A stretch of 64,000 nt of DNA from Deltaproteobacteria bacterium. Its GTDB lineage: Bacteria > Myxococcota_A > Polyangia > HGW-17 > JAJRWW01. Position 1 is the stretch's first letter. Each line of letters starts with the position of its first letter. The position numbers and the translations under genes are program-made. This document shows, piece by piece, positions 1 to 64,000 of the stretch. The notes under the pieces are model-generated. The model did not search any database. It saw nothing but the letters and a program-made list of their open reading frames with translations, and had not been told where the DNA came from. The stretch spans positions 26,592 to 90,591 of the forward strand of contig JAOZUO010000003.1 in the NCBI GenBank assembly GCA_029938605.1. Reading direction: 5' to 3'.

Positions 1-817
1 AGCGACGGTTGGGGTCCGGGTCCAGGGCCTGGGCCAGAACCCGGTCCAAGGCCATGGTGACGAGGCCGTCGGTGCGCACCCGGGAGGCACGGCGTGAGGG
101 CTGGGTCACACGGCTGAGGGGATCCCCCACCGCCTTGTCCCAGGGTAGCTTCCCGGTGACCGCCTCGAAGAGCACCGCGGCCAGGGCGAACTGATCCACC
201 CGATGGTCCACGGGGGTTCCGGGCTGCAATAGCTCGGGGGCGGCGTAGTCCGCCGGCACCCCGCTGACCAGCGCCTGCGATTGCGAGCCCTTCTCCATGC
301 CCTTCATGAGCTGCCCCAGCCCGAAGCCCAGGAGCTTCACCGCCGGCGTGCCTGTGGCCAGGTCCACCATCACGTAGTGGGGTGCCAGCTCCATGTGCAG
401 GATGCCACGCTGGTGGGCGTCTCCCAGACCCGCAAGCCCCTGCATGCCGATGGCCACCACCTCCTCGGGAGTGAGCGGGCCGTCCTCGACGAGGATGCGG
501 CGCAGGTCGCGCCCCTCGGCGAGCTCCATGGCCAGGTACACATAGCCTCGATCATCTAGCCCGAAGTCGGAGATCTTCGCGCAGTTGGGGTGGTCCAGCT
601 GGGTGGCCACCCGAGCGACCCGCTGGAACCGAGCCACGTTCTTCTCGCCCGGATCCGTGCTCGCTCGGGCCACCTTGAGGGCCACGTGCTTGTGGATAAG
701 CACATGCTCGGCTTCGTATACATCGGCTCGGCCGGTAGCGTCCAGCCGCGCCCGAATCCGGAACCGACCGCCAATGATCTCATCACTCAGCGGCGTAGCC
801 CGACGATCGCTGCTCAT
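1..817 (-). CDS. Ser/Thr protein kinase-like protein, probably a pseudokinase. The 5' end (ATG at 817) is in the window; the 3' end runs off the window start.
   Basis: I translated the minus strand from the ATG at 817 and found no stop down to position 1. The product reads MSSDRRATPLSDEIIGGRFRIRARLDATGRADVYEAEHVLIHKHVALKVARAS...GILHMELAPHYVMVDL...KLLGFGLGQ...YAAPELL. It has a kinase-like fold with a VALK lysine and an APE motif. The HRDLKPxN catalytic loop is replaced by HMELAPHY and DFG is replaced by GFG. The ORF is absent from the track because it has no stop inside the window. Confidence 0.5.
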   Translation of the reverse strand, partial: MSSDRRATPLSDEIIGGRFRIRARLDATGRADVYEAEHVLIHKHVALKVARASTDPGEKNVARFQRVARVATQLDHPNCAKISDFGLDDRGYVYLAMELAEGRDLRRILVEDGPLTPEEVVAIGMQGLAGLGDAHQRGILHMELAPHYVMVDLATGTPAVKLLGFGLGQLMKGMEKGSQSQALVSGVPADYAAPELLQPGTPVDHRVDQFALAAVLFEAVTGKLPWDKAVGDPLSRVTQPSRRASRVRTDGLVTMALDRVLAQALDPDPNRR

Positions 818-958
818 TATAGGTACCCCTTGGGATCAGCCCCCAGATAATAGACGATCTCTCCAAAGCCCGCCAAACTTTGTTGCAGACCGTGACCCCC
901 AAGAGCAAAAACTGGCAAATCCAGGTATTTAATAGGGAGTAAGAAGGACCCTTGCCAG

Positions 959-1663
959 ATGAGCGCGGTTCCGTATGATGGTACACCTCGGTTTGACTCA
1001 ATCGCCCGATACCGTCGAAAGATCATGAAGAACGCCAAAACAGAACGTCCTCCCACCCGCCGCGAGCGGGAACGCGCACGTCACCGGCAGGAAATCCTGG
1101 ACGCGTCGTGTCAGGTGTTTTCTGAAAAAGGTTTCAAAAGCACCACCATCGCTGACATTTCCAAGCGCAGCGAGTTCTCCATCGCCTCCATCTACAAGCA
1201 CTTCGAAAGCAAGGAGGACATCTACCACTCCCTCATCGAAGACACCCTCGAGATGGCTTACAGCGAGCTGGAGAAGTCCACTCAGGGCGTGGACAGCCCC
1301 CTCCAGCAGATCCACAACGGCATGGACGCGATCCTGGATCTGTTTACGGACAACCGGGCCTTCCTGGAGTTCTTCATCGCCGAGTACCGGCCCAGCGCCG
1401 ATCTGGAGGACAAGCCCCTGGCGCGCAAGTCCATGGACTCCTACCGTCGCTTCCTGGAGTTCTTCGCCGAGCGTTTCGCCCTGGCCATCGAGGCCAAGGA
1501 GGTCGCCGATTTCCCGCCCACCTACCTCGCCATCGGCCTGCTGGGCAACATCTTCACCATGACGTCCTACTGGATCTACTTCGACGCCCTGGACCTCGCC
1601 AAGGCCGAACGCCACCTGATCAAGGAGATCTTCTTCTCCAAGATCGCCCTGGTGGACGCCTAG
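959..1663 (+). CDS. TetR/AcrR family transcriptional regulator
   Basis: N-terminal TetR helix-turn-helix (ILDASCQVFSEKGFKSTTIADISKRSEFSIASIYKHFESKEDI) followed by a helical ligand-binding domain. 234 aa. Confidence 0.85.
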   Translation: MSAVPYDGTPRFDSIARYRRKIMKNAKTERPPTRRERERARHRQEILDASCQVFSEKGFKSTTIADISKRSEFSIASIYKHFESKEDIYHSLIEDTLEMAYSELEKSTQGVDSPLQQIHNGMDAILDLFTDNRAFLEFFIAEYRPSADLEDKPLARKSMDSYRRFLEFFAERFALAIEAKEVADFPPTYLAIGLLGNIFTMTSYWIYFDALDLAKAERHLIKEIFFSKIALVDA

Positions 1664-1708
1664 TTTCAACAGCAAGTATGTAGGAGGAACGGGTCGGGAG
1701 GCCGGGAG

Positions 1709-1954
1709 CTACAGATCCTGCGCGTGCAGGCCCTGCTCACGGATGAAGTCGTTGAGCTTGATGGGGACGTTCTCGTGGAAGCGGACCTTGTCCTTGGCGA
1801 TCTCGCGCAGGGCGGTGACCGCGGGCTTGTTGCTGCACTTCACCAGGGGCTCGAAGCCCTTCTGGAGCTGGCGAGCGCGCATGGCCCCTAAGACCACCAG
1901 CGCGAAGCGGTTGGGTTGTTGCTCGAGACAATCTTCTACGGTTACTCTGGCCAC
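1709..1954 (-). CDS. rpoZ: DNA-directed RNA polymerase subunit omega
   Basis: ARVTVEDCLEQQPNRFALVVLGAMRARQL matches the conserved RpoZ N-terminus. The track ORF extends to 1987 via a TTG, but the GTG at 1954 gives the canonical M-ARVTVEDC start. Confidence 0.8.
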   Translation of the reverse strand: MARVTVEDCLEQQPNRFALVVLGAMRARQLQKGFEPLVKCSNKPAVTALREIAKDKVRFHENVPIKLNDFIREQGLHAQDL

Positions 1955-2018
1955 GTTTCGCCTCCAAGACAGTGCAGTCGAGCACAAGTAGCCCCGACCC
2001 CCTGTTTTGTCAAGGAGT

Positions 2019-2178
2019 TAGGGTCCGCCTCAAAATAACTCGATCGCTCAGGACGCCGCTGCATCCCGGCTCGCTTCGTTTCTTCTCGTTGCATATCAAT
2101 AAGTATGCGCCTCGTCGTGCCTCGCGAGCCGGGCGCATCGACGCCCTGATTCGAGGACTTATTTTGAGACGGACCCTT
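2019..2178. repeat. ~160-bp imperfect palindromic intergenic element (family C/D), lying between the mscS 3' end and the rpoZ 5' end
   Basis: The left arm agggtccgcctcaaaataact... is nearly the reverse complement of the right arm ...agtcctcgaatcaggg...gagacggaccct. The central 74-nt core gcgcccggctcgcgaggcacgacgaggcgcatacttattgatatgcaacgagaag is identical, in inverted orientation, to the core at 34921-34995. Confidence 0.7.
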
Positions 2179-2179
2179 A

Positions 2180-3487
2180 TCACCCTGCGCCCCGGCGGTC
2201 AGCCTCGTCCAGGGACTTCCCGGCGTTCTGATCCTCGGAGTCCTTCCGCCGCTCCTGGAGCATGGCGGCGCACCGCTCATTAAACCGCATGCGCTCGTCG
2301 TCGTCGTTTTGCCGCATGTACACCGCGTGGGATGGGAAAGCAAACTCCACGCCGATCTCGGAGAGGGTCTGCATGAGCCGCAGGTTCAGCGACTCGCGCA
2401 CGGCCAGGAACTCCGCCCAGACGGTGGTCTTGGAAAAGCAGTAGATCATGATCTCCAGGGCGGAGTCGGCGAAGTCCGTGAAGTACACCAGCCAGAAGTC
2501 CTGGCGGATCTCCTCGTGGTTCCGCAGCACGTCCCGGACCCGGGCCAGGGCCTCGCGCATCTGATCCGGCGTGGTCTCGTAGGTCACCCCGATGCGGAAG
2601 GAGATCCGTCGCTTGAACATGCGCGAAAAGTTCTCGATGGCCGATCTGGCGAGCGTATCGTTGGGCACCAACACCAGGGAGTTGCCAAAGGTACGCACCT
2701 TGGTGGATCGGAATCCGATGTCCTCCACGGTGCCCTCCACGTCCTTGGTCTTGATCCAGTCGCCGATGTCGAAGGGGTAGTCCCCGACGATGGTGATGGT
2801 CCCGAAGACATTGGCGAGAGTGTCCTTAGCGGCGAGGGCCACGGCGAGACCGCCGATGCCCAGACCGGCGAGGATGCCGGCGATCTGCACGCCCGACTCC
2901 TGCAGCACCATGAGGCCGGCGACGATCACGATGGCCACCCGCATGACGCGATCCACGAAGGGCACCAGCCGATCGTCGAGCGGGGACTTGGTCTTGGCGG
3001 TCAGCTTCGTGAGAAAGTGCGTGCCGAGGCCCACCGAGCGGGTCAGGGCCCAGGCGCCAATGACGATGAGGGCCACCACCAGCCCCTTGTTGCTAATGGC
3101 GTCGTAGTTTGTGGGGTGGCGCGGGAGCTTGAGGATCGCAAGGGCCGCGTAAATGTTCAACACCTGGAGCACAGCGCCGATGGGGGGCCTAACGGCCTCG
3201 AAGAGCTTGTCGTCCCACTCGGCGTCGGTGCGCTTGGACATCCGGGCTAAAAACCCCATGAGGATGCCCAGGATGTACTTTCGGGCCAGGTAGATCATCA
3301 CCAGCACCCCAAAGGCCGCGGCGATACGCCAGGCGTCAAACCCCACAAACTGCTGTGTGATCATAAACTCGTGCACAGTGTCCCAGATCGATCTCCAGTC
3401 CATATCCGCTCTCCCAACTGGGCAAACGCCCCAACTCCTGGGCCGCGCACAGTGGTCCCACCCTAACGGGGCGCAATGAAATTGCAA
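2180..3487 (-). CDS. mechanosensitive ion channel protein, MscS family
   Basis: N-terminal TM helices followed by the conserved MscS beta-domain (ITIVGDYPFDIGDWIKTKDVEGTVEDIGFRSTKVRTFGNSLVLVPNDTLARSAIENFS) and a C-terminal extension. Confidence 0.8.
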   Translation of the reverse strand: MQFHCAPLGWDHCARPRSWGVCPVGRADMDWRSIWDTVHEFMITQQFVGFDAWRIAAAFGVLVMIYLARKYILGILMGFLARMSKRTDAEWDDKLFEAVRPPIGAVLQVLNIYAALAILKLPRHPTNYDAISNKGLVVALIVIGAWALTRSVGLGTHFLTKLTAKTKSPLDDRLVPFVDRVMRVAIVIVAGLMVLQESGVQIAGILAGLGIGGLAVALAAKDTLANVFGTITIVGDYPFDIGDWIKTKDVEGTVEDIGFRSTKVRTFGNSLVLVPNDTLARSAIENFSRMFKRRISFRIGVTYETTPDQMREALARVRDVLRNHEEIRQDFWLVYFTDFADSALEIMIYCFSKTTVWAEFLAVRESLNLRLMQTLSEIGVEFAFPSHAVYMRQNDDDERMRFNERCAAMLQERRKDSEDQNAGKSLDEADRRGAG

Positions 3488-3567
3488 CCGCGTCGGGTGC
3501 TCACTTGCAACCGATGGCCAGGAAGGGTAATTTTTGAGGAGTATCGAAGGCGTAAGGAAACTAGCTC

Positions 3568-4590
3568 ATGAAAAAAATCCTCCTTCTAATTATTCCTGTG
3601 GTCCTGCTGGCTCCGATGAGCGGTTGCAAGACCAAGAAGAAATCGCAGTCCGGCCCCGACAAGAACCTCGAGGCGCTGCAGCAGTCTGGGGAGAAGCTCA
3701 AGGCCAGCGCGTCGGATCTGCTCAGGCGGCGCGGCAAGCTCCAGACCAACCGCAAGCAGATCGATGCGGCCCGCAAGGCCCTGGAAACCAAGCGTTCCAC
3801 CCTGGCCAAGGACGACATCGAGGGCCACGCCAAGCTCGTCAAGGAGGAGATCGCTCTCAAGAAAAAGGAGACTGACCTACGCATGGCCGAGGGTCAGGTC
3901 AACGACAAGCTCATGGGCGCACTGCAGCGACAGGAGCAGTTCTTCGCCCGGGCCACCGCGGCCCTGAAGGCCAAGAGCACCAGTGGTGGCGGGGACGCCA
4001 CGTCCAATGTGCGTGGTCGGGAGCACGGAGTGGCCCTGCGGGAGAAGGCCGTGGCGCGCCGGGAGAAGGCCGTGGCCCAGCGGGAGAAGGCCTTAAACGA
4101 CCAGTACCGGAAGATCGTCGACTACAAGGCCAAGAAGTGCGCCGTATCCACCACCATGGTCACCACCATCTCCGCGCCCTCCATGCCCGCAAGCGGCGGC
4201 GGGCGCAGCTACACCAAGGCAGACGCCAAGGCCGCCTACGCCAGGGCCATGTCGACCATGTCGAGCAAAGGGATCCGGATATCGGATCTGCCCTCGGGCT
4301 TCTCCAAGCTCATCAGCAACATCAAGAAGTTCATCCGTAAAAAAGAGTACGCCCGGGCCAAGATCGGCGCAGACCAGCTCCGGGCCACCCTGCGCTCCAT
4401 CAAGATCAATCGCGGCTTCGTGGGCGCCAAGATGGGCCGCCTGGCGGCGTACATCCGCCGGAAAAAGCTGAGCACCGCCAAACGCGAGAAGGTCAGCAAG
4501 CTCTTCGTGCAGGTGACCACGGCCTTCACCGACGGCCGGTTCTCCTCGGCCAACGGAAAGATCAACCGCATCTACGGCGTGATCAGGTAA
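3568..4590 (+). CDS. lipoprotein with a long coiled-coil region, function unknown
   Basis: Lipoprotein signal MKKILLLIIPVVLLAPMSGC. Heptad-like, KE-rich sequence and a repeated REKAVA motif. Confidence 0.5.
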   Translation: MKKILLLIIPVVLLAPMSGCKTKKKSQSGPDKNLEALQQSGEKLKASASDLLRRRGKLQTNRKQIDAARKALETKRSTLAKDDIEGHAKLVKEEIALKKKETDLRMAEGQVNDKLMGALQRQEQFFARATAALKAKSTSGGGDATSNVRGREHGVALREKAVARREKAVAQREKALNDQYRKIVDYKAKKCAVSTTMVTTISAPSMPASGGGRSYTKADAKAAYARAMSTMSSKGIRISDLPSGFSKLISNIKKFIRKKEYARAKIGADQLRATLRSIKINRGFVGAKMGRLAAYIRRKKLSTAKREKVSKLFVQVTTAFTDGRFSSANGKINRIYGVIR

Positions 4591-4656
4591 CTGCTCGGAC
4601 GAGCCTGGGTTCCCGTTGACAGGGTCGGCCACCGCGCCTACTGTCCGGCACCAACC

Positions 4657-5148
4657 ATGTACAGACTGTGCTCTCTGATGTTTCTGCTCGCTGGGCCGGG
4701 CGATGCTTCGCCGCTTCCCTCGGCGGAGCTGCCGAGCTACGGAGGGTTACTTCTAAAAACCATTCTGGCGCTGGTGATCGTCATCGGGCTGGCCTACGCG
4801 CTGCTGCGCTGGGGGCTCAAACGACTGATGCCCGGGCACGCGTCCGGTGGTGGCGAGATCAGCATTCTGGATCGGCAGCCCTTGGACAGCCGCCGCCAGG
4901 TGGTGCTGGTCAAAGCCTACGGGCGTTACCTGCTGCTGGGCGTGGGGGACGGATCGGTCACGCTCCTGACAGAGCTGGAGGCCGAAGCGGTGGCCGAGGC
5001 CGAGCGACGACGGGCGGCCCATCCCCCGAAGCGCTTCGCCGACGTGCTGCGCTCGGCCCTGGGGCGTAACAAACCTCCCCCCGAGCCCATCACCCCCAGC
5101 GACCACAGCGATGATCGCCAGGCTGACAAGGACCGGCGCGATGAATAG
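4657..5148 (+). CDS. fliO: flagellar-type export apparatus protein, FliO-like
   Basis: Single TM helix (ILALVIVIGLAYALL) followed by the FliO-like motif EISILDRQPLDSRRQVVLVKAYGRYLLLGVGDGSVTLLTEL. Sits immediately upstream of fliPQR. Confidence 0.55.
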   Translation: MYRLCSLMFLLAGPGDASPLPSAELPSYGGLLLKTILALVIVIGLAYALLRWGLKRLMPGHASGGGEISILDRQPLDSRRQVVLVKAYGRYLLLGVGDGSVTLLTELEAEAVAEAERRRAAHPPKRFADVLRSALGRNKPPPEPITPSDHSDDRQADKDRRDE

Positions 5149-5306
5149 GGTCCGACCAGGAATAGGCCGGTCAGCTCAGGTCGTCGAGGCGCCCCGGTGG
5201 CAAGGACCAAGGAGCGAGGAAATCTCCATGATTCCGAGTGACGAGGGACGCAGTCAGCGGGGATGGATCGGCGGGCTGAGCGATCTGCCTATTGCTGGTC
5301 GGACCC
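5145..5306. repeat. ~160-bp imperfect palindromic element with 16-bp terminal inverted repeats (family A/B), between fliO and fliP
   Basis: The 5' end gggtccgaccaggaat is the reverse complement of the 3' end att(g)ctggtcggaccc. It is ~88% identical to 10900-11062. It contains ggagcgagga-N7-ATG (5211-5230) in frame with fliP. Confidence 0.75.
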
Positions 5307-5311
5307 ATAGA

Positions 5312-6037
5312 GTGCTCTCCCTGGGGCTACTCCTACCTCTGCCCGCCCTGGCCCCTTCCGGAGATCGGCTGCTGGACAGCCCGCTGCTGGCCGTACTCGT
5401 CGTGGCCGCGCTGTCGCTGTTGGGCTTCGCCGTGGTGATGCTCACCAGCTTCGTGAAGGTGGCGGTGGTGCTGTCGGTGTTGCGCTCGGCCATGGGCACA
5501 CCCCAGGTGCCGCCCACCCTGGTGATCACCGGCTTGGCCTTCGTGATCGCGGCCTACGTCATGGCGCCGGTGGTTCGGCAGACCGTGCGTATTGTAGAGC
5601 CCGAGGTGGAGCAGCTCAAGGCTGGGGGCGGCTCCACCGCCGAGCAGGTGCAGCGCTACGCGGCGGCGGGAAAAAAGGCCGCTGGACCCATGCGCGGCTT
5701 CCTCAAAAAACACGCCCATTCCCGGGACCGGGCCTCCTTCCTGGCCATGGCCCGGCGCCTGCACGAGCCCCAGGACCGGACGAAGATCCACAGCGACGAC
5801 TTCCTGGTGCTGGTGCCGGCCTTTCTGACCAGCGAGCTGAAGGAGGCCTTCATCATCGGATTCTTTTTGTTCGTGCCGTTTCTGGTGATCGACCTGGTGG
5901 TGGGGAACATCCTGCTGGCCCTGGGCATGCACATGCTGTCGCCCACGACCATCTCCCTGCCCTTCAAGTTCCTGCTCTTCGTGTTGGTGGACGGGTGGCA
6001 CCTGCTGACCCGGGGCCTCATCGCAGGATACCTATAG
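5312..6037 (+). CDS. fliP: type III secretion / flagellar export gate protein FliP (SctR)
   Basis: The FliP family signature TSFVKVAVVLSVLRSAMGTPQVPPTLVITGLAFVIAAYVMAPV and four TM helices. Start taken at GTG 5312; an in-frame ATG at 5228 inside the upstream repeat is an alternative. Confidence 0.85.
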   Translation: MLSLGLLLPLPALAPSGDRLLDSPLLAVLVVAALSLLGFAVVMLTSFVKVAVVLSVLRSAMGTPQVPPTLVITGLAFVIAAYVMAPVVRQTVRIVEPEVEQLKAGGGSTAEQVQRYAAAGKKAAGPMRGFLKKHAHSRDRASFLAMARRLHEPQDRTKIHSDDFLVLVPAFLTSELKEAFIIGFFLFVPFLVIDLVVGNILLALGMHMLSPTTISLPFKFLLFVLVDGWHLLTRGLIAGYL

Positions 6038-6050
6038 CAGGAAATTTATT

Positions 6051-6329
6051 ATGGAAGACACGATTCTTCGAGTGGCCAGGGAAGGGATGCTCCTGGTGCT
6101 GGTGTGCAGCGCGCCGCCTGTCCTGGCGGCCCTGGTGGTGGGGCTGTTCATGGGCGTGCTCCAGGCGGCCACCCAGGTGCAGGAGCAGACCCTCAACCTG
6201 GTGCCCAAGATCGTCGCGGTGACCGTGGCCCTGCTCGTGGCCGGGCCCTGGATGGGCAGCCAGCTTCTACGCTTCACCGAAGCCCTGATGGTGGCCATCG
6301 CCCAGGTGGGTCGCATGGGCGGGCCGTGA
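6051..6329 (+). CDS. fliQ: export gate protein FliQ (SctS)
   Basis: 92-aa two-TM protein with the FliQ motif GLFMGVLQAATQVQEQTLNLVPKIVAV. Confidence 0.85.
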   Translation: MEDTILRVAREGMLLVLVCSAPPVLAALVVGLFMGVLQAATQVQEQTLNLVPKIVAVTVALLVAGPWMGSQLLRFTEALMVAIAQVGRMGGP

Positions 6330-7138
6330 CCGATCTCCTCTCGGCGCTGCTGGACAGCGGTGAGCTGGAGCAGTACGTGGCCATCTTCTTTCTGGTGGCC
6401 GCCCGGTGGCTACCGCTGACCATCCTGGCGCCCATCTTCGCGGCACGGTCCATGCCCGCCACGGCGCGGCTGGGTTTGGCCTTCGCCCTGACCCTGCTGG
6501 TCTTCGGGGCGGCCCACTCGGCGAGCGGCCCCGTGGCCTCGGGCTCGACGACCCTGGCGCTGCTGGTGGTGCGGGAGGTGCTCGTGGGCGCACTCCTGGG
6601 CCTGGTGGTAGCCATCCCGTTTTACGCCCTGGAGGCCGCCGGACGCCTCATAGACACCGCCCGGGGCGCCCGCATGGCCGAAGTCCTCGCGGCGCCCGCG
6701 GGGATCCGCACCTCACCCACCGGCGCCTTCCTGCTGCTCATGGGTGTGGTGCTCTTTTTGCTGGTGGACGGGCACCTGATGGTGATCAGCGCCGTGGGCC
6801 AGAGCTATCAATCCCTGCCCGTGGGGGCTGAACTACCGCCAGACGCCCCCGCCCGGGTGTTACCCCTGGCCCTGCACCTGGGCTCCGAGCTGCTGCTCGT
6901 GGCCCTGGGAATCGCCGCGCCCGTGCTGGCCACCGCGGTGCTGGTGGATCTGTCCCTGGGCCTCGCCGGACGCCTTGCCCCACGGCTACCCCTGTACTTT
7001 CTCGGCCTGCCCCTCAAGGGCCTCGGTGGCATCGCCGTGCTCCTGCTCACCCTCTCGGTATTGCTCTGGTCCCTGGGCGGACTGTACCGACTCACCCTGC
7101 ACGCCTTGGAGGCGACCCTGGCCACCCTGGGGGGATAG
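6326..7138 (+). CDS. fliR: export gate protein FliR (SctT)
   Basis: Polytopic membrane protein. The GTG at 6326 overlaps the fliQ stop (GTGA). The track ORF 6104-7138 shares the frame, but its upstream part overlaps fliQ. Confidence 0.8.
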   Translation: MTDLLSALLDSGELEQYVAIFFLVAARWLPLTILAPIFAARSMPATARLGLAFALTLLVFGAAHSASGPVASGSTTLALLVVREVLVGALLGLVVAIPFYALEAAGRLIDTARGARMAEVLAAPAGIRTSPTGAFLLLMGVVLFLLVDGHLMVISAVGQSYQSLPVGAELPPDAPARVLPLALHLGSELLLVALGIAAPVLATAVLVDLSLGLAGRLAPRLPLYFLGLPLKGLGGIAVLLLTLSVLLWSLGGLYRLTLHALEATLATLGG

Positions 7139-7213
7139 TGCAAGGTGTCAGGGTGTCAGGGTTAACCCCGTTGGCGTTTCAGGGTATACTTCCGCCCGTA
7201 AAGGACGTGCATC

Positions 7214-9460
7214 ATGGGAAAATGGGAAAAGCTCGCGGATGACATCGAAGACGAAGAGGCGCATACCAAGGTGCCCGAGTTCGAAGACTCAGTGGTGGAC
7301 GTGGTGGATCCAGCAGACGTCACCATGCCGCCAGAGATCCACGGCTGTCAGGTGATCGAGCGGCGCCATCCGGGCGGACAGTCGGAAGTGTTCTACTGCC
7401 GGCCTGACGGCGTGGTCTACTCCGAAGTCCAGGCCACCGAGCTCATGAATGCTTTCCGGGCCGGTGCGGCGGCTGGCGGCCCGCCAGCGGTTAGCGGCCC
7501 GGCGGCCGACATGGTCATCGACACCCTCGGCTCCGGAGAGGACGTGCCCGCGCAGCTCCGAGGCGCGAAGCTGGTGGACCGGGGGGGGAGCTTCTTTTTC
7601 ATCACGGTCGATGGCGGGGAGCTGCCCAAGGAGATAGGCGACAGCCTCTTTGAGGCCTTCGAATCCCCCGAGGTCACCAACCCGGGACTGGAGGTCAAGG
7701 CCGCCGACCTGCCTCAGGAATCCATGCCGGCGCCTCTGCCCACCGAAACGGTCATCGACACCCTGGGCGACGGTCCGGACGTACCTCCGGCGCTCCGCGG
7801 CGCGAACCTGGTGGAGCGGGACGGTAGCTTCTTTTTCATAACACCGGACCAGGAGGCCATCCCCAAGGAGATCGGCGACGATCTGTTCGACGCCTGGGAT
7901 GCGCCGGAAGAGGGGGAGGCCGTCCCCCAGGAACAACCAGCCGCGCCAACGCCGGAGGCTGAGGTACAAGCGCCTGAACCCCAGGCTCAAGAGCCGGAGC
8001 CGGAGCCGGAGCCAGAGCCGGAGCCGGAGCCGGAACCTGAACCCGCACCAGCGCCAGAGTCGGAGGCAGAGGTTCAAGAGCCAGCACCAGCACCAGCGCC
8101 AGAGGCGGAAGCGGAGCCAGAGCCAGAGCCAGAGCCGGAGCCGGAACCAGAGCCGGAGCCGGAGCCGGAACCAGAGCCGGAGCCGGAGCCGGAGCCGGAA
8201 TCAGAACCAGAACCAGAACCAGAACCAGAGGCGGAAGCGGAGCCAGAAGCGGAAGCGGAAGCGGAAGCGGAAGCAAGCAGCCCTGGACCGGAGGAGGAGA
8301 TCCTGGAGTTCCTCGGCACCGGGGAAGAGGTCCCGCCGAGGCTTCGAGGCGGCCGCATGGTCAAACGGGTAGACGGCTTCTATTACGTGACAGCGAACAA
8401 CGAAGTCCTCCCGGCCGATATCGGCGAGGACCTCATTGAGGCCTGGAACTCCGAGGCGGAAGCGGAACCTCCCCCGGCCGACGACCGGGAACCCAACCCC
8501 GTGAACAAACCCTTCGGCTACGGCGACTACGGACCGGTCACCGTCCCGAACTACGTCCTGCCCGAGACCATCGACGTACCCCAGTCAGCCGCTCCAACGG
8601 GGCCGAGCGCCGCGCCCACCGCCGACGAGCCCACCGCCGACGAGCCTACCGCCGACGAACCCACCGCCGACGAGCCCACCGCCGACGAACCCACCGCCGA
8701 CGAGCCCATCGTCGACGAACCCAAAGTCGAGGCAACCTCCGCTCCAGTCACCGAGAAGCTGGAGGCCGGGAGTCTGGAAGATCGGCTCAGACAAGCCGTG
8801 ACCACCGTCCGACGGGAGGCGACCACGGGGGCCTTCAATGTGGCCCAAGCCACCCCCACGCCCGAGCAAATGGAGTCGCTGGTGAACGAGCTCATCGACT
8901 CCGAGCCCACAGACACCATGCTCTCACGCATGGTACTTCGCTCCACCCAACTGACCGAGCAGATCTCCGAAGCCTGGGCGGACGACGAGAGCCGGGGCCG
9001 CCAGGCTCTGCACCGGGACGTAGTCAGCGGCACCTTGCTCGTAGTCGCCGTGAACCCAACCCAACTCAAGGACCTGGATGTGCTCGGCCTGCTCACCCTC
9101 CTTCGCTTTCGCACCACGAAAGGGACCGACCGGGTGGTGGCCGAATTGGCCAAGACCCTACGCTCCAAGCTGGCCGACGATCTCAACCGAGCCATCAAGG
9201 CCTCCTCCCTCACCGACCAGGTCCTGCAGGGCGCACGATCTACGGCCGGCGTCGTCGTCCATGGACAGCTATGGCCCGAGGGGGTCACCCTCCTGGTCGC
9301 CCAGACCATTACCCGCGAGATCTCTCTGACCGTAGGTGAGGTATTGAGCGGCTATCGGGAGAAGGGATACGCCTTCCCGGGCCTTGCGGAAAAGGTCCTC
9401 GAAGCCTATCGTCACTTCGCGACGGATATCGGCGAACGAGTGGCCCGTGCCATCGAGTAG
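7214..9460 (+). CDS. large acidic repeat protein of unknown function
   Basis: 748 aa. It has three tandem ~55-aa repeats ([49 protein letters not shown] and two variants), a long (PE)n/(EPEA)n tract, six PTADE repeats, and a ~230-aa C-terminal region that is not low-complexity. Confidence 0.7.
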
Positions 9461-9496
9461 GCCATACGCCCCTTCGATGACCTGCGAGGAGTCAAC

Positions 9497-9859
9497 ATGT
9501 TCAAAGCCCACCTCAGAACCCCGACCCAACCCAAGGCTTCGTCATTGAGGCGGGTCCTCACCGTCGTACTACTCGCCCTGGGGCTCTGCTTGTCGCCCCT
9601 GCTCGTGGGTGGCTGCAAAAAGAAAGCCCCCAAGCTGAGCAAAAACGAATGCGATCGTTTCTGCAAACGACTGGTTCCCTGCTTCGCCCAGAAGATGGCC
9701 AACTTTTCCATGAAGCAGGAAGAGGACATCCGGGAGTGCATCCAGAACTGCACCAGCAAAGACGCGGCGCAACACGCGCAAACCCTGCGCGCCATGAAAA
9801 AGTGCGGCGACATCAAGGACTGCGCCAAGCTCCGCAAGTGCTTCGGCGAGACCATGTGA
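9497..9859 (+). CDS. small cysteine-rich lipoprotein
   Basis: Signal peptide plus lipobox (LLVGGC), then 9 Cys in 80 aa (CDRFCKRLVPC...CIQNC...CGDIKDC...C). A paralog lies at 24197-24529. Confidence 0.5.
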   Translation: MFKAHLRTPTQPKASSLRRVLTVVLLALGLCLSPLLVGGCKKKAPKLSKNECDRFCKRLVPCFAQKMANFSMKQEEDIRECIQNCTSKDAAQHAQTLRAMKKCGDIKDCAKLRKCFGETM

Positions 9860-9879
9860 CGACACCATCTCAGGCCAAT

Positions 9880-10845
9880 GTGCGCGGACTGCTGTGGTTG
9901 CTGGCGGCGTGGTTTTCGAGCGGCTGCGGCGACGACTCCCCCGCTCCGAAGGATCCGGGTCCCCCCACGAAACTGGCCCAGCAGCGTCTACACGCCCCGG
10001 GAGAGCTACGGCTCACCTCCGCCGGCGAAAAGCCCCGGGTGAAACTCCGCTACCGACTGGAGCCCGGGCAGTTTCAGGGCTTCCGCACACGCGTGAACGT
10101 CAAGCACCAGGCCGCTGGTCAGACCTCCTCGCTTACGACTCTGCTGGACTGGGAGCGTCGGGTGACCGACGTTGCCGCGGGCTGGGCCCAGGCCGAAGTG
10201 ACCGTGAGGAAGGTGCGCCTGGCGCGGCCGCCCTCCATCCGTGAGGACGTGGTGCGACGACTCAAGAACCTCAAGCTGCGCTTTTCCATGACCGCACGCG
10301 GTCGTGTCCGAGGCGCTGAAAAGGACTCAGGGCTCGGTGACCCATTGACCAAGGGGCTGGTCAAAAACCTCACCGCGCCGCTACCCGATGACGCTGTGGG
10401 CGACGGCGCCACCTGGGAGCGATACGAACCCGTGGACCTCACCCTGCCCAAAACCAACCACCCGCTGCGCCTGGGCGTTCGCACCCGGTACACCCTGGCT
10501 CTGGTGAAGCGCGGCGGACGGGAGCGGTTCGCGGTGATCACCAGCCGGATCCAGCTCACAGCCCGGTCGACGACGAGCTCTCCATCCGGCCAACGCATCA
10601 CCGGAGGCGGCAAGGGCACCGGCGAGCTGAAGCTCGACCTGAAGCACGCCACCGTGATCTTGGCCAAGTCAGAGATTACCGTCGAATTGAGCCTCAAGGA
10701 GAAGGGGCGCAACCGCACCCTCAAACAGACCACGACATCCTCCACCCGGGCCATCAAGCTCCGCCCGCGGCCCCCACGCCCCCGCCCCACGGGGTCGGGC
10801 CCTCACCCCTACCCCTACCCCTTCAGACCGGCCACACCCGGGTAG
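9880..10845 (+). CDS. lipoprotein, paralog 1 of a tandem pair
   Basis: GTG start giving M-RGLLWLLAAWFSSGC (lipoprotein signal). Shares an LRYRxxPGQ-containing N-domain with the downstream paralog. Pro-rich tail. Confidence 0.55.
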   Translation: MRGLLWLLAAWFSSGCGDDSPAPKDPGPPTKLAQQRLHAPGELRLTSAGEKPRVKLRYRLEPGQFQGFRTRVNVKHQAAGQTSSLTTLLDWERRVTDVAAGWAQAEVTVRKVRLARPPSIREDVVRRLKNLKLRFSMTARGRVRGAEKDSGLGDPLTKGLVKNLTAPLPDDAVGDGATWERYEPVDLTLPKTNHPLRLGVRTRYTLALVKRGGRERFAVITSRIQLTARSTTSSPSGQRITGGGKGTGELKLDLKHATVILAKSEITVELSLKEKGRNRTLKQTTTSSTRAIKLRPRPPRPRPTGSGPHPYPYPFRPATPG

Positions 10846-10899
10846 TATGTGATCGAGTGTAAAAGTGTGGTAGTACGACCAGCAATGACTCGCATCCAA

Positions 10900-11062
10900 A
10901 ATAGGGTCCGACCAGGAACAAGCAGGTCTGTTCAGGTCGTCGAGGCGCCCCGCTGGCAAGGACAGAGGAGCGAGGAAATCTCATTGATTCCGAGTAACGA
11001 GGGACGCAGTCAGCGGGGATGGATCGGCGGACTGGGCGATCTGGTTATTCCTGGTCGGGCCC
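10900..11062. repeat. second copy of the family A/B imperfect palindromic element, between the two paralogous lipoprotein genes
   Basis: ~88% identical to 5145-5306. TIRs are gggtccgaccaggaac / attcctggtcgggccc. Carries gaggaaatctcaTTG in frame with the downstream gene. Confidence 0.75.
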
Positions 11063-11940
11063 TTAGCCGATGGTCCTTCGGCCTGATCGTCTTCGCTGGG
11101 CTGGTACTAGCCGACGGTGGCTGCTCCAAGAGTCGGGCGGACGATTTCTCGAAGTTCAAGCCGTCAGAGTCCCTCCAGTCCCCGGGCGCCACTCCGCGTA
11201 CGCAGCTACGCTATCGCCCCCCCGCGGGCCAGGACGTGACCTACCAGCTCATCGTGAACCGTCAGTGCCAAGCCCTCGGCCTCCAGGCGAAGATGCGGCT
11301 GCGGGTGGCCTTGAAGGTGGACACCCTGAGCAGCGGTGGAGGCTCCTTTGTGCTGCGCTTGATCAGCCTACAGCGACTGCAACCCCTTCCCCCCGGCGGG
11401 CTGCCTGAGCTGGGACCCGCCTACGTACTGCTCCAGGGCCGAATCGGACCTCGGGGACGATTGACCGAAATTCAGGACGGCGACAGGTTGCCCACACCGG
11501 TGAACCTCGCCCTCGTGTTGCCGCTGCTGCTGCCCCGTTTGCCCGAGTCCTCCGTGGGCATCGGCGCCACCTGGCGCACGTCGGCTAAGCAGCGCTGGAA
11601 GCGCGTCCATTCCGCCGACGCGCTCACCAGCCAGCCGGGCTTCAACGGCTCCACGGAGGTGCTGCTGCACAGCGCCTACAAGCTCACCGCGCTGCAAAAC
11701 GCCAACCAACCCGTGCTCCAGGGCGACCTCAGTTTCAAGCTCCGCAGCCGCACCCGCGCCCTGAGCCACGCTACCCACCATGGAGGTCAAGGCAAAGCCA
11801 CGGCGCGCTACGTTCTGGACCCCACCACCTCTCTCCCCGTCCACGCCAAGGTCACCCTCCAAGGCACGTACAAGCTACACGCCAACGACAAAACCGCCCC
11901 CATCAAAGAGACCATCGAGCTAACCTTCAAACAGGACTGA
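10984..11940 (+). CDS. lipoprotein, paralog 2. The start is uncertain; a TTG inside the repeat element is the first in-frame start.
   Basis: Same frame as track ORF 10849-11940. Has a hydrophobic leader SFGLIVFAGLVLADGGC and TQLRYRPPAGQ resembling paralog 1. No ATG or GTG lies between the repeat and the leader. Confidence 0.45.
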   Translation: MIPSNEGRSQRGWIGGLGDLVIPGRALSRWSFGLIVFAGLVLADGGCSKSRADDFSKFKPSESLQSPGATPRTQLRYRPPAGQDVTYQLIVNRQCQALGLQAKMRLRVALKVDTLSSGGGSFVLRLISLQRLQPLPPGGLPELGPAYVLLQGRIGPRGRLTEIQDGDRLPTPVNLALVLPLLLPRLPESSVGIGATWRTSAKQRWKRVHSADALTSQPGFNGSTEVLLHSAYKLTALQNANQPVLQGDLSFKLRSRTRALSHATHHGGQGKATARYVLDPTTSLPVHAKVTLQGTYKLHANDKTAPIKETIELTFKQD

Positions 11941-11941
11941 G

Positions 11942-13300
11942 CTAGGGTTTCGGCAGGACCCGGGCGACCAGATCGTACTCGGCGCTCTGCTCCACTTCGG
12001 CGCGGACCAGGCGGCCGGGGCGGGGATCTTCCAGATCGGCGAGGTGCACCAGGCCGTCCACCTCGGGGGCCTGTCCCGCGTGGCGGCCGGCGGCCAGCAG
12101 GTCGGTCTCGGGGGACGGCCCGTCTACCAAAACGTCCAGGGTCGCGCCCACGAGTCTAGAGAGCCGCTCGCCGGAAATCTGCTGCTGCTGCGTGAGTAGC
12201 CGCTGTTGACGGGCGAGGGCAACCTCGGAGGGTGGAGCCTCCAGCGCGAAGGCGGGGGTAGACTCCTCGGGGGAGTAGGCGAAGACGCCCACGTGATCCA
12301 ACTGGGCCTGGGCGCAAAAGTCCACGAGGGACGCAAAGGCCGCCTCGTCCTCGCCCGGGTGCCCCACCAGCAAGGTAGTGCGCAAAAAGATATTGTCCAC
12401 GGCGCCACGGAGACGGTCCATGAGACGCCTCACATCGTCGCCTCGATACCCCCGTCGCATGATCCGAAGCACTTTGTCATCCACGTGCTGCACGGGTACG
12501 TCCAGATAGGGCACCACGGGGAGCCCCTCGGCCAGGACCCCGATGAGGGCGTCATCGGCCTCGCTGGGATAGGCGTACAGGAGACGGATCCAGTCCAGCC
12601 CATCCACCCTGCGAAGGTCCCGTAGGAGCCCCGCCAACCCCGGACGCGGCGACAGGTCCCGCCCATAGGCCGTGAGATCCTGAGCCACCAGGTTCACCTC
12701 ACGAACACCGCCTGCAACCAACTGCCGCACCTCGGTGACGATGGACGCCATCGGGCGACTTTGCTGCGACCCACGGATGCCCGGCACGGCGCAAAAGGCG
12801 CACTGGCGGTCGCACCCTTCGGACACCTTCACGTAGGCGGTGTGCGGACCCAGGGAGGGGTTCCGCTCGTAGGTGTGATCGTACAGGAAGGACCGGCCCG
12901 GATCAGCGCGTAGGCGCCCCTGGCCCCCCATGAGGTCCACGACCTCAGCCAGGTTCGCAGTGCCGATGAGCTTGTCGGCCTCGGGCAGCTCCGCGGCCAG
13001 GTCCGCGCCGTAGCGCTGCACCATACAGCCGGCCACCACCAGGGTCTCGCACCTCCCCGTGCGCTTGAGCTCGGCGGCCTCCAGCACGGCGTCCACGGAC
13101 TCGGTCCGCGCCGCCTCGATGAAGCCGCAGGTGTTGACCAGCACCACCTCGGCCTCCTCGGGCTCAGCCACCGGACGGTACCCCGCCGTACGAAGCAGGC
13201 CCAGGAGCACCTCGGAATCCACCCGGTTCTTGGCGCACCCCAGGGAGACGATGTAAATGGTCTTGGACGGGTCGGCGGTCTTGGAGGGGTCAGCGGTCAT
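11942..13300 (-). CDS. rimO: ribosomal protein S12 methylthiotransferase RimO (radical SAM MTTase)
   Basis: MTTase N-domain IYIVSLGCAKNRVDSE...VNTCGFI, radical SAM CDRQCAFC, C-terminal TRAM domain. Confidence 0.75.
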   Translation of the reverse strand: MTADPSKTADPSKTIYIVSLGCAKNRVDSEVLLGLLRTAGYRPVAEPEEAEVVLVNTCGFIEAARTESVDAVLEAAELKRTGRCETLVVAGCMVQRYGADLAAELPEADKLIGTANLAEVVDLMGGQGRLRADPGRSFLYDHTYERNPSLGPHTAYVKVSEGCDRQCAFCAVPGIRGSQQSRPMASIVTEVRQLVAGGVREVNLVAQDLTAYGRDLSPRPGLAGLLRDLRRVDGLDWIRLLYAYPSEADDALIGVLAEGLPVVPYLDVPVQHVDDKVLRIMRRGYRGDDVRRLMDRLRGAVDNIFLRTTLLVGHPGEDEAAFASLVDFCAQAQLDHVGVFAYSPEESTPAFALEAPPSEVALARQQRLLTQQQQISGERLSRLVGATLDVLVDGPSPETDLLAAGRHAGQAPEVDGLVHLADLEDPRPGRLVRAEVEQSAEYDLVARVLPKP

Positions 13301-14127
13301 CAGTCGTCAGACTTCTTACCCTTGGCCGGGATCTTAGTCGAGCTCTCGGTCGGGCTCGGACTCGGGCTCGGGCTCGAGCTCGGGCTCGAGCGCCGAGCCT
13401 CGAGGCGCCCGAGGCGCTTGCGCACCGACAGGGCCAACAGCACCACTCCCAGGGTGGCTCCCAAGCCGAGCAGGAGCCCCAGCAGGCCGAGCAACCGAGC
13501 GAGGCTGTCCATCTTGAAGGACCGCTTGAGTTTGACGAGATCCCGCTGGCGCACCGGGCTGTCCCGCTCGATGACCGCGGTGACGCTGCGACCCGCCATG
13601 GCGTCCATGGTAGGGGTCGGGCCGGACGTCATGCCGGGCGTCATCCCCGGTCCCGGTGTCATGCCCGGGGTCATGGCCGTGACCGCTCCGGGCGGACCCA
13701 GCTCACAGGTAGGCCGGGCGGTGATGGCCTTGCCCCGCACCACGCGGAAAGCCAGAATGCGAGCCTTCTGAAAGTCCGAGGGGCAAAAGACCACGTCGGT
13801 CTTGGTGACATTCACCATGCGCTTGAAAGTCTTCACCGGGGCGCCGATGGCCCGAGCGCGGTACATGTACCGCTTGAGGGTGGGGTTGTCGTCCCGGGCA
13901 AACATCAGCCGCTCCACCCCGGGGGGCGGAGTCGCGTGAACAAGGCGGGGAATGCCACAGCCGGGGATGGCGTCCAGCTTCTGGGGCTTACCCCACTTAC
14001 AGACCACCTTCTGCCTGGGCTGCACCACCTGCGCCATCGCCCGGCCACCGGGAAGGGCCGAGACCAGACCCAGGACCAAGCCGGGGACCAAGCCAATCCA
14101 AAGTTGCCCGCGAATCGAACGCAGCAT
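13300..14127 (-). CDS. hypothetical secreted/membrane-anchored protein
   Basis: N-terminal signal peptide, PGMT repeats, C-terminal TM helix and an SPSPSP tail. Confidence 0.45.
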   Translation of the reverse strand: MLRSIRGQLWIGLVPGLVLGLVSALPGGRAMAQVVQPRQKVVCKWGKPQKLDAIPGCGIPRLVHATPPPGVERLMFARDDNPTLKRYMYRARAIGAPVKTFKRMVNVTKTDVVFCPSDFQKARILAFRVVRGKAITARPTCELGPPGAVTAMTPGMTPGPGMTPGMTSGPTPTMDAMAGRSVTAVIERDSPVRQRDLVKLKRSFKMDSLARLLGLLGLLLGLGATLGVVLLALSVRKRLGRLEARRSSPSSSPSPSPSPTESSTKIPAKGKKSDD

Positions 14128-14285
14128 GACTCCTCCGCTGCAAGCGCCGCCATGGAAGGCGACAGTTTCAGAAAGGCGCAGTGTAGCGCGTCAGGCCGCC
14201 TACGACAAACGCCCATACACGGTTCCTGATACGCTGGTTTGGGGGGTCGGCTTCCCTATCGGAAATCACATTTCTGACCTGCGCC

Positions 14286-15644
14286 CTAGGAACTGGGTTC
14301 GGCGGCGCTCACGGGCACAACGGCCGAAGCAGAGGCAGAAGCCGAGACCGGGGCCAGGGCCGAGGTCGAGCGATACCGATCGCCATGCGAAGCCGCTCCC
14401 AGGTCGCGCGCGCCGGAGGTTGGCCGCCCGGCACGACGCTGGCGCTGATAAAAGTACTGCGCCACGAACGCCATCAACGCCAGGGCGCTGCACACCAGCA
14501 GCACCGGGCGCATGGCCCCCGCGGTGGGCGCGTTGCCAGCAGCCCCGGTGCCGGTGAGCTTGAAGATGAGACTCAGCAGTGGCGCCACCGCGAGCAGCAC
14601 CAACCGCTTGGCCGCGCTCTCGGCCGACAGCACCGTGGCGCGCACGCCGGAATCGGACATCTCCTCGTTGATCAGGGTCTTGACCACCGGCGAGTACACC
14701 CCGGTGACCACGTAGTGACTGACCATGAGCCCCACCACCATGAGCGGCCCAAGCAGGCCCATGAACAGGTAACAGACCACCAGCACGGCCGGCAGCGCCC
14801 ACAGGATGGGCTCCTGCCAACGCTCCCAGTTGGCCCGCCCCAGACGCAGGGCCGCCGCGGCGCCCACGAAGTTGAGCCCAGCGAAGGCCAGCCCGATTCC
14901 CAGGAAATTGAACCCCTGATTCTTGAGCACGGGCTGGAAGAGCGTGCCGCTCAGGATGACCAGGGTAAACAGCAGGGCCGAGTAGACGAGCAACCAACAC
15001 AGGGCCGGGCTCCGGCGAATGGTGTCGAGCCCCTGGCGCATGCCCATCAGCAGCCCCGGCCCCTGGGGTTGGGTGGCCTCACCGCGAACGCGTCCGCGGG
15101 TGGCCGGGAAGAAGAAGGTCACCCCGAAGGCACCGGCACAGGTGACGGCGGTCACCAGGAAAGTGGCGTCAGGACTGCGCACGAAGGCCAGCATTCCCCC
15201 CGCCGCGGCGGCGACGCCAAGGCCCACATACTTCGCCGCGTTGGCGACGGCCTCCCGACGCAGGTACTCTTTGGCCCGGCCGGCGGCTTTGAGTTGATCG
15301 TACAGATAGGCCGAGTCCGCGCCCGAAGTGAGCGTCAAGCCAGCGGCGAAGAGAACCTCGCAAAGAGCCAGCGCGGCGAAACCCGGAGCCACGTAGTACC
15401 CCACCGAGGCCACGGCCATGAGCAAGGAGCCCAGCCGCATGGATCTCCTTCGACCCAGGCGATCCGCCCAGGCACCCGTGGGCACCTCCAGGGTGAAAGC
15501 CGCCGCGGTGAAGATCGTCTGCAACAGCAAGATCTCGGCCATGGACAGGCCCCGGGCCAGGAACACAAAGACGAACACAGCCTTGTGCAGGTGTGCCGTA
15601 CACAGAGCCCGGTAGAGGTTATAAAGCCAGAGAGTCCGCGCCAT
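14286..15644 (-). CDS. MFS transporter
   Basis: ~12 predicted TM helices. MFS motif-like GAWADRLGRRRSM after TM2. Confidence 0.7.
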   Translation of the reverse strand: MARTLWLYNLYRALCTAHLHKAVFVFVFLARGLSMAEILLLQTIFTAAAFTLEVPTGAWADRLGRRRSMRLGSLLMAVASVGYYVAPGFAALALCEVLFAAGLTLTSGADSAYLYDQLKAAGRAKEYLRREAVANAAKYVGLGVAAAAGGMLAFVRSPDATFLVTAVTCAGAFGVTFFFPATRGRVRGEATQPQGPGLLMGMRQGLDTIRRSPALCWLLVYSALLFTLVILSGTLFQPVLKNQGFNFLGIGLAFAGLNFVGAAAALRLGRANWERWQEPILWALPAVLVVCYLFMGLLGPLMVVGLMVSHYVVTGVYSPVVKTLINEEMSDSGVRATVLSAESAAKRLVLLAVAPLLSLIFKLTGTGAAGNAPTAGAMRPVLLVCSALALMAFVAQYFYQRQRRAGRPTSGARDLGAASHGDRYRSTSALAPVSASASASAVVPVSAAEPSS

Positions 15645-15646
15645 GA

Positions 15647-16969
15647 TTACCGCGCCTCCGCTCTAGCTTGGGCCGTCAGGATCACGATGGCCGCCGCGGC
15701 CGTCAGCCGGGCGTTCTCACTGTCCGACGTCAGGTCGGGCGCCATCTTGGCCACCAGGGTTACGTCTCCGTAGGCACGGAGGGCCTGGGCCGCCTCCTCC
15801 CGCAGGGCCGTATGTTCCAAGGCCCGGACCAGGGCCGGGCGCGCCTCGGGAGCACCCAACTTCTGCAGGGCCAAGGCCACCCCCATGTGCATACCCGGCT
15901 CTTTCATGCGCGCCTTGAGCACAGCGAGCCCTATGCGGTCTCCCTTCATACCCAGGGCCACAGCAGCTCGGAGGCGATCGTACGGCGCGCGAGATTTTTG
16001 TAAAACCTCGCGCAGGTAGACCTGCCCCTTCTGATCCCCTAAGCGCACCAGCGCCTCGTAGGAGGTCATACGGTGCTGCCGGAGCCGAGCCAGCTGCCTG
16101 ATAACCCGCATCCCGGCCGAGTCGCCGCAACGAGCCAAGGCAAAGGCCGACGCCCACTGGACCGGTCTGCGGCGGGACACGAGGTCCTTTTTGAGCGCCG
16201 CGTTTCCCTCGGTGTGACCCAGGCGGGCGAGGGCCTCCGCCGCTCTTTGTCGGTTGGGCCACTTGTTGGATGCCAGAGCCTTACGCAAGACATCGAGGGC
16301 CCCGGCGTGCCCTTGCCCAGCGAGCACCCGGGCCGCCGTACGCCAATATCGCCCTGTGGAGTTGGCGAGGAATCCCTCCAAAATGGTCCAGGAACGCTTC
16401 TTGAGGGTCATGAGGCTCGGCCGGCGGCGGGTCCGGGGCGGCTCCACCACCTCCGGTGCCATCTCCCTACCGGCAGGCGCGACGCCGGAATTCACGGGCG
16501 GAGGCGACGAATTCAGGCTGCTCAAAGTGGCCGAAAGCGATGCCCGGTCAGTGGACACCCCGCCCGCAAAAGAGAGGATCAGAACCCCCACGATCACAAG
16601 CACCAGGGAGCACCCTCCCACCATTGTCGACAAGATCACTCGCCGCCGTCGGGACTCCGCCGGCGCGGGTGTCTCCACCGCCAGAGCCGAGACCTGCGGA
16701 GGTCCGGCGGGATCGGCAGCCGCGCCCGGCAGGGCCCGAGGTCGGGCGACGACCGCCGCCGAGGACTCCTCCTCGACGCGCGTACCCGATCCATCGGTGT
16801 CGGGTCGCAGAGCGGAACCAGACGAATCCTGGGACGCGAGCCCCTCGAGCACCCCCTCCCGGCAGGCCTCCGAACAGCACATCACCACACGATCATCCAC
16901 CACGAGGGGCGCATCCCCAAGCAGCGGATGCACCTCGCCGTGGCAACCGGGACAAGAGACCATGGTCAT
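15647..16969 (-). CDS. HEAT-repeat protein with an N-terminal Cys-rich zinc-ribbon-like segment and one TM helix
   Basis: N-terminal CPGCHGE...CCSEAC, then a TM helix (VGGCSLVLVIVGVLILSFAGG). The C-terminal half consists of PBS-lyase/HEAT-like repeats (LARLGHTEG..., LARCGDSAG..., LGMKGDRIG...). Confidence 0.55.
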   Translation of the reverse strand: MTMVSCPGCHGEVHPLLGDAPLVVDDRVVMCCSEACREGVLEGLASQDSSGSALRPDTDGSGTRVEEESSAAVVARPRALPGAAADPAGPPQVSALAVETPAPAESRRRRVILSTMVGGCSLVLVIVGVLILSFAGGVSTDRASLSATLSSLNSSPPPVNSGVAPAGREMAPEVVEPPRTRRRPSLMTLKKRSWTILEGFLANSTGRYWRTAARVLAGQGHAGALDVLRKALASNKWPNRQRAAEALARLGHTEGNAALKKDLVSRRRPVQWASAFALARCGDSAGMRVIRQLARLRQHRMTSYEALVRLGDQKGQVYLREVLQKSRAPYDRLRAAVALGMKGDRIGLAVLKARMKEPGMHMGVALALQKLGAPEARPALVRALEHTALREEAAQALRAYGDVTLVAKMAPDLTSDSENARLTAAAAIVILTAQARAEAR

Positions 16970-18039
16970 GGAAACACCATGGTTCTCTCCCAGCCGTACC
17001 GGGCGATGATCCAGTTGATGTGCTGGACGGCGTAGTTCCGTCGGGAAATGATCATGCGCAGCTCGCGCTCGGACAGCAGCGCCATGGGGGCGCCCGCCTT
17101 CTGGGCCATGCCCTGCTTGAGCCGCTTGTAGGTCAGCGCCTTGAGGTTTCTGAAAAGCTTCCGCGAAAAACGCTGCACGCGCTGCAGGCCCGTGCGTGCG
17201 TTCCTGCCACCCGTCGGTGTCGGGAAGAAGGAGTAGGTGTTGTCCATGAAATACAAGAACTTCGTGTCCGGCGTCCCCATGGTGTTAAACCCGGAGAAAC
17301 GGTCGGGGTTGTTGATCAGGAAATCGTACAGCAGCATGACCGACAGCTGCGCCGTAACCTCGGCGTACCGGGGCGGCAGCCGCTTGTAGGCCTTGAGCCA
17401 CTGGTGCCAGCGCTTGCGCGCTTTCCATCGGTCGATGGGGATGTATCGGATCTTCGGGATCCACCAAGACACCTCGCCCACCAGCCTGCCGCCCTTGCGA
17501 AACCTCGCCTCCTTCTTGAAACGGAAAAAGAACCGCCTCTCCCGGCGATCGATCTTGGCATACAGATCCCGCCAGGTGAGCACGCGCCAGGTGGCCGGCG
17601 GCACCCGACTCAACCCCAGGAGCCGATTGAGGCGGTAGGCGGCGATCTCCTTGCGGGGCACGGTCTGGGGATGGATCTGCTCGGGCTTGAAGGCCGCGCT
17701 GCTCCCGTCCGCCAGACGCAGCCGCAGCGACAGGCTGGATCCACCGCGGTTGAAGGTGATGCGCTTGATGGGCTGCCTTTGCATCCGCCGAAGCAGCACG
17801 TCGTCCGAGATCCCATTCCAGTAGCCCGGACGATCCCGTCGTAGGGTCTCACTGGGGATCTCGGCCACGGACGGCAGGGGCTTTTGGTAGAGCGCAGCCA
17901 GGAACACCTCCCGCTCCGTCGCGCGGGATCCAGCCGGTGCGGATCGGGCCCAGGACACTGTGGACGCCAAAATACCGAACGGAAGACAGAGGACAACCGC
18001 TGCAAGCACACGAAGCATTTGGCGTTTTCTTCTCATCAA
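16966..18039 (-). CDS. secreted protein with a Fam20/four-jointed-like (secretory kinase-like) domain
   Basis: Signal peptide. DFLINNPDRF and MDNTYSF resemble the Fam20C catalytic segment (DxLIxNxDRH ... DN). Lys/Arg-rich. Confidence 0.4.
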   Translation of the reverse strand: MMRRKRQMLRVLAAVVLCLPFGILASTVSWARSAPAGSRATEREVFLAALYQKPLPSVAEIPSETLRRDRPGYWNGISDDVLLRRMQRQPIKRITFNRGGSSLSLRLRLADGSSAAFKPEQIHPQTVPRKEIAAYRLNRLLGLSRVPPATWRVLTWRDLYAKIDRRERRFFFRFKKEARFRKGGRLVGEVSWWIPKIRYIPIDRWKARKRWHQWLKAYKRLPPRYAEVTAQLSVMLLYDFLINNPDRFSGFNTMGTPDTKFLYFMDNTYSFFPTPTGGRNARTGLQRVQRFSRKLFRNLKALTYKRLKQGMAQKAGAPMALLSERELRMIISRRNYAVQHINWIIARYGWERTMVFP

Positions 18040-18325
18040 AACGTCACCATCTTACCATCGATCGTTTGCCATTCGATCCGAGATCCCGTCGCGGCGGATC
18101 CGCTGTCTAGCTGGATCTCAAACAACCTGTGCCCACATTACCACACACTGGCATACATGTCCTACTTTTCGTGCATATTCCCCGGCTTCGTCTCCGACGG
18201 GGCCGGATCATCGGGGAGATCTTCCATAAATTTCGCTCCTCCATCTACTGTGCCTCTACCCAGATTACCCGCTGGTCCGCGGCGATGTTCCCATCCGGAG
18301 TGGAATCCGGACTTGCCGGACTTGA

Positions 18326-19420
18326 ATGGATTATATGGTAGAGTCGTCGAAGCCAACGGGAGAATCCATGTACCCCAGACCTGCACTACGCCAACCGCCG
18401 TTGCTCGTTTTCCTGCTGGTGATCCTGGTGACCACGGCGAGCTGCAACCTGACCCGCTACGCCATTCGGAAAAGCGGACCGGTCCTGGGAAATACCGTGG
18501 CGGTGCTCCAGTCCTATAAGGATCCGGAGATGGCCCGCCAGGCCACGCCGGCCCTGCTCGTGGTGCTCGAGGGGTTGCTCGCCTCGGACCCTGAGAATGC
18601 CACGTTGCTCCGGTTGCTCTGCCGAGGCCTCTATGAATACACCTTCGGTTTTCTGCAGTCCGACTACGAGCGGCTGCGAGAAAGCGATCCTGAGGGCGCC
18701 GAACGCATGCGGCGCCGGGCCCGCGGACAGTACGTAAAGGTGTACGAGCTGGGGCTGCGCCTGCTACGAACCCACGGCGTTCGATTCACCCTCCAAAAGA
18801 CGAAGAAGGAGGAGCTGACGCGGCAGATCGCCGGGCTGGACAAGCGGGCGGTCCCGGCGCTGACCTGGACCGCACTGGGCGCCGGCAGCGCGCTGCTGCT
18901 AGGCATCGATCAGCCCTGGTTGCTGCAGATGATCGGTAAGATCCCGCTGCTGCTCGAGCGCGCCGTGGCCCTGGATCCGAGCTACGCCAACGGTCTCCCC
19001 GTGGGCGGTCTCGCCCTATACTATGGGAGGGATTTGATGACGGGTGGGAGCGCCATCAAATCCCAGCGATACTTCCAGCAGGCCATCAGGATCTCGCGCC
19101 GACGCCACCTGCTGTATCTCGTGCTCTACGCCCGCTACTGGGCGTGGCAGTTCCAGAGCGTCGAGGTGGAACGGGTGGGGCGCGGCCCGTCCGCTCGCAA
19201 GGTCCCCCTTCGCCCCAAAAACAAGCGCGCACTCTTCGTTGCGCTCCTAGAGGAGGTGCTCCGCTTCCGGCTGGAGGACGCGCCCGAATTGCGGCTCTCG
19301 AACACCCTCGCCAAGCACATGGCCAAGCAGCTTATGCGGCGTAAGGACGATTTCCTCGGAATCCAAAGCCCACGAAGCCCACGAAGCCCGCACCACGCGG
19401 CACGCGGAGACCGACCATGA
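18326..19420 (+). CDS. TatT-like TPR lipoprotein (TRAP-transporter-associated)
   Basis: Lipoprotein signal (LLVFLLVILVTTASC) and an all-helical TPR-like fold. Overlaps (ATGA) the downstream DctP-family gene. Confidence 0.55.
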   Translation: MDYMVESSKPTGESMYPRPALRQPPLLVFLLVILVTTASCNLTRYAIRKSGPVLGNTVAVLQSYKDPEMARQATPALLVVLEGLLASDPENATLLRLLCRGLYEYTFGFLQSDYERLRESDPEGAERMRRRARGQYVKVYELGLRLLRTHGVRFTLQKTKKEELTRQIAGLDKRAVPALTWTALGAGSALLLGIDQPWLLQMIGKIPLLLERAVALDPSYANGLPVGGLALYYGRDLMTGGSAIKSQRYFQQAIRISRRRHLLYLVLYARYWAWQFQSVEVERVGRGPSARKVPLRPKNKRALFVALLEEVLRFRLEDAPELRLSNTLAKHMAKQLMRRKDDFLGIQSPRSPRSPHHAARGDRP

Positions 19421-20430
19421 AACGGCTGCTCATAACGATCACCACAGCGACGCTACTTTTCGGCGGCTCCGCCGACGGTCGGGCCGCCCCAGTCACCCTG
19501 AAGATCGCCACGGTAATGCCCCGGGGCGGTCCCTGGGCCAACGCCATGACCCGCATGGCCATCGCGGTAAAAAAGAAAACCAAGGGCAAGGTGGTGTTCA
19601 AGATCTACTTCGGCGCCGTGGCGGGCACCGAGCGGCGCGCCCTCAGCCGCATGAAGGCCAATCAGATCCAGGGACTGGCAGCGGCCTCGGCGGCCCTGTC
19701 CTCCATCGACAGCTCCATCCGGGTGCTGGAGCTGCCCATGCTCTATCGCTCCTACAAAGAGTTCCGCTTCGTGATCAAGTCCATGGAACCCATCTTCAGG
19801 GAGCGCTTCAAAAAACGCGGCTACCGCCTGCTGGCCATGGCGAGCGTGGGCTGGATCTACCTCTACTCCAAAAACCCCATCCGCTCACTTCCTGACATCC
19901 GGCGCTGTAAAATCTGGCGCTGGAAGCACGATCCCATGGTCAATGCGATATTCAAGGTCATGGGCATGCGCACCCAGACGGCACCGGTTACCGACGTGCT
20001 GGCGTCCTTGCAGGCGGGCACCATCGACACCGTCTACGGCATGCCGCACACCACCCAGGCCCTCCAGTGGCACACCAGCGTCAAGTACGCCCTCGACTTC
20101 CGGATCAACATGGCCATCGGATCGGTGCTGATACGCAACGACGCCTTCGCCAAACTCACCGTCGCCCAGCAGAAGGTTGTGCAGGACCAGGGCCGGATCA
20201 TGCAGCGCTTTTTGAACCGAACCTCGGCGTCCATCAACGCCAAGGCCCTACGCTCCATGCAACGCAGCGGCCTGAAGCTACTCAAGCCGTCCGCCTCTTT
20301 CTTCAAGCAGCTCCGGGGCCTCAGGATCAAGCTCCGGAAGAAGCTACGCAACACCATGTACAAGCCGGCCGACCTTAAAAAAATCAAGGCCCTGCTCACC
20401 CTGTGCCGCGTCACCTCCTGCACCATCTGA
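19417..20430 (+). CDS. TRAP transporter solute-binding protein, DctP family
   Basis: Signal peptide plus DctP-family conservation (KIATVMPRGGPWANAM..., WKHDPMVNAIFKVMGMRTQTAPVTDVLASLQAGTIDTV). Confidence 0.7.
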   Translation: MKRLLITITTATLLFGGSADGRAAPVTLKIATVMPRGGPWANAMTRMAIAVKKKTKGKVVFKIYFGAVAGTERRALSRMKANQIQGLAAASAALSSIDSSIRVLELPMLYRSYKEFRFVIKSMEPIFRERFKKRGYRLLAMASVGWIYLYSKNPIRSLPDIRRCKIWRWKHDPMVNAIFKVMGMRTQTAPVTDVLASLQAGTIDTVYGMPHTTQALQWHTSVKYALDFRINMAIGSVLIRNDAFAKLTVAQQKVVQDQGRIMQRFLNRTSASINAKALRSMQRSGLKLLKPSASFFKQLRGLRIKLRKKLRNTMYKPADLKKIKALLTLCRVTSCTI

Positions 20431-21491
20431 GCCGCGCCGCGTACGCGGCCCTGGCAGCAACCCTGGCCACATCCTGGCTTGGCGCCTGCGTGGACAAGCC
20501 CGCGCCAACGGCGCACAGAAGCAAGGTGGTGCTCCCCAACCTCACGGCCTCGGAGCAGGGTCGGGCACCGAAAAGTACCGCGACCCGCCCAGGCCCTACC
20601 ACCTCGGCGGCGTCTCTGAGCCCAGGCCTGGGAGCCGGGCCCGGAACCGTGGACGCGGCCCGGGTACAGCAACGTCTGTCGGGCGCGACCCAATCGATTC
20701 TGGATCTGCGCCCCGCCCGACAGTTCCGTCGTGGCCACCTTCCGGGTGCGCGCAACGACCCGGAGGGGCGCGCGCTCCTGGCGGCGTTGGGCGCGCACCG
20801 ACGCACCGGCGCCCCGGGCAAACCCGGAATTCACCCCGGGGGACCATCCGCCCCGACGGTGGTGCTGGTACACAACGGACGAGATCTTCGCGATCGGGCG
20901 ATTGCGACCCGGGCCTATCTCGTGCTCTACGCCGGTGGTGTCGCCCCCGAGCGCCTGGCCATCCTGCGGGGGGGCTACGCCACCTGGCGCCGACAGCAGC
21001 GGCCTCGGTCCACGGCTGGTCCATCCACCACGGCCACCACGGCCACCACGGCCACCACGGCCACCACGGCGGCTGTCCCGAAAAGCAAGGCCGTGTCCCC
21101 CCGACTACCCCGGTCCCGCCGACAGGTGCTGCTCACCGATCCCGCGGCTCTGGCCGCCGCCCGGAAGCGACCCCGGACCGTGCTGGTACACACTGGCCGA
21201 CGACGCCCAGCGCTCAGTACCCGACGGCCGGCCCCTGCCTGGCTGCGATTCGGCGTGGCACCCCTGGAGCCCGCCCCCGGAGCGTTGCCCCTCACCACCG
21301 CTGAGCTCCGTAAACGCATGGGTCCTGTGCTAACAGCCGGAGACAAGGTTCGACTCATCGCCTTTAGTGAACACGGCCTGTGGGCGAGCCTGGTCTGGTT
21401 CACCCTCAAGAACCGACTCGGTCGTCCCGACCCGCAAAACGCGGTGTACCTGGGTCCCAGCCCGATCCCAAGGAGCATCCCCGCCCGGTGA
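20403..21491 (+). CDS. hypothetical lipoprotein with a possible rhodanese-like segment and a TTATTATTATTA tract
   Basis: Lipoprotein signal (LATSWLGAC). ILDLRPARQFRRGHLPGARN resembles a rhodanese active-site-loop neighbourhood. Low complexity. Confidence 0.4.
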   Translation: MPRHLLHHLSRAAYAALAATLATSWLGACVDKPAPTAHRSKVVLPNLTASEQGRAPKSTATRPGPTTSAASLSPGLGAGPGTVDAARVQQRLSGATQSILDLRPARQFRRGHLPGARNDPEGRALLAALGAHRRTGAPGKPGIHPGGPSAPTVVLVHNGRDLRDRAIATRAYLVLYAGGVAPERLAILRGGYATWRRQQRPRSTAGPSTTATTATTATTATTAAVPKSKAVSPRLPRSRRQVLLTDPAALAAARKRPRTVLVHTGRRRPALSTRRPAPAWLRFGVAPLEPAPGALPLTTAELRKRMGPVLTAGDKVRLIAFSEHGLWASLVWFTLKNRLGRPDPQNAVYLGPSPIPRSIPAR

Positions 21492-21584
21492 CTCTAGGCC
21501 ACCGGGCCCACTGATCTCTCACCGCTTGACGCTCCCGGGGCAATGCACCTAAGCTGAACCGCTGAAACGCGGCGGTTCCGCGCA

Positions 21585-22181
21585 TTGGTAAAGATCATGC
21601 GACCCATCGACATCTGTACGCGCCTCGGTTCGGCGCGAATCACCACCATTTGCGAACAGCTGAACTCAAACCAGCTCAAGACCACCTTGCGTAAGGCCAA
21701 CCTCAACACCAAGGTTCCGTCGCGGGTGGTGTCCCAGAAGGCCCGCCGGAAGATCTGGGCCGAGCGGGTAGTGACGAGCCTCAACAAGGACAACGAAGAG
21801 GTGGCAGACAACCTGCTGTACGAGTGGCTGCTGCACCACCGCCGCAACATGCTCATCGAATACCTCGACTCCATCGGAGTCCGACACCAGGGCGGAGAGA
21901 CAGAGGAGACCTTCACCAAAACGGTCCCGGTGGAGGATCTGCTCAAGGCCGCCCGGAACCTGGCCTCCGTACACCCGGCCGACGAGGTGGCCGCCTACGT
22001 CCTGTACCTGGATCACCATCAGGAGAGTGACGTCTTCACCAGCGCGCCGGACATCGTAGCCCTCCTGGCCCCGGCCCCGGCCCCGGCCCCGGCCCCTGAT
22101 TCCGACTCCGCAACCTCCCCATCCTCCCCATCCTCCCCATCCTCCCCATCCTCCACTGGCGCCACCGACGCCGCCGAATGA
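21585..22181 (+). CDS. hypothetical protein
   Basis: Coding-like composition. Overlaps (ATGA) the downstream TPR gene. SP-rich C-terminal tail. Confidence 0.4.
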   Translation: MVKIMRPIDICTRLGSARITTICEQLNSNQLKTTLRKANLNTKVPSRVVSQKARRKIWAERVVTSLNKDNEEVADNLLYEWLLHHRRNMLIEYLDSIGVRHQGGETEETFTKTVPVEDLLKAARNLASVHPADEVAAYVLYLDHHQESDVFTSAPDIVALLAPAPAPAPAPDSDSATSPSSPSSPSSPSSTGATDAAE

Positions 22182-22957
22182 CCCGCGGCGCGGGCGACAG
22201 CCGGAAGCGCTCTTGTCCCTACCATCCCGGGGTCGTGGCCGACACCCCCTGTGACCACTGTGGTCGGCTGTTTTGCACCGACTGCGTCAAAAGCTGGAAT
22301 GGCAAACACCTCGGTCCCGGGTGCCGTCGGGACCGCGTACGCCGCCGGGTACTCATCGGAATCGTGGTGGCCATAATGCTGGCCGGTCCCGCGGCGGTGA
22401 TCGTCTGGGGATACGATCAGCATCGCCGCTATGGCTCGGCGCGACACCGCATCCACGCCCGGCAAAAGATGCTCCAGAAGTTTCCGCATTCGGCCGGGAT
22501 CCGGCTGCGCCTCGCCCAGGACCTCCTGGGTGCGTCCAGGCCGAAACAGGCCAAGACCCAGCTCGACCGCCTCCTCAAAGACCACCCCAAACATCTGGGC
22601 GGGCTGCTCACTCGCGGGCGGCTGGCCACCTCGGAGGGCGACCACTCCGGGGCGCTGCGCTACTGCACACGCGCGCTCCTTTCGGTGCCGCGATCCCAAG
22701 CGGCCCGCCTCGCCGTTGCTCGCGCCTTTTTGGCCCTGGAACGTCCCGACAAGGCCGAAGCCACCCTACGGGCCGGGCTGAAACGCACCCCCCGGTCGCT
22801 GAACCTGACCTTGGAGCTGGTCAGTATTCTCACAAAGCAAAAACGAACCAAAGAGGCCCTCGAGCTGCTCCGACAAGCCCAACGCCACGCCAGGTCCACC
22901 ACGACCCAAAAATCACTCCACCGCCAGATCCAACAGCTCACGACTTCAGAGAAGTGA
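22178..22957 (+). CDS. TPR-repeat protein with an N-terminal zinc-ribbon (CxxC...CxxC) and one TM helix
   Basis: N-terminal CPYHPGVVADTPCDHCGRLFCTDC, TM helix VLIGIVVAIMLAGPAAVIVWGY, then four or more TPR-like repeats. Confidence 0.6.
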   Translation: MTRGAGDSRKRSCPYHPGVVADTPCDHCGRLFCTDCVKSWNGKHLGPGCRRDRVRRRVLIGIVVAIMLAGPAAVIVWGYDQHRRYGSARHRIHARQKMLQKFPHSAGIRLRLAQDLLGASRPKQAKTQLDRLLKDHPKHLGGLLTRGRLATSEGDHSGALRYCTRALLSVPRSQAARLAVARAFLALERPDKAEATLRAGLKRTPRSLNLTLELVSILTKQKRTKEALELLRQAQRHARSTTTQKSLHRQIQQLTTSEK

Positions 22958-23565
22958 CGTCTCGCAGCCTCACAGCCTCGCAGCGCACTGCATATCCGCT
23001 GAAGGCCCCACGCGGGGAGACGGATCTCTGAATAAGGTCCAAACCGGCAGAAATCGATGTACTTCGTTTTCAGCAGAGTTTCTCCCTGATAAAGAAAAAA
23101 ATCCGAACACCCAGACGTCAGGGGTCACCCACACCGCCAGCGCTACGCACCAGGCTCGCGGTCAACGGCGTGTCAGTACAGTGAGGGCGGAGGAGGATAA
23201 TCGGACGCCAAAGACGTGCTCCACTGCGGCGAGGCAGACGAACGTCGCCACCGGTGGTTCCGCCGCCGGGCAGACGGCCGGCAGGGACCACCGGAACTTC
23301 CCAACTGGGGCCCACCGGCGCTGAAGCGAACGTCGCCCAATCCGGTACTCAGGGATCCCGTGGGCTGTCCCGTCGTGGATCGGCACCCTTCGCAGCTCAC
23401 AGCGGGCGCATACCTGTCTAGGTGCCCAAACCGCATTCCCGATGGTTGAATCCTTGGGTTTTTCCCCGACTGCGCCAACCGCTGGTGAAAAAACTCATCC
23501 CAGCACCACCGATGTTCTCGCCGCCGCCGACACCTACGTCGACCAGCGCTTAGTGGCCGTTGAAT

Positions 23566-23752
23566 GTTTCACTTTTTCGCCAGATAAATCACCTCTGCCA
23601 AATCTGAAACAGAAAGGGCCCTTTGGTGTTCCACTTTCGGCCCAGATGCGTCATCTCAGCCAAATCTGAAATAGATTTGGCCCTTTGGTGTTCCACTTTC
23701 CCGTCAGATAAATCATCCCAACCGATTCTGAAACAAATCTCCGCTGACAGAG
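23566..23752. repeat. ~62-bp tandem repeat x3, each unit carrying a hairpin (ccaaatctgaaatagatttgg), inside a 1.2-kb non-coding region
   Basis: The units begin gtttcactttttcgccagataaatc..., gttccactttcggcccagatgcgtc... and gttccactttcccgtcagataaatc.... The palindrome in the central unit is perfect. Confidence 0.6.
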
Positions 23753-24196
23753 CTGCTACAAAACTCGCGCACGTCATTGCATCCCACATTGCGCTCGACG
23801 TCGCGGTGCAGAACCACACGGGACGTGGCAGGCGTTGGCACACGTCCCTGGCTGACGCGGCCCACTGGACGAAATCGCGGACGCTCGGGCAGCGCTCACC
23901 TTCTTTCAGATCGACGGAAAACCCGGCGCTGCCCATACGTAGGCGGTTTCATCCAGCGTCCGTGCCAGCGTTTGACACTCGACGTCAGGACCTTGTCAGT
24001 CACCCACGGCCATGTGAATGAAGGATGGGTGATCTTACACCACGATTCATCGCCGAGAACCGTTGGACTGTCCCTGAACCTGCGCGAGCAAACCAACAAA
24101 AAATTTGGCAGGGCCCGACGTAGGCGGTTTCACCTGGCGTACGCACCAGCGACCCTAGCCTGGAATTTGAGATCTAACTCTGGTATCACCGCCGAC

Positions 24197-24529
24197 ATGA
24201 TCTGGCTCCGACTCAAACTCCGACGCACGCTCCGACGCACGCTCCAACTCGAGCGCTGGCTGATGATCTGGCCCTTGGTCCTGGGGATCGGGCTGGCCGC
24301 TAGCTGTGGAGACGGGGACATCCGTAAGGGGTGTAAGAACTACTGCAAGTGTCATCGGGGCAAGGACAGCGATTCGGCCTGCCGTTCACGTTGCAGCGAG
24401 CGGCTGCACGCCCTGAAGAAGCGTGACCGACCCCAGGCGCGACAGATCGCGGACTGCCTGGCGGCCAAGGGCGAACGGAAATGCAGTGAGCTGGCCGCCT
24501 GCGCCGGATCCGTCCTGAAATCGAAGTAG
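24197..24529 (+). CDS. small cysteine-rich lipoprotein (paralog of 9497-9859)
   Basis: MIWLRLKLRR...LVLGIGLAASC signal, then CKNYCKCHRG...CRSRC...C...C. The ATG at 24197 lies within the longer track ORF 23777-24529. Confidence 0.45.
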   Translation: MIWLRLKLRRTLRRTLQLERWLMIWPLVLGIGLAASCGDGDIRKGCKNYCKCHRGKDSDSACRSRCSERLHALKKRDRPQARQIADCLAAKGERKCSELAACAGSVLKSK

Positions 24530-24622
24530 TTTCTCTGAAATCTTCAGGTTTCGCCTGGTCCCCTGTAAGACAGTGGGCCCAAGGGGCGTTCCCTAGCTGA
24601 ACTACTCAGCAGGAGGCGCCCC

Positions 24623-25645
24623 ATGGTCCGCAACACTATCGTAGCCATCTCCGTGACATTGCTGGCCTTCGCCGGCTGCGCGGGAAACAAAGCCCACCAG
24701 ACGTACTACCCCCAGCCAGTCGATACCGGCTACAGCGGACAGGGCAGCGCCCGTGGCAGCGCCCGTGGCAGCGCCCGTGGCAGCGCCACCACCACCCAGA
24801 GCTCCGATGGCTATGGCGAGTCGTCCCGGGCCCCGGCGACGAACCGCGGCCGAGGCGCCTACCACCGCACCTCCCGGCCTGGATCCGCAAGTGGAGGCGC
24901 CGCCCAAAAACGCTCCGGGGTTCGCGTTCCTCCACCGGCCCCCGGCGCCTCCCCCACAAACCGACCCTATCGTCGCCGGGAGACGCGCCGCATCGTCCGA
25001 CCGCGGCCCACGCACCGACCGGGCCTGGCCACCGTCTTTGGCGAGCGGGTGCGCAGCCGCGTTTCCTTCACCTCCTTCCGACGAGCGCACACGCGCCCCG
25101 ACAGTCGGGTGTCCATCCACTACAACGACTATCGCGGCCTCGTGGCCATGACCCGTCATCTCCGCCGACGATGCTGTGGAACCCTGTCGCCCTACCGCGT
25201 GCGGGCGGGCGTCACCATCCAACTCGTCGACCAGAATCGGCGCCCCCTGCGCGGCGTACAGCTCGGCGGCCGAACCATCGTCATGGGTCGCTCCGGCACC
25301 CGCTACGGCATCCTCGTCCAGAGCTACTCGAGCCGCCGCTTTGAGATCGTCGCCTCGGTGGACGGCCTGGACGTCATCGACGGCAAGCGCGCCGGGCTCA
25401 CCAAACGAGGCTACATCCTGGCCCCCCACGGCCGCCTGTTCATTCGCGGTTTCCGCACCAGCCGCTACAACGTCGCCGCCTTCCGCTTCGGCTCCGTCTC
25501 CAACAGCTACGCCGCCCGCACCACAGGCAACACCCGCAACGTGGGCGTCGTGGGCCTCGCGGTGTTTGGCGAGTATCGCCCCACGTACACCAGCGAGGCG
25601 ATCCGTCGCCTCCGAGCCCGCCCCTTCGCCCAGCCCCCCCGCTGA
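24623..25645 (+). CDS. hypothetical lipoprotein
   Basis: Signal plus lipobox (LLAFAGC), SARG x3 repeat, Arg-rich linker, beta-rich C-terminal domain. Confidence 0.5.
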   Translation: MVRNTIVAISVTLLAFAGCAGNKAHQTYYPQPVDTGYSGQGSARGSARGSARGSATTTQSSDGYGESSRAPATNRGRGAYHRTSRPGSASGGAAQKRSGVRVPPPAPGASPTNRPYRRRETRRIVRPRPTHRPGLATVFGERVRSRVSFTSFRRAHTRPDSRVSIHYNDYRGLVAMTRHLRRRCCGTLSPYRVRAGVTIQLVDQNRRPLRGVQLGGRTIVMGRSGTRYGILVQSYSSRRFEIVASVDGLDVIDGKRAGLTKRGYILAPHGRLFIRGFRTSRYNVAAFRFGSVSNSYAARTTGNTRNVGVVGLAVFGEYRPTYTSEAIRRLRARPFAQPPR

Positions 25646-25688
25646 TCACCGCAGCTCTAATCCACTTGGCCCACTTGGAGGGAGGAAA

Positions 25689-27788
25689 CTACTTCAGGGA
25701 CCGTTTGGCCTCGGGGAGATCGCCGAGGGCGGCGGCGCGGAGGTGGGCACGGGCTGCCTTGTTGTGGCCGGCGGCGTACAGGAGTCGAGCGGCGAGGAAG
25801 AGATTGCGAGACCAGTGGCCGATGAGCACCCGTCGCCTCCAGCGGAGCGGAGGGCCGCGAAGGACGCCGGCGCGGGTGACTTTGAGGTTCGACGGCGACA
25901 GCGCGGGACGGTAGGCGGGGGGGACGCCGGCGCGAAGGGCGCGGAGGGCATCGGCAGGGCGTCCGAAACGCCAGAGGATATCTCCCCGCTCCAGGGAGAT
26001 CCCTGCGGCTACATCGGCGGAGGGAGCAGAGCCCTCGGCCACGTCTCGGGAGTGGCGCTCAAGAGCTGGGGCCATGGCGTCGGGGCTGTTTGCGAAGGCG
26101 AACCGGCAGGAAGCATCATCAGCCACGAGCCAGACCCCCGGGCAGCCAGGGCGACGGCCCAGGGCGAGGGCATAACCGTAGTGCTCATAGAGCACCGGGC
26201 GGCGGGGGTTGGCGGCGAGGAAACGCTTGATGCGGCCCAGCCGACCACCGGGGCCGCGCAATTTGAACCGGCGCAGATCAGCATGATGTTGGTGGAGGAG
26301 ACGCCAGTACCAGGACGCGCCCGACAGCCCCACGGGCAGAATCACCACATCGGGACGGAGCCTTTCGGCCCGGTGCAGGTACAGCAGCGGAAAGACCCAG
26401 TGGTCCGACTTCACGATCAGAATCGCCCTGGTGGGGGCCGTCTTGAGGGCACCGGCGGCCATGGTGCGCGCGAGGCGATCATTGTGGCGTTTGCGCTGAT
26501 GGATGGCGGGGTGCGCTACGGCCACGCCCAGCAGCAAAGCCACGCCCAGACCCGCGGCCAGCCATCGGAATCGACCGCCCAGGCCCGCCAGGCGCACCAC
26601 ACCGGCGCAAGCGCCGGCCCCCAGGACCCCCACGGAGAGGGCGAGGTAGCCCACGTAGTCCGGAATGGACGGCCAGAAGATCACGTTCTGGATGAGCATG
26701 GCCAAACCCAGGCCGAAGGCGAGAACGGCGAATCCACGGCCCAGCCCGGAGCGGCGCGCCAGGAGGAAGTGGGCCACGAGGCCGACTAGGACCAAGGGGA
26801 GGAGCAGGTGGGTACCGGCCCAGGACACCCAGCGGCTCAGGTTGTCCGCGATCTGCGCTGCGGCGATGCCCTGGTTGTGCACGAAGTCGGCGTTGGTGAG
26901 GTAGCGACGCAGGGAATCACCGCCCGTGGGCGCGCCCCAGACAAAGACGTCCGCGCGGCCGGCCACCAGAGGAATGTACAGGAAGGGCGCCAGGCCGACG
27001 ATTCCGCCACCCACACCGCGCAGCACGTCGAAAAGACGGACCCGGCGCCCGTGGACGGTCACCGCGAAGGCCGGCGCCAGGGCGAGGGCCGCCGACAGGG
27101 CAATAATGGCATTGACCGAGGCTGAGAGCCCGAGGGCAACTCCCACCGCGAACCAACTCCACCCGTGGGTGAGCTCCTGCGCCCGGGCCCCATGGACACG
27201 ATCCTCGCCGGGGACGGAGGCGGGGGGCAAGGAGGGGGGGGGCAAGGAGAGGGGAGGTACGAAGAGAGGCGCTGCCCGAGCCACGGCCCAGGTGGCCAGC
27301 AGCGTAGCCAGGCTGTAGACCTCTATGCGGGTGGCGTTCTCCCACAGGGCGGGCTGCAGAGCGAGGAGGCCCACGCCCGCCGGCAGGATCACCTCCGGAC
27401 AAAAACATGGGTGGCTCGACGAATCCGACGGTTGGGGGGCGCCGTCGGCGGGCTTGCACAGCGCCTCGGCGATGCTGACCAGAGGCACCACGGTCAGCGC
27501 CGCCGCCAGCGCGGACAACAGGTTCAACCCCACCAGCCCCGAGATCCCGGGCAGACGCGAAAAGAGCCAGCCGAGCATCGTGTGCAACGGCTGTCCCAGG
27601 GGATGACCCAGGCCCCCGTTCACGGCCACCAGAGCCAGCTCCGGGCTGTCGTAGAAGGACAGATCCCGGGACATGGTCAGCAGGTAGTACAAAAAGACCG
27701 CCCCCGAGGCGATCCAGGCGTTACGACGGGCCCCGAGGGGCAATCCCAACGAGCTCCAGGAAGGGGCCGCCGACGAATTCTCGGTCAC
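25689..27788 (-). CDS. large polytopic membrane protein, DUF2723/glycosyltransferase-39-like, with a C-terminal TPR-like region
   Basis: At least 10 TM helices followed by a helical repeat tail. The start is set at the GTG overlapping (GTGA) the stop of the upstream acyltransferase. The track ORF extends to 28121 but that part overlaps the acyltransferase gene. Confidence 0.5.
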   Translation of the reverse strand: MTENSSAAPSWSSLGLPLGARRNAWIASGAVFLYYLLTMSRDLSFYDSPELALVAVNGGLGHPLGQPLHTMLGWLFSRLPGISGLVGLNLLSALAAALTVVPLVSIAEALCKPADGAPQPSDSSSHPCFCPEVILPAGVGLLALQPALWENATRIEVYSLATLLATWAVARAAPLFVPPLSLPPPSLPPASVPGEDRVHGARAQELTHGWSWFAVGVALGLSASVNAIIALSAALALAPAFAVTVHGRRVRLFDVLRGVGGGIVGLAPFLYIPLVAGRADVFVWGAPTGGDSLRRYLTNADFVHNQGIAAAQIADNLSRWVSWAGTHLLLPLVLVGLVAHFLLARRSGLGRGFAVLAFGLGLAMLIQNVIFWPSIPDYVGYLALSVGVLGAGACAGVVRLAGLGGRFRWLAAGLGVALLLGVAVAHPAIHQRKRHNDRLARTMAAGALKTAPTRAILIVKSDHWVFPLLYLHRAERLRPDVVILPVGLSGASWYWRLLHQHHADLRRFKLRGPGGRLGRIKRFLAANPRRPVLYEHYGYALALGRRPGCPGVWLVADDASCRFAFANSPDAMAPALERHSRDVAEGSAPSADVAAGISLERGDILWRFGRPADALRALRAGVPPAYRPALSPSNLKVTRAGVLRGPPLRWRRRVLIGHWSRNLFLAARLLYAAGHNKAARAHLRAAALGDLPEAKRSLK

Positions 27789-28282
27789 CGGCGCTGCCTC
27801 ACCACCCGGGCGGGTACGCCTACGGCCACGCTGAAGGCCGGGAGATCCTCTCGCACCACCGCGCCGGCGCCCACCTGGACGCCCCGGCCGATGGTCACGC
27901 CCCCAAGGACCACGGCGTTGCACCCGAGGTCGCTGCCGTCCCCGATACGCACGGGCAAAAAGTCCAGGGGACCGCCCATGATGGGCTGGTCGGGACCGGG
28001 GTCTCGGTGCGCGGAGGTGAGTATGCGGCACCCTGAACCCACGCCCACCTCGGCGCCCAGGACCAAGCCCCCGGCGCCGTGCAACAGACAGTGCTGCCCG
28101 ATCCAGGTGTCCGGGCCGCAAATGAGCTCGCCCGCGTGGTAGCCGTTGAGCACAGCGTAGTGCCCCACGTAAACGTTGTCGCCCAAAGAGACGTTCTCAG
28201 GATGCAGGATCACGGCTCCGGGCTCAATGATCACTCCATCGCCGCAGGATCTCAGATCTTCGGGTCGAACCATAGCCTCCAT
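27785..28282 (-). CDS. hexapeptide-repeat (left-handed beta-helix) acyltransferase
   Basis: Repeated [LIV]G-x4 hexapeptides (VYVGHYAVLNG, CLLHGAGGLVLGAEVGVGSGCRI, VVLGGVTIGRGVQVGAGAVV). Confidence 0.7.
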   Translation of the reverse strand: MEAMVRPEDLRSCGDGVIIEPGAVILHPENVSLGDNVYVGHYAVLNGYHAGELICGPDTWIGQHCLLHGAGGLVLGAEVGVGSGCRILTSAHRDPGPDQPIMGGPLDFLPVRIGDGSDLGCNAVVLGGVTIGRGVQVGAGAVVREDLPAFSVAVGVPARVVRQRR

Positions 28283-28473
28283 CCTGTCTCGTACGCTTCT
28301 CCATGAGTGGTCAGAGTTTAAACAATAGCCAGGCCTTTGGCTAGCTGACCTACTTATTCCTGGCCAAATTCTATGGCAAAACCTATGGCCAATTCCCTTG
28401 ACTTGGGGGGCTGAAATGCTATCAATTTGGCCTCGATCGCCGGAAGCAACAAAAACATAAGGAAAACGACCTC

Positions 28474-29937
28474 ATGGACGAATCACACCTCCAACTCAAG
28501 CTGGAGTCGCCGAGCCCGGTAACCCGCACCATTACGGGTGAAATCGCATGGGAGCCCGTGCGCGAAAAGCTGGACGAAGCCTACAAAGAGCTGGGGAAGA
28601 CCATCACCCTCAAGGGCTTCCGCAAAGGCAAAGTGCCCAAGGGTATGCTCAAAAAGATGTTCCACAAGCGCATCGCCGCTGAGATCTCCCATACCCTCGT
28701 GCAAGAGGCCCTGGTGGACGCCATCACCCGCTTGGAGCTGCGACCCGTGTCGCCCATTCCGGACTGGGACGTCGACGAGAAGGACATCGTGGAGGGCGAG
28801 TCCCTGGGCTTCTCCGCCACCCTGGAGGTGTTGCCCGAGGTGGAGATCACCGAGTATGAGGGGCTGGAGGTCAAGCGTCGGGAGGCCGCGGTCAGCGACG
28901 AGGATGTGGAGCGCTTCCTGGAGTCGAAACAGAACGAGCTGACCCAGTACCTCCCGGTGGAGGAGACCGACATGGTCGTGGGCCACATCGTGCGCTGCGA
29001 CGTCATGGGCAAGATCGGCGGCGAGCCCGTAAGCATGGAGGGTTTGACCTTCCAGCTCAACGATCCCCAGAGCGACGAAGAGTCCGGTCCCGACCCCGAC
29101 CCCGAGCGAGCGGCCATGATCGCCAAGATCACCAGCGAGCTCGTGTCCACCCGCCCCGAGGACGCCGAGCGCGACCTGACGTTCACCTGGGCCGAGGACG
29201 CGCCCGAGGCGTGGGCGTCCAAGGAGGCCCAGCTCCTGGTGGAGATCGAGGCCGTACGAGAGCGAAAAACGCCGGAGCTCGACGACGAGTTCGCCCGGGA
29301 CATCGGGGAGGCCGAAACGCTGTCGGACTACCGGGAGATCGTACGTAAGCAGCTGCTGGAAGCCGATGAGGAGCGCGTGAAGCAGGATCTGCGCCGGTCG
29401 GTGGAAGAGGCGTTGATCGAGAAGAACCCCGTTGAGGTCTCTGCCACGCTGGTGGAGCGGCAGCTCAACTCGGTCATGGAACGCGCCCAGATGGCCTTCC
29501 AAATGCGAGGGGTCTCTCCCGACATCTTCGGCATGGACAACGAAAAGCTCCGGGACCAGTTCCGAAGCTCGGCCGAGTCGGAGGTCAAAAAGACTCTGCT
29601 GACAGACGCCTTGGCCAAGAAGTTGGACGTGAAGGTCTCCGACGAGGAGCTCGAGGAGCGGCTCAAGGAGATCGCCGAGGCCCGTAGCGAAAGCTTGGAG
29701 CGGGTCAAGGCTGAGTATGAAAAGAACGCCGGAAGCGAGGCTCTGCGGGTGGTCATGCGCGAGGAGAAGGTCCTTGACTTGCTCCTAGACAGTGCCCATG
29801 TTACGACAGTGCAAGGGTCGGATGAGGCCGAGACCGAAGACCTGGAAAACGCGAAGAAATCCAGTAGGGACGCGGGTAAAGAGGACGGTTCCGAGGCCCC
29901 ATCCGAGTCCGAAGACAGCGAGCAGAAGGAGTCGTAG
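28474..29937 (+). CDS. tig: trigger factor
   Basis: Trigger-factor N-domain (GFRKGKVPKGMLKKMF), PPIase-like middle region and C-domain. Sits in the conserved tig-clpP-clpX-lon context. Confidence 0.9.
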   Translation: MDESHLQLKLESPSPVTRTITGEIAWEPVREKLDEAYKELGKTITLKGFRKGKVPKGMLKKMFHKRIAAEISHTLVQEALVDAITRLELRPVSPIPDWDVDEKDIVEGESLGFSATLEVLPEVEITEYEGLEVKRREAAVSDEDVERFLESKQNELTQYLPVEETDMVVGHIVRCDVMGKIGGEPVSMEGLTFQLNDPQSDEESGPDPDPERAAMIAKITSELVSTRPEDAERDLTFTWAEDAPEAWASKEAQLLVEIEAVRERKTPELDDEFARDIGEAETLSDYREIVRKQLLEADEERVKQDLRRSVEEALIEKNPVEVSATLVERQLNSVMERAQMAFQMRGVSPDIFGMDNEKLRDQFRSSAESEVKKTLLTDALAKKLDVKVSDEELEERLKEIAEARSESLERVKAEYEKNAGSEALRVVMREEKVLDLLLDSAHVTTVQGSDEAETEDLENAKKSSRDAGKEDGSEAPSESEDSEQKES

Positions 29938-29940
29938 ATC

Positions 29941-30614
29941 TTGTCCAACCCCTCAGGCCTGAGGCCACTGAACTCCATGCTGATCCCAACGGTCATCGAA
30001 CAGACCCACCGCGGTGAGCGGGGTTGGGACATCTTCTCGAGGCTGCTCAAGGATCGGATCATCTTTCTCGGCACCGAGATCGACGACACCGTGGCCAACA
30101 TCGTCATCGCGCAGCTGCTCTTTCTGGAATCCGAGGATCCAGACAAAGACGTCATGCTGTACCTCAACTCCCCCGGGGGGATTGTCTCGGCGGGCCTCGC
30201 GATCTACGACACCATGCAGTATGTGCGCTGCGACGTCTCCACCATCTGCATGGGCCAGTCGGCCTCTATGGCGGCGGTGCTCCTGACGGCGGGCGAAAAG
30301 GGCAAGCGCTTCATGCTGCCCCACGCCCGGATCATGATCCACCAGCCCAAGGGCGGCGCCATGGGTCAGGCCTCGGACATCGAGATCCAGGCCAAGGAGA
30401 TCCTGAAGAACCGAGAGCTGCTCAACGAGATCCTGGCGCGGCACACGGGCCAGAAGATCACGCGCGTACGCAAAGACTCGGACCGGGACTACTACATGAA
30501 CGCCACCGAAGCCATCGAGTACGGCATCGTGGACAGCCTGCTCGTGCGCGCCCAGGCCGATGAGGACAGTCCGGAGGCGGCCGCCGGTACGTCCGGCAAA
30601 AAGAGCGGCGGCTG

Positions 30615-30615
<1 letters not shown>
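29941..30615 (+). CDS. clpP: ATP-dependent Clp protease proteolytic subunit
   Basis: [24 protein letters not shown]...NSPGG...[12 protein letters not shown]...IMIHQP with the Ser-His-Asp catalytic triad context. The true start may be an internal ATG at ~29977. Confidence 0.9.
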
Positions 30616-31859
<1,244 letters not shown>

Positions 31860-31961
31860 CCCCTCCCCTTCCCCCACGCTGTTTTCTTGCGCCCCAGGCA
31901 CGGACGCGGCAAAGTGACCCGGTAAAGACTCTCCAGACCCTATCGGATGAGGTAGACGGCC

Positions 31962-34520
<2,559 letters not shown>

Positions 34521-34649
34521 GAAAACCCGTTTCGGGTCGAGGATATGAGAGGATCTGATCCAGTCTGAACTATGGCATTCATTGCGCTTGACACCCAGAA
34601 GAGGTACTGCTAGAAATCTGCCGACGTTGCGGTAGGTGGTCGGTGGTCC

Positions 34650-34721
34650 GGGCGGGTAGCTCAGTGGGAGAGCGTCGGCCTTACAAGCCGAGGGTCACAG
34701 GTTCAAGCCCTGTTCCGCCCA
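34650..34721 (+). tRNA. tRNA-Val (anticodon TAC)
   Basis: Cloverleaf: acceptor GGGCGGG/TCCGCCC, D-arm GCTC-AGTGGGA-GAGC, anticodon arm TCGGC-CTTACAA-GCCGA, T-arm ACAGG-TTCAAGC-CCTGT. Confidence 0.85.
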
Positions 34722-34738
34722 CTTTTCGATGTACGTTT

Positions 34739-34812
<74 letters not shown>

Positions 34813-34842
34813 CTTTTTCCCATTATTTTGTTTCGTTTGATG

Positions 34843-34878
34843 ACCCGGTTCAGAAATGAACCGGGTCAACTCGTTTTG
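34843..34878 (+). terminator. probable intrinsic terminator after tRNA-Asp
   Basis: Hairpin acccggttc-agaaat-gaaccgggt followed by caactcgtttt. Confidence 0.45.
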
Positions 34879-34879
34879 G

Positions 34880-35056
34880 GGCTAAGGGCCCGCTCGAATA
34901 TTAGTTGTCCAGTTCAGGGCGTTGAGGCGCCCGGCTCGCGAGGCACGACGAGGCGCATACTTATTGATATGCAACGAGAAGTAACGAAGCGAGCCAGCGA
35001 TGCATCGGCGGCCTGAGTGATCAAGTAATATTCGATCGGGTCCTAAGGGCCCTAAT
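34880..35056. repeat. ~175-bp imperfect palindromic element (family C/D), second copy, downstream of the tRNA pair
   Basis: Shares the 74-nt core (34921-34995) with 2019-2178 in inverted orientation. Its arms end in gggccc-containing termini and are self-complementary at ~65%. Confidence 0.7.
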
Positions 35057-35238
35057 AAGTCATTGCCTGAAAAATCCGCAGTCTCTTAGGATCTAGTTTT
35101 TTTGTGATGCATCTTGCTCCTTTCTTGTCGCCCATATTTCATTATAACCCCACAGAAACCCATCTTAGTGTGTAATATATAAGCACAATTTCGTTCCCCC
35201 TTGACAGGGTGCTCTTCCTGCGGCCAAATCGAGCAACG

Positions 35239-36267
35239 ATGACTTTCTCTCCGCAGATTGAAGCTGCTAAGCCCTTGGCAAAACGGCTGGTGGCCGAGAG
35301 CCCGGCCATGGTGCCCGTGGTAGAAGCCATCACCCAGGCTGCCAAGAATGACGCCCCGATTCTGCTCGAGGGCGAACAGGGCGTTGGCAAGGAGTTCATC
35401 GGCCGGCTCATCCACTTGAGCAGCTATCGCTGGGAGCACGCCTTCGAGACCATGCTGCCGCCTGCGCTGCCCGCCTCCCTGGCCGCCGAGGAGCTTTTTG
35501 GCGTCCAGGCGCGCAAGCTTCGACAAGCTTCAGGGGGCACCCTGCTGCTCAAGGAGGTCTGGCGTTTCCCCTGCGCGGTTCAGCAGCGGCTCGCCCACGC
35601 ACTTACCCTGGACACCACGGGAGACCAAACCCCCATCGCCGTCCACGATGTCTGGCTGATGATGTCCTCCCGGGTAGCCCTGGAGGACGCCTCCCGGGAG
35701 GGGCTACTCGCATCGCCACTGGCCAGCTGGCCCCGCGCCATGTGGAAAAACGTCCAGCGCATCGCCGTACCTCCGCTCCGGCGCCGTCCTGCGGACGTCC
35801 CCCTGTTGGTGGAGCAGTTCAACAAGGAGCACGCGCTGGAGATGCAGCACGAGCCACTGGTCATCCCATCTCAGATCATCGACCGCTTCATCGGCTATTC
35901 CTGGCCGGGTAATGTGTCCGAGCTAAGAAGCGTGATCTACCGGCTACACACCACCTTGCGAAGTCCCCAGGTAGAGGAGTCGCACCTCTCAGGGCTGGTG
36001 CCACAGGTGGAGGATGAGCTGCCCCTGAGTCGCTTCGGGCTCGAGGACCTCGTTCGGGCGAAGCTGCGCACCTTCCTGTCCCGCATCAAGGGCTACCACG
36101 TGGAGGACCTTCACGCGCAGGTCATCAGTCAGGTGGAGAGACCGCTGGTGGAGTTGGTCCTCGAACAGACCAGGGGCAACCAGCTACAGGCTGCCAAGGT
36201 GCTCGGCATCAACCGAAACACCCTCCGGAAAAAGATCCGAAACCTCGGCATTCGACTCCCGCGTTAA
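35239..36267 (+). CDS. sigma-54-activator-like (bEBP AAA+) regulator with a C-terminal Fis-type HTH. Degenerate: no receiver domain and no GAFTGA loop.
   Basis: Walker-A-like GEQGVGKE, ELFG then VQARKLRQA in place of the GAFTGA loop, WPGNVSEL sensor-II region, C-terminal HTH (AAKVLGINRNTLRKKIRNLGI). Confidence 0.55.
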   Translation: MTFSPQIEAAKPLAKRLVAESPAMVPVVEAITQAAKNDAPILLEGEQGVGKEFIGRLIHLSSYRWEHAFETMLPPALPASLAAEELFGVQARKLRQASGGTLLLKEVWRFPCAVQQRLAHALTLDTTGDQTPIAVHDVWLMMSSRVALEDASREGLLASPLASWPRAMWKNVQRIAVPPLRRRPADVPLLVEQFNKEHALEMQHEPLVIPSQIIDRFIGYSWPGNVSELRSVIYRLHTTLRSPQVEESHLSGLVPQVEDELPLSRFGLEDLVRAKLRTFLSRIKGYHVEDLHAQVISQVERPLVELVLEQTRGNQLQAAKVLGINRNTLRKKIRNLGIRLPR

Positions 36268-36276
36268 CGTAGTCCC

Positions 36277-37518
36277 CTACCTTGAAAACATCCATCGAAG
36301 GCCGCCGAAGGTAATCACCACCGCCGGCCCGGCCAAAATCCAGACGCGGGTGTGGGGCCAGATGAGGGTGAGCAGCGCCGTGAGCAGTAACGCCATCACC
36401 GTCCCGATAAGGAGCGTGCTGAAGCTGATCAGCAGCACCGGCGAAGCCTCCACCTGGTGGGGGTCTTCCACTTCCAACTCTTCGTCCACATCCACGCTCT
36501 GGGTGGATGGCGCCCGGGGAGGTGGGCTTCGGGGCCCACCCGGTATTCCCAAGAAAGGCGATGGTCCCGCGCCGTTGTCCCCCGCGCCGTTGTCCCCCGC
36601 GCCGTTGTCCCCCGCACCGTTGCCTCTGGAGTGGGCCAATCCTTTTTCGACGGGGTGGGACTCCTCGAAGTCCTCCATGGCCGCCATGGCGCGGAGCCGC
36701 TCACGCCGCTTTCGCACAAAGCCCAGGATCAGCAGCATCGCGGCGAATACCCAAAGAAACAGTCCCGAAGTGACCATGGGCACCAGCACGCGCTCCCAGT
36801 TCCACTTCTCTCGCCAGCGGGTGGACAGCTGTCCGGGGGTGATGTCGTAGACCTCCTTGAGCGCGCGGTCGAAGGGGATCCCATCAGCCAGCCGCCGGAT
36901 GAACCGTCGGAAGGCAATGGAATCGTCGAGGGACCGTAGGAACCGCACCAGATCATAGCTCTGCTGATAGCTCTGGGAGGCCCGATGCTTATCGTGCCCC
37001 AGGTTCCGGTGCAACTCCGCCAACGGTAGGGCGCCGCGACCGCTCCAACTCCGCGGATCCCCGACATAGGGAGCCATGGCCTGGAGATCGGCGAATCCTT
37101 CGACGAACCAGGTGGGCAACCGGCGAAACCGCGTCGCATGGGCGAGAGCCACGTGGGAGTATTCGTGGGCGAAAAGCACATTCCGATCCGCCCGCCGGCC
37201 CCCGGCTCGACCCGGACCCAAGATGATGAGGTTCCGACGAGCGTACGCCACACCCGCCACCCAACCCGGCAAGGGCCTCCCGGGCTGGGCCCGCCGAAAC
37301 TCCGCCGCGGTGGCCGTCACCACCACCACCGTAGGGCTGGGCGGCGCTCGTCCCAGATCCGCCAGGATACGCAACCGTACCCGCTCAGCCCGTTTTGCCA
37401 GAGAGAGGGCGTCAGCCTCAGCGGCCGCCGAATACCGGAAGGTGAAGTGCTCGGTGTGGTACTGCTCAGGCGGCGTCCAGGACGCTAGGATCACAGCCAT
37501 GGTCAGCGCAAGCTGCAT
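36277..37518 (-). CDS. putative zinc metallopeptidase (HExxH) with a C-terminal TM helix and GAGDN repeats
   Basis: Signal peptide, HEYSHVALAH zinc-binding motif, TM helix (LFLWVFAAMLLILGFV), (NGAGD)4 and an acidic tail. Confidence 0.45.
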   Translation of the reverse strand: MQLALTMAVILASWTPPEQYHTEHFTFRYSAAAEADALSLAKRAERVRLRILADLGRAPPSPTVVVVTATAAEFRRAQPGRPLPGWVAGVAYARRNLIILGPGRAGGRRADRNVLFAHEYSHVALAHATRFRRLPTWFVEGFADLQAMAPYVGDPRSWSGRGALPLAELHRNLGHDKHRASQSYQQSYDLVRFLRSLDDSIAFRRFIRRLADGIPFDRALKEVYDITPGQLSTRWREKWNWERVLVPMVTSGLFLWVFAAMLLILGFVRKRRERLRAMAAMEDFEESHPVEKGLAHSRGNGAGDNGAGDNGAGDNGAGPSPFLGIPGGPRSPPPRAPSTQSVDVDEELEVEDPHQVEASPVLLISFSTLLIGTVMALLLTALLTLIWPHTRVWILAGPAVVITFGGLRWMFSR

Positions 37519-37530
37519 GGTCCGTCCTGT

Positions 37531-38868
37531 CTACGGCCGGGTCACCCGGAGGAGTACCTTCTCCTCGGTCAAACTATCCTTGATGGCGAAAGCGCCCACC
37601 ACGCCAGCCACAAGGGCAGCGGCGACCCAAAAATACCATTTCTTCCAAAGCACCGCCGGCTTGGCCTTGGACTTTTTGCGGGGAGGCTGGGCCAAACCCT
37701 CGGCACGCTTGCGCTCCGCTCGCGCGACCTTGGAGAAAGCCACCAAAACAGGTTTACGAAGGTCGCCAGCGCCGGGGCGAGGCAGCGAGAGCACGGGCGA
37801 AGCGAACTTGCCCAGCCGCGCCGAGTACCAACGCGCCTTGAGGCTGCCGCCGGCGAGAACGCACACCAGCAACTGGTCAATGCGCAGTCGCTTGGCCAGG
37901 CTCTTGATGCGCGCCGAACCCCATCGGCCCGATGCGCGCCGAACCGAGGACAGGTCCTTGCGGATGTCGGCGAAGGCGTCTGCGACCCGGGGCACCATGG
38001 ACACCAGCACCTTGGAACCGGCGGTCCCGGCCGCCACCACCTGGTGAAAAACGCGGTGTCCCTCCAGCTCTACCCGGAGGCGGTGAGCGCTAGGCCCCAC
38101 CTGGAGCGTCCGCGGTCCCAGCCCGGCCGGCTGGTCGTCGAGAAACACCCGCGCCTTGGCAGCCACCTTCACCTCGAGCTTCCGCCGGGGTAACAGGGGC
38201 AGGGGCACCAGGGGATATGCGGACCAGATCCCAGCGGGTACGCCCTTGGGAACCTTGCCGGCCAACAGCTCCCGCAGCCGGGCGGCGACCTTCCGTGCCG
38301 CCGCCTTGTGTCCGAGGGCATGGTGACACAAAAGCAGGTAGGTGCAGGCCTCCACCAGGGCCCCGCGGGCCTGGCTCCAGGCCACGTGGCCGTCGTACAT
38401 GGCGATGGCCCGAGCGAATGCCTCCGCCGCCTGACCACGCTTAAGGGAGGAGAACAGCCGCTTGCCACGGCTCAAGGCGGCGGCGGCCACGGATTTCGCC
38501 TCGTCGTGGGGTAGGCCCACCAGAGCGCGGCGCAGGGCGCCACCCTGAATCGGCGAGGACAGCTTGGTCCGGGGGACCTTCTGCGCCCTTGCCCGTGCGC
38601 GGGGTCGTTTGCGCGACGCGTCGGGCACCGGGGCCCCCTTGCCCACTTTGCGGCGAGGCGGCGGGGACACGGGCGATGCCTTCGGCACCGGCTTCTTCTT
38701 CGGAGACAGCAGGTCGTAGAGTCGGAGCAGTCGCTGTGCGGTGTCGTGGTCCGCGGGGCCGGCGTTCACCACAGCGTAGCGAGGCGCCCGCGCTTCGACC
38801 ACAGAGGTGGCCCCCAGCAAGAGTACCGCGACCGCACCAAGACCCAAAACAGAAGGAAGACGTCTCAT
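37531..38868 (-). CDS. PEGA-domain protein, secreted, with a C-terminal TM anchor
   Basis: Signal peptide, Lys/Arg-rich linker, a PEGA-like segment (ARVFLDDQPAGLGPRTLQVGPSAHRLRVELEGHRVFHQVV) and a C-terminal TM helix. Confidence 0.45.
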   Translation of the reverse strand: MRRLPSVLGLGAVAVLLLGATSVVEARAPRYAVVNAGPADHDTAQRLLRLYDLLSPKKKPVPKASPVSPPPRRKVGKGAPVPDASRKRPRARARAQKVPRTKLSSPIQGGALRRALVGLPHDEAKSVAAAALSRGKRLFSSLKRGQAAEAFARAIAMYDGHVAWSQARGALVEACTYLLLCHHALGHKAAARKVAARLRELLAGKVPKGVPAGIWSAYPLVPLPLLPRRKLEVKVAAKARVFLDDQPAGLGPRTLQVGPSAHRLRVELEGHRVFHQVVAAGTAGSKVLVSMVPRVADAFADIRKDLSSVRRASGRWGSARIKSLAKRLRIDQLLVCVLAGGSLKARWYSARLGKFASPVLSLPRPGAGDLRKPVLVAFSKVARAERKRAEGLAQPPRKKSKAKPAVLWKKWYFWVAAALVAGVVGAFAIKDSLTEEKVLLRVTRP

Positions 38869-38962
38869 GGTTCACCAATCGTTGGTGCGAATGCGCACCG
38901 CCGCTCGCAGCATAGCAAAAGGGCTCACCGGTGAGAAGTGGGCTTCGGTTAGGGCTGCACGG

Positions 38963-39733
38963 TTAGGACATCTGACTACGCAGGGTGGCCAGCAGTTGCC
39001 GCGCCTCGTCTGGAATATCGTCGAGGTTGGGATACGGGGGTGCGCCCGACAGGTCGGCGTCGATGGCCTTGGAGTCGTAGGGCAGCACACCCAGGACCGA
39101 TATGGGCGCCAAGGCCTTGGTTACTGCGGCGGTGTCGGCACCATCGCGCACCTTGTTCACCACGGCGGCAATGTTCTTGATCCCGATCTCGGCGGCCAGC
39201 TCAGCGACCCTTTGGGCGGTCTTGATGGACCGCGCCCCGGGCTCCACCACCACGATCATCAGGTCCACGGCCGTGGCCGTGGCGCGGCCGAGGTGCTCCA
39301 CTCCCGCCTCCATGTCCATAATGAGGTGGTCCTTCTGGCCGAGTATAAGGTGGGTCACCAGGGCCTTGAGCATGACGCTCTCGGGGCAAATGCAGCCCGA
39401 TCCTCCATGATCCACGGTGCCCATGAGCAGCAGGTGTACGCCGTCCTTCTCTACGGAGAGCTTGTCGGGCAGATCGTCCACTGTGGGGTTCAGCTTGAAA
39501 AAGGACCCAATGGCACCTGGCTTCGCGCCCGTGCGCTCCTCGATGAGCTCCTTGAGCTCGGTGACCGGAGCGATCTCATCACCATTTTCGATGCCCAGGG
39601 CGGACGCCAGGCAGGGCGCGGGGTCCGCGTCCACGGCGATAACCCGATCTCCCTCGGCCGCCAGCAACCGGGCCAACAGCGCCGCCACGGTGGTCTTGCC
39701 CACGCCACCTTTTCCACTGATTCCAATCTTCAT
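38963..39733 (-). CDS. cooC: CO dehydrogenase/acetyl-CoA synthase nickel-insertion ATPase (CooC/AcsF family)
   Basis: MKIGISGKGGVGKTT deviant Walker A. MinD/ParA-like. Lies within the acs operon. Confidence 0.8.
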   Translation of the reverse strand: MKIGISGKGGVGKTTVAALLARLLAAEGDRVIAVDADPAPCLASALGIENGDEIAPVTELKELIEERTGAKPGAIGSFFKLNPTVDDLPDKLSVEKDGVHLLLMGTVDHGGSGCICPESVMLKALVTHLILGQKDHLIMDMEAGVEHLGRATATAVDLMIVVVEPGARSIKTAQRVAELAAEIGIKNIAAVVNKVRDGADTAAVTKALAPISVLGVLPYDSKAIDADLSGAPPYPNLDDIPDEARQLLATLRSQMS

Positions 39734-39817
39734 GATCTCTCTCCATAAACGTCTGGTCTAGAACCTAAACACACATGGCACCAGAGCAATACAGAATTGA
39801 ACGTTCGCGCTGACACA

Positions 39818-40110
39818 TCGCTCGCTTAGCCCCCGCTACGGATGTTCCCCTTGCCGCTCCAGCGGGGCGCTGCAAGAGCGGCTGCGGAGAAATCCTCCAC
39901 GGGGGCGACGCTCGCTGGGTGGTGCTTACACGGAAATTTGCGAGGCATACGATACTCGATGATACGCGCTGTGCCGCTCGCTTAGCCCCCGTTCCGGATG
40001 TTCCCCTTGCCGCTCCAGCGGGGCGCTGCAAGAGCGGCTGCGGAGAAATCCTCCACGGGGGCGACGCTCGCTGGGTGGTGCTTACACGGAAATTTGCGAG
40101 GCATACGATC
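39818..40110. repeat. tandem direct repeat, 2 x 156 bp, in the cooC-acsE intergenic region
   Basis: The unit ctcgcttagcccccg(c/t)t(a/c)cggatgttccccttgccgctccagcggggcgctgcaagagcggctgcggagaaatcctccacgggggcgacgctcgctgggtggtgcttacacggaaatttgcgaggcatacgat recurs at 39821 and 39977. Each unit holds the hairpin gccgctc...gagcggc. Confidence 0.8.
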
Positions 40111-40174
40111 AACGGAGCGGACGCGGAGCGGACTATCCGAGCTCGGTAACGAGGAAAACGGCTCTACATAAGTG

Positions 40175-40262
40175 AGCGGAGCCCGCACGGAGGATTTCAC
40201 GGCAGCCGCTCTCGCAGCGCTTCGCTGGAGCGGCAGAGTGAATCCTTCGTGTGGGCGAAGCG
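40175..40262. repeat. partial third copy of the 156-bp unit, in inverted orientation
   Basis: cggaggatttcacggcagccgctctcgcagcgcttcgctggagcggcagagtgaatcc is the reverse complement of the unit core with a few substitutions. Confidence 0.65.
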
Positions 40263-40325
40263 AACGGTTCTACGGCGGGATCTACAGCCCGAAGGTGTGT
40301 TTTGAGGGAGGCTGGGGGGGGGGAG

Positions 40326-41219
40326 CTAGAGATCTAGCCAGGAGTCGGAGTAGAGCTTTTGGCCGAGGAGGACCTGGGTGGTCTTGACGTAGTCGGTCTC
40401 TTCCTTGGACAGGCCGGCCATATCGGGTACGTCGCCGTCCATGATCTTGCCCACGATGGTCTCGATGTCCTTGCGCTTACCGCGGGCGATGTCCATGAGG
40501 CCCTTGTCGAGGGGATCCACGATGGCGCCCTTGAGGCCGGCCCTCAGGAGCATGGCAAAGTAGGTCTGGTTCACCAGCGGGCGAAGCTTATCCGGGCAGC
40601 CATTAGAGATGTTGGACAGGCCACAGGTGGACATGCACTCGGGGAACATGTCGGGCATCATGAGCATGAAGTTGGTGCAGCCCTGGGCCTCGATCTGCTG
40701 GGAGCTGACCGGCACCACGATGGGATCCACCCAGATATCCTCACCCGCTAGACCCGCCTCCTGGGCGGGGTACACGATCTCGGAGGCGAGCACGCCGCGC
40801 TCATTCTCGTCCCGGGGGATGCCCTCGGGGCCCCACAGAAGCGCCACCATGCCGGCGTCGTACTTCTTGGTGAAGGGCATGAGCTTCTCCATCCGGTCCG
40901 GGCGCGCCATGATGGAGTTGATGACGGCCTTGCCGCCCTTGTTCTTGTAGACCTTGAGCCCCGCCTCCATGGCGTCTACGTTCATGGTGTCTAGGTACAG
41001 CGGCAGATCAGAGACCTCCTGCACCGCGCCGACGACAAACTGCATGAGCTCGTCGCCCTTTTTGCGGGCCGGCCCCAGATTGACGTCCAGATAGTCCGCC
41101 CCCGCCTCGGTGAGCCTCACCGCGAGATCCTGGATAGGTTTGACGTCCCGGTTCTTCATGGCCGGGCCGATGGACTTGGACATCACGTTGATGTTTTCAG
41201 CGATTACCTTGAAGGACAT
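40326..41219 (-). CDS. acsE: methyltetrahydrofolate:corrinoid/iron-sulfur protein methyltransferase
   Basis: Pterin-binding TIM-barrel signature (IGERINV-like MSFKVIAENINVMSK..., GADYLDVN, VDPLV-like IVDPLD). Confidence 0.85.
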   Translation of the reverse strand: MSFKVIAENINVMSKSIGPAMKNRDVKPIQDLAVRLTEAGADYLDVNLGPARKKGDELMQFVVGAVQEVSDLPLYLDTMNVDAMEAGLKVYKNKGGKAVINSIMARPDRMEKLMPFTKKYDAGMVALLWGPEGIPRDENERGVLASEIVYPAQEAGLAGEDIWVDPIVVPVSSQQIEAQGCTNFMLMMPDMFPECMSTCGLSNISNGCPDKLRPLVNQTYFAMLLRAGLKGAIVDPLDKGLMDIARGKRKDIETIVGKIMDGDVPDMAGLSKEETDYVKTTQVLLGQKLYSDSWLDL

Positions 41220-41295
41220 TGGGATCTCCTCGGTGGCGCAACCCTAAGCGCCAGGCAATAATGTCGTCTTGATTCCTAACGCCTGGTCTGCACGA

Positions 41296-42645
41296 CTAGG
41301 CGAAGTGCTGCTTGAGGTAGGCCGGGATGAAGCTGGCCTCACGAGGACCGACCATGACCTCCCACTCGTCACCCAGCTCCTCTTCGAGGTCACCGCTGAT
41401 GATGGCCGCCAGACCGGGGATGACGATCTTCTTGTTGGCGATCTTGTCGTTGCAGCCCTGCTTCTTCATGGATTCGCCGATGGAGTCACCCACGAACTTG
41501 CCTGCCGCCCATGCGGTCAGCACGGAGAGGCCGTCGGTGTCCTTGACGTAGAGCCAGCACGGGATCCGGCTGTTCTCGATCTCGCCACTCACGATGAAGT
41601 AGGTGAGCGAGAAGTTCGAGGTCACCACCACGGGGCTGTCCGCCGTAGCGTCGTTCATGGAGTAGAAACCCTCGTCGGTCTTCATGGGCCGCTGCGGGTC
41701 GGTGTAGATGTTCAGTCGCTCCAGGAGCAGCGGGAACAGGTACTGGCCCTGGAAGTCGGACAGAATGATGATGCCGGCGTACTTGGCGATGCCGGCGGCG
41801 GCAAGGACCGCCTCCTTCATCGGGGTGTCAGCCATGTCGCACACCGGGGCGATGGTCGGGAAGCCGAAGGTGCGGTCCTTGGCCGTGAGGGCCAGGCGCC
41901 GGATGGCGGTCTGGTCCCGAAGCTGATCGCCGGCGGTGCGGGCACCGGAGTCGAAAACCACGTCCTTGATGCCGGCCTTTTCTGCCGCCTCGGACAGCTC
42001 TTTGATCTCGTCCAAGCCGTTGCCGATGACGCCCAGCGACGCGCCGTGCTCCTTGGCCAGTCCACCCATGGCGTCCAGGTTGTCCTTGGTCACACCGTAG
42101 ATGAGCACCTTGGAGTCGTCTCGCTCGGCCAGACCAGCTTTGATCATGTCCGGGTTGTCGGACCAGAGGATCAGCCCAGCGTCCGTAGCGCCGCGCACCT
42201 TCTTGACCAAGGCAGCGTAGGTGTCAGCGTTGCCGGACTCAGCCTTGAGGGCGAACAGATCGCCCTTGAGGAGAAGACCCACCCGCTCGTACTGGTGGTC
42301 GACGAAGCACTTGAGCTTACGGTCGACCTCTTCGGCGGAGTCGCTGTCGCTGATCTTCAGGGCCAGACCCGTGGGGTTGAAGAAAGTCTTCTCGTGACGG
42401 AACATCACGAGCTCGCCACCGGTCTTGAAAGCGTCTTTTCCGGCGCCGATCGCCACGGGGCGGATGGGCGGCGCGGAGGCCTCCGACAGCATGGCCTTGG
42501 CCTCGTCACTCACGTAGGGACATGCGCTCAGCTCAGCCTTACCTGCGGCGAGGTTCATGGCAAACGCCAGGCACGTAGGGACGCCGCACTCCTTGCAGTT
42601 CGTCTTGGGCAGCAACTTAAAAATCTGGATTCCGGTCAATCCCAT
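41296..42645 (-). CDS. acsC: corrinoid iron-sulfur protein large subunit (AcsC/CdhE)
   Basis: N-terminal 4Fe-4S motif TNCKECGVPTCLAFAMNLAAGKAELSACPYVS. Confidence 0.85.
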   Translation of the reverse strand: MGLTGIQIFKLLPKTNCKECGVPTCLAFAMNLAAGKAELSACPYVSDEAKAMLSEASAPPIRPVAIGAGKDAFKTGGELVMFRHEKTFFNPTGLALKISDSDSAEEVDRKLKCFVDHQYERVGLLLKGDLFALKAESGNADTYAALVKKVRGATDAGLILWSDNPDMIKAGLAERDDSKVLIYGVTKDNLDAMGGLAKEHGASLGVIGNGLDEIKELSEAAEKAGIKDVVFDSGARTAGDQLRDQTAIRRLALTAKDRTFGFPTIAPVCDMADTPMKEAVLAAAGIAKYAGIIILSDFQGQYLFPLLLERLNIYTDPQRPMKTDEGFYSMNDATADSPVVVTSNFSLTYFIVSGEIENSRIPCWLYVKDTDGLSVLTAWAAGKFVGDSIGESMKKQGCNDKIANKKIVIPGLAAIISGDLEEELGDEWEVMVGPREASFIPAYLKQHFA

Positions 42646-42747
42646 GTGCCGTTCTCCTAATCGATGGTCTCGGCAGACCTTTGGTGGCCTATCGGGTTCT
42701 TGAGAATTGTTGCCCCCCCGGCGAAGAGCCGAGGGGGGGGGAAATCA

Positions 42748-44961
42748 CTACATCATCGGGTCCATGGTGATCGCCGGGTGACCCTTCTCGGTCAGCCACT
42801 CGAGGATCTCCATCTCATCGGTGGACACGGTCTCGTCGCAGATGAGCTCGGCGAAGTTCTCCGACAGGCCCTGCTTGACGGCCTGGGCGTTGATCCTGTC
42901 CTTGAGCTCTTCTTTGAGGTTCTTGGGCAGCCAGACCAGCCGCCCGATGCCGCCTTCGGCCCTGATGAACTTGCCGGACACCACATACAGCTTGGAGTGG
43001 CCCACAAAGCCCGGGGTCACCGCGCCGCCGCCCACGGTGCCGGCCAGGGTGGTGAACTTCATACCCGAGGGGGTCATGCCGCCGTAGTCGCGATCCACGG
43101 TCATGATGCCGTTACACATGGGCATGATGGCGCTGATGGCCTCGAAGCAGCCGCAGGAAGTCATGGGCTCTTCCATGATGGAATAAGCGTTGTACAGCTC
43201 CACCGTGCCGCGAGAGGCCTGGCGCACGAATTCGTTGACACCCTCCCACTGGCCGCGCTTCTCGTCGATGACGCGCCCCTTCTCGATGGGCTGGTTCGGC
43301 CCCGTGGGGGTGATTTCGAAAGAGGCCTTGCAGTCCAACCAGGAGTAGGCACCACAGAGGCCCGTCCGCTCAGGGGTCACCACGCACACGTGGCTCGGAG
43401 CGAAGGACTGGCAGAGAGTACAGCTGTAGTAGGTCTCCTCGTCCTCGTCGACCATGCCCTCCACACGGGCGTCACGCACGGCGTAGGATGCCCGCGCCAA
43501 CTTGAGGATCTTCTTGGCGTCCTCTTCCTTGGTGAAGATGGTCACCTTCACCTTGTCGAGAATGGCGCCGAACTCGCTGTGGTACTTGGCCCAGATGATC
43601 TCGCCAATATGCTTGAAGCGGAAGCCCTTCTCGTAGGCGGTCTTGGAGATACGGAACCAGGCGATGTCGCGCTGGCCAATGTGCATGCTGCCCTGGGCGA
43701 AGTTCACCAGGTGGTGGATCTGCCGCTCCAGGATGGGCTCGAAGTCGGCCTGGAACTCGCGGCCCGCCACTTCGACCTTAATGCCCAGGGAGCACTTGGA
43801 GTTCTCGCCGAGCTCATCGAGATCGGGACCAATGAGCTGAATGTCGTGGTCCTCGATGGCGTCCATCTCGGCCGAGGTGGTCCACTCCACGGCGAAGGTG
43901 CCGCCACGACCGCCACCGCCCTCGAAGTAGATGTCCGGCCCACGCACGCGCTCGCCCTCGAAGGCGGCACCGTAGGCTACGGGAACCTCTACCTTGGACA
44001 CGTTGACCTTCAGACCACGGACCTCCACCGAACGCTGAACGATTTCGTCGTGGGGCACATTGGAGACCACATGCTCGTAGGTACACACGCCCGTGGGCAG
44101 GATCTGCGGAATGGGTGTGTCGGCGATAACCGGGAAGCCGTAGTTCACGCACATGAGGCCGTTGGCGTACCACTGGTCGGTGACGTGACCCAGGGTCATG
44201 GCGAAGGCGAAAACGCGGTCCTTGTTGTAGATGAGGACCCTGCGGTAGTCGCCGGGCTCGATGCCGCCGAAGGTCAGGGCCGCACGGGTGGCGAACCCCG
44301 CGGCGAACACCGCCGCGGAGACGTCCGGGCCGAAGGAGACCAGCCGGGTGCCCCAGCCGATCTCCACACCCGCCTCTACGAGCTGCTCGGAGAAGCGCAC
44401 GCCGTTGTGCTCGCCTGCCATGAAGACGTACAGGTTCTTCTGCTGCAGCTCCAAGGCGATCTGAACGGCGATCTCCGTGGTGGGCGCGGCACCTAGGATA
44501 GCGGCAAAGCCCGGGGCCGTGCCGTCGACGAACTCCACGCCGCGTTTCCGCAGGATCACGTCGTCGGCGGCGCCAAGCCAGATGTTATCGTCAGTGACAT
44601 CCTCGCCCCGGACATAGAAGTCGGGGAACTCGAGGTACCTCATGCACTCTTCCATCTCCTGGGCGAACAAGGCCACTGCGCCCGCGTCCAGGGCTGGGCC
44701 CAGGTAGGGCAGATGCACATGCTCCTTGACCAGGGGCGGCAGGAGCATCCGACAGCGGTCGAAGACGGGACCCATGTCTTCCAGCGTCTCGATCTTGTGA
44801 CCGAGCAGGCCGTAGATGCTGGGCAGGTAGTAGCCGGTGTTGGGGAACCCAACCTCGGTCTTACCGCCGTGCGTATCCATCATCTCGGTATATTTTTTTC
44901 GCACGCGCTCCACGATTGCGTGGGCGCCACGGATTCCAGCGGATGCGATGATCTTAGACAT
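42748..44961 (-). CDS. acsB: acetyl-CoA synthase catalytic subunit (AcsB/CdhC)
   Basis: 737 aa with global AcsB architecture. C-terminal A-cluster region with the CGAYSWLDCK...CTLCQSFAPSHVC motifs. Confidence 0.85.
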   Translation of the reverse strand: MSKIIASAGIRGAHAIVERVRKKYTEMMDTHGGKTEVGFPNTGYYLPSIYGLLGHKIETLEDMGPVFDRCRMLLPPLVKEHVHLPYLGPALDAGAVALFAQEMEECMRYLEFPDFYVRGEDVTDDNIWLGAADDVILRKRGVEFVDGTAPGFAAILGAAPTTEIAVQIALELQQKNLYVFMAGEHNGVRFSEQLVEAGVEIGWGTRLVSFGPDVSAAVFAAGFATRAALTFGGIEPGDYRRVLIYNKDRVFAFAMTLGHVTDQWYANGLMCVNYGFPVIADTPIPQILPTGVCTYEHVVSNVPHDEIVQRSVEVRGLKVNVSKVEVPVAYGAAFEGERVRGPDIYFEGGGGRGGTFAVEWTTSAEMDAIEDHDIQLIGPDLDELGENSKCSLGIKVEVAGREFQADFEPILERQIHHLVNFAQGSMHIGQRDIAWFRISKTAYEKGFRFKHIGEIIWAKYHSEFGAILDKVKVTIFTKEEDAKKILKLARASYAVRDARVEGMVDEDEETYYSCTLCQSFAPSHVCVVTPERTGLCGAYSWLDCKASFEITPTGPNQPIEKGRVIDEKRGQWEGVNEFVRQASRGTVELYNAYSIMEEPMTSCGCFEAISAIMPMCNGIMTVDRDYGGMTPSGMKFTTLAGTVGGGAVTPGFVGHSKLYVVSGKFIRAEGGIGRLVWLPKNLKEELKDRINAQAVKQGLSENFAELICDETVSTDEMEILEWLTEKGHPAITMDPMM

Positions 44962-45008
44962 TGCTTCTCCTCAATTGGGCGTTCGCTTCGCAGCTAGTAG
45001 ACCGGGGC

Positions 45009-46964
45009 CTAGGCCTCGATGTCGGCCTCCGCACGGCGCATCTCCATGTCCATGAGGACACGTTCCTTCTTCTTGTCGATGCCGAGCGCTTTTCGTTTCT
45101 CGTCGATATGGGCGATCATGAGCTGCGCGGCCTTGACGGGGTCCGGCTCAAAGTCCCACTTGCCGCCGACCTTCTCGGCAATGCCGTCGAACAGGTATTC
45201 GGTGAGCTTCTTGGCGCCCAGGGTCGGGAAGGAGACTCCGAACACGGTATAGACGCCCGAGGCCACGAAGTAATGGCCGATGGAGATGGCCTTCTCGGAC
45301 ATCCACTCCGGCGCGGCACCCGCGGCGGGGAGGTCCGAGATGTCGTCTCCCAGGCCCCCCTCCTTGACCACCGCGGCGGCGGCCATGAGGATACGGGAGT
45401 TGTCCACGCAGGAGCCCATGTGGAGCACCGGTGGGATGCCCACGGTCTCACAGACCTCGCGCAGGCCGGGACCGGCAAACTCCAGACCCTTCACCGGATC
45501 CATCAGCCCCTCCTTGGCACAAGCGATGGCGCTGCACCCGGTCTGAAGCACAATCACATCGTTTTTGACCAGCTCCTTGACCATTTCGATGTGATAGAGG
45601 TCATGCGGCACCTTGGCGTTGTTACAGCCCACCACGCCGGCGATGCCGCGGATCTTGCCGTTGATGATATTGTCGTTGAGCGGCCGATACGAGGCGCGGA
45701 AGGAACCCCCCAGCAGATAGTTGATCGTCTCGTGGGAGAAGCCGGCGACCAGATCGATGGTATCGAAGACCGTCTTCTTGGCGTCCTTCTGCCGGTTCTG
45801 GTAGTTGTCGCAAGCGACCTTGACGATCTCCTTGGCCGACTCGAGCGCACGGTCCTCGTGGAACTCGATGTGCTGGGCGTCGGGCATCCTGGCGATACGG
45901 CTCGTGGTGAGGATTTTGGTGTGGTAGTGCTTGGCCACCTGGGGCAGAGACTGCATAATGCACTGGATGTCCACCACCATGGCCTCCACCAGGCCGGTCA
46001 CCATGGCAACCTCCTGCTGGAGGAAATCGCCGGCAACCGGAATGCCGTGCCGCATCAGGATCTCGTTGGCCGTGCAGCACATGCCGCCCAGGTTGATGCC
46101 GCCGGTGGCACCCTTGGAGGCGGCGTACTCCTTCATCTCGTCAGTCATGGACACGGCCACGATCATCTCGGAGAGCAGCGGCTCGTGCCCATGCAAGATG
46201 ATGTTCACCTGGTCCTCCTCCAAGAACCCCAGGTTGACCTTACTGACCACTGGAACCGGAGTGCCGAACAGGATGTCCTGAAGCTCCGTGGCCAGCATGG
46301 ATCCACCCCAGCCATCGCCCAACGCGGCGCGGCTGCCGTGGTCGATCAGGTGATGGTACTCCTGGTCCACGCCCATGTGCGTCCGGTGCATGATCTCCAC
46401 GATCTCGCGGTCGATGCCCCGGGGCATGATGCCCTGCTCCCGCCACAGCTGCTGGCGTTTGAGCGGCGCGCGCTGGCACATGACGAGCTCACCCTCCTGC
46501 TGGCCCCACTGAGCCAGGGCGAGCTTGCCCACTTCCAGCGCGATGTCATTGATGGCGCGATCCCCAATTTCGACCTCGAAGTCCATGGCCAAGGCGAGGA
46601 GCTTCTGCTCGTCTTGGATGGAGTAGCCCGGAGCCTTGCCCTCGGCCACCTCGATGAAGGTCTCGGCCACGGCCCGACCGTGGTCGGAGTGTGCCGCGGC
46701 GCCGGCGGCGATCATCCGGATAAAGTTCCGCGCGGCGATGGTGTCGGAATCAGCGCCACACACGCCCCGCTGGGGCCCGTTGCCGTAGGGATCGGTCTGA
46801 CACGGTCCCATGGCACAGATCCGACAGCACACGCCCAGATTCCCAAAGCCACACTGCGGACTCTGCTGTTCCAAACGGTCCCAACAGAGCTCGACACTTT
46901 CTTCACATGCCTGGCCGATAAGCTGCGCGGTAACAGGATCGCCACTCTTCATTTTCTCGTTCAT
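45009..46964 (-). CDS. cooS: anaerobic carbon-monoxide dehydrogenase catalytic subunit (CooS/AcsA)
   Basis: B/D-cluster motif CGFGNLGVCCRICAMGPCQ. 651 aa. Confidence 0.9.
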   Translation of the reverse strand: MNEKMKSGDPVTAQLIGQACEESVELCWDRLEQQSPQCGFGNLGVCCRICAMGPCQTDPYGNGPQRGVCGADSDTIAARNFIRMIAAGAAAHSDHGRAVAETFIEVAEGKAPGYSIQDEQKLLALAMDFEVEIGDRAINDIALEVGKLALAQWGQQEGELVMCQRAPLKRQQLWREQGIMPRGIDREIVEIMHRTHMGVDQEYHHLIDHGSRAALGDGWGGSMLATELQDILFGTPVPVVSKVNLGFLEEDQVNIILHGHEPLLSEMIVAVSMTDEMKEYAASKGATGGINLGGMCCTANEILMRHGIPVAGDFLQQEVAMVTGLVEAMVVDIQCIMQSLPQVAKHYHTKILTTSRIARMPDAQHIEFHEDRALESAKEIVKVACDNYQNRQKDAKKTVFDTIDLVAGFSHETINYLLGGSFRASYRPLNDNIINGKIRGIAGVVGCNNAKVPHDLYHIEMVKELVKNDVIVLQTGCSAIACAKEGLMDPVKGLEFAGPGLREVCETVGIPPVLHMGSCVDNSRILMAAAAVVKEGGLGDDISDLPAAGAAPEWMSEKAISIGHYFVASGVYTVFGVSFPTLGAKKLTEYLFDGIAEKVGGKWDFEPDPVKAAQLMIAHIDEKRKALGIDKKKERVLMDMEMRRAEADIEA

Positions 46965-47037
46965 TCGAGACTCCTTGCTCTATCTTCGCCTGTCCCGGAA
47001 GCACCGCCGAAGCGGCCCCGGGGCGCCGGGCGTCAAG

Positions 47038-47802
47038 TTACATGTGTCCTTCTGCCATGGCCTGCTTGGCGTAGAACTCCCGCCGGCAGGTGGGGCAGAC
47101 CGACCGCACATCCTCGTCCATATTGACGGTCTTCTTCAGGTGCGCCAGGTGCTTCTCCGTGGCCACGGCCTTGCCGCAGATGCGGCAGCGCACCAGCTTG
47201 TGTATGGCGCGCCAACGGGGCAGCTCCCGCGTATCAGCCGTGTCGATGACCTCAATGCACTGCGTGGGACAGACCGAGGCGCAGGAGGCACATCCGATGC
47301 ACTCCTTGGACAGGTCGTCAAAGGGCGTGCCCACGTCCTTTTTGTCCCCGCGGCCGATGAAGCCCAGGGCCTCGACGCCCATGACGTCCTTGCACACCTG
47401 AATACACAGGCCGCACAGGATGCACTCCTCACCGCTCACCGGGTAGGCCTGGGCATCGACGCCGTACTCGGCGGCAAGCTCTCGGACCCGCTTGGCCTTG
47501 GGCGCCCGCGCGATGAGCAGCTCGAGTACACCCTTGCGATTCTCTCGGATGTTCTCGGAGTCGGTGACCACCTCGATGCCCGGCAGCACCGGGTAGTTGC
47601 AGGAGGTGGTCAGCTTAGTCTTCTTGCGGCCGTGGGACTCAGCAGTGACCTCCACCAGGCACAACCGGCAGGCCCCATAGGCCTCCACTGCGGGGTGGTA
47701 GCACAGGTGCGGGATATCGATCCCGTTGTCCAGAGCGGTCTGTAGCAGGCTCGCGCCTTGCTCCGCCTGGATGGTTTTTCCGTCGATGACGATGTCAATC
47801 AT
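47038..47802 (-). CDS. iron-sulfur protein with a 2Fe-2S ferredoxin-like N-domain plus 4Fe-4S clusters (NuoG/HndD N-terminal-fragment-like)
   Basis: MIDIVIDGKTIQAEQGASLLQTALDNGIDIPHLCYHP...CRLCLVEV plus CILCGLCIQVC and CIGCASCASVCP. Start set at the ATG 47802, which avoids a 359-bp overlap of the track ORF with the upstream gene. Confidence 0.6.
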   Translation of the reverse strand: MIDIVIDGKTIQAEQGASLLQTALDNGIDIPHLCYHPAVEAYGACRLCLVEVTAESHGRKKTKLTTSCNYPVLPGIEVVTDSENIRENRKGVLELLIARAPKAKRVRELAAEYGVDAQAYPVSGEECILCGLCIQVCKDVMGVEALGFIGRGDKKDVGTPFDDLSKECIGCASCASVCPTQCIEVIDTADTRELPRWRAIHKLVRCRICGKAVATEKHLAHLKKTVNMDEDVRSVCPTCRREFYAKQAMAEGHM

Positions 47803-47842
47803 CTGTAGATGCTCCCTGTTAAATAAATCGACAACCGTGGCC

Positions 47843-49780
47843 CTAACCCTGGGTCCCTGTCCGGATGTCGATCGCATCGAACTTGCAGGACTGATAGCAG
47901 ATCCTGCACTTCGTACATTTGTCTTGGTCGATCTTGTAGGTGTCGCCCTTCTTTTTCTCGCCGCTGATGGCATCGTAGGGGCAGTTGAGTGCACAAAGAT
48001 TGCAGCCGTTGCACTCGGCAGTGATGTGGAAGGAGATGAGCGGCTTGCACACGCGCCCGATACACTCGCCCCGTTCGATGTGTCCCTCGTACTCTTCACG
48101 GTAGTACTTGAGCGTCGACAGGACCGGGTTGGCCGCCGTCTGTCCGAGGGCGCAGAGCGACCCATCCATAACCACCTTGGCCAACGACTCGAGCTTCTCA
48201 ATGTGCTTCTGGGTTCCGCGCCCTTCGCAGATGTCGTTGGTGAGCTCCCACATGCGCTTGAGTCCCTCGCGGCAGGTGGTGCACTTGCCGCAGGACTCGT
48301 CGCGGAGGAAGTTCAAGAAGTACCGGGCAAAGTCCACCATGCAGGTGTCTTCGTCCATGACGATCATGCCGCCCGAGCCCATCATGGACCCGGCCTTGGT
48401 CAGCTCGTCAAAGTCCACGGGCTGGTCCAGGAACTTCTCGGGCAGACAGCCGCCGGAGGGACCGCCGGTCTGCACGCCCTTGAACTTCTTACCGTCGCGA
48501 ATGCCCCCGCCGATGTCGAAGATGATCTGGCGCAGGGTCGCGCCCATGGGCACCTCCACCAGGCCGGTGTTGTTGACCTTGCCCACCAGGGAGAAGATCT
48601 TGGTGCCCTTGGAGCCGCCCCAGGGGTTCTTGGACACGTCGCCGGTGCCGATTCCGGTGAACCAGTCGACACCCTTGTTGATGATAAGAGGCACGTTGGC
48701 CCAGGTCTCGACGTTGTTCAGGTTCGAAGGCTGATCGTACAGTCCCTGCTCCACCGTATGGATGTGCTTGGCCCGGGGCTCGCCCACATACCCCTCGAGG
48801 GAGGCCATGAGCGCCGTGGACTCGCCGCACACAAAAGCACCACCGCCCCGCACGACCTTGATGTCGAAGCTGAAGTCCGAGCCCAGAATGGACTTGCCCA
48901 GCAGCCCCATGGCCCGCGCCTGCTCCAAGGCGGTAGTCAGGTTGCTCACCGCCAGGGGATACTCGTTACGAACGTAGACGTAGCCCTGGCTTGAGCCGAT
49001 GGCGAAGGCACCAATGATCATGCCCTCGATGATGAGGTGCGGATTGCCCTCGAGCAGCGACCGGTCCATGTAGGCGCCGGGATCGCCCTCATCAGCGTTG
49101 CAAATGACGTAACGCTGCTCGCCCGGGGCGTCCTTGCAGGTGCGCCACTTCACGCCGGTGGGGAATCCACCACCGCCACGACCCCGCAGGCCGCTTTTCG
49201 TGATCTGGTCGATGACCTCATCGCCCTTCATCTCGCCAAGCACCTTGACCAGGGCGCTGTAACCGTCGCGAGCGATGTAGTCGTCGATCTTGCGGGGATC
49301 GAGCATCCGCCCGCCATGCATCAGCTCCTGCTGCTGGTGCTTGTAGAAAGGAATGTCGTTCTCTTTGGTGCATTTCTTGCCGCTGACCGGATCTACGAAG
49401 AGCAGCTCTTCGATGACTTCGCCCTTGGCGAGGGTCTTGGCGACGATGTCCGCGGCGTTCTCCGACTTGACCTTCTGGTAGAGGATCTCCTCGGGGTAGA
49501 TGACCATGAGCGCACCGCGCTCACAGAAGCCGTGGCAACCCGTGGCCACGATCTCCACCTTCTCTTCCAGACCGGCCTTGCAGACCTCGTCGCGGAGGGC
49601 CTCGGCGAGGCTATCGCATTTATAGGCCTTGCAGCCGGTGCCAGTGCACACCGAGACAATCTTACGATCAGGGTTCTTGTCGCCCTGCAGCTTGGCGCGG
49701 TACTCGGCGAGATCTCCCCCGGAGTTCAGCAGCTTGAGCTTGGAAAGGTCGATGGACGTATGTTCCGGAGAGCAGCTCAT
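47843..49780 (-). CDS. NuoF/HndC-like NAD(P)H-binding flavoprotein subunit with a fused N-terminal thioredoxin-like 2Fe-2S domain and C-terminal 2x4Fe-4S
   Basis: GRGGGGFPTGVKW (FMN/NADH site), SCGKCTTCREG (N3 cluster), C-terminal CNGCNLCALNCP...CTKCRICYQSC. Confidence 0.8.
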   Translation of the reverse strand: MSCSPEHTSIDLSKLKLLNSGGDLAEYRAKLQGDKNPDRKIVSVCTGTGCKAYKCDSLAEALRDEVCKAGLEEKVEIVATGCHGFCERGALMVIYPEEILYQKVKSENAADIVAKTLAKGEVIEELLFVDPVSGKKCTKENDIPFYKHQQQELMHGGRMLDPRKIDDYIARDGYSALVKVLGEMKGDEVIDQITKSGLRGRGGGGFPTGVKWRTCKDAPGEQRYVICNADEGDPGAYMDRSLLEGNPHLIIEGMIIGAFAIGSSQGYVYVRNEYPLAVSNLTTALEQARAMGLLGKSILGSDFSFDIKVVRGGGAFVCGESTALMASLEGYVGEPRAKHIHTVEQGLYDQPSNLNNVETWANVPLIINKGVDWFTGIGTGDVSKNPWGGSKGTKIFSLVGKVNNTGLVEVPMGATLRQIIFDIGGGIRDGKKFKGVQTGGPSGGCLPEKFLDQPVDFDELTKAGSMMGSGGMIVMDEDTCMVDFARYFLNFLRDESCGKCTTCREGLKRMWELTNDICEGRGTQKHIEKLESLAKVVMDGSLCALGQTAANPVLSTLKYYREEYEGHIERGECIGRVCKPLISFHITAECNGCNLCALNCPYDAISGEKKKGDTYKIDQDKCTKCRICYQSCKFDAIDIRTGTQG

Positions 49781-50253
49781 GCGGCACCTTCCTTCGCGTC
49801 GGCCTTACGGACTTTTTTGACGAGCCGCGAGACCTGGGCAGACTTCTGGTTGCCGTGGTACTCGCCGTCGACGATGACCAGCGGCCCCAGGGCGCAGGCG
49901 CCCACGCAGTTGACCGTCTCGAGGGTAAACTGCATGTCCTCGGTGGTGCCGCCGGCCTTCACCTCGAGAATGCGCTCGAACTCCTCGACCAGCATGGGCG
50001 CGCCCCGCACGTGGCAGGCGGTGCCCATGCACACAGTGCAGATGTGCTTGCCCCGCTCCTCCAGGGAGAAGGCGGAAAAGAAGGTCGCCATGTAGTTGAT
50101 ACGGCTGCGCGACACCCCCATCACCTCGGACACTCGCTCGAGAGCCGGACGCGGCAGGTAGTTGTACTCAGCCTGGATATCCATCAGGACCGCTAGCAGC
50201 TCGGCCTCTTCGGCACCGTAGCGGTCTATGATCTTGTCCACTGTTCTTTGCAT
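49777..50253 (-). CDS. NuoE/HndA-like 2Fe-2S thioredoxin-like ferredoxin subunit
   Basis: HICTVCMGTACHVRGA...VNCVGACALGP. 158 aa. Confidence 0.8.
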   Translation of the reverse strand: MQRTVDKIIDRYGAEEAELLAVLMDIQAEYNYLPRPALERVSEVMGVSRSRINYMATFFSAFSLEERGKHICTVCMGTACHVRGAPMLVEEFERILEVKAGGTTEDMQFTLETVNCVGACALGPLVIVDGEYHGNQKSAQVSRLVKKVRKADAKEGAA

Positions 50254-50347
50254 CGGTGGTCCCTTTGCTTCGTTCGATCCGCGCCTCTATGAAATCCCCG
50301 GCGCACGCGGAAGAGGCAGTCCGCTCGCACGTCGTGTGACCGGACTC

Positions 50348-50845
50348 CTACAGATTACGCCAGGGGCGGTACTGTTTGGGTGCCTCATCCTCCACCACCT
50401 GCGAGAACTCAAGGGCGCCCGTGGGGCACGCCTCGGCGCAGGCGGGGATCCGGTCCTCCCGGAGCCGGTGCACGCACAGATCACACTTGGTGATCTGCTC
50501 GCCCTGCAGGTGCGCCTCGGGCACACCGTAGGGACAGGCGAGCACGCAGGAGCGACAGCCGATGCACAGCTCGTCGTCCACGATCACCGGGCCACCGAGG
50601 CCCAGCTTCTGCATGGCGCCCGTGGGACACACCGTCACGCATGCCGCAGCTTCACAATGGCGGCACTCCGTAGGTACGCAGGCCCCCTCCACCTCGTGGA
50701 GCTTCACCCGCGGTCGTGGGGGCGGAACCTCATAGATGGCTTCGAAAAGCGATTTGCTCTTGGAGTGCTCGAGCGCGCAAGCCTGCACACAGCGGCTACA
50801 GGCGACGCAAATATCGGAGTTTACCTTGACCAGACCAGTAAGCAT
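50348..50845 (-). CDS. cooF: CooF-like 4x[4Fe-4S] ferredoxin
   Basis: Four CxxCxxCxxxCP-type motifs in 165 aa. Confidence 0.65.
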   Translation of the reverse strand: MLTGLVKVNSDICVACSRCVQACALEHSKSKSLFEAIYEVPPPRPRVKLHEVEGACVPTECRHCEAAACVTVCPTGAMQKLGLGGPVIVDDELCIGCRSCVLACPYGVPEAHLQGEQITKCDLCVHRLREDRIPACAEACPTGALEFSQVVEDEAPKQYRPWRNL

Positions 50846-50869
50846 CGTAGATGCCTCCGTTCGCAGTAG

Positions 50870-51817
50870 CTATTTGGCGGGCAGAGTTTCGATCATCTCG
50901 CGGATGAGCTTCACCGCCTCGGGGTGCCGCATCACGAGCACGTCGGCGCCCGCCAGCAGCAGCGAGGTGGCGGTCACCGCCTCCATGACAATACCGCGTT
51001 GCTCCGCATCACCCATGGTGGGCGCTTCCTCTTCAGTCAGAGCGGCCTCTTTGACCTTCCACACCTCCTTGCCGAGGTTGCAATACAGGGGGTACTGCAG
51101 CTTCGCGTCCTGCTGGGTCAAGGCCGCCTGCCGGCAGCGCTCGATGACCGTATAGGAGTATTCGAGGCCGTAGCCGAGCCCGCCCGTGGTGGGATCGATG
51201 AGCACCGAATCCACCGGCACGCCCAGATTCTCGGTGAGGATGTTGAGCTGCTTGGCGAGGTTGATGTCGATGGGCGACGAATTGATGGCCACGTGACCGT
51301 CGCTAATGACCGACGCGCCGATCTGCTTGTAGTTGGTGTCCTGAAGCGGACCGATACCCGCCCGACGCCCGCGCAGCGCGTCGGACACGGCGCGAAGCAC
51401 TTCGGTGTCCTTCTCGACGTTGGCTGTACCCCACGCTACGATGGGCACCTTCACGGCGTCCGCCACGGCCTTGGCCACGGTGGCGGCGTGAGCGGCGTCC
51501 TTGTCGGCGCCATTGGGGTCGGTGCCGGAGAAGTCAATGTGGATGATATCCGCGCCGAACTCCTCCACGCACTTCTTGGCCCAGGCCGCCGGGTCACCCC
51601 AAACGTCCTCATACTGCTTTTTAAGCGCCGCCGGCCAGTGGTCGGGAGCCACATCGGGCACCTCAAAGGCGATGATGGGCCGGTGCGGCGCATCCCCCTC
51701 GAAGTCATGGAACGCATAGGCGCTGGCGCCGCCCATGGTCACGGCGTTGTCGTCGGCGCCCAACGTGATTTCGTTGATGGCGCCGGAGTAGGTAACTTTC
51801 GGAATCTGGGTGGCCAT
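50870..51817 (-). CDS. acsD: corrinoid iron-sulfur protein small subunit (AcsD/CdhD)
   Basis: TIM-barrel AcsD similarity throughout. Start at the ATG 51817 preceded by the strong SD ggaggagag; the track ORF extends to 51871. Confidence 0.8.
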   Translation of the reverse strand: MATQIPKVTYSGAINEITLGADDNAVTMGGASAYAFHDFEGDAPHRPIIAFEVPDVAPDHWPAALKKQYEDVWGDPAAWAKKCVEEFGADIIHIDFSGTDPNGADKDAAHAATVAKAVADAVKVPIVAWGTANVEKDTEVLRAVSDALRGRRAGIGPLQDTNYKQIGASVISDGHVAINSSPIDINLAKQLNILTENLGVPVDSVLIDPTTGGLGYGLEYSYTVIERCRQAALTQQDAKLQYPLYCNLGKEVWKVKEAALTEEEAPTMGDAEQRGIVMEAVTATSLLLAGADVLVMRHPEAVKLIREMIETLPAK

Positions 51818-51822
51818 GCTGG

Positions 51823-51831
51823 CTCTCCTCC
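51823..51831 (-). promoter_or_regulatory. Shine-Dalgarno sequence for acsD
   Basis: Minus-strand GGAGGAGAG, 5 nt upstream of the ATG at 51817. Confidence 0.45.
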
Positions 51832-51888
51832 CGTAAATGGCGTACGTCGGCCCCGGGGGCCGGAGATCCACCTGGAATCAAATTCGTC

Positions 51889-52101
51889 CTAGGCGGGCGT
51901 CTTGCGCTTCTCGCTGCCGTACCCCTCTTCGGCGTACCAGTAACGCTCACCGGTCTCGAGGTACTTGAGCATCTCCTCGCGGTTTGCCATATGCTCTCGC
52001 CACAGGCCCTTGCTCTCGGGTTTGCCGGCTTCGTAGTCGGGCCCAATGACCTCGACGTCGGCTCCGGTGTGGGACTTTTTCTTGATCAGATCAGAGGACA
52101 T
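51889..52101 (-). CDS. small hypothetical protein (70 aa) between cooC and acsD
   Basis: ORF with moderate, non-repetitive composition (…WREHMANREEMLKYLETGERYWYAEEGYG…) in a tight operon gap. Could be a spurious GC-frame ORF. Confidence 0.3.
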   Translation of the reverse strand: MSSDLIKKKSHTGADVEVIGPDYEAGKPESKGLWREHMANREEMLKYLETGERYWYAEEGYGSEKRKTPA

Positions 52102-52258
52102 GGTTCGTCTCCTGCGTGCAGTGTCTTTTTTCGGTTTCTATGCCGACACATTTGCAAAAAAAAACATTTTATAAAAGCCCAAAGATGGCTGTTTCTCAAT
52201 GCATACGATGTTTTTTTTCGTATGCATGAGCCAGGCTTAGTTAATACCCGCAAACCCA

Positions 52259-53047
52259 TCAAGTTGCAGTATTTAGAAAATTCAACACCTTTTGTGCCGC
52301 CACGGCAGCGGGTGAGGAGGCCTGAAGGTCAAGCAACGACTTCTGAGCCAGATCCGCGGCGGTAACATCGGAATCCATTGGAACTACAGTGAAAATGTCT
52401 ATACCTAGCTTCTTCGCCTCCGCCAGAACCGCTTCGTTGAGTCCCTTTTCGGGGTCGGTTAGCGAGCCCTCACCAACTATTTGGTTCACCAAAACGAGCT
52501 GCTGAAGAACTTCGATCCCCATTTCCTCCACCAGCCCAATGACGCGATGCGCCGACCGAATGCCCCGTACAGAGTGATCGGACATGATCACCATGAGATC
52601 TACATGGGCCGCCGTACGCCGGCTCAGGTGCTCCAAACCGGCCTCGTTGTCCACCACTACGTACTTGTAATTTTCGGACAGGGTCTCCACCGCGCCCCGC
52701 AGCAGATTGTTCACATAGCAGTAGCAACCGGCACCCTCGGGGCGACCCATGACGAGTAGATCCATCCCCTCGTCCTCTACGATGATTTCGTTGAGCTTGT
52801 ACTCGAAGAACTGCCCCTTGGTCATACCCGCCGGAAGGGTGCCCGAGGCCGCGCCAAACTCTTCCCGAACCATGCCGATGGTCTTGGGTGCCTCGAGCCC
52901 GAGGGCCTCGGAGAGGGTGGCGTTGGGATCGGCGTCCACGGCGAGCACCGGGGCCTGACCGCTTTCGATCAGACCTCGGATGATCATCGCCGCAAAGGTG
53001 GTCTTGCCGGTGCCGCCCTTGCCGGCCATTGCAATCAGCTTCGCCAT
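52259..53047 (-). CDS. cooC: second CooC/AcsF-family nickel-insertion ATPase
   Basis: MAKLIAMAGKGGTGKTT deviant Walker A. MinD-like. Paralog of 38963-39733. Confidence 0.8.
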   Translation of the reverse strand: MAKLIAMAGKGGTGKTTFAAMIIRGLIESGQAPVLAVDADPNATLSEALGLEAPKTIGMVREEFGAASGTLPAGMTKGQFFEYKLNEIIVEDEGMDLLVMGRPEGAGCYCYVNNLLRGAVETLSENYKYVVVDNEAGLEHLSRRTAAHVDLMVIMSDHSVRGIRSAHRVIGLVEEMGIEVLQQLVLVNQIVGEGSLTDPEKGLNEAVLAEAKKLGIDIFTVVPMDSDVTAADLAQKSLLDLQASSPAAVAAQKVLNFLNTAT

Positions 53048-53171
53048 GGTGCTCCCTTATATTGGTACTGGGTTGTGGATGAGAGGGACAAGCAGTGGAG
53101 CTCGTCGGAAAGTAGGGTTTCGCGCAGTTCGTCGGGCATTGTGTAAATGCCCTATGGCCTCTGGGCCACTG

Positions 53172-54059
53172 CTAGTCAATGTTGTGATGCATTTTAGAAG
53201 CTTTGACGGTGTTGACCATGAGCATGGTGATGGTCATGGGGCCCACGCCGCCGGGAACGGGCGTGATGGCCGACGCCACCTCGACGGCCTCGTCGAAGTC
53301 CACATCGCCGGCCAGCTTGGCCTTACCACTATCCGTGGTGCCAATACGGTTCACGCCCACGTCGATGACCACAGCGCCCGGCTTGATCCAATCGCCCTTG
53401 ACGTACTTGGGCACGCCGGCGGCCACAATGAGGATGTCGGCCTTTTTGCAATGGGAGGGCACGTCCTTGGTGCGGGTGTGCACCAGGGTCACCGTGGCGT
53501 TGGCCCCCTCGGACTTCTGCAACAGGATGTTGGCGATGGGCTTGCCCACGATGTTGGAGCGACCCACCACGCAGACCTCCGCGCCCGACGTCTCGACGCC
53601 CGAACGGATGAGGATCTGCTGGATGCCCGCCGGGGTGCACGGCAGGAAGTCAGCCTCGCCCACGACCATCTTGCCCACATTCACCGGATGGAACCCGTCA
53701 ACGTCCTTGGCCGGATCGATGGCCATGAGGATCTTGGACTCGTCCACGTGCTTGGGCAGGGGGAGCTGCACCAGGATACCGTCGATCTTGGGATCGTTGT
53801 TCAACCGGTCGATGAGCTGGAGCAGGTCGGCCTCGGTGGTCTCCGCGTCAAGGTTGATCTGCTCGGAGTGCATGCCCAACTTCTTGGACGTGCGGTTCTT
53901 GCTCTTCACATAGGACTGCGAGGCGGGGTTCTCGCCCACCAGCACCGTGGCCAAGCCCGGCACCACGTCGTGCTTGGCCTTGAGCTCGGCGATCTCCTCC
54001 GTGAGCTCGGCCCGAATCTGCTTCGCAATGTCTTTTCCTGACAGGATCTTCGCGCTCAT
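53172..54059 (-). CDS. folD: bifunctional methylene-THF dehydrogenase / methenyl-THF cyclohydrolase
   Basis: AKILSGKDIAKQIRAEL...PGLATVLVGENPASQSYVKSK...DGILVQLPLP. Start at the ATG 54059; the track ORF extends to 54134. Confidence 0.85.
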   Translation of the reverse strand: MSAKILSGKDIAKQIRAELTEEIAELKAKHDVVPGLATVLVGENPASQSYVKSKNRTSKKLGMHSEQINLDAETTEADLLQLIDRLNNDPKIDGILVQLPLPKHVDESKILMAIDPAKDVDGFHPVNVGKMVVGEADFLPCTPAGIQQILIRSGVETSGAEVCVVGRSNIVGKPIANILLQKSEGANATVTLVHTRTKDVPSHCKKADILIVAAGVPKYVKGDWIKPGAVVIDVGVNRIGTTDSGKAKLAGDVDFDEAVEVASAITPVPGGVGPMTITMLMVNTVKASKMHHNID

Positions 54060-54375
54060 CCGGTTTCTCCTTGAAAACGTGTTGTCCCGACGATTCCGGC
54101 GGGAAGATATCAATGACTGGGTCACTTGAATCACACGGCCATGGCAATGTCAACGGCGCAACCATGGCAACGGCGGCGGCTCAATTACGCCGGTGGATCC
54201 GGTGGTCTGGCGCCGGGGGATCCAAAGCCTTTTAGCCAAGCAGATCCTGTCACGGATCCCGGCACGGAGATCCTACTACTTCTCCGGTAGTCACCATTGG
54301 CAATCACTCTTGGCCCCCTTGGCACCCCTATCGATCACCCTTGACATCTGTTCAGTCCCTGCTAGGCTCGAATGT

Positions 54376-55488
54376 ATGGCGAGAGCTGAGCCAAATATCA
54401 TTCCAGAGGGTCTGCGGCCCCTCGAAGGGCGCTGTGGCGACCTCTGGGATCTGAACCTGTTTCGGGAGTGCGGCTGCGGCTGTCTCACCTGCTCCGGTGA
54501 CACGAAGGACAGCCCCGACAAAGCTGCGCCCCAGGCGAGCTTCTACGACTACACCCGCTCTCGGAACATGCTCGGCACCCCGGACGGGCTAGGCCTCAAT
54601 CGGCATCTGCCTCAGCAGCTGCAAGCGTGGATCCGTTCCCTTGGAGAGGACCGGCCGAGCTTCGTTACCCTGGGCTATTCCGTCGAGCCCTTGCCCGGGT
54701 TCCCCGAGGCCGAAGAGATCCTGGACCAGTGCCTGCGGGTGATCTTTGGGGCGTCCATCGGGGTTTCGTTGCAGACGCGACGCCTGGTGCCCGAACGGAT
54801 CCTGGACACCCTGGGCGACCACGCCCCCCTGGCACGGGTTTCCCTCCCTCTACCCACCCTGTCTGACGCTGAGCTGAAACTCTGGGAACCGGGCACGGCC
54901 CTGGCGAATCAACGACTGTGGAACGCGCAGCAGCTACGGTTGCGGCGGGTGGAGGTGACTCTCTCCATCCAGGCGCTCATCCCCTACGTCAATGATGATC
55001 GTGCCCATCTGGCCCCCCTGGTGGGCGCGGCGGCCGACGTGGGGGTGGCGCGCCTGACCGCGGAGTTCATGCGACTCACCCCCACCGTACGCGCGCGCCT
55101 GGAGGCTCGATCCCCGGTGTCCACCCAGCTCATCTTCGGCGCCTATGTACGGCGGGAGCTGGACCACAGACAGGATTGGAGCCTCCCAAACCTGAACCGG
55201 CGCCGGACCGTGTATCGCCTCCTGGCGAACCTGGCCGCCAAACGCCGGCTGCGGTTCTCCCTGTGTCGCTGCGCAGACCCTCTGTTGGGCCGTCATTCCT
55301 GCGCGCTGTGGCCTGGCGACACCCCTGGGCCGGCCCCAAGGCCAGAGACCAAGATGGAAATCAAGATGGAAACCGAGCCAGGATCCCAGCCGGAGCCCAC
55401 GCGACAGTCGCGTGCACGCACCCATCGTCGCCCCATGCGAGCAGCGTCCCAGGTAGGTTTTTCCGAATTCTTCGACAGCAAGCAATAG
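54376..55488 (+). CDS. possible radical SAM domain protein (SplB/photolyase-like), uncertain
   Basis: A CX3CX2C arrangement (C-GCG-C-LT-C) near the N-terminus. Start taken at MARAEP (54376) within track ORF 54193-55488. Confidence 0.35.
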   Translation: MARAEPNIIPEGLRPLEGRCGDLWDLNLFRECGCGCLTCSGDTKDSPDKAAPQASFYDYTRSRNMLGTPDGLGLNRHLPQQLQAWIRSLGEDRPSFVTLGYSVEPLPGFPEAEEILDQCLRVIFGASIGVSLQTRRLVPERILDTLGDHAPLARVSLPLPTLSDAELKLWEPGTALANQRLWNAQQLRLRRVEVTLSIQALIPYVNDDRAHLAPLVGAAADVGVARLTAEFMRLTPTVRARLEARSPVSTQLIFGAYVRRELDHRQDWSLPNLNRRRTVYRLLANLAAKRRLRFSLCRCADPLLGRHSCALWPGDTPGPAPRPETKMEIKMETEPGSQPEPTRQSRARTHRRPMRAASQVGFSEFFDSKQ

Positions 55489-55546
55489 ACAGCGGCCTCC
55501 TCTTTCGTCATAACGGAGCGGGACCGACGCTTCGGACGTCGCCTAG

Positions 55547-55706
55547 TTCCCACCCCAGAAGTGGGTTCGAAGCGAAAACGTGCCAGGTGCGTCGGTTGTG
55601 CATTACCAGATCTTGTGGTTGTACCGGGTGTACTACCCCAGATCTGGTGGTGTGCAGACGGCGTGCCTGGTGCGCTTGCAGCCGAAGTCCACTTCTGGGG
55701 TGGGAA
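55547..55706. repeat. 160-bp imperfect palindromic element (third family) immediately upstream of pcnB
   Basis: Perfect 17-bp termini tcccaccccagaagtgg / ccacttctggggtggga. The arms are ~65% self-complementary. Inner palindrome ccagatct...agatctgg. Confidence 0.65.
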
Positions 55707-55716
55707 CTGTTTACCA

Positions 55717-57051
55717 ATGTCCACACTGTCTATTGAAATCGAACCGGAAAAAATCGACGCCGACGCCGACAAGGTAGTACGGCGTCTCCAGCGGCACGGT
55801 TACGAGGCCTACCTGGTGGGTGGCTGCGTGCGGGACCTGCTGCTCGGCTGCTCGCCCAAGGACTTCGACGTCGCCACCTCGGCTACCCCCAACGAGGTTC
55901 GCGGGCTCTTTCGGAACTCGCGCGTCATCGGTCGCCGCTTCCGACTGGTGCACATCTTCTTCGGGCCCAAAATCATCGAAACGGCCACCTTCCGGCAAAA
56001 CCCGCGGCCCGAGACCGACAGCGCAAACACCGACGCCGACAAGGACACCAGCACCAACACCGACGCCGACGACGACGCGCTGCTCATTCGCCGGGACAAC
56101 GTCTGGGGCACGGCGCAGGACGACGCCCTCCGCCGGGACTTCACCCTCAACGGCCTGTTCTACGATCCTGTAAAATGCGAGGTCATTGACTTCGTCGAAG
56201 GCTTGGGCGACCTGGCGAACCGCTCCATCGCCACCATCGGGGCTCCGGACATCCGCTTCCTGGAGGACCCGGTGCGTATCCTGCGAGCCATCAAGTTCGC
56301 CGCCCGCCTGGACCTGTCCATAGAGCCACGCACCTTGGAGGCCCTCAAGGAGCACGTGGACCGGATCATGGCCTGCGCCCATGCGCGGGTCCTCGAAGAG
56401 ATCTATCGACTCCTGCGAGAAGGCGCCTCGGCGCAGGCGATGACGCTGCTGGAAGAGACGGGCGTCCGCGCAGTGCTGTTCCCCGAGCTCGACTGTGTGG
56501 CCGCGGACCCCGACCGATGGGATCGGCTGATGACCCGCCTGACGGCGCTGGACACACTGGCCAAAGAGACCTCGCTCACCCGACCGCTCTCCAACCCCGT
56601 GCTCATCGGAGCGCTGTACTTCGATACGATCCTCGATAGCCGACGACTCTTCGGCCCCGGGGTGGACGGGCCCACCGAGCTGGTGGAGGGGCTGCGGTCC
56701 GTGCTGTCCGAGTGGGTTCCCTCCCGCAGGGACCGGGACCGAACGCGGCAGATCCTCATGGCCCAGCGGCGCCTGCGGCCCAGCGAAAGCCACAGCAACG
56801 GCGACAGCAGCAAAAAGAAACGTAGCCGCCGCCGCCCCATGGCGCTGGCATCCCAGGAGTACTTCCACGAGGCCCTCACGCTGCATCGGCTCCTGTGCCA
56901 GACCGGCGAGGCGGACTCGTCAACCCTGGACAAGTGGATGACCCTGGCGGAGTCCATCCCACCCCCCACCTCCGAAAGAGGCCAACGCCGACGCGGCCGC
57001 CAGTCCCACCGAAGGCGAAGACCCCGACACCGCGGCGGCAAGGACAGGTAG
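55717..57051 (+). CDS. pcnB: poly(A) polymerase I / tRNA nucleotidyltransferase family
   Basis: Pol-beta NTase head (YLVGGCVRDLLLG...KDFDVAT), Arg-rich C-terminal tail typical of PcnB. Confidence 0.75.
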   Translation: MSTLSIEIEPEKIDADADKVVRRLQRHGYEAYLVGGCVRDLLLGCSPKDFDVATSATPNEVRGLFRNSRVIGRRFRLVHIFFGPKIIETATFRQNPRPETDSANTDADKDTSTNTDADDDALLIRRDNVWGTAQDDALRRDFTLNGLFYDPVKCEVIDFVEGLGDLANRSIATIGAPDIRFLEDPVRILRAIKFAARLDLSIEPRTLEALKEHVDRIMACAHARVLEEIYRLLREGASAQAMTLLEETGVRAVLFPELDCVAADPDRWDRLMTRLTALDTLAKETSLTRPLSNPVLIGALYFDTILDSRRLFGPGVDGPTELVEGLRSVLSEWVPSRRDRDRTRQILMAQRRLRPSESHSNGDSSKKKRSRRRPMALASQEYFHEALTLHRLLCQTGEADSSTLDKWMTLAESIPPPTSERGQRRRGRQSHRRRRPRHRGGKDR

Positions 57052-57890
57052 CCACCATCCGGAGCCTGCGCACCGCCCTGCAACGAGGAACCGCGGAGCA
57101 CTACTCCGATCCCCGCCTCTACGATCACGAGTACAAGCGCCGCCGAGCCGACGTGCGCTTCTACCGGGACTACTGCCGGGAGCACTTCCGGGAGCACTTC
57201 GGAGAACACGCTTCAATGGCCCGCCCGCCCATTCTGGAGCTGGGCTGCGGCACGGGCCGGATCACCACGCCCCTGCTCAAAGCCGGCCACACCGTGGTGG
57301 GAATCGACCTCAGTCAATCCATGCTCATCCGCTGCACCGAGCGTCTCCGCTGGGCCGGACGCCGGGTCCAGGGATCAAGTCTCCTGATTCGCGGTGACAT
57401 GCGCAGCCTCCCCCTCGGCGGCCCCTTCGGGCTCATCTTGTGCCCCTTCAACGCCTTCATGCACCTGTACCGTCACGCGGATGTGGCCGCCTGCCTCGGA
57501 GAGGTCCGCCGTCTGTTGGAGCCCGACCAGGGCCGCTTCCTCTTCGACGTCCAGAACCCCGACCTGCGCTGGCTCCTGAGGGACCCCAAAAAGCGCTGGG
57601 CCCGCACCAGGTTCAAGCACCCGGTCACCGGCAAGACCATGGTCTATTCCACCAACCACATCTACGACGCCAAGCGTCAGCTCACCCACATCAAGCTCTA
57701 CTACGACTGCCCCGAAGATCCCTCGGCCGCGTCCACCGTCTCCCTGGCCCACCGCCAGTTCTTCCCCCAGGAGCTCCGCCTCCTCCTTCAAACAAACGGC
57801 TTCACCATCGAATCCGAATTCGGCTACTTCGACGGCCGCCCCTTCGAGTCCGACTCCGAAACCCAACTCCTGGTCTGCCGCCCAACCTGA
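56895..57890 (+). CDS. class I SAM-dependent methyltransferase
   Basis: Motif I ILELGCGTGRITTPL, motif post-I VVGIDLS. Start uncertain: no ATG, GTG or TTG occurs between the pcnB stop and the methyltransferase core, so the gene must begin inside pcnB. Confidence 0.65.
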   Translation: MPDRRGGLVNPGQVDDPGGVHPTPHLRKRPTPTRPPVPPKAKTPTPRRQGQVATIRSLRTALQRGTAEHYSDPRLYDHEYKRRRADVRFYRDYCREHFREHFGEHASMARPPILELGCGTGRITTPLLKAGHTVVGIDLSQSMLIRCTERLRWAGRRVQGSSLLIRGDMRSLPLGGPFGLILCPFNAFMHLYRHADVAACLGEVRRLLEPDQGRFLFDVQNPDLRWLLRDPKKRWARTRFKHPVTGKTMVYSTNHIYDAKRQLTHIKLYYDCPEDPSAASTVSLAHRQFFPQELRLLLQTNGFTIESEFGYFDGRPFESDSETQLLVCRPT

Positions 57891-57915
57891 TTCACAGGGC
57901 CCTCAGAGCCCTTCG

Positions 57916-59073
57916 TCATTCGGCTTTGGGTTGGCCTATGCTGAAGCGGAACTCGATGCGGCGGTTGGCTTTTTTGCCCTCGGGGGTTTCAGAGCGTTTC
58001 ACGGGCGCGCTGACGCCGTAGCCCTTAACGAAGAGTCGGGTCCTGGGCACGCCCATCTGGACCATCTTGTCGCGAACGATCTGGGCCTGCTTCAGGGAAA
58101 GCTTCAGGTTGTCTTCCACGCTGCCGGGCTCGTCGGTGTGACCGCCGATCTCCACCCTGACCTCGGCGTGGGACTTGATGATCTCGGCCATGCGCCGGAC
58201 CAGAAAGACCGCGCTGGGGATAAGAGTGGTGGTGCCTGGCTTGAAACGCAGACCGGGGAACATCATCTTGCCCCGAATGTATTCGCAGCCGTTCTCGTCC
58301 ACCTTGGCTTGGGGAGGCGTGGACGGGCACTTGTCGATGCCGTCGCCCACGAAGTCGCCGTCGCGATCCCCCTGACGACCTACGATGTTCGCCCGGGGCT
58401 GGGGCCGGGGTCGTTTGTAAACCCGCACGACCCTGGGGATCTTCTTTGGGTAACCAAAAGAGATGGAGACCCCCAAACAGACGAAGGCGGGGAACTCCTT
58501 TTTGACGAAGACCTGTCGATAAGAAAGGTAGGGGCCCATCTGCAGGGGGCCGGCCAGGGAGAACTCGTAGCCGACGCCGAGATCGAGGGCAAACCAGTGG
58601 GACACGCCACCTGCCGTGGGCGCGTGGGCGTATCCGAGGTTCAACTCCACCCAGAGGTTGCCCCAGGGATTGCCCCGGGGGAGGCTGGGCCACAGGTTGG
58701 CCAGGTAGCCCTTCTCGTCGTTGACCAGTCGCATCCGGGCGCCGACCATGATCATGTTTACGCCGGACTCGGCCGAACCGGAGCCTGGCAGGTAGATGAG
58801 CCCGTAGCCAATTTGCGGCGCCACCCAGCGGTGCACGGGCACGTCCACCTTGAAGTTGACGTCGAAACCGGCGCTGCGGATCCCGTCGGCCGCGGCGTCG
58901 TTGGTCAGCACCGCGGCACCGAAGGAGAGGTGCGCGTTGAACAGTCCTTCCTCGGCCGCGACCGGGGGTGCACCGAGGACCAGGATCAGCAGTCCGAGGA
59001 TGACTCCCACATGGACAGGGCCAGGGCGATGAAATTTGGCGGTTCGGGAGAATTCACGGGGAACTTGGGACAT
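57916..59073 (-). CDS. OmpA-family outer membrane protein with a thrombospondin-type-3-like Asp-rich repeat
   Basis: Signal peptide, beta-barrel-like N-domain, DRDGDFVGDGIDKCP, and OmpA C-domain (VEIGGHTDEPGSVEDNLKLSLKQAQIV...NRRIEF). Confidence 0.75.
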   Translation of the reverse strand: MSQVPREFSRTAKFHRPGPVHVGVILGLLILVLGAPPVAAEEGLFNAHLSFGAAVLTNDAAADGIRSAGFDVNFKVDVPVHRWVAPQIGYGLIYLPGSGSAESGVNMIMVGARMRLVNDEKGYLANLWPSLPRGNPWGNLWVELNLGYAHAPTAGGVSHWFALDLGVGYEFSLAGPLQMGPYLSYRQVFVKKEFPAFVCLGVSISFGYPKKIPRVVRVYKRPRPQPRANIVGRQGDRDGDFVGDGIDKCPSTPPQAKVDENGCEYIRGKMMFPGLRFKPGTTTLIPSAVFLVRRMAEIIKSHAEVRVEIGGHTDEPGSVEDNLKLSLKQAQIVRDKMVQMGVPRTRLFVKGYGVSAPVKRSETPEGKKANRRIEFRFSIGQPKAE

Positions 59074-59185
59074 GGGGCGCTGGTCTCCTGTTGGCAGTAT
59101 GTCCTAGTCCGTCAAGACGACTCGGTCAAGGGCAGGTCGGGCTACTTAGCCCTACATCTCGAATCAATCTTCCGGGGCGACGTAC

Positions 59186-61489
59186 TCAGGAAGCCGTTGG
59201 GTCTGGGCGCTCATCTTCTACGCCCTCGCCATCTGGAGTCAGGTCGTCCACCTCCAGCAGCTCAGTGGTCTCGTTGTGAATGACTGGCTGCAGGGGAGGT
59301 GCAACCGTCTGGTCAGTGCCGGCCGTAAGGTCCGTGTCGATCGCCGGGTCCGAGGGGACCGCCGGATTCGCGCCGGCCATAGAATCCGCGTTGGCCGTCG
59401 GGTCAGTCCCGGCCGTCGGGTCAGTCCCGGCCGTCGAATCCGCGTTGGCCTTCAAGTCCATGCCGGCCTTGTGCTCAGCGCTGGCCTTCAGGTCCATACC
59501 GGCCTTGTGCTCAGCGCTGGCCTTCAGGTCCATGCCGGCCTTGTGCTCAGCGTTGGCAGCAAGGTCCGTATCAGTGGTCGGATCATGGGTGCCCTCCAGG
59601 TTCGCGCCGGCCGCACGGTCCGTGTCGGTCGCAGGGTCCGAGGGGACCTCCGAGTTCGTGCCGGCCTCCGGGTTCGTGCCGGCCTCCGGGTTCGTGCCGG
59701 CTTCCGGGTAGGTCGCGGCCTCGTTCTCGAGGTCGCCCACTTCGAGCAGCGCCGTGGCATCGTCCGACAGAGACGGCTGAGGCGGCTGAGACGGTAGACC
59801 GGAACCGGAGTCTTCGATCTGAGCCGTGGGGAGCTCATGGAAGCTCACGGGCGACAAGGGCGTGTCGGAGTTGGACTTGCCCTCTAGATCCGCCAGGTCC
59901 GGGTCCGCTGGGTCCAGCCCGGGATCCAGCCCGGCGTCCGGGGCAGCCACCAACGGCATCTCCGCCGTATCCGGGGCCACCGGTCGCTGCCGCCGGGCCA
60001 CACGATCGGCAGACTGCTGTATGGCTTCCCGGTTTGCCTCCAGGTCCAGAATGACGGTGTTGGCCGTGTGCAGACCGACACCGCTCGGTCCCGGAGCCGG
60101 AGCCGGCCCCGGACCCGGGGTCGGGGGCAATGTGGGCTCAGTGGCAGGGGATTGAACGTCAGGCTGAGCCTTGGCCTGAGCCTCGGGTTCTGCCTCGGGT
60201 TGCGCCGAGACCCGGGCCACCTCGCCAAAGCCATCGCCCTTGCTCCACAGCACCTCCGACACAGGTTGCAACACCTCGGGATTGGTGGATTCGAGCCGCC
60301 GGATCCCGCTGTTGTCGAGGATCACCGTGGGCTCGGCCGACATTGCCGGGTCGTGCACCCGAGAGCCTCCACCGTCGCCCACCTCCACCTCGCCGTCCCG
60401 CGGGGGCTGCATGAACTCGCCCTCCTCCGCTCCGGCAGGAATGGGCGAGAACTTGGAGAAGTCAGCATCCGGACCCAGGGCATCGGCGATGAGATTCGTG
60501 CCGATCTTGGTGCTGTCGGCGCTGTCGACCACAAACTCTTCGAGGGCCCGCAACTCCTTTTCGATGTCTTCGGCGAAGAGCTGCCGCACAAACCGTCCCA
60601 GGTGAGACCGGGTGAGATCCGGCGCGTGTACCACCAGGAAGTTGTGCAGGGCGTTGGCGAAGTCCTCGGCGGTCTGGTAGCGATCCGACGGCTTGCGGCT
60701 CATGGCCGTGTCCGCGATGGCCGCCAGGGCCGGCGGGATCATGGGATTGCGCTCTCGCACGGGGGTGTAGCGCGTCTCCCGCACCAGCACCAGCAGCTCC
60801 ATCTCGTTGGGCGCCAGGAAGGGCGGCACCCGGGTCAACAGCTCGTAGAGCACCGACCCCCCGGAGAAGATGTCCGTGCGGGGATCCAGCTTGCGCCCCA
60901 TGGCCTGCTCCGGGCTCATGTACTTGACCTTGCCCTTGATCACCCCGGAGCGGGTCTGCACGGTGGAGAGGGTCGCCTTGGCGATGCCGAAGTCACAGAG
61001 CTTCACCTCGCCGGCGTAGGAGCAGATCACATTGGACGGGCTCACGTCCCGGTGAATGAGATGGAGCGGCCGCCCCTCCCGGTCTTTCTGTATGTGCGCC
61101 TGATGCAGCCCCCGCATGATGTGCATCATGATGAAGGCGCAGATCTCCTGCGGGATCCAGCGACGCTGCGCCCGACAGCGGTCCAAGATCGTTCGGCCGT
61201 CCTTGCCGTCCACGTACTCCATGGCGATGAAATACTCACCGTGGGCGAAGCAAAACTCGTAGACCCGGGCGATGGACTCGTGCTCCATGAGGCTCGTGAT
61301 CTTCGCCTCGTCCACGAGCATCTTGATAAACTCCTCGTCCCGGGCGAGGTGGGACAGGATCCGCTTCACCGCCACCATATGCACCCGCCCCTCCTCGTCG
61401 AAGGTCTTGGCGCGATAGATCTCCGCCATGCCGCCGAAGGCGATCCGATCCAACAGGTGATATCGACCGAGCTGTAGCGCTTTTGCCAT
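59186..61489 (-). CDS. Ser/Thr protein kinase with a ~500-aa disordered repetitive C-terminal region
   Basis: Complete Hanks kinase domain (GGMAEIYRA, AVKRI, HRDVSPSNV, DFG, SPEQ). The C-terminus has SAEHKAGMDLKA x3 and GTNPEA x3. Start at MAKALQLGRY (61489). Confidence 0.8.
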   Translation of the reverse strand: MAKALQLGRYHLLDRIAFGGMAEIYRAKTFDEEGRVHMVAVKRILSHLARDEEFIKMLVDEAKITSLMEHESIARVYEFCFAHGEYFIAMEYVDGKDGRTILDRCRAQRRWIPQEICAFIMMHIMRGLHQAHIQKDREGRPLHLIHRDVSPSNVICSYAGEVKLCDFGIAKATLSTVQTRSGVIKGKVKYMSPEQAMGRKLDPRTDIFSGGSVLYELLTRVPPFLAPNEMELLVLVRETRYTPVRERNPMIPPALAAIADTAMSRKPSDRYQTAEDFANALHNFLVVHAPDLTRSHLGRFVRQLFAEDIEKELRALEEFVVDSADSTKIGTNLIADALGPDADFSKFSPIPAGAEEGEFMQPPRDGEVEVGDGGGSRVHDPAMSAEPTVILDNSGIRRLESTNPEVLQPVSEVLWSKGDGFGEVARVSAQPEAEPEAQAKAQPDVQSPATEPTLPPTPGPGPAPAPGPSGVGLHTANTVILDLEANREAIQQSADRVARRQRPVAPDTAEMPLVAAPDAGLDPGLDPADPDLADLEGKSNSDTPLSPVSFHELPTAQIEDSGSGLPSQPPQPSLSDDATALLEVGDLENEAATYPEAGTNPEAGTNPEAGTNSEVPSDPATDTDRAAGANLEGTHDPTTDTDLAANAEHKAGMDLKASAEHKAGMDLKASAEHKAGMDLKANADSTAGTDPTAGTDPTANADSMAGANPAVPSDPAIDTDLTAGTDQTVAPPLQPVIHNETTELLEVDDLTPDGEGVEDERPDPTAS

Positions 61490-61728
61490 GGGGACTCCTA
61501 CAGTAACCCGAGTGGAGGTCCGCCGTCGACTGGGATTCGACTGTTTGTGTAAGGGTCCGCGAATGGACAACTCCGTCGCCCTAGCCGCCGATCCATCCCG
61601 CTGGGCGGCCATCATCGATCGAGTTGTCTATTCGCGGACCCTAAGTCTACTCTACGGGCTTGCCGCGGACGCTGGTTCATGTCATGGATACGTTCTGCGG
61701 CTGGCCACCGGCCCGAGGATATGGCAAC

Positions 61729-62943
<1,215 letters not shown>

Positions 62944-63104
62944 GCCTCTAGCCTCCCTACGTCCTGTTGGCCAAAGAACCAAAGGACCAAAGGACCAAAG
63001 GACTTTGGGACGCCGTTGAAATACCGGTTGTTCTCGCACCGATTCCCTTTGACACTTCTTTTGTAATCTAGCTACTATCCGGACCACGCAACATTCACGT
63101 CCCG

Positions 63105-63515
63105 GTGACCACATACGCAATGGAAGACCTGAACACCGAACAGTACGAGCAACTCGCCGACCTCCTTGCGAACCAGCAGACTGAGCTGCTCGTCAAGGCC
63201 CGGGATGGGCTGGAGCTCAGCATGAACCGCGAACGCGACGGCGGGCGGGACTCTCTGGACGAGTCCACCGAGGAGGAGTTGATCTCCACGGAGCTCCGGC
63301 TGCGAGACCGGGAAAAAAAGCTGCTCACCAAGATCCGGGACGCCCAGCAGAGGCTGGAAACCATGACCATCAACGAATGCGAAGATTGTGGTGAGGCCAT
63401 CGGATTCAAACGGCTCATCGTACGCCCGGTAACCACGCTGTGCATCTCCTGCAAGGAGCTCAGCGAGGAGCACGAGGCCGCCTCTGACGGGTCCACCACG
63501 AGGGGTCGCCTCTAG
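63105..63515 (+). CDS. DksA/TraR-family C4 zinc-finger protein
   Basis: C-terminal CEDCGEAIGFKRLIVRPVTTLCISC zinc finger. Coiled-coil N-region. Confidence 0.7.
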   Translation: MTTYAMEDLNTEQYEQLADLLANQQTELLVKARDGLELSMNRERDGGRDSLDESTEEELISTELRLRDREKKLLTKIRDAQQRLETMTINECEDCGEAIGFKRLIVRPVTTLCISCKELSEEHEAASDGSTTRGRL

Positions 63516-63560
63516 AACCAGTAGACACACGTCTGCTCCGACGGCGATGCCCGGGGCAGT

Positions 63561-64000
63561 GGCAGAGATCCATGGCCGAGGAACAAAAATACAAAATCCT
63601 CAATAAGCTCGACGCGGGCGGCATGGCCGAGGTGTTTGTGGCCGAGTCGGAGTCCATGAAGGGCTTCAAAAAGCGCGTGGCCATCAAGCGCATCCTGCCG
63701 CACCTGAGCAAGAACCAGAAGTTCGTCCAGATGTTCCTGGACGAAGCCAAGCTCTGCCTCCAGCTCGAACACGCCAACATCGTCAACGTGTTCGACATCG
63801 GGAAAGCCGACGCCGCGTTCTTCATCGTGATGGAGTACGTGGAGGGGACCAACCTGAAGAAGGTCATCGAGTCCCATCGGCGCGCGGGCAAGATCATACC
63901 CATCGAGCAGTCCATCTACGTACTCAGAGAGGTGTGTGAGGGTCTCGCCTACGCCCACGACTCCACGGACATGACCACGCACGAGCCGTTGGGCCTGGTG
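63561..64000 (+). CDS. Ser/Thr protein kinase, N-terminal part (3' end beyond the window)
   Basis: ATG at 63561. GGMAEVFVA glycine loop, VAIKRI, LEHANIVNVFD. No stop before the window end, so it is absent from the ORF track. Confidence 0.65.

Follow-up and report, generated by a model that had tools for sequence, protein, structure and literature searches.

The window, i.e., the whole stretch of 64,000 nucleotides that was analysed, carries a long palindrome between two genes of the same strand, the second of which is pcnB (Table 1). The identity of pcnB, already proposed in the original prediction, is confirmed by NCBIfam, as the product passes TIGR01942 with 327.5 bits (cut-off 305.65); its closest named homologues, at about 50% identity, are from Polyangia, Haliangiales and Deltaproteobacteria MAGs. 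The stop codon of the upstream gene is located 57 nt 5' of the element. The pcnB start codon, correctly placed 10 nt past position 55706 by the original prediction, follows 8 nt past the 20-nt arm that ends the element. A GTG codon at 55561 opens a 496-residue open reading frame (55561-57051), which crosses the element in the frame of pcnB, and gene callers could wrongly add 52 residues to PcnB in this way. This reading frame should not be read as an amino-terminal extension of PcnB. The gene calls in the relatives start at the ATG matching the one at 55717, and conservation among relatives starts exactly at this codon. At gathering thresholds, an Rfam search of the whole window returns two tRNAs only, and a permissive Rfam search of the element region returns only sub-threshold matches to generic miRNA hairpin models.

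Table 1. Coordinates in the window of the pcnB locus, of the element and its parts, and of the other palindromes.
Feature	Position	Strand or orientation	Remarks
Upstream gene, 370 aa in the gene calls of relatives	54376-55488	+	weak radical-SAM-like matches
Possible pcnB promoter, TAGACA-17 nt-CATAAC	55486-55514	+	read by eye; conserved among relatives
Element, complete copy of the very probable MITE, 164 bp	55545-55708	+	aligns with the metagenome copies at 89-91%; this strand folds more stably as a single strand
Left terminal inverted repeat AGTTCCCACCCCAGAAGTGG, 20 nt	55545-55564	+	100% complementary to 55689-55708; nearly invariant in 8 of 8 copies
Apical part of the hairpin	55606-55647	+	holds ccagatct (55606-55613) and agatctgg (55640-55647)
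Right terminal inverted repeat CCACTTCTGGGGTGGGAACT	55689-55708	+	pairs with the left arm
pcnB, poly(A) polymerase, 444 aa	55717-57051	+	Pfam PolyA_pol, PolyA_pol_RNAbd; NCBIfam TIGR01942
Family A, about 150 bp, two copies 86% identical	2032-2179, 34883-35032	inverted	termini AGGGTCCG...CGGACCCT; TTA on both flanks
Family C, about 167 bp, two copies 89% identical	5144-5310, 10900-11066		termini GGGTCCGACCAGG...; flanks ATA/ATA and ATA/TTA
91-bp palindrome	61552-61642		GGGTCCG termini; TAA on both flanks; flanked by a Ser/Thr kinase gene and a clpX paralogue

The palindrome is real and its predicted fold is far beyond chance. The original prediction had it end in perfect 17-bp termini at 55547 and 55706; the termini are indeed perfect, but this interval corresponds to inner arms of 18 nt, the full inverted repeat being 20 nt long (55545-55708). 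The two 20-nt arms are separated by 124 nt; this interior is imperfectly palindromic too and contains the ccagatct/agatctgg repeat noted before. When up to three mismatches are allowed, the 18-mer arm TTCCCACCCCAGAAGTGG and its reverse complement give two matches in the window, against 0.05 expected, and none of 100 shuffles gave two matches. In an ungapped comparison of the arms of the whole element, 51 of 82 positions form Watson-Crick pairs, about the 65% self-complementarity of the halves claimed at the DNA level, and 12 more form G:T pairs. The checks suggested alongside these claims included fold prediction, a search for further copies and a comparison of the regions upstream of pcnB in relatives. 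The first bears the palindrome out, the second yields dispersed copies, and the last goes against a conserved regulator of pcnB, as described below.

As RNA, the + strand of the element is predicted to fold into a single uninterrupted hairpin with 70 pairs, including 11 G:U pairs. Its folding energy is -116.5 kcal/mol, compared to -62.3 +/- 4.8 kcal/mol for shuffled sequences (z -11.4), and 0 of 200 shuffles folded as well. The fold of the - strand is weaker, at -88.7 kcal/mol and with two G:U pairs. The 164 bp of the element leave no room to encode a transposase. Together with a 4-bp duplication of the target, the element adds 168 bp, or 56 codons, and it is stop-free in five of its six reading frames; an insertion within a gene would usually preserve the frame, a property that can be compared to that of the Rickettsia palindromic elements. 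Both the length of 56 codons and the stop-free frames may be a coincidence in G+C-rich DNA, and none of the eight element copies is intragenic.

A metagenome scan matched 16 loci, seven of which, all from JGI metagenome Ga0272441, hold full-length copies of 164 nt. These copies are located on seven contigs, at unrelated intergenic sites. Aligned with the window copy, they reach 89-91% identity in one orientation and about 72-75% in the opposite one, which gives the element family a defined polarity; over the seven copies and the window copy, the mean column identity is 97%. Contig Ga0272441_10000427 of the same metagenome is syntenic with the window, with CbiA-like, FolD, radical-SAM-like, PcnB, methyltransferase, OmpA, kinase, ClpX and DksA genes in shared order; its PcnB is 74% identical, and there is no element at its pcnB gene. 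As Ga0272441 contains this syntenic contig and also the other repeat families of the window, the copies most likely come from a relative of the window's organism.

According to Pfam, the genes flanking the copies encode an alpha/beta hydrolase, an MG2-domain protein, a Ser/Thr kinase, a PCC-domain protein, an M48 peptidase, UbiA, an ARMT1-like protein and a SpoIID-domain protein. Every copy is located between genes, several of them 3-15 nt past a stop codon, in agreement with a target that contains TA when the genome has 65-70% G+C. With respect to the local genes, three copies are in sense orientation (window, L022 and L027) and three in antisense orientation (L015, L016 and L018); L024 lies between convergent genes and L013 is unassigned, so there is no bias overall. 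In L022, a terminator-like hairpin (gaggggacc-tctgc-gggtcccctc, 8000-8040 of that locus) is present right after the copy, between two genes of the same strand. A scan of species-representative genomes with the 18-mer arm gave eight lone matches, scattered over unrelated taxa and never as a pair of arms; we regard these as chance matches, and the one from Myxococcales (L010) is not a palindrome. No match to the element was obtained in a scan of viral contigs, nor by blastn against plasmids.

The flanks of the Ga0272441 copies record how the element was inserted. A perfect 4-bp direct duplication is present in six of the seven: aact in L018, agct in L022 and L015, agtt in L016, and atct in L027 and L013. 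In the remaining copy, L024, acct on the left and agct on the right differ by one mismatch. The left repeat is always preceded by a T and the right repeat always followed by an A, giving a target of about cT-ANYT-Ag. Two models describe these junctions equally well, a 4-bp ANYT duplication with element ends AGTT...AACT, or a 6-bp TANYTA duplication with ends GTT...AAC. They give an identical empty site, and the duplication is perfect in six of seven copies for the first and in five of seven for the second. An IS5-like model (CTAG duplication, element TTCCC...GGGAA) and an 8-bp duplication CTANCTAG were rejected, as each leaves mismatches in five of seven copies, mostly at the outer positions.

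The copy in L018 is nested in a third copy of family A (L018 318-463, 84% identical), which it interrupts. Upon removal of the element and one AACT, this sequence becomes colinear with the uninterrupted family-A copies of the window. The empty site has a single AACT, which directly indicates that the insertion duplicated its target. A DDE-type transposase, acting in trans, would recognise the termini and make a staggered cut. In the window and in the roughly 250 kb of fetched loci, we observe neither an autonomous insertion sequence with matching termini nor a cognate transposase. A 1.1-kb repeat (30634-31762 and 61745-62855), considered as a candidate transposase, is actually a pair of clpX paralogues with zf-C4_ClpX and AAA_2 domains (30615-31859 and 61660-62943; 69% nucleotide identity over 1.1 kb).

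At the pcnB site itself, the junctions are different. The window copy, with flanks ...GTCGCCT and GTTTACC..., has no recognisable duplication. The empty sites read GTCGACT followed by TGATAACC in L001 and ..CGACCTGAG.. in L031, and neither a 4-bp nor a 6-bp duplication fits the window copy when L001, L004 and L031 are taken as empty sites. Alignment of the junctions suggests that the element of the window and of L029 sits between a T and a G, with nothing duplicated. The 8 nt to the right of the window element differ from L001 far above the background of 3%. That the element lies 8 nt before the pcnB ATG is very probably due to chance, the insertion having hit a short intergenic stretch that contains TA.

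Eight loci, taken as the nearest PcnB relatives, were compared at the pcnB site (L001-L004, L029 and L030-L032). Only L029, with 98.0% DNA identity over 6.5 kb and a PcnB that differs by one residue, contains the element; its gap between upstream gene and pcnB is 228 bp, as in the window. The L029 copy (2375-2538) has the same junctions and is 99.4% identical, its one substitution, G65A, breaking a pair of the hairpin. The element is absent from L001, which has 96.7-97.6% DNA identity, four different residues in PcnB and a gap of 65 bp. It is also absent from L002, L003 and L004 (80-92% DNA identity; gaps of 86, 83 and 64 bp, respectively) and from L030, L031 and L032 (PcnB 74-78% identical; gaps of 60-64 bp). 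In alignment A1, the window has 164 bases more than L001, L002, L003 and L004. The element is thus a presence/absence polymorphism inside one species-level group, absent at this site in seven relatives, and a recent insertion 8 nt 5' of the pcnB ATG, in sense orientation. Because close relatives lack the element, pcnB works without it; we therefore regard the element as selfish DNA that is tolerated at this site and affects expression incidentally, if at all.

Other palindromes of the window (Table 1) share GGGTCCG...CGGACCC termini and 3-bp TWA flanks (TTA, ATA and TAA). They comprise families A and C and the 61552-61642 palindrome, which looks like a shorter relative of the two families. They resemble the pcnB element in belonging to the same genome, in mostly being 148-167 bp long (one is 91 bp), in forming a hairpin over their whole length and in being intergenic. 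The pcnB element differs from them in its AGTTCCCACC... termini and 4-6-bp duplication, and a self-BLAST of the window gave no similarity between them. The original prediction that it may be one more member of a palindromic-element superfamily holds in so far as it is a dispersed, mobile, MITE-type repeat; with different termini and duplication, however, it constitutes a separate family. The distinct termini and duplication make it likely that it uses a different transposase. Both systems co-occur in Ga0272441, where, besides the nested copy in L018, a family-C fragment (L024 5134-5183) is located 14 nt from a copy of the pcnB-type element.

Some further repeats were noted in the window. The family-A copy at 34883-35032 follows closely on two tRNA genes (34650-34721 and 34739-34812). 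Between 39819 and 40266, a 135-bp unit is repeated directly with 98.5% identity (39819-39953 and 39975-40109), and a partial inverted copy of it, 78-83% identical, is found at 40171-40266. Diverged direct repeats (71-89%) detected by self-BLAST at 7506-8275, 8608-8723, 23565-23733 and 59318-59720 are probably internal repeats of coding sequences.

The hairpin is not equivalent on its two strands. Eight out of eight copies fold 15-28 kcal/mol better in the + orientation, with 7-11 G:U pairs per copy on one strand and 2-4 on the other. Folded with DNA parameters, the element is asymmetric as well (-56.6 vs -48.8 kcal/mol). Families A and C are similarly asymmetric, the RNA folds of the two family-C copies being -104 vs -75 and -97 vs -66 kcal/mol by strand; the 61552-61642 palindrome shows no asymmetry, both its strands folding equally at -60 kcal/mol. 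In simulations in which a perfect palindrome decays neutrally until it is as degraded as the element, the strand difference has a standard deviation of 9.3 kcal/mol, and a difference of 26.8 kcal/mol is reached in 0.3% of the runs. Such asymmetry is not what a purely DNA-level parasite would predict. It may be due to selection on the single-stranded form or to a founder effect, both readings being compatible with the data. A covariation analysis of the eight copies gives zero compensatory pairs, the copies being too similar for either inference on selection at the RNA level. That the elements are selected as single-stranded molecules of one polarity, be it as functional RNAs such as substrates of a double-strand RNase or as a strand-specific single-stranded DNA intermediate of transposition, with the pcnB copy as an exapted leader tying poly(A) polymerase expression to that pathway, seems to us decidedly unlikely.

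Whether the element is transcribed together with pcnB depends on the sequence just upstream of it. The region 55440-55544, which spans about 45 nt at the 3' end of the upstream gene plus the initial 55 nt of the spacer, is almost invariant down to 74% PcnB identity. It includes the TAGACA and CATAAC hexamers, which are invariant among relatives, with the middle of the 17-nt spacer between them variable; it also holds a small CGACG-loop-CGTCG hairpin. A consensus promoter scan did not call this pair, the second hexamer of which is without the final T, and a promoter and terminator scan of the + strand of 55300-55800 gave no site at or beside the element. Judging from its conservation, the region 55440-55544 is probably the promoter and leader of pcnB. 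With this strongly conserved promoter-like block just upstream, the element is probably located in the transcribed leader and probably forms part of the pcnB 5' untranslated region.

In the predicted fold of 55515-55760, the element hairpin forms as a self-contained unit. The predicted unstructured leader 5' of the pcnB ATG is 8 nt with the element, versus about 40 weakly structured nt in L001, and the pcnB start codon has no Shine-Dalgarno sequence. Transcription from the conserved promoter-like block would run through the element into pcnB. The resulting hairpin of about 70 bp (about -115 kcal/mol) in the 5' untranslated region would most likely reduce access of the ribosome to the start codon, be cleaved by a double-strand-specific RNase (RNase III), as for Correia elements in Neisseria, or both; cleavage by RNase III of mRNA containing Correia elements has been described (PMC10969869). 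An incidental effect of the hairpin on pcnB expression is plausible in such a model.

MITEs have been defined by a size below 500 bp, terminal inverted repeats (4-30 bp), direct repeats on their flanks and transcripts that form stable stem-loops (PMC10969869). The pcnB element is 164 bp long with terminal inverted repeats of 20 bp, occurs as dispersed copies with duplications, contains no transposase gene and is strain-specific in its presence; its predicted fold is a stem-loop. We consider it highly probable that the palindrome is a MITE inserted 5' of pcnB, a selfish insertion and not a designed regulator. Judged by its termini and duplication, which are unlike those of the other palindromes of the window, it represents a new MITE family. 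A literature search turned up no MITE from Myxococcota. The element is thus a further instance of a well-known kind, the MITE, and the family itself is new.

Among known systems, Correia elements (CREE/NEMIS) resemble the pcnB element: they are non-coding and about 100-160 bp long, have terminal inverted repeats (about 20-26 bp) and occur in many intergenic copies at strain-variable sites. Their target duplication is TA; the pcnB element, which has no sequence relationship to them, has a 4-6-bp duplication around ANYT. Correia elements also carry promoters and an IHF site, while the pcnB element shows no promoter-like site. ERIC elements (about 127 bp) and the related Yersinia palindromes are likewise intergenic and imperfectly palindromic from end to end. 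ERIC is from another phylum, has different termini and is flanked by TA, not ANYT; for ERIC, an orientation-dependent RNase E effect has been reported. In its likely mode of action, the pcnB element is comparable to Correia, ERIC and other MITEs that are palindromic along their full length; it is set apart from both families by its flanks (ANYT, not TA) and by its termini, which differ from those of the two families.

Correia elements often lie just 5' of genes and are co-transcribed into long hairpins that RNase III cuts at the termini (PMC10969869; PMC3184786). ERIC-type elements, with terminal inverted repeats, target duplications and TA flanks, are transcribed into hairpins able to alter mRNA stability (PMC3184786). 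MITEs of the Chunjie and Nezha types, which are thought to be derived from insertion sequences (PMC3184786 Table 1; PMC10969869), share the general MITE architecture with the pcnB element. They differ in having identified parent insertion sequences; none was found for the pcnB element in the sequence examined. Other classes of structured element were also considered. The + strand scan found no intrinsic terminator at the element, the tail of which reads GUUUACC and not a run of U. A retron msr/msd would be expected beside a reverse transcriptase gene at a single-copy locus; the neighbours are the radical-SAM-like gene and pcnB, and the element is multicopy with duplications.

Alternative explanations differ in what they take the hairpin to be for. 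A MITE could have been kept by selection at this site, with its hairpin tuning pcnB by way of RNase III processing, blocked translation or a more stable mRNA. The element is co-oriented with pcnB, which is the orientation of the stronger RNA fold, lies close to the ATG and downstream of the conserved promoter-like block, and is common to two strains, those of the window and L029. The window copy has 70 pairs versus 67-68 for the consensus, several C-to-T changes preserve G:U pairs, and MITEs are known to change the expression of neighbouring genes (PMC10969869). Such exaptation is nevertheless unlikely, given that the element is missing from a strain of 97% identity as well as from the more distant relatives, that the G65A change in L029 breaks a pair, that sense and antisense copies of the family are equal in number (three each) and that there are no compensatory changes. 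A conserved cis-regulatory RNA of pcnB, be it a riboswitch, attenuator or thermosensor, would agree with a very stable predicted hairpin immediately 5' of the start codon. The regulatory structure entertained in the original prediction is not supported as a dedicated, conserved regulator of this kind: the orthologous site is empty in seven relatives, including the roughly 97% identical L001; near-identical copies are present beside alpha/beta hydrolase, MG2-domain, UbiA, M48, ARMT1-like and SpoIID-domain genes; and Rfam gives nothing above threshold, only the generic miRNA-hairpin matches, with no compensatory pair. Barring misassembled relatives, the comparative data refute this reading, and we consider it extremely improbable.

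Two further explanations concern the nature of the mobile or multicopy unit. A hairpin spanning the whole element, a fold that is strand-asymmetric with DNA parameters too, and a window copy without target duplication might all be expected of a single-stranded DNA hairpin element moved by a tyrosine (HUH) transposase, of REPIN/RAYT type or derived from IS200/IS605, instead of a DDE-type MITE. HUH elements are not known to make a target duplication. The perfect, site-variable direct duplications in six of the seven other copies and the single copy of the target at the L018 empty site therefore make this very unlikely; a gene for RAYT or TnpA is also absent from the examined sequence. The element could instead be a multicopy gene for a structured non-coding RNA, a small RNA or a precursor of double-stranded RNA, the genomic spread of which would be secondary. 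All copies have a G:U-rich stem that is strand-specific, an asymmetry unlikely under neutral decay. Yet there is no promoter- or terminator-like site in or beside the element, no orientation bias with respect to neighbouring genes and no covariation, and the target duplications indicate transposition, leaving the RNA gene highly improbable.

For annotation, a selfish MITE 5' of pcnB implies that mobile repeat is the appropriate label for the palindrome, rather than regulatory element of pcnB. The analysis documents a minimum of two unrelated MITE systems, which occur in nested form, in an uncultured lineage of high G+C content. The alleles with and without the element 5' of pcnB, a dosage-sensitive gene, form a natural pair for testing the effect of a 70-bp hairpin in a 5' untranslated region.
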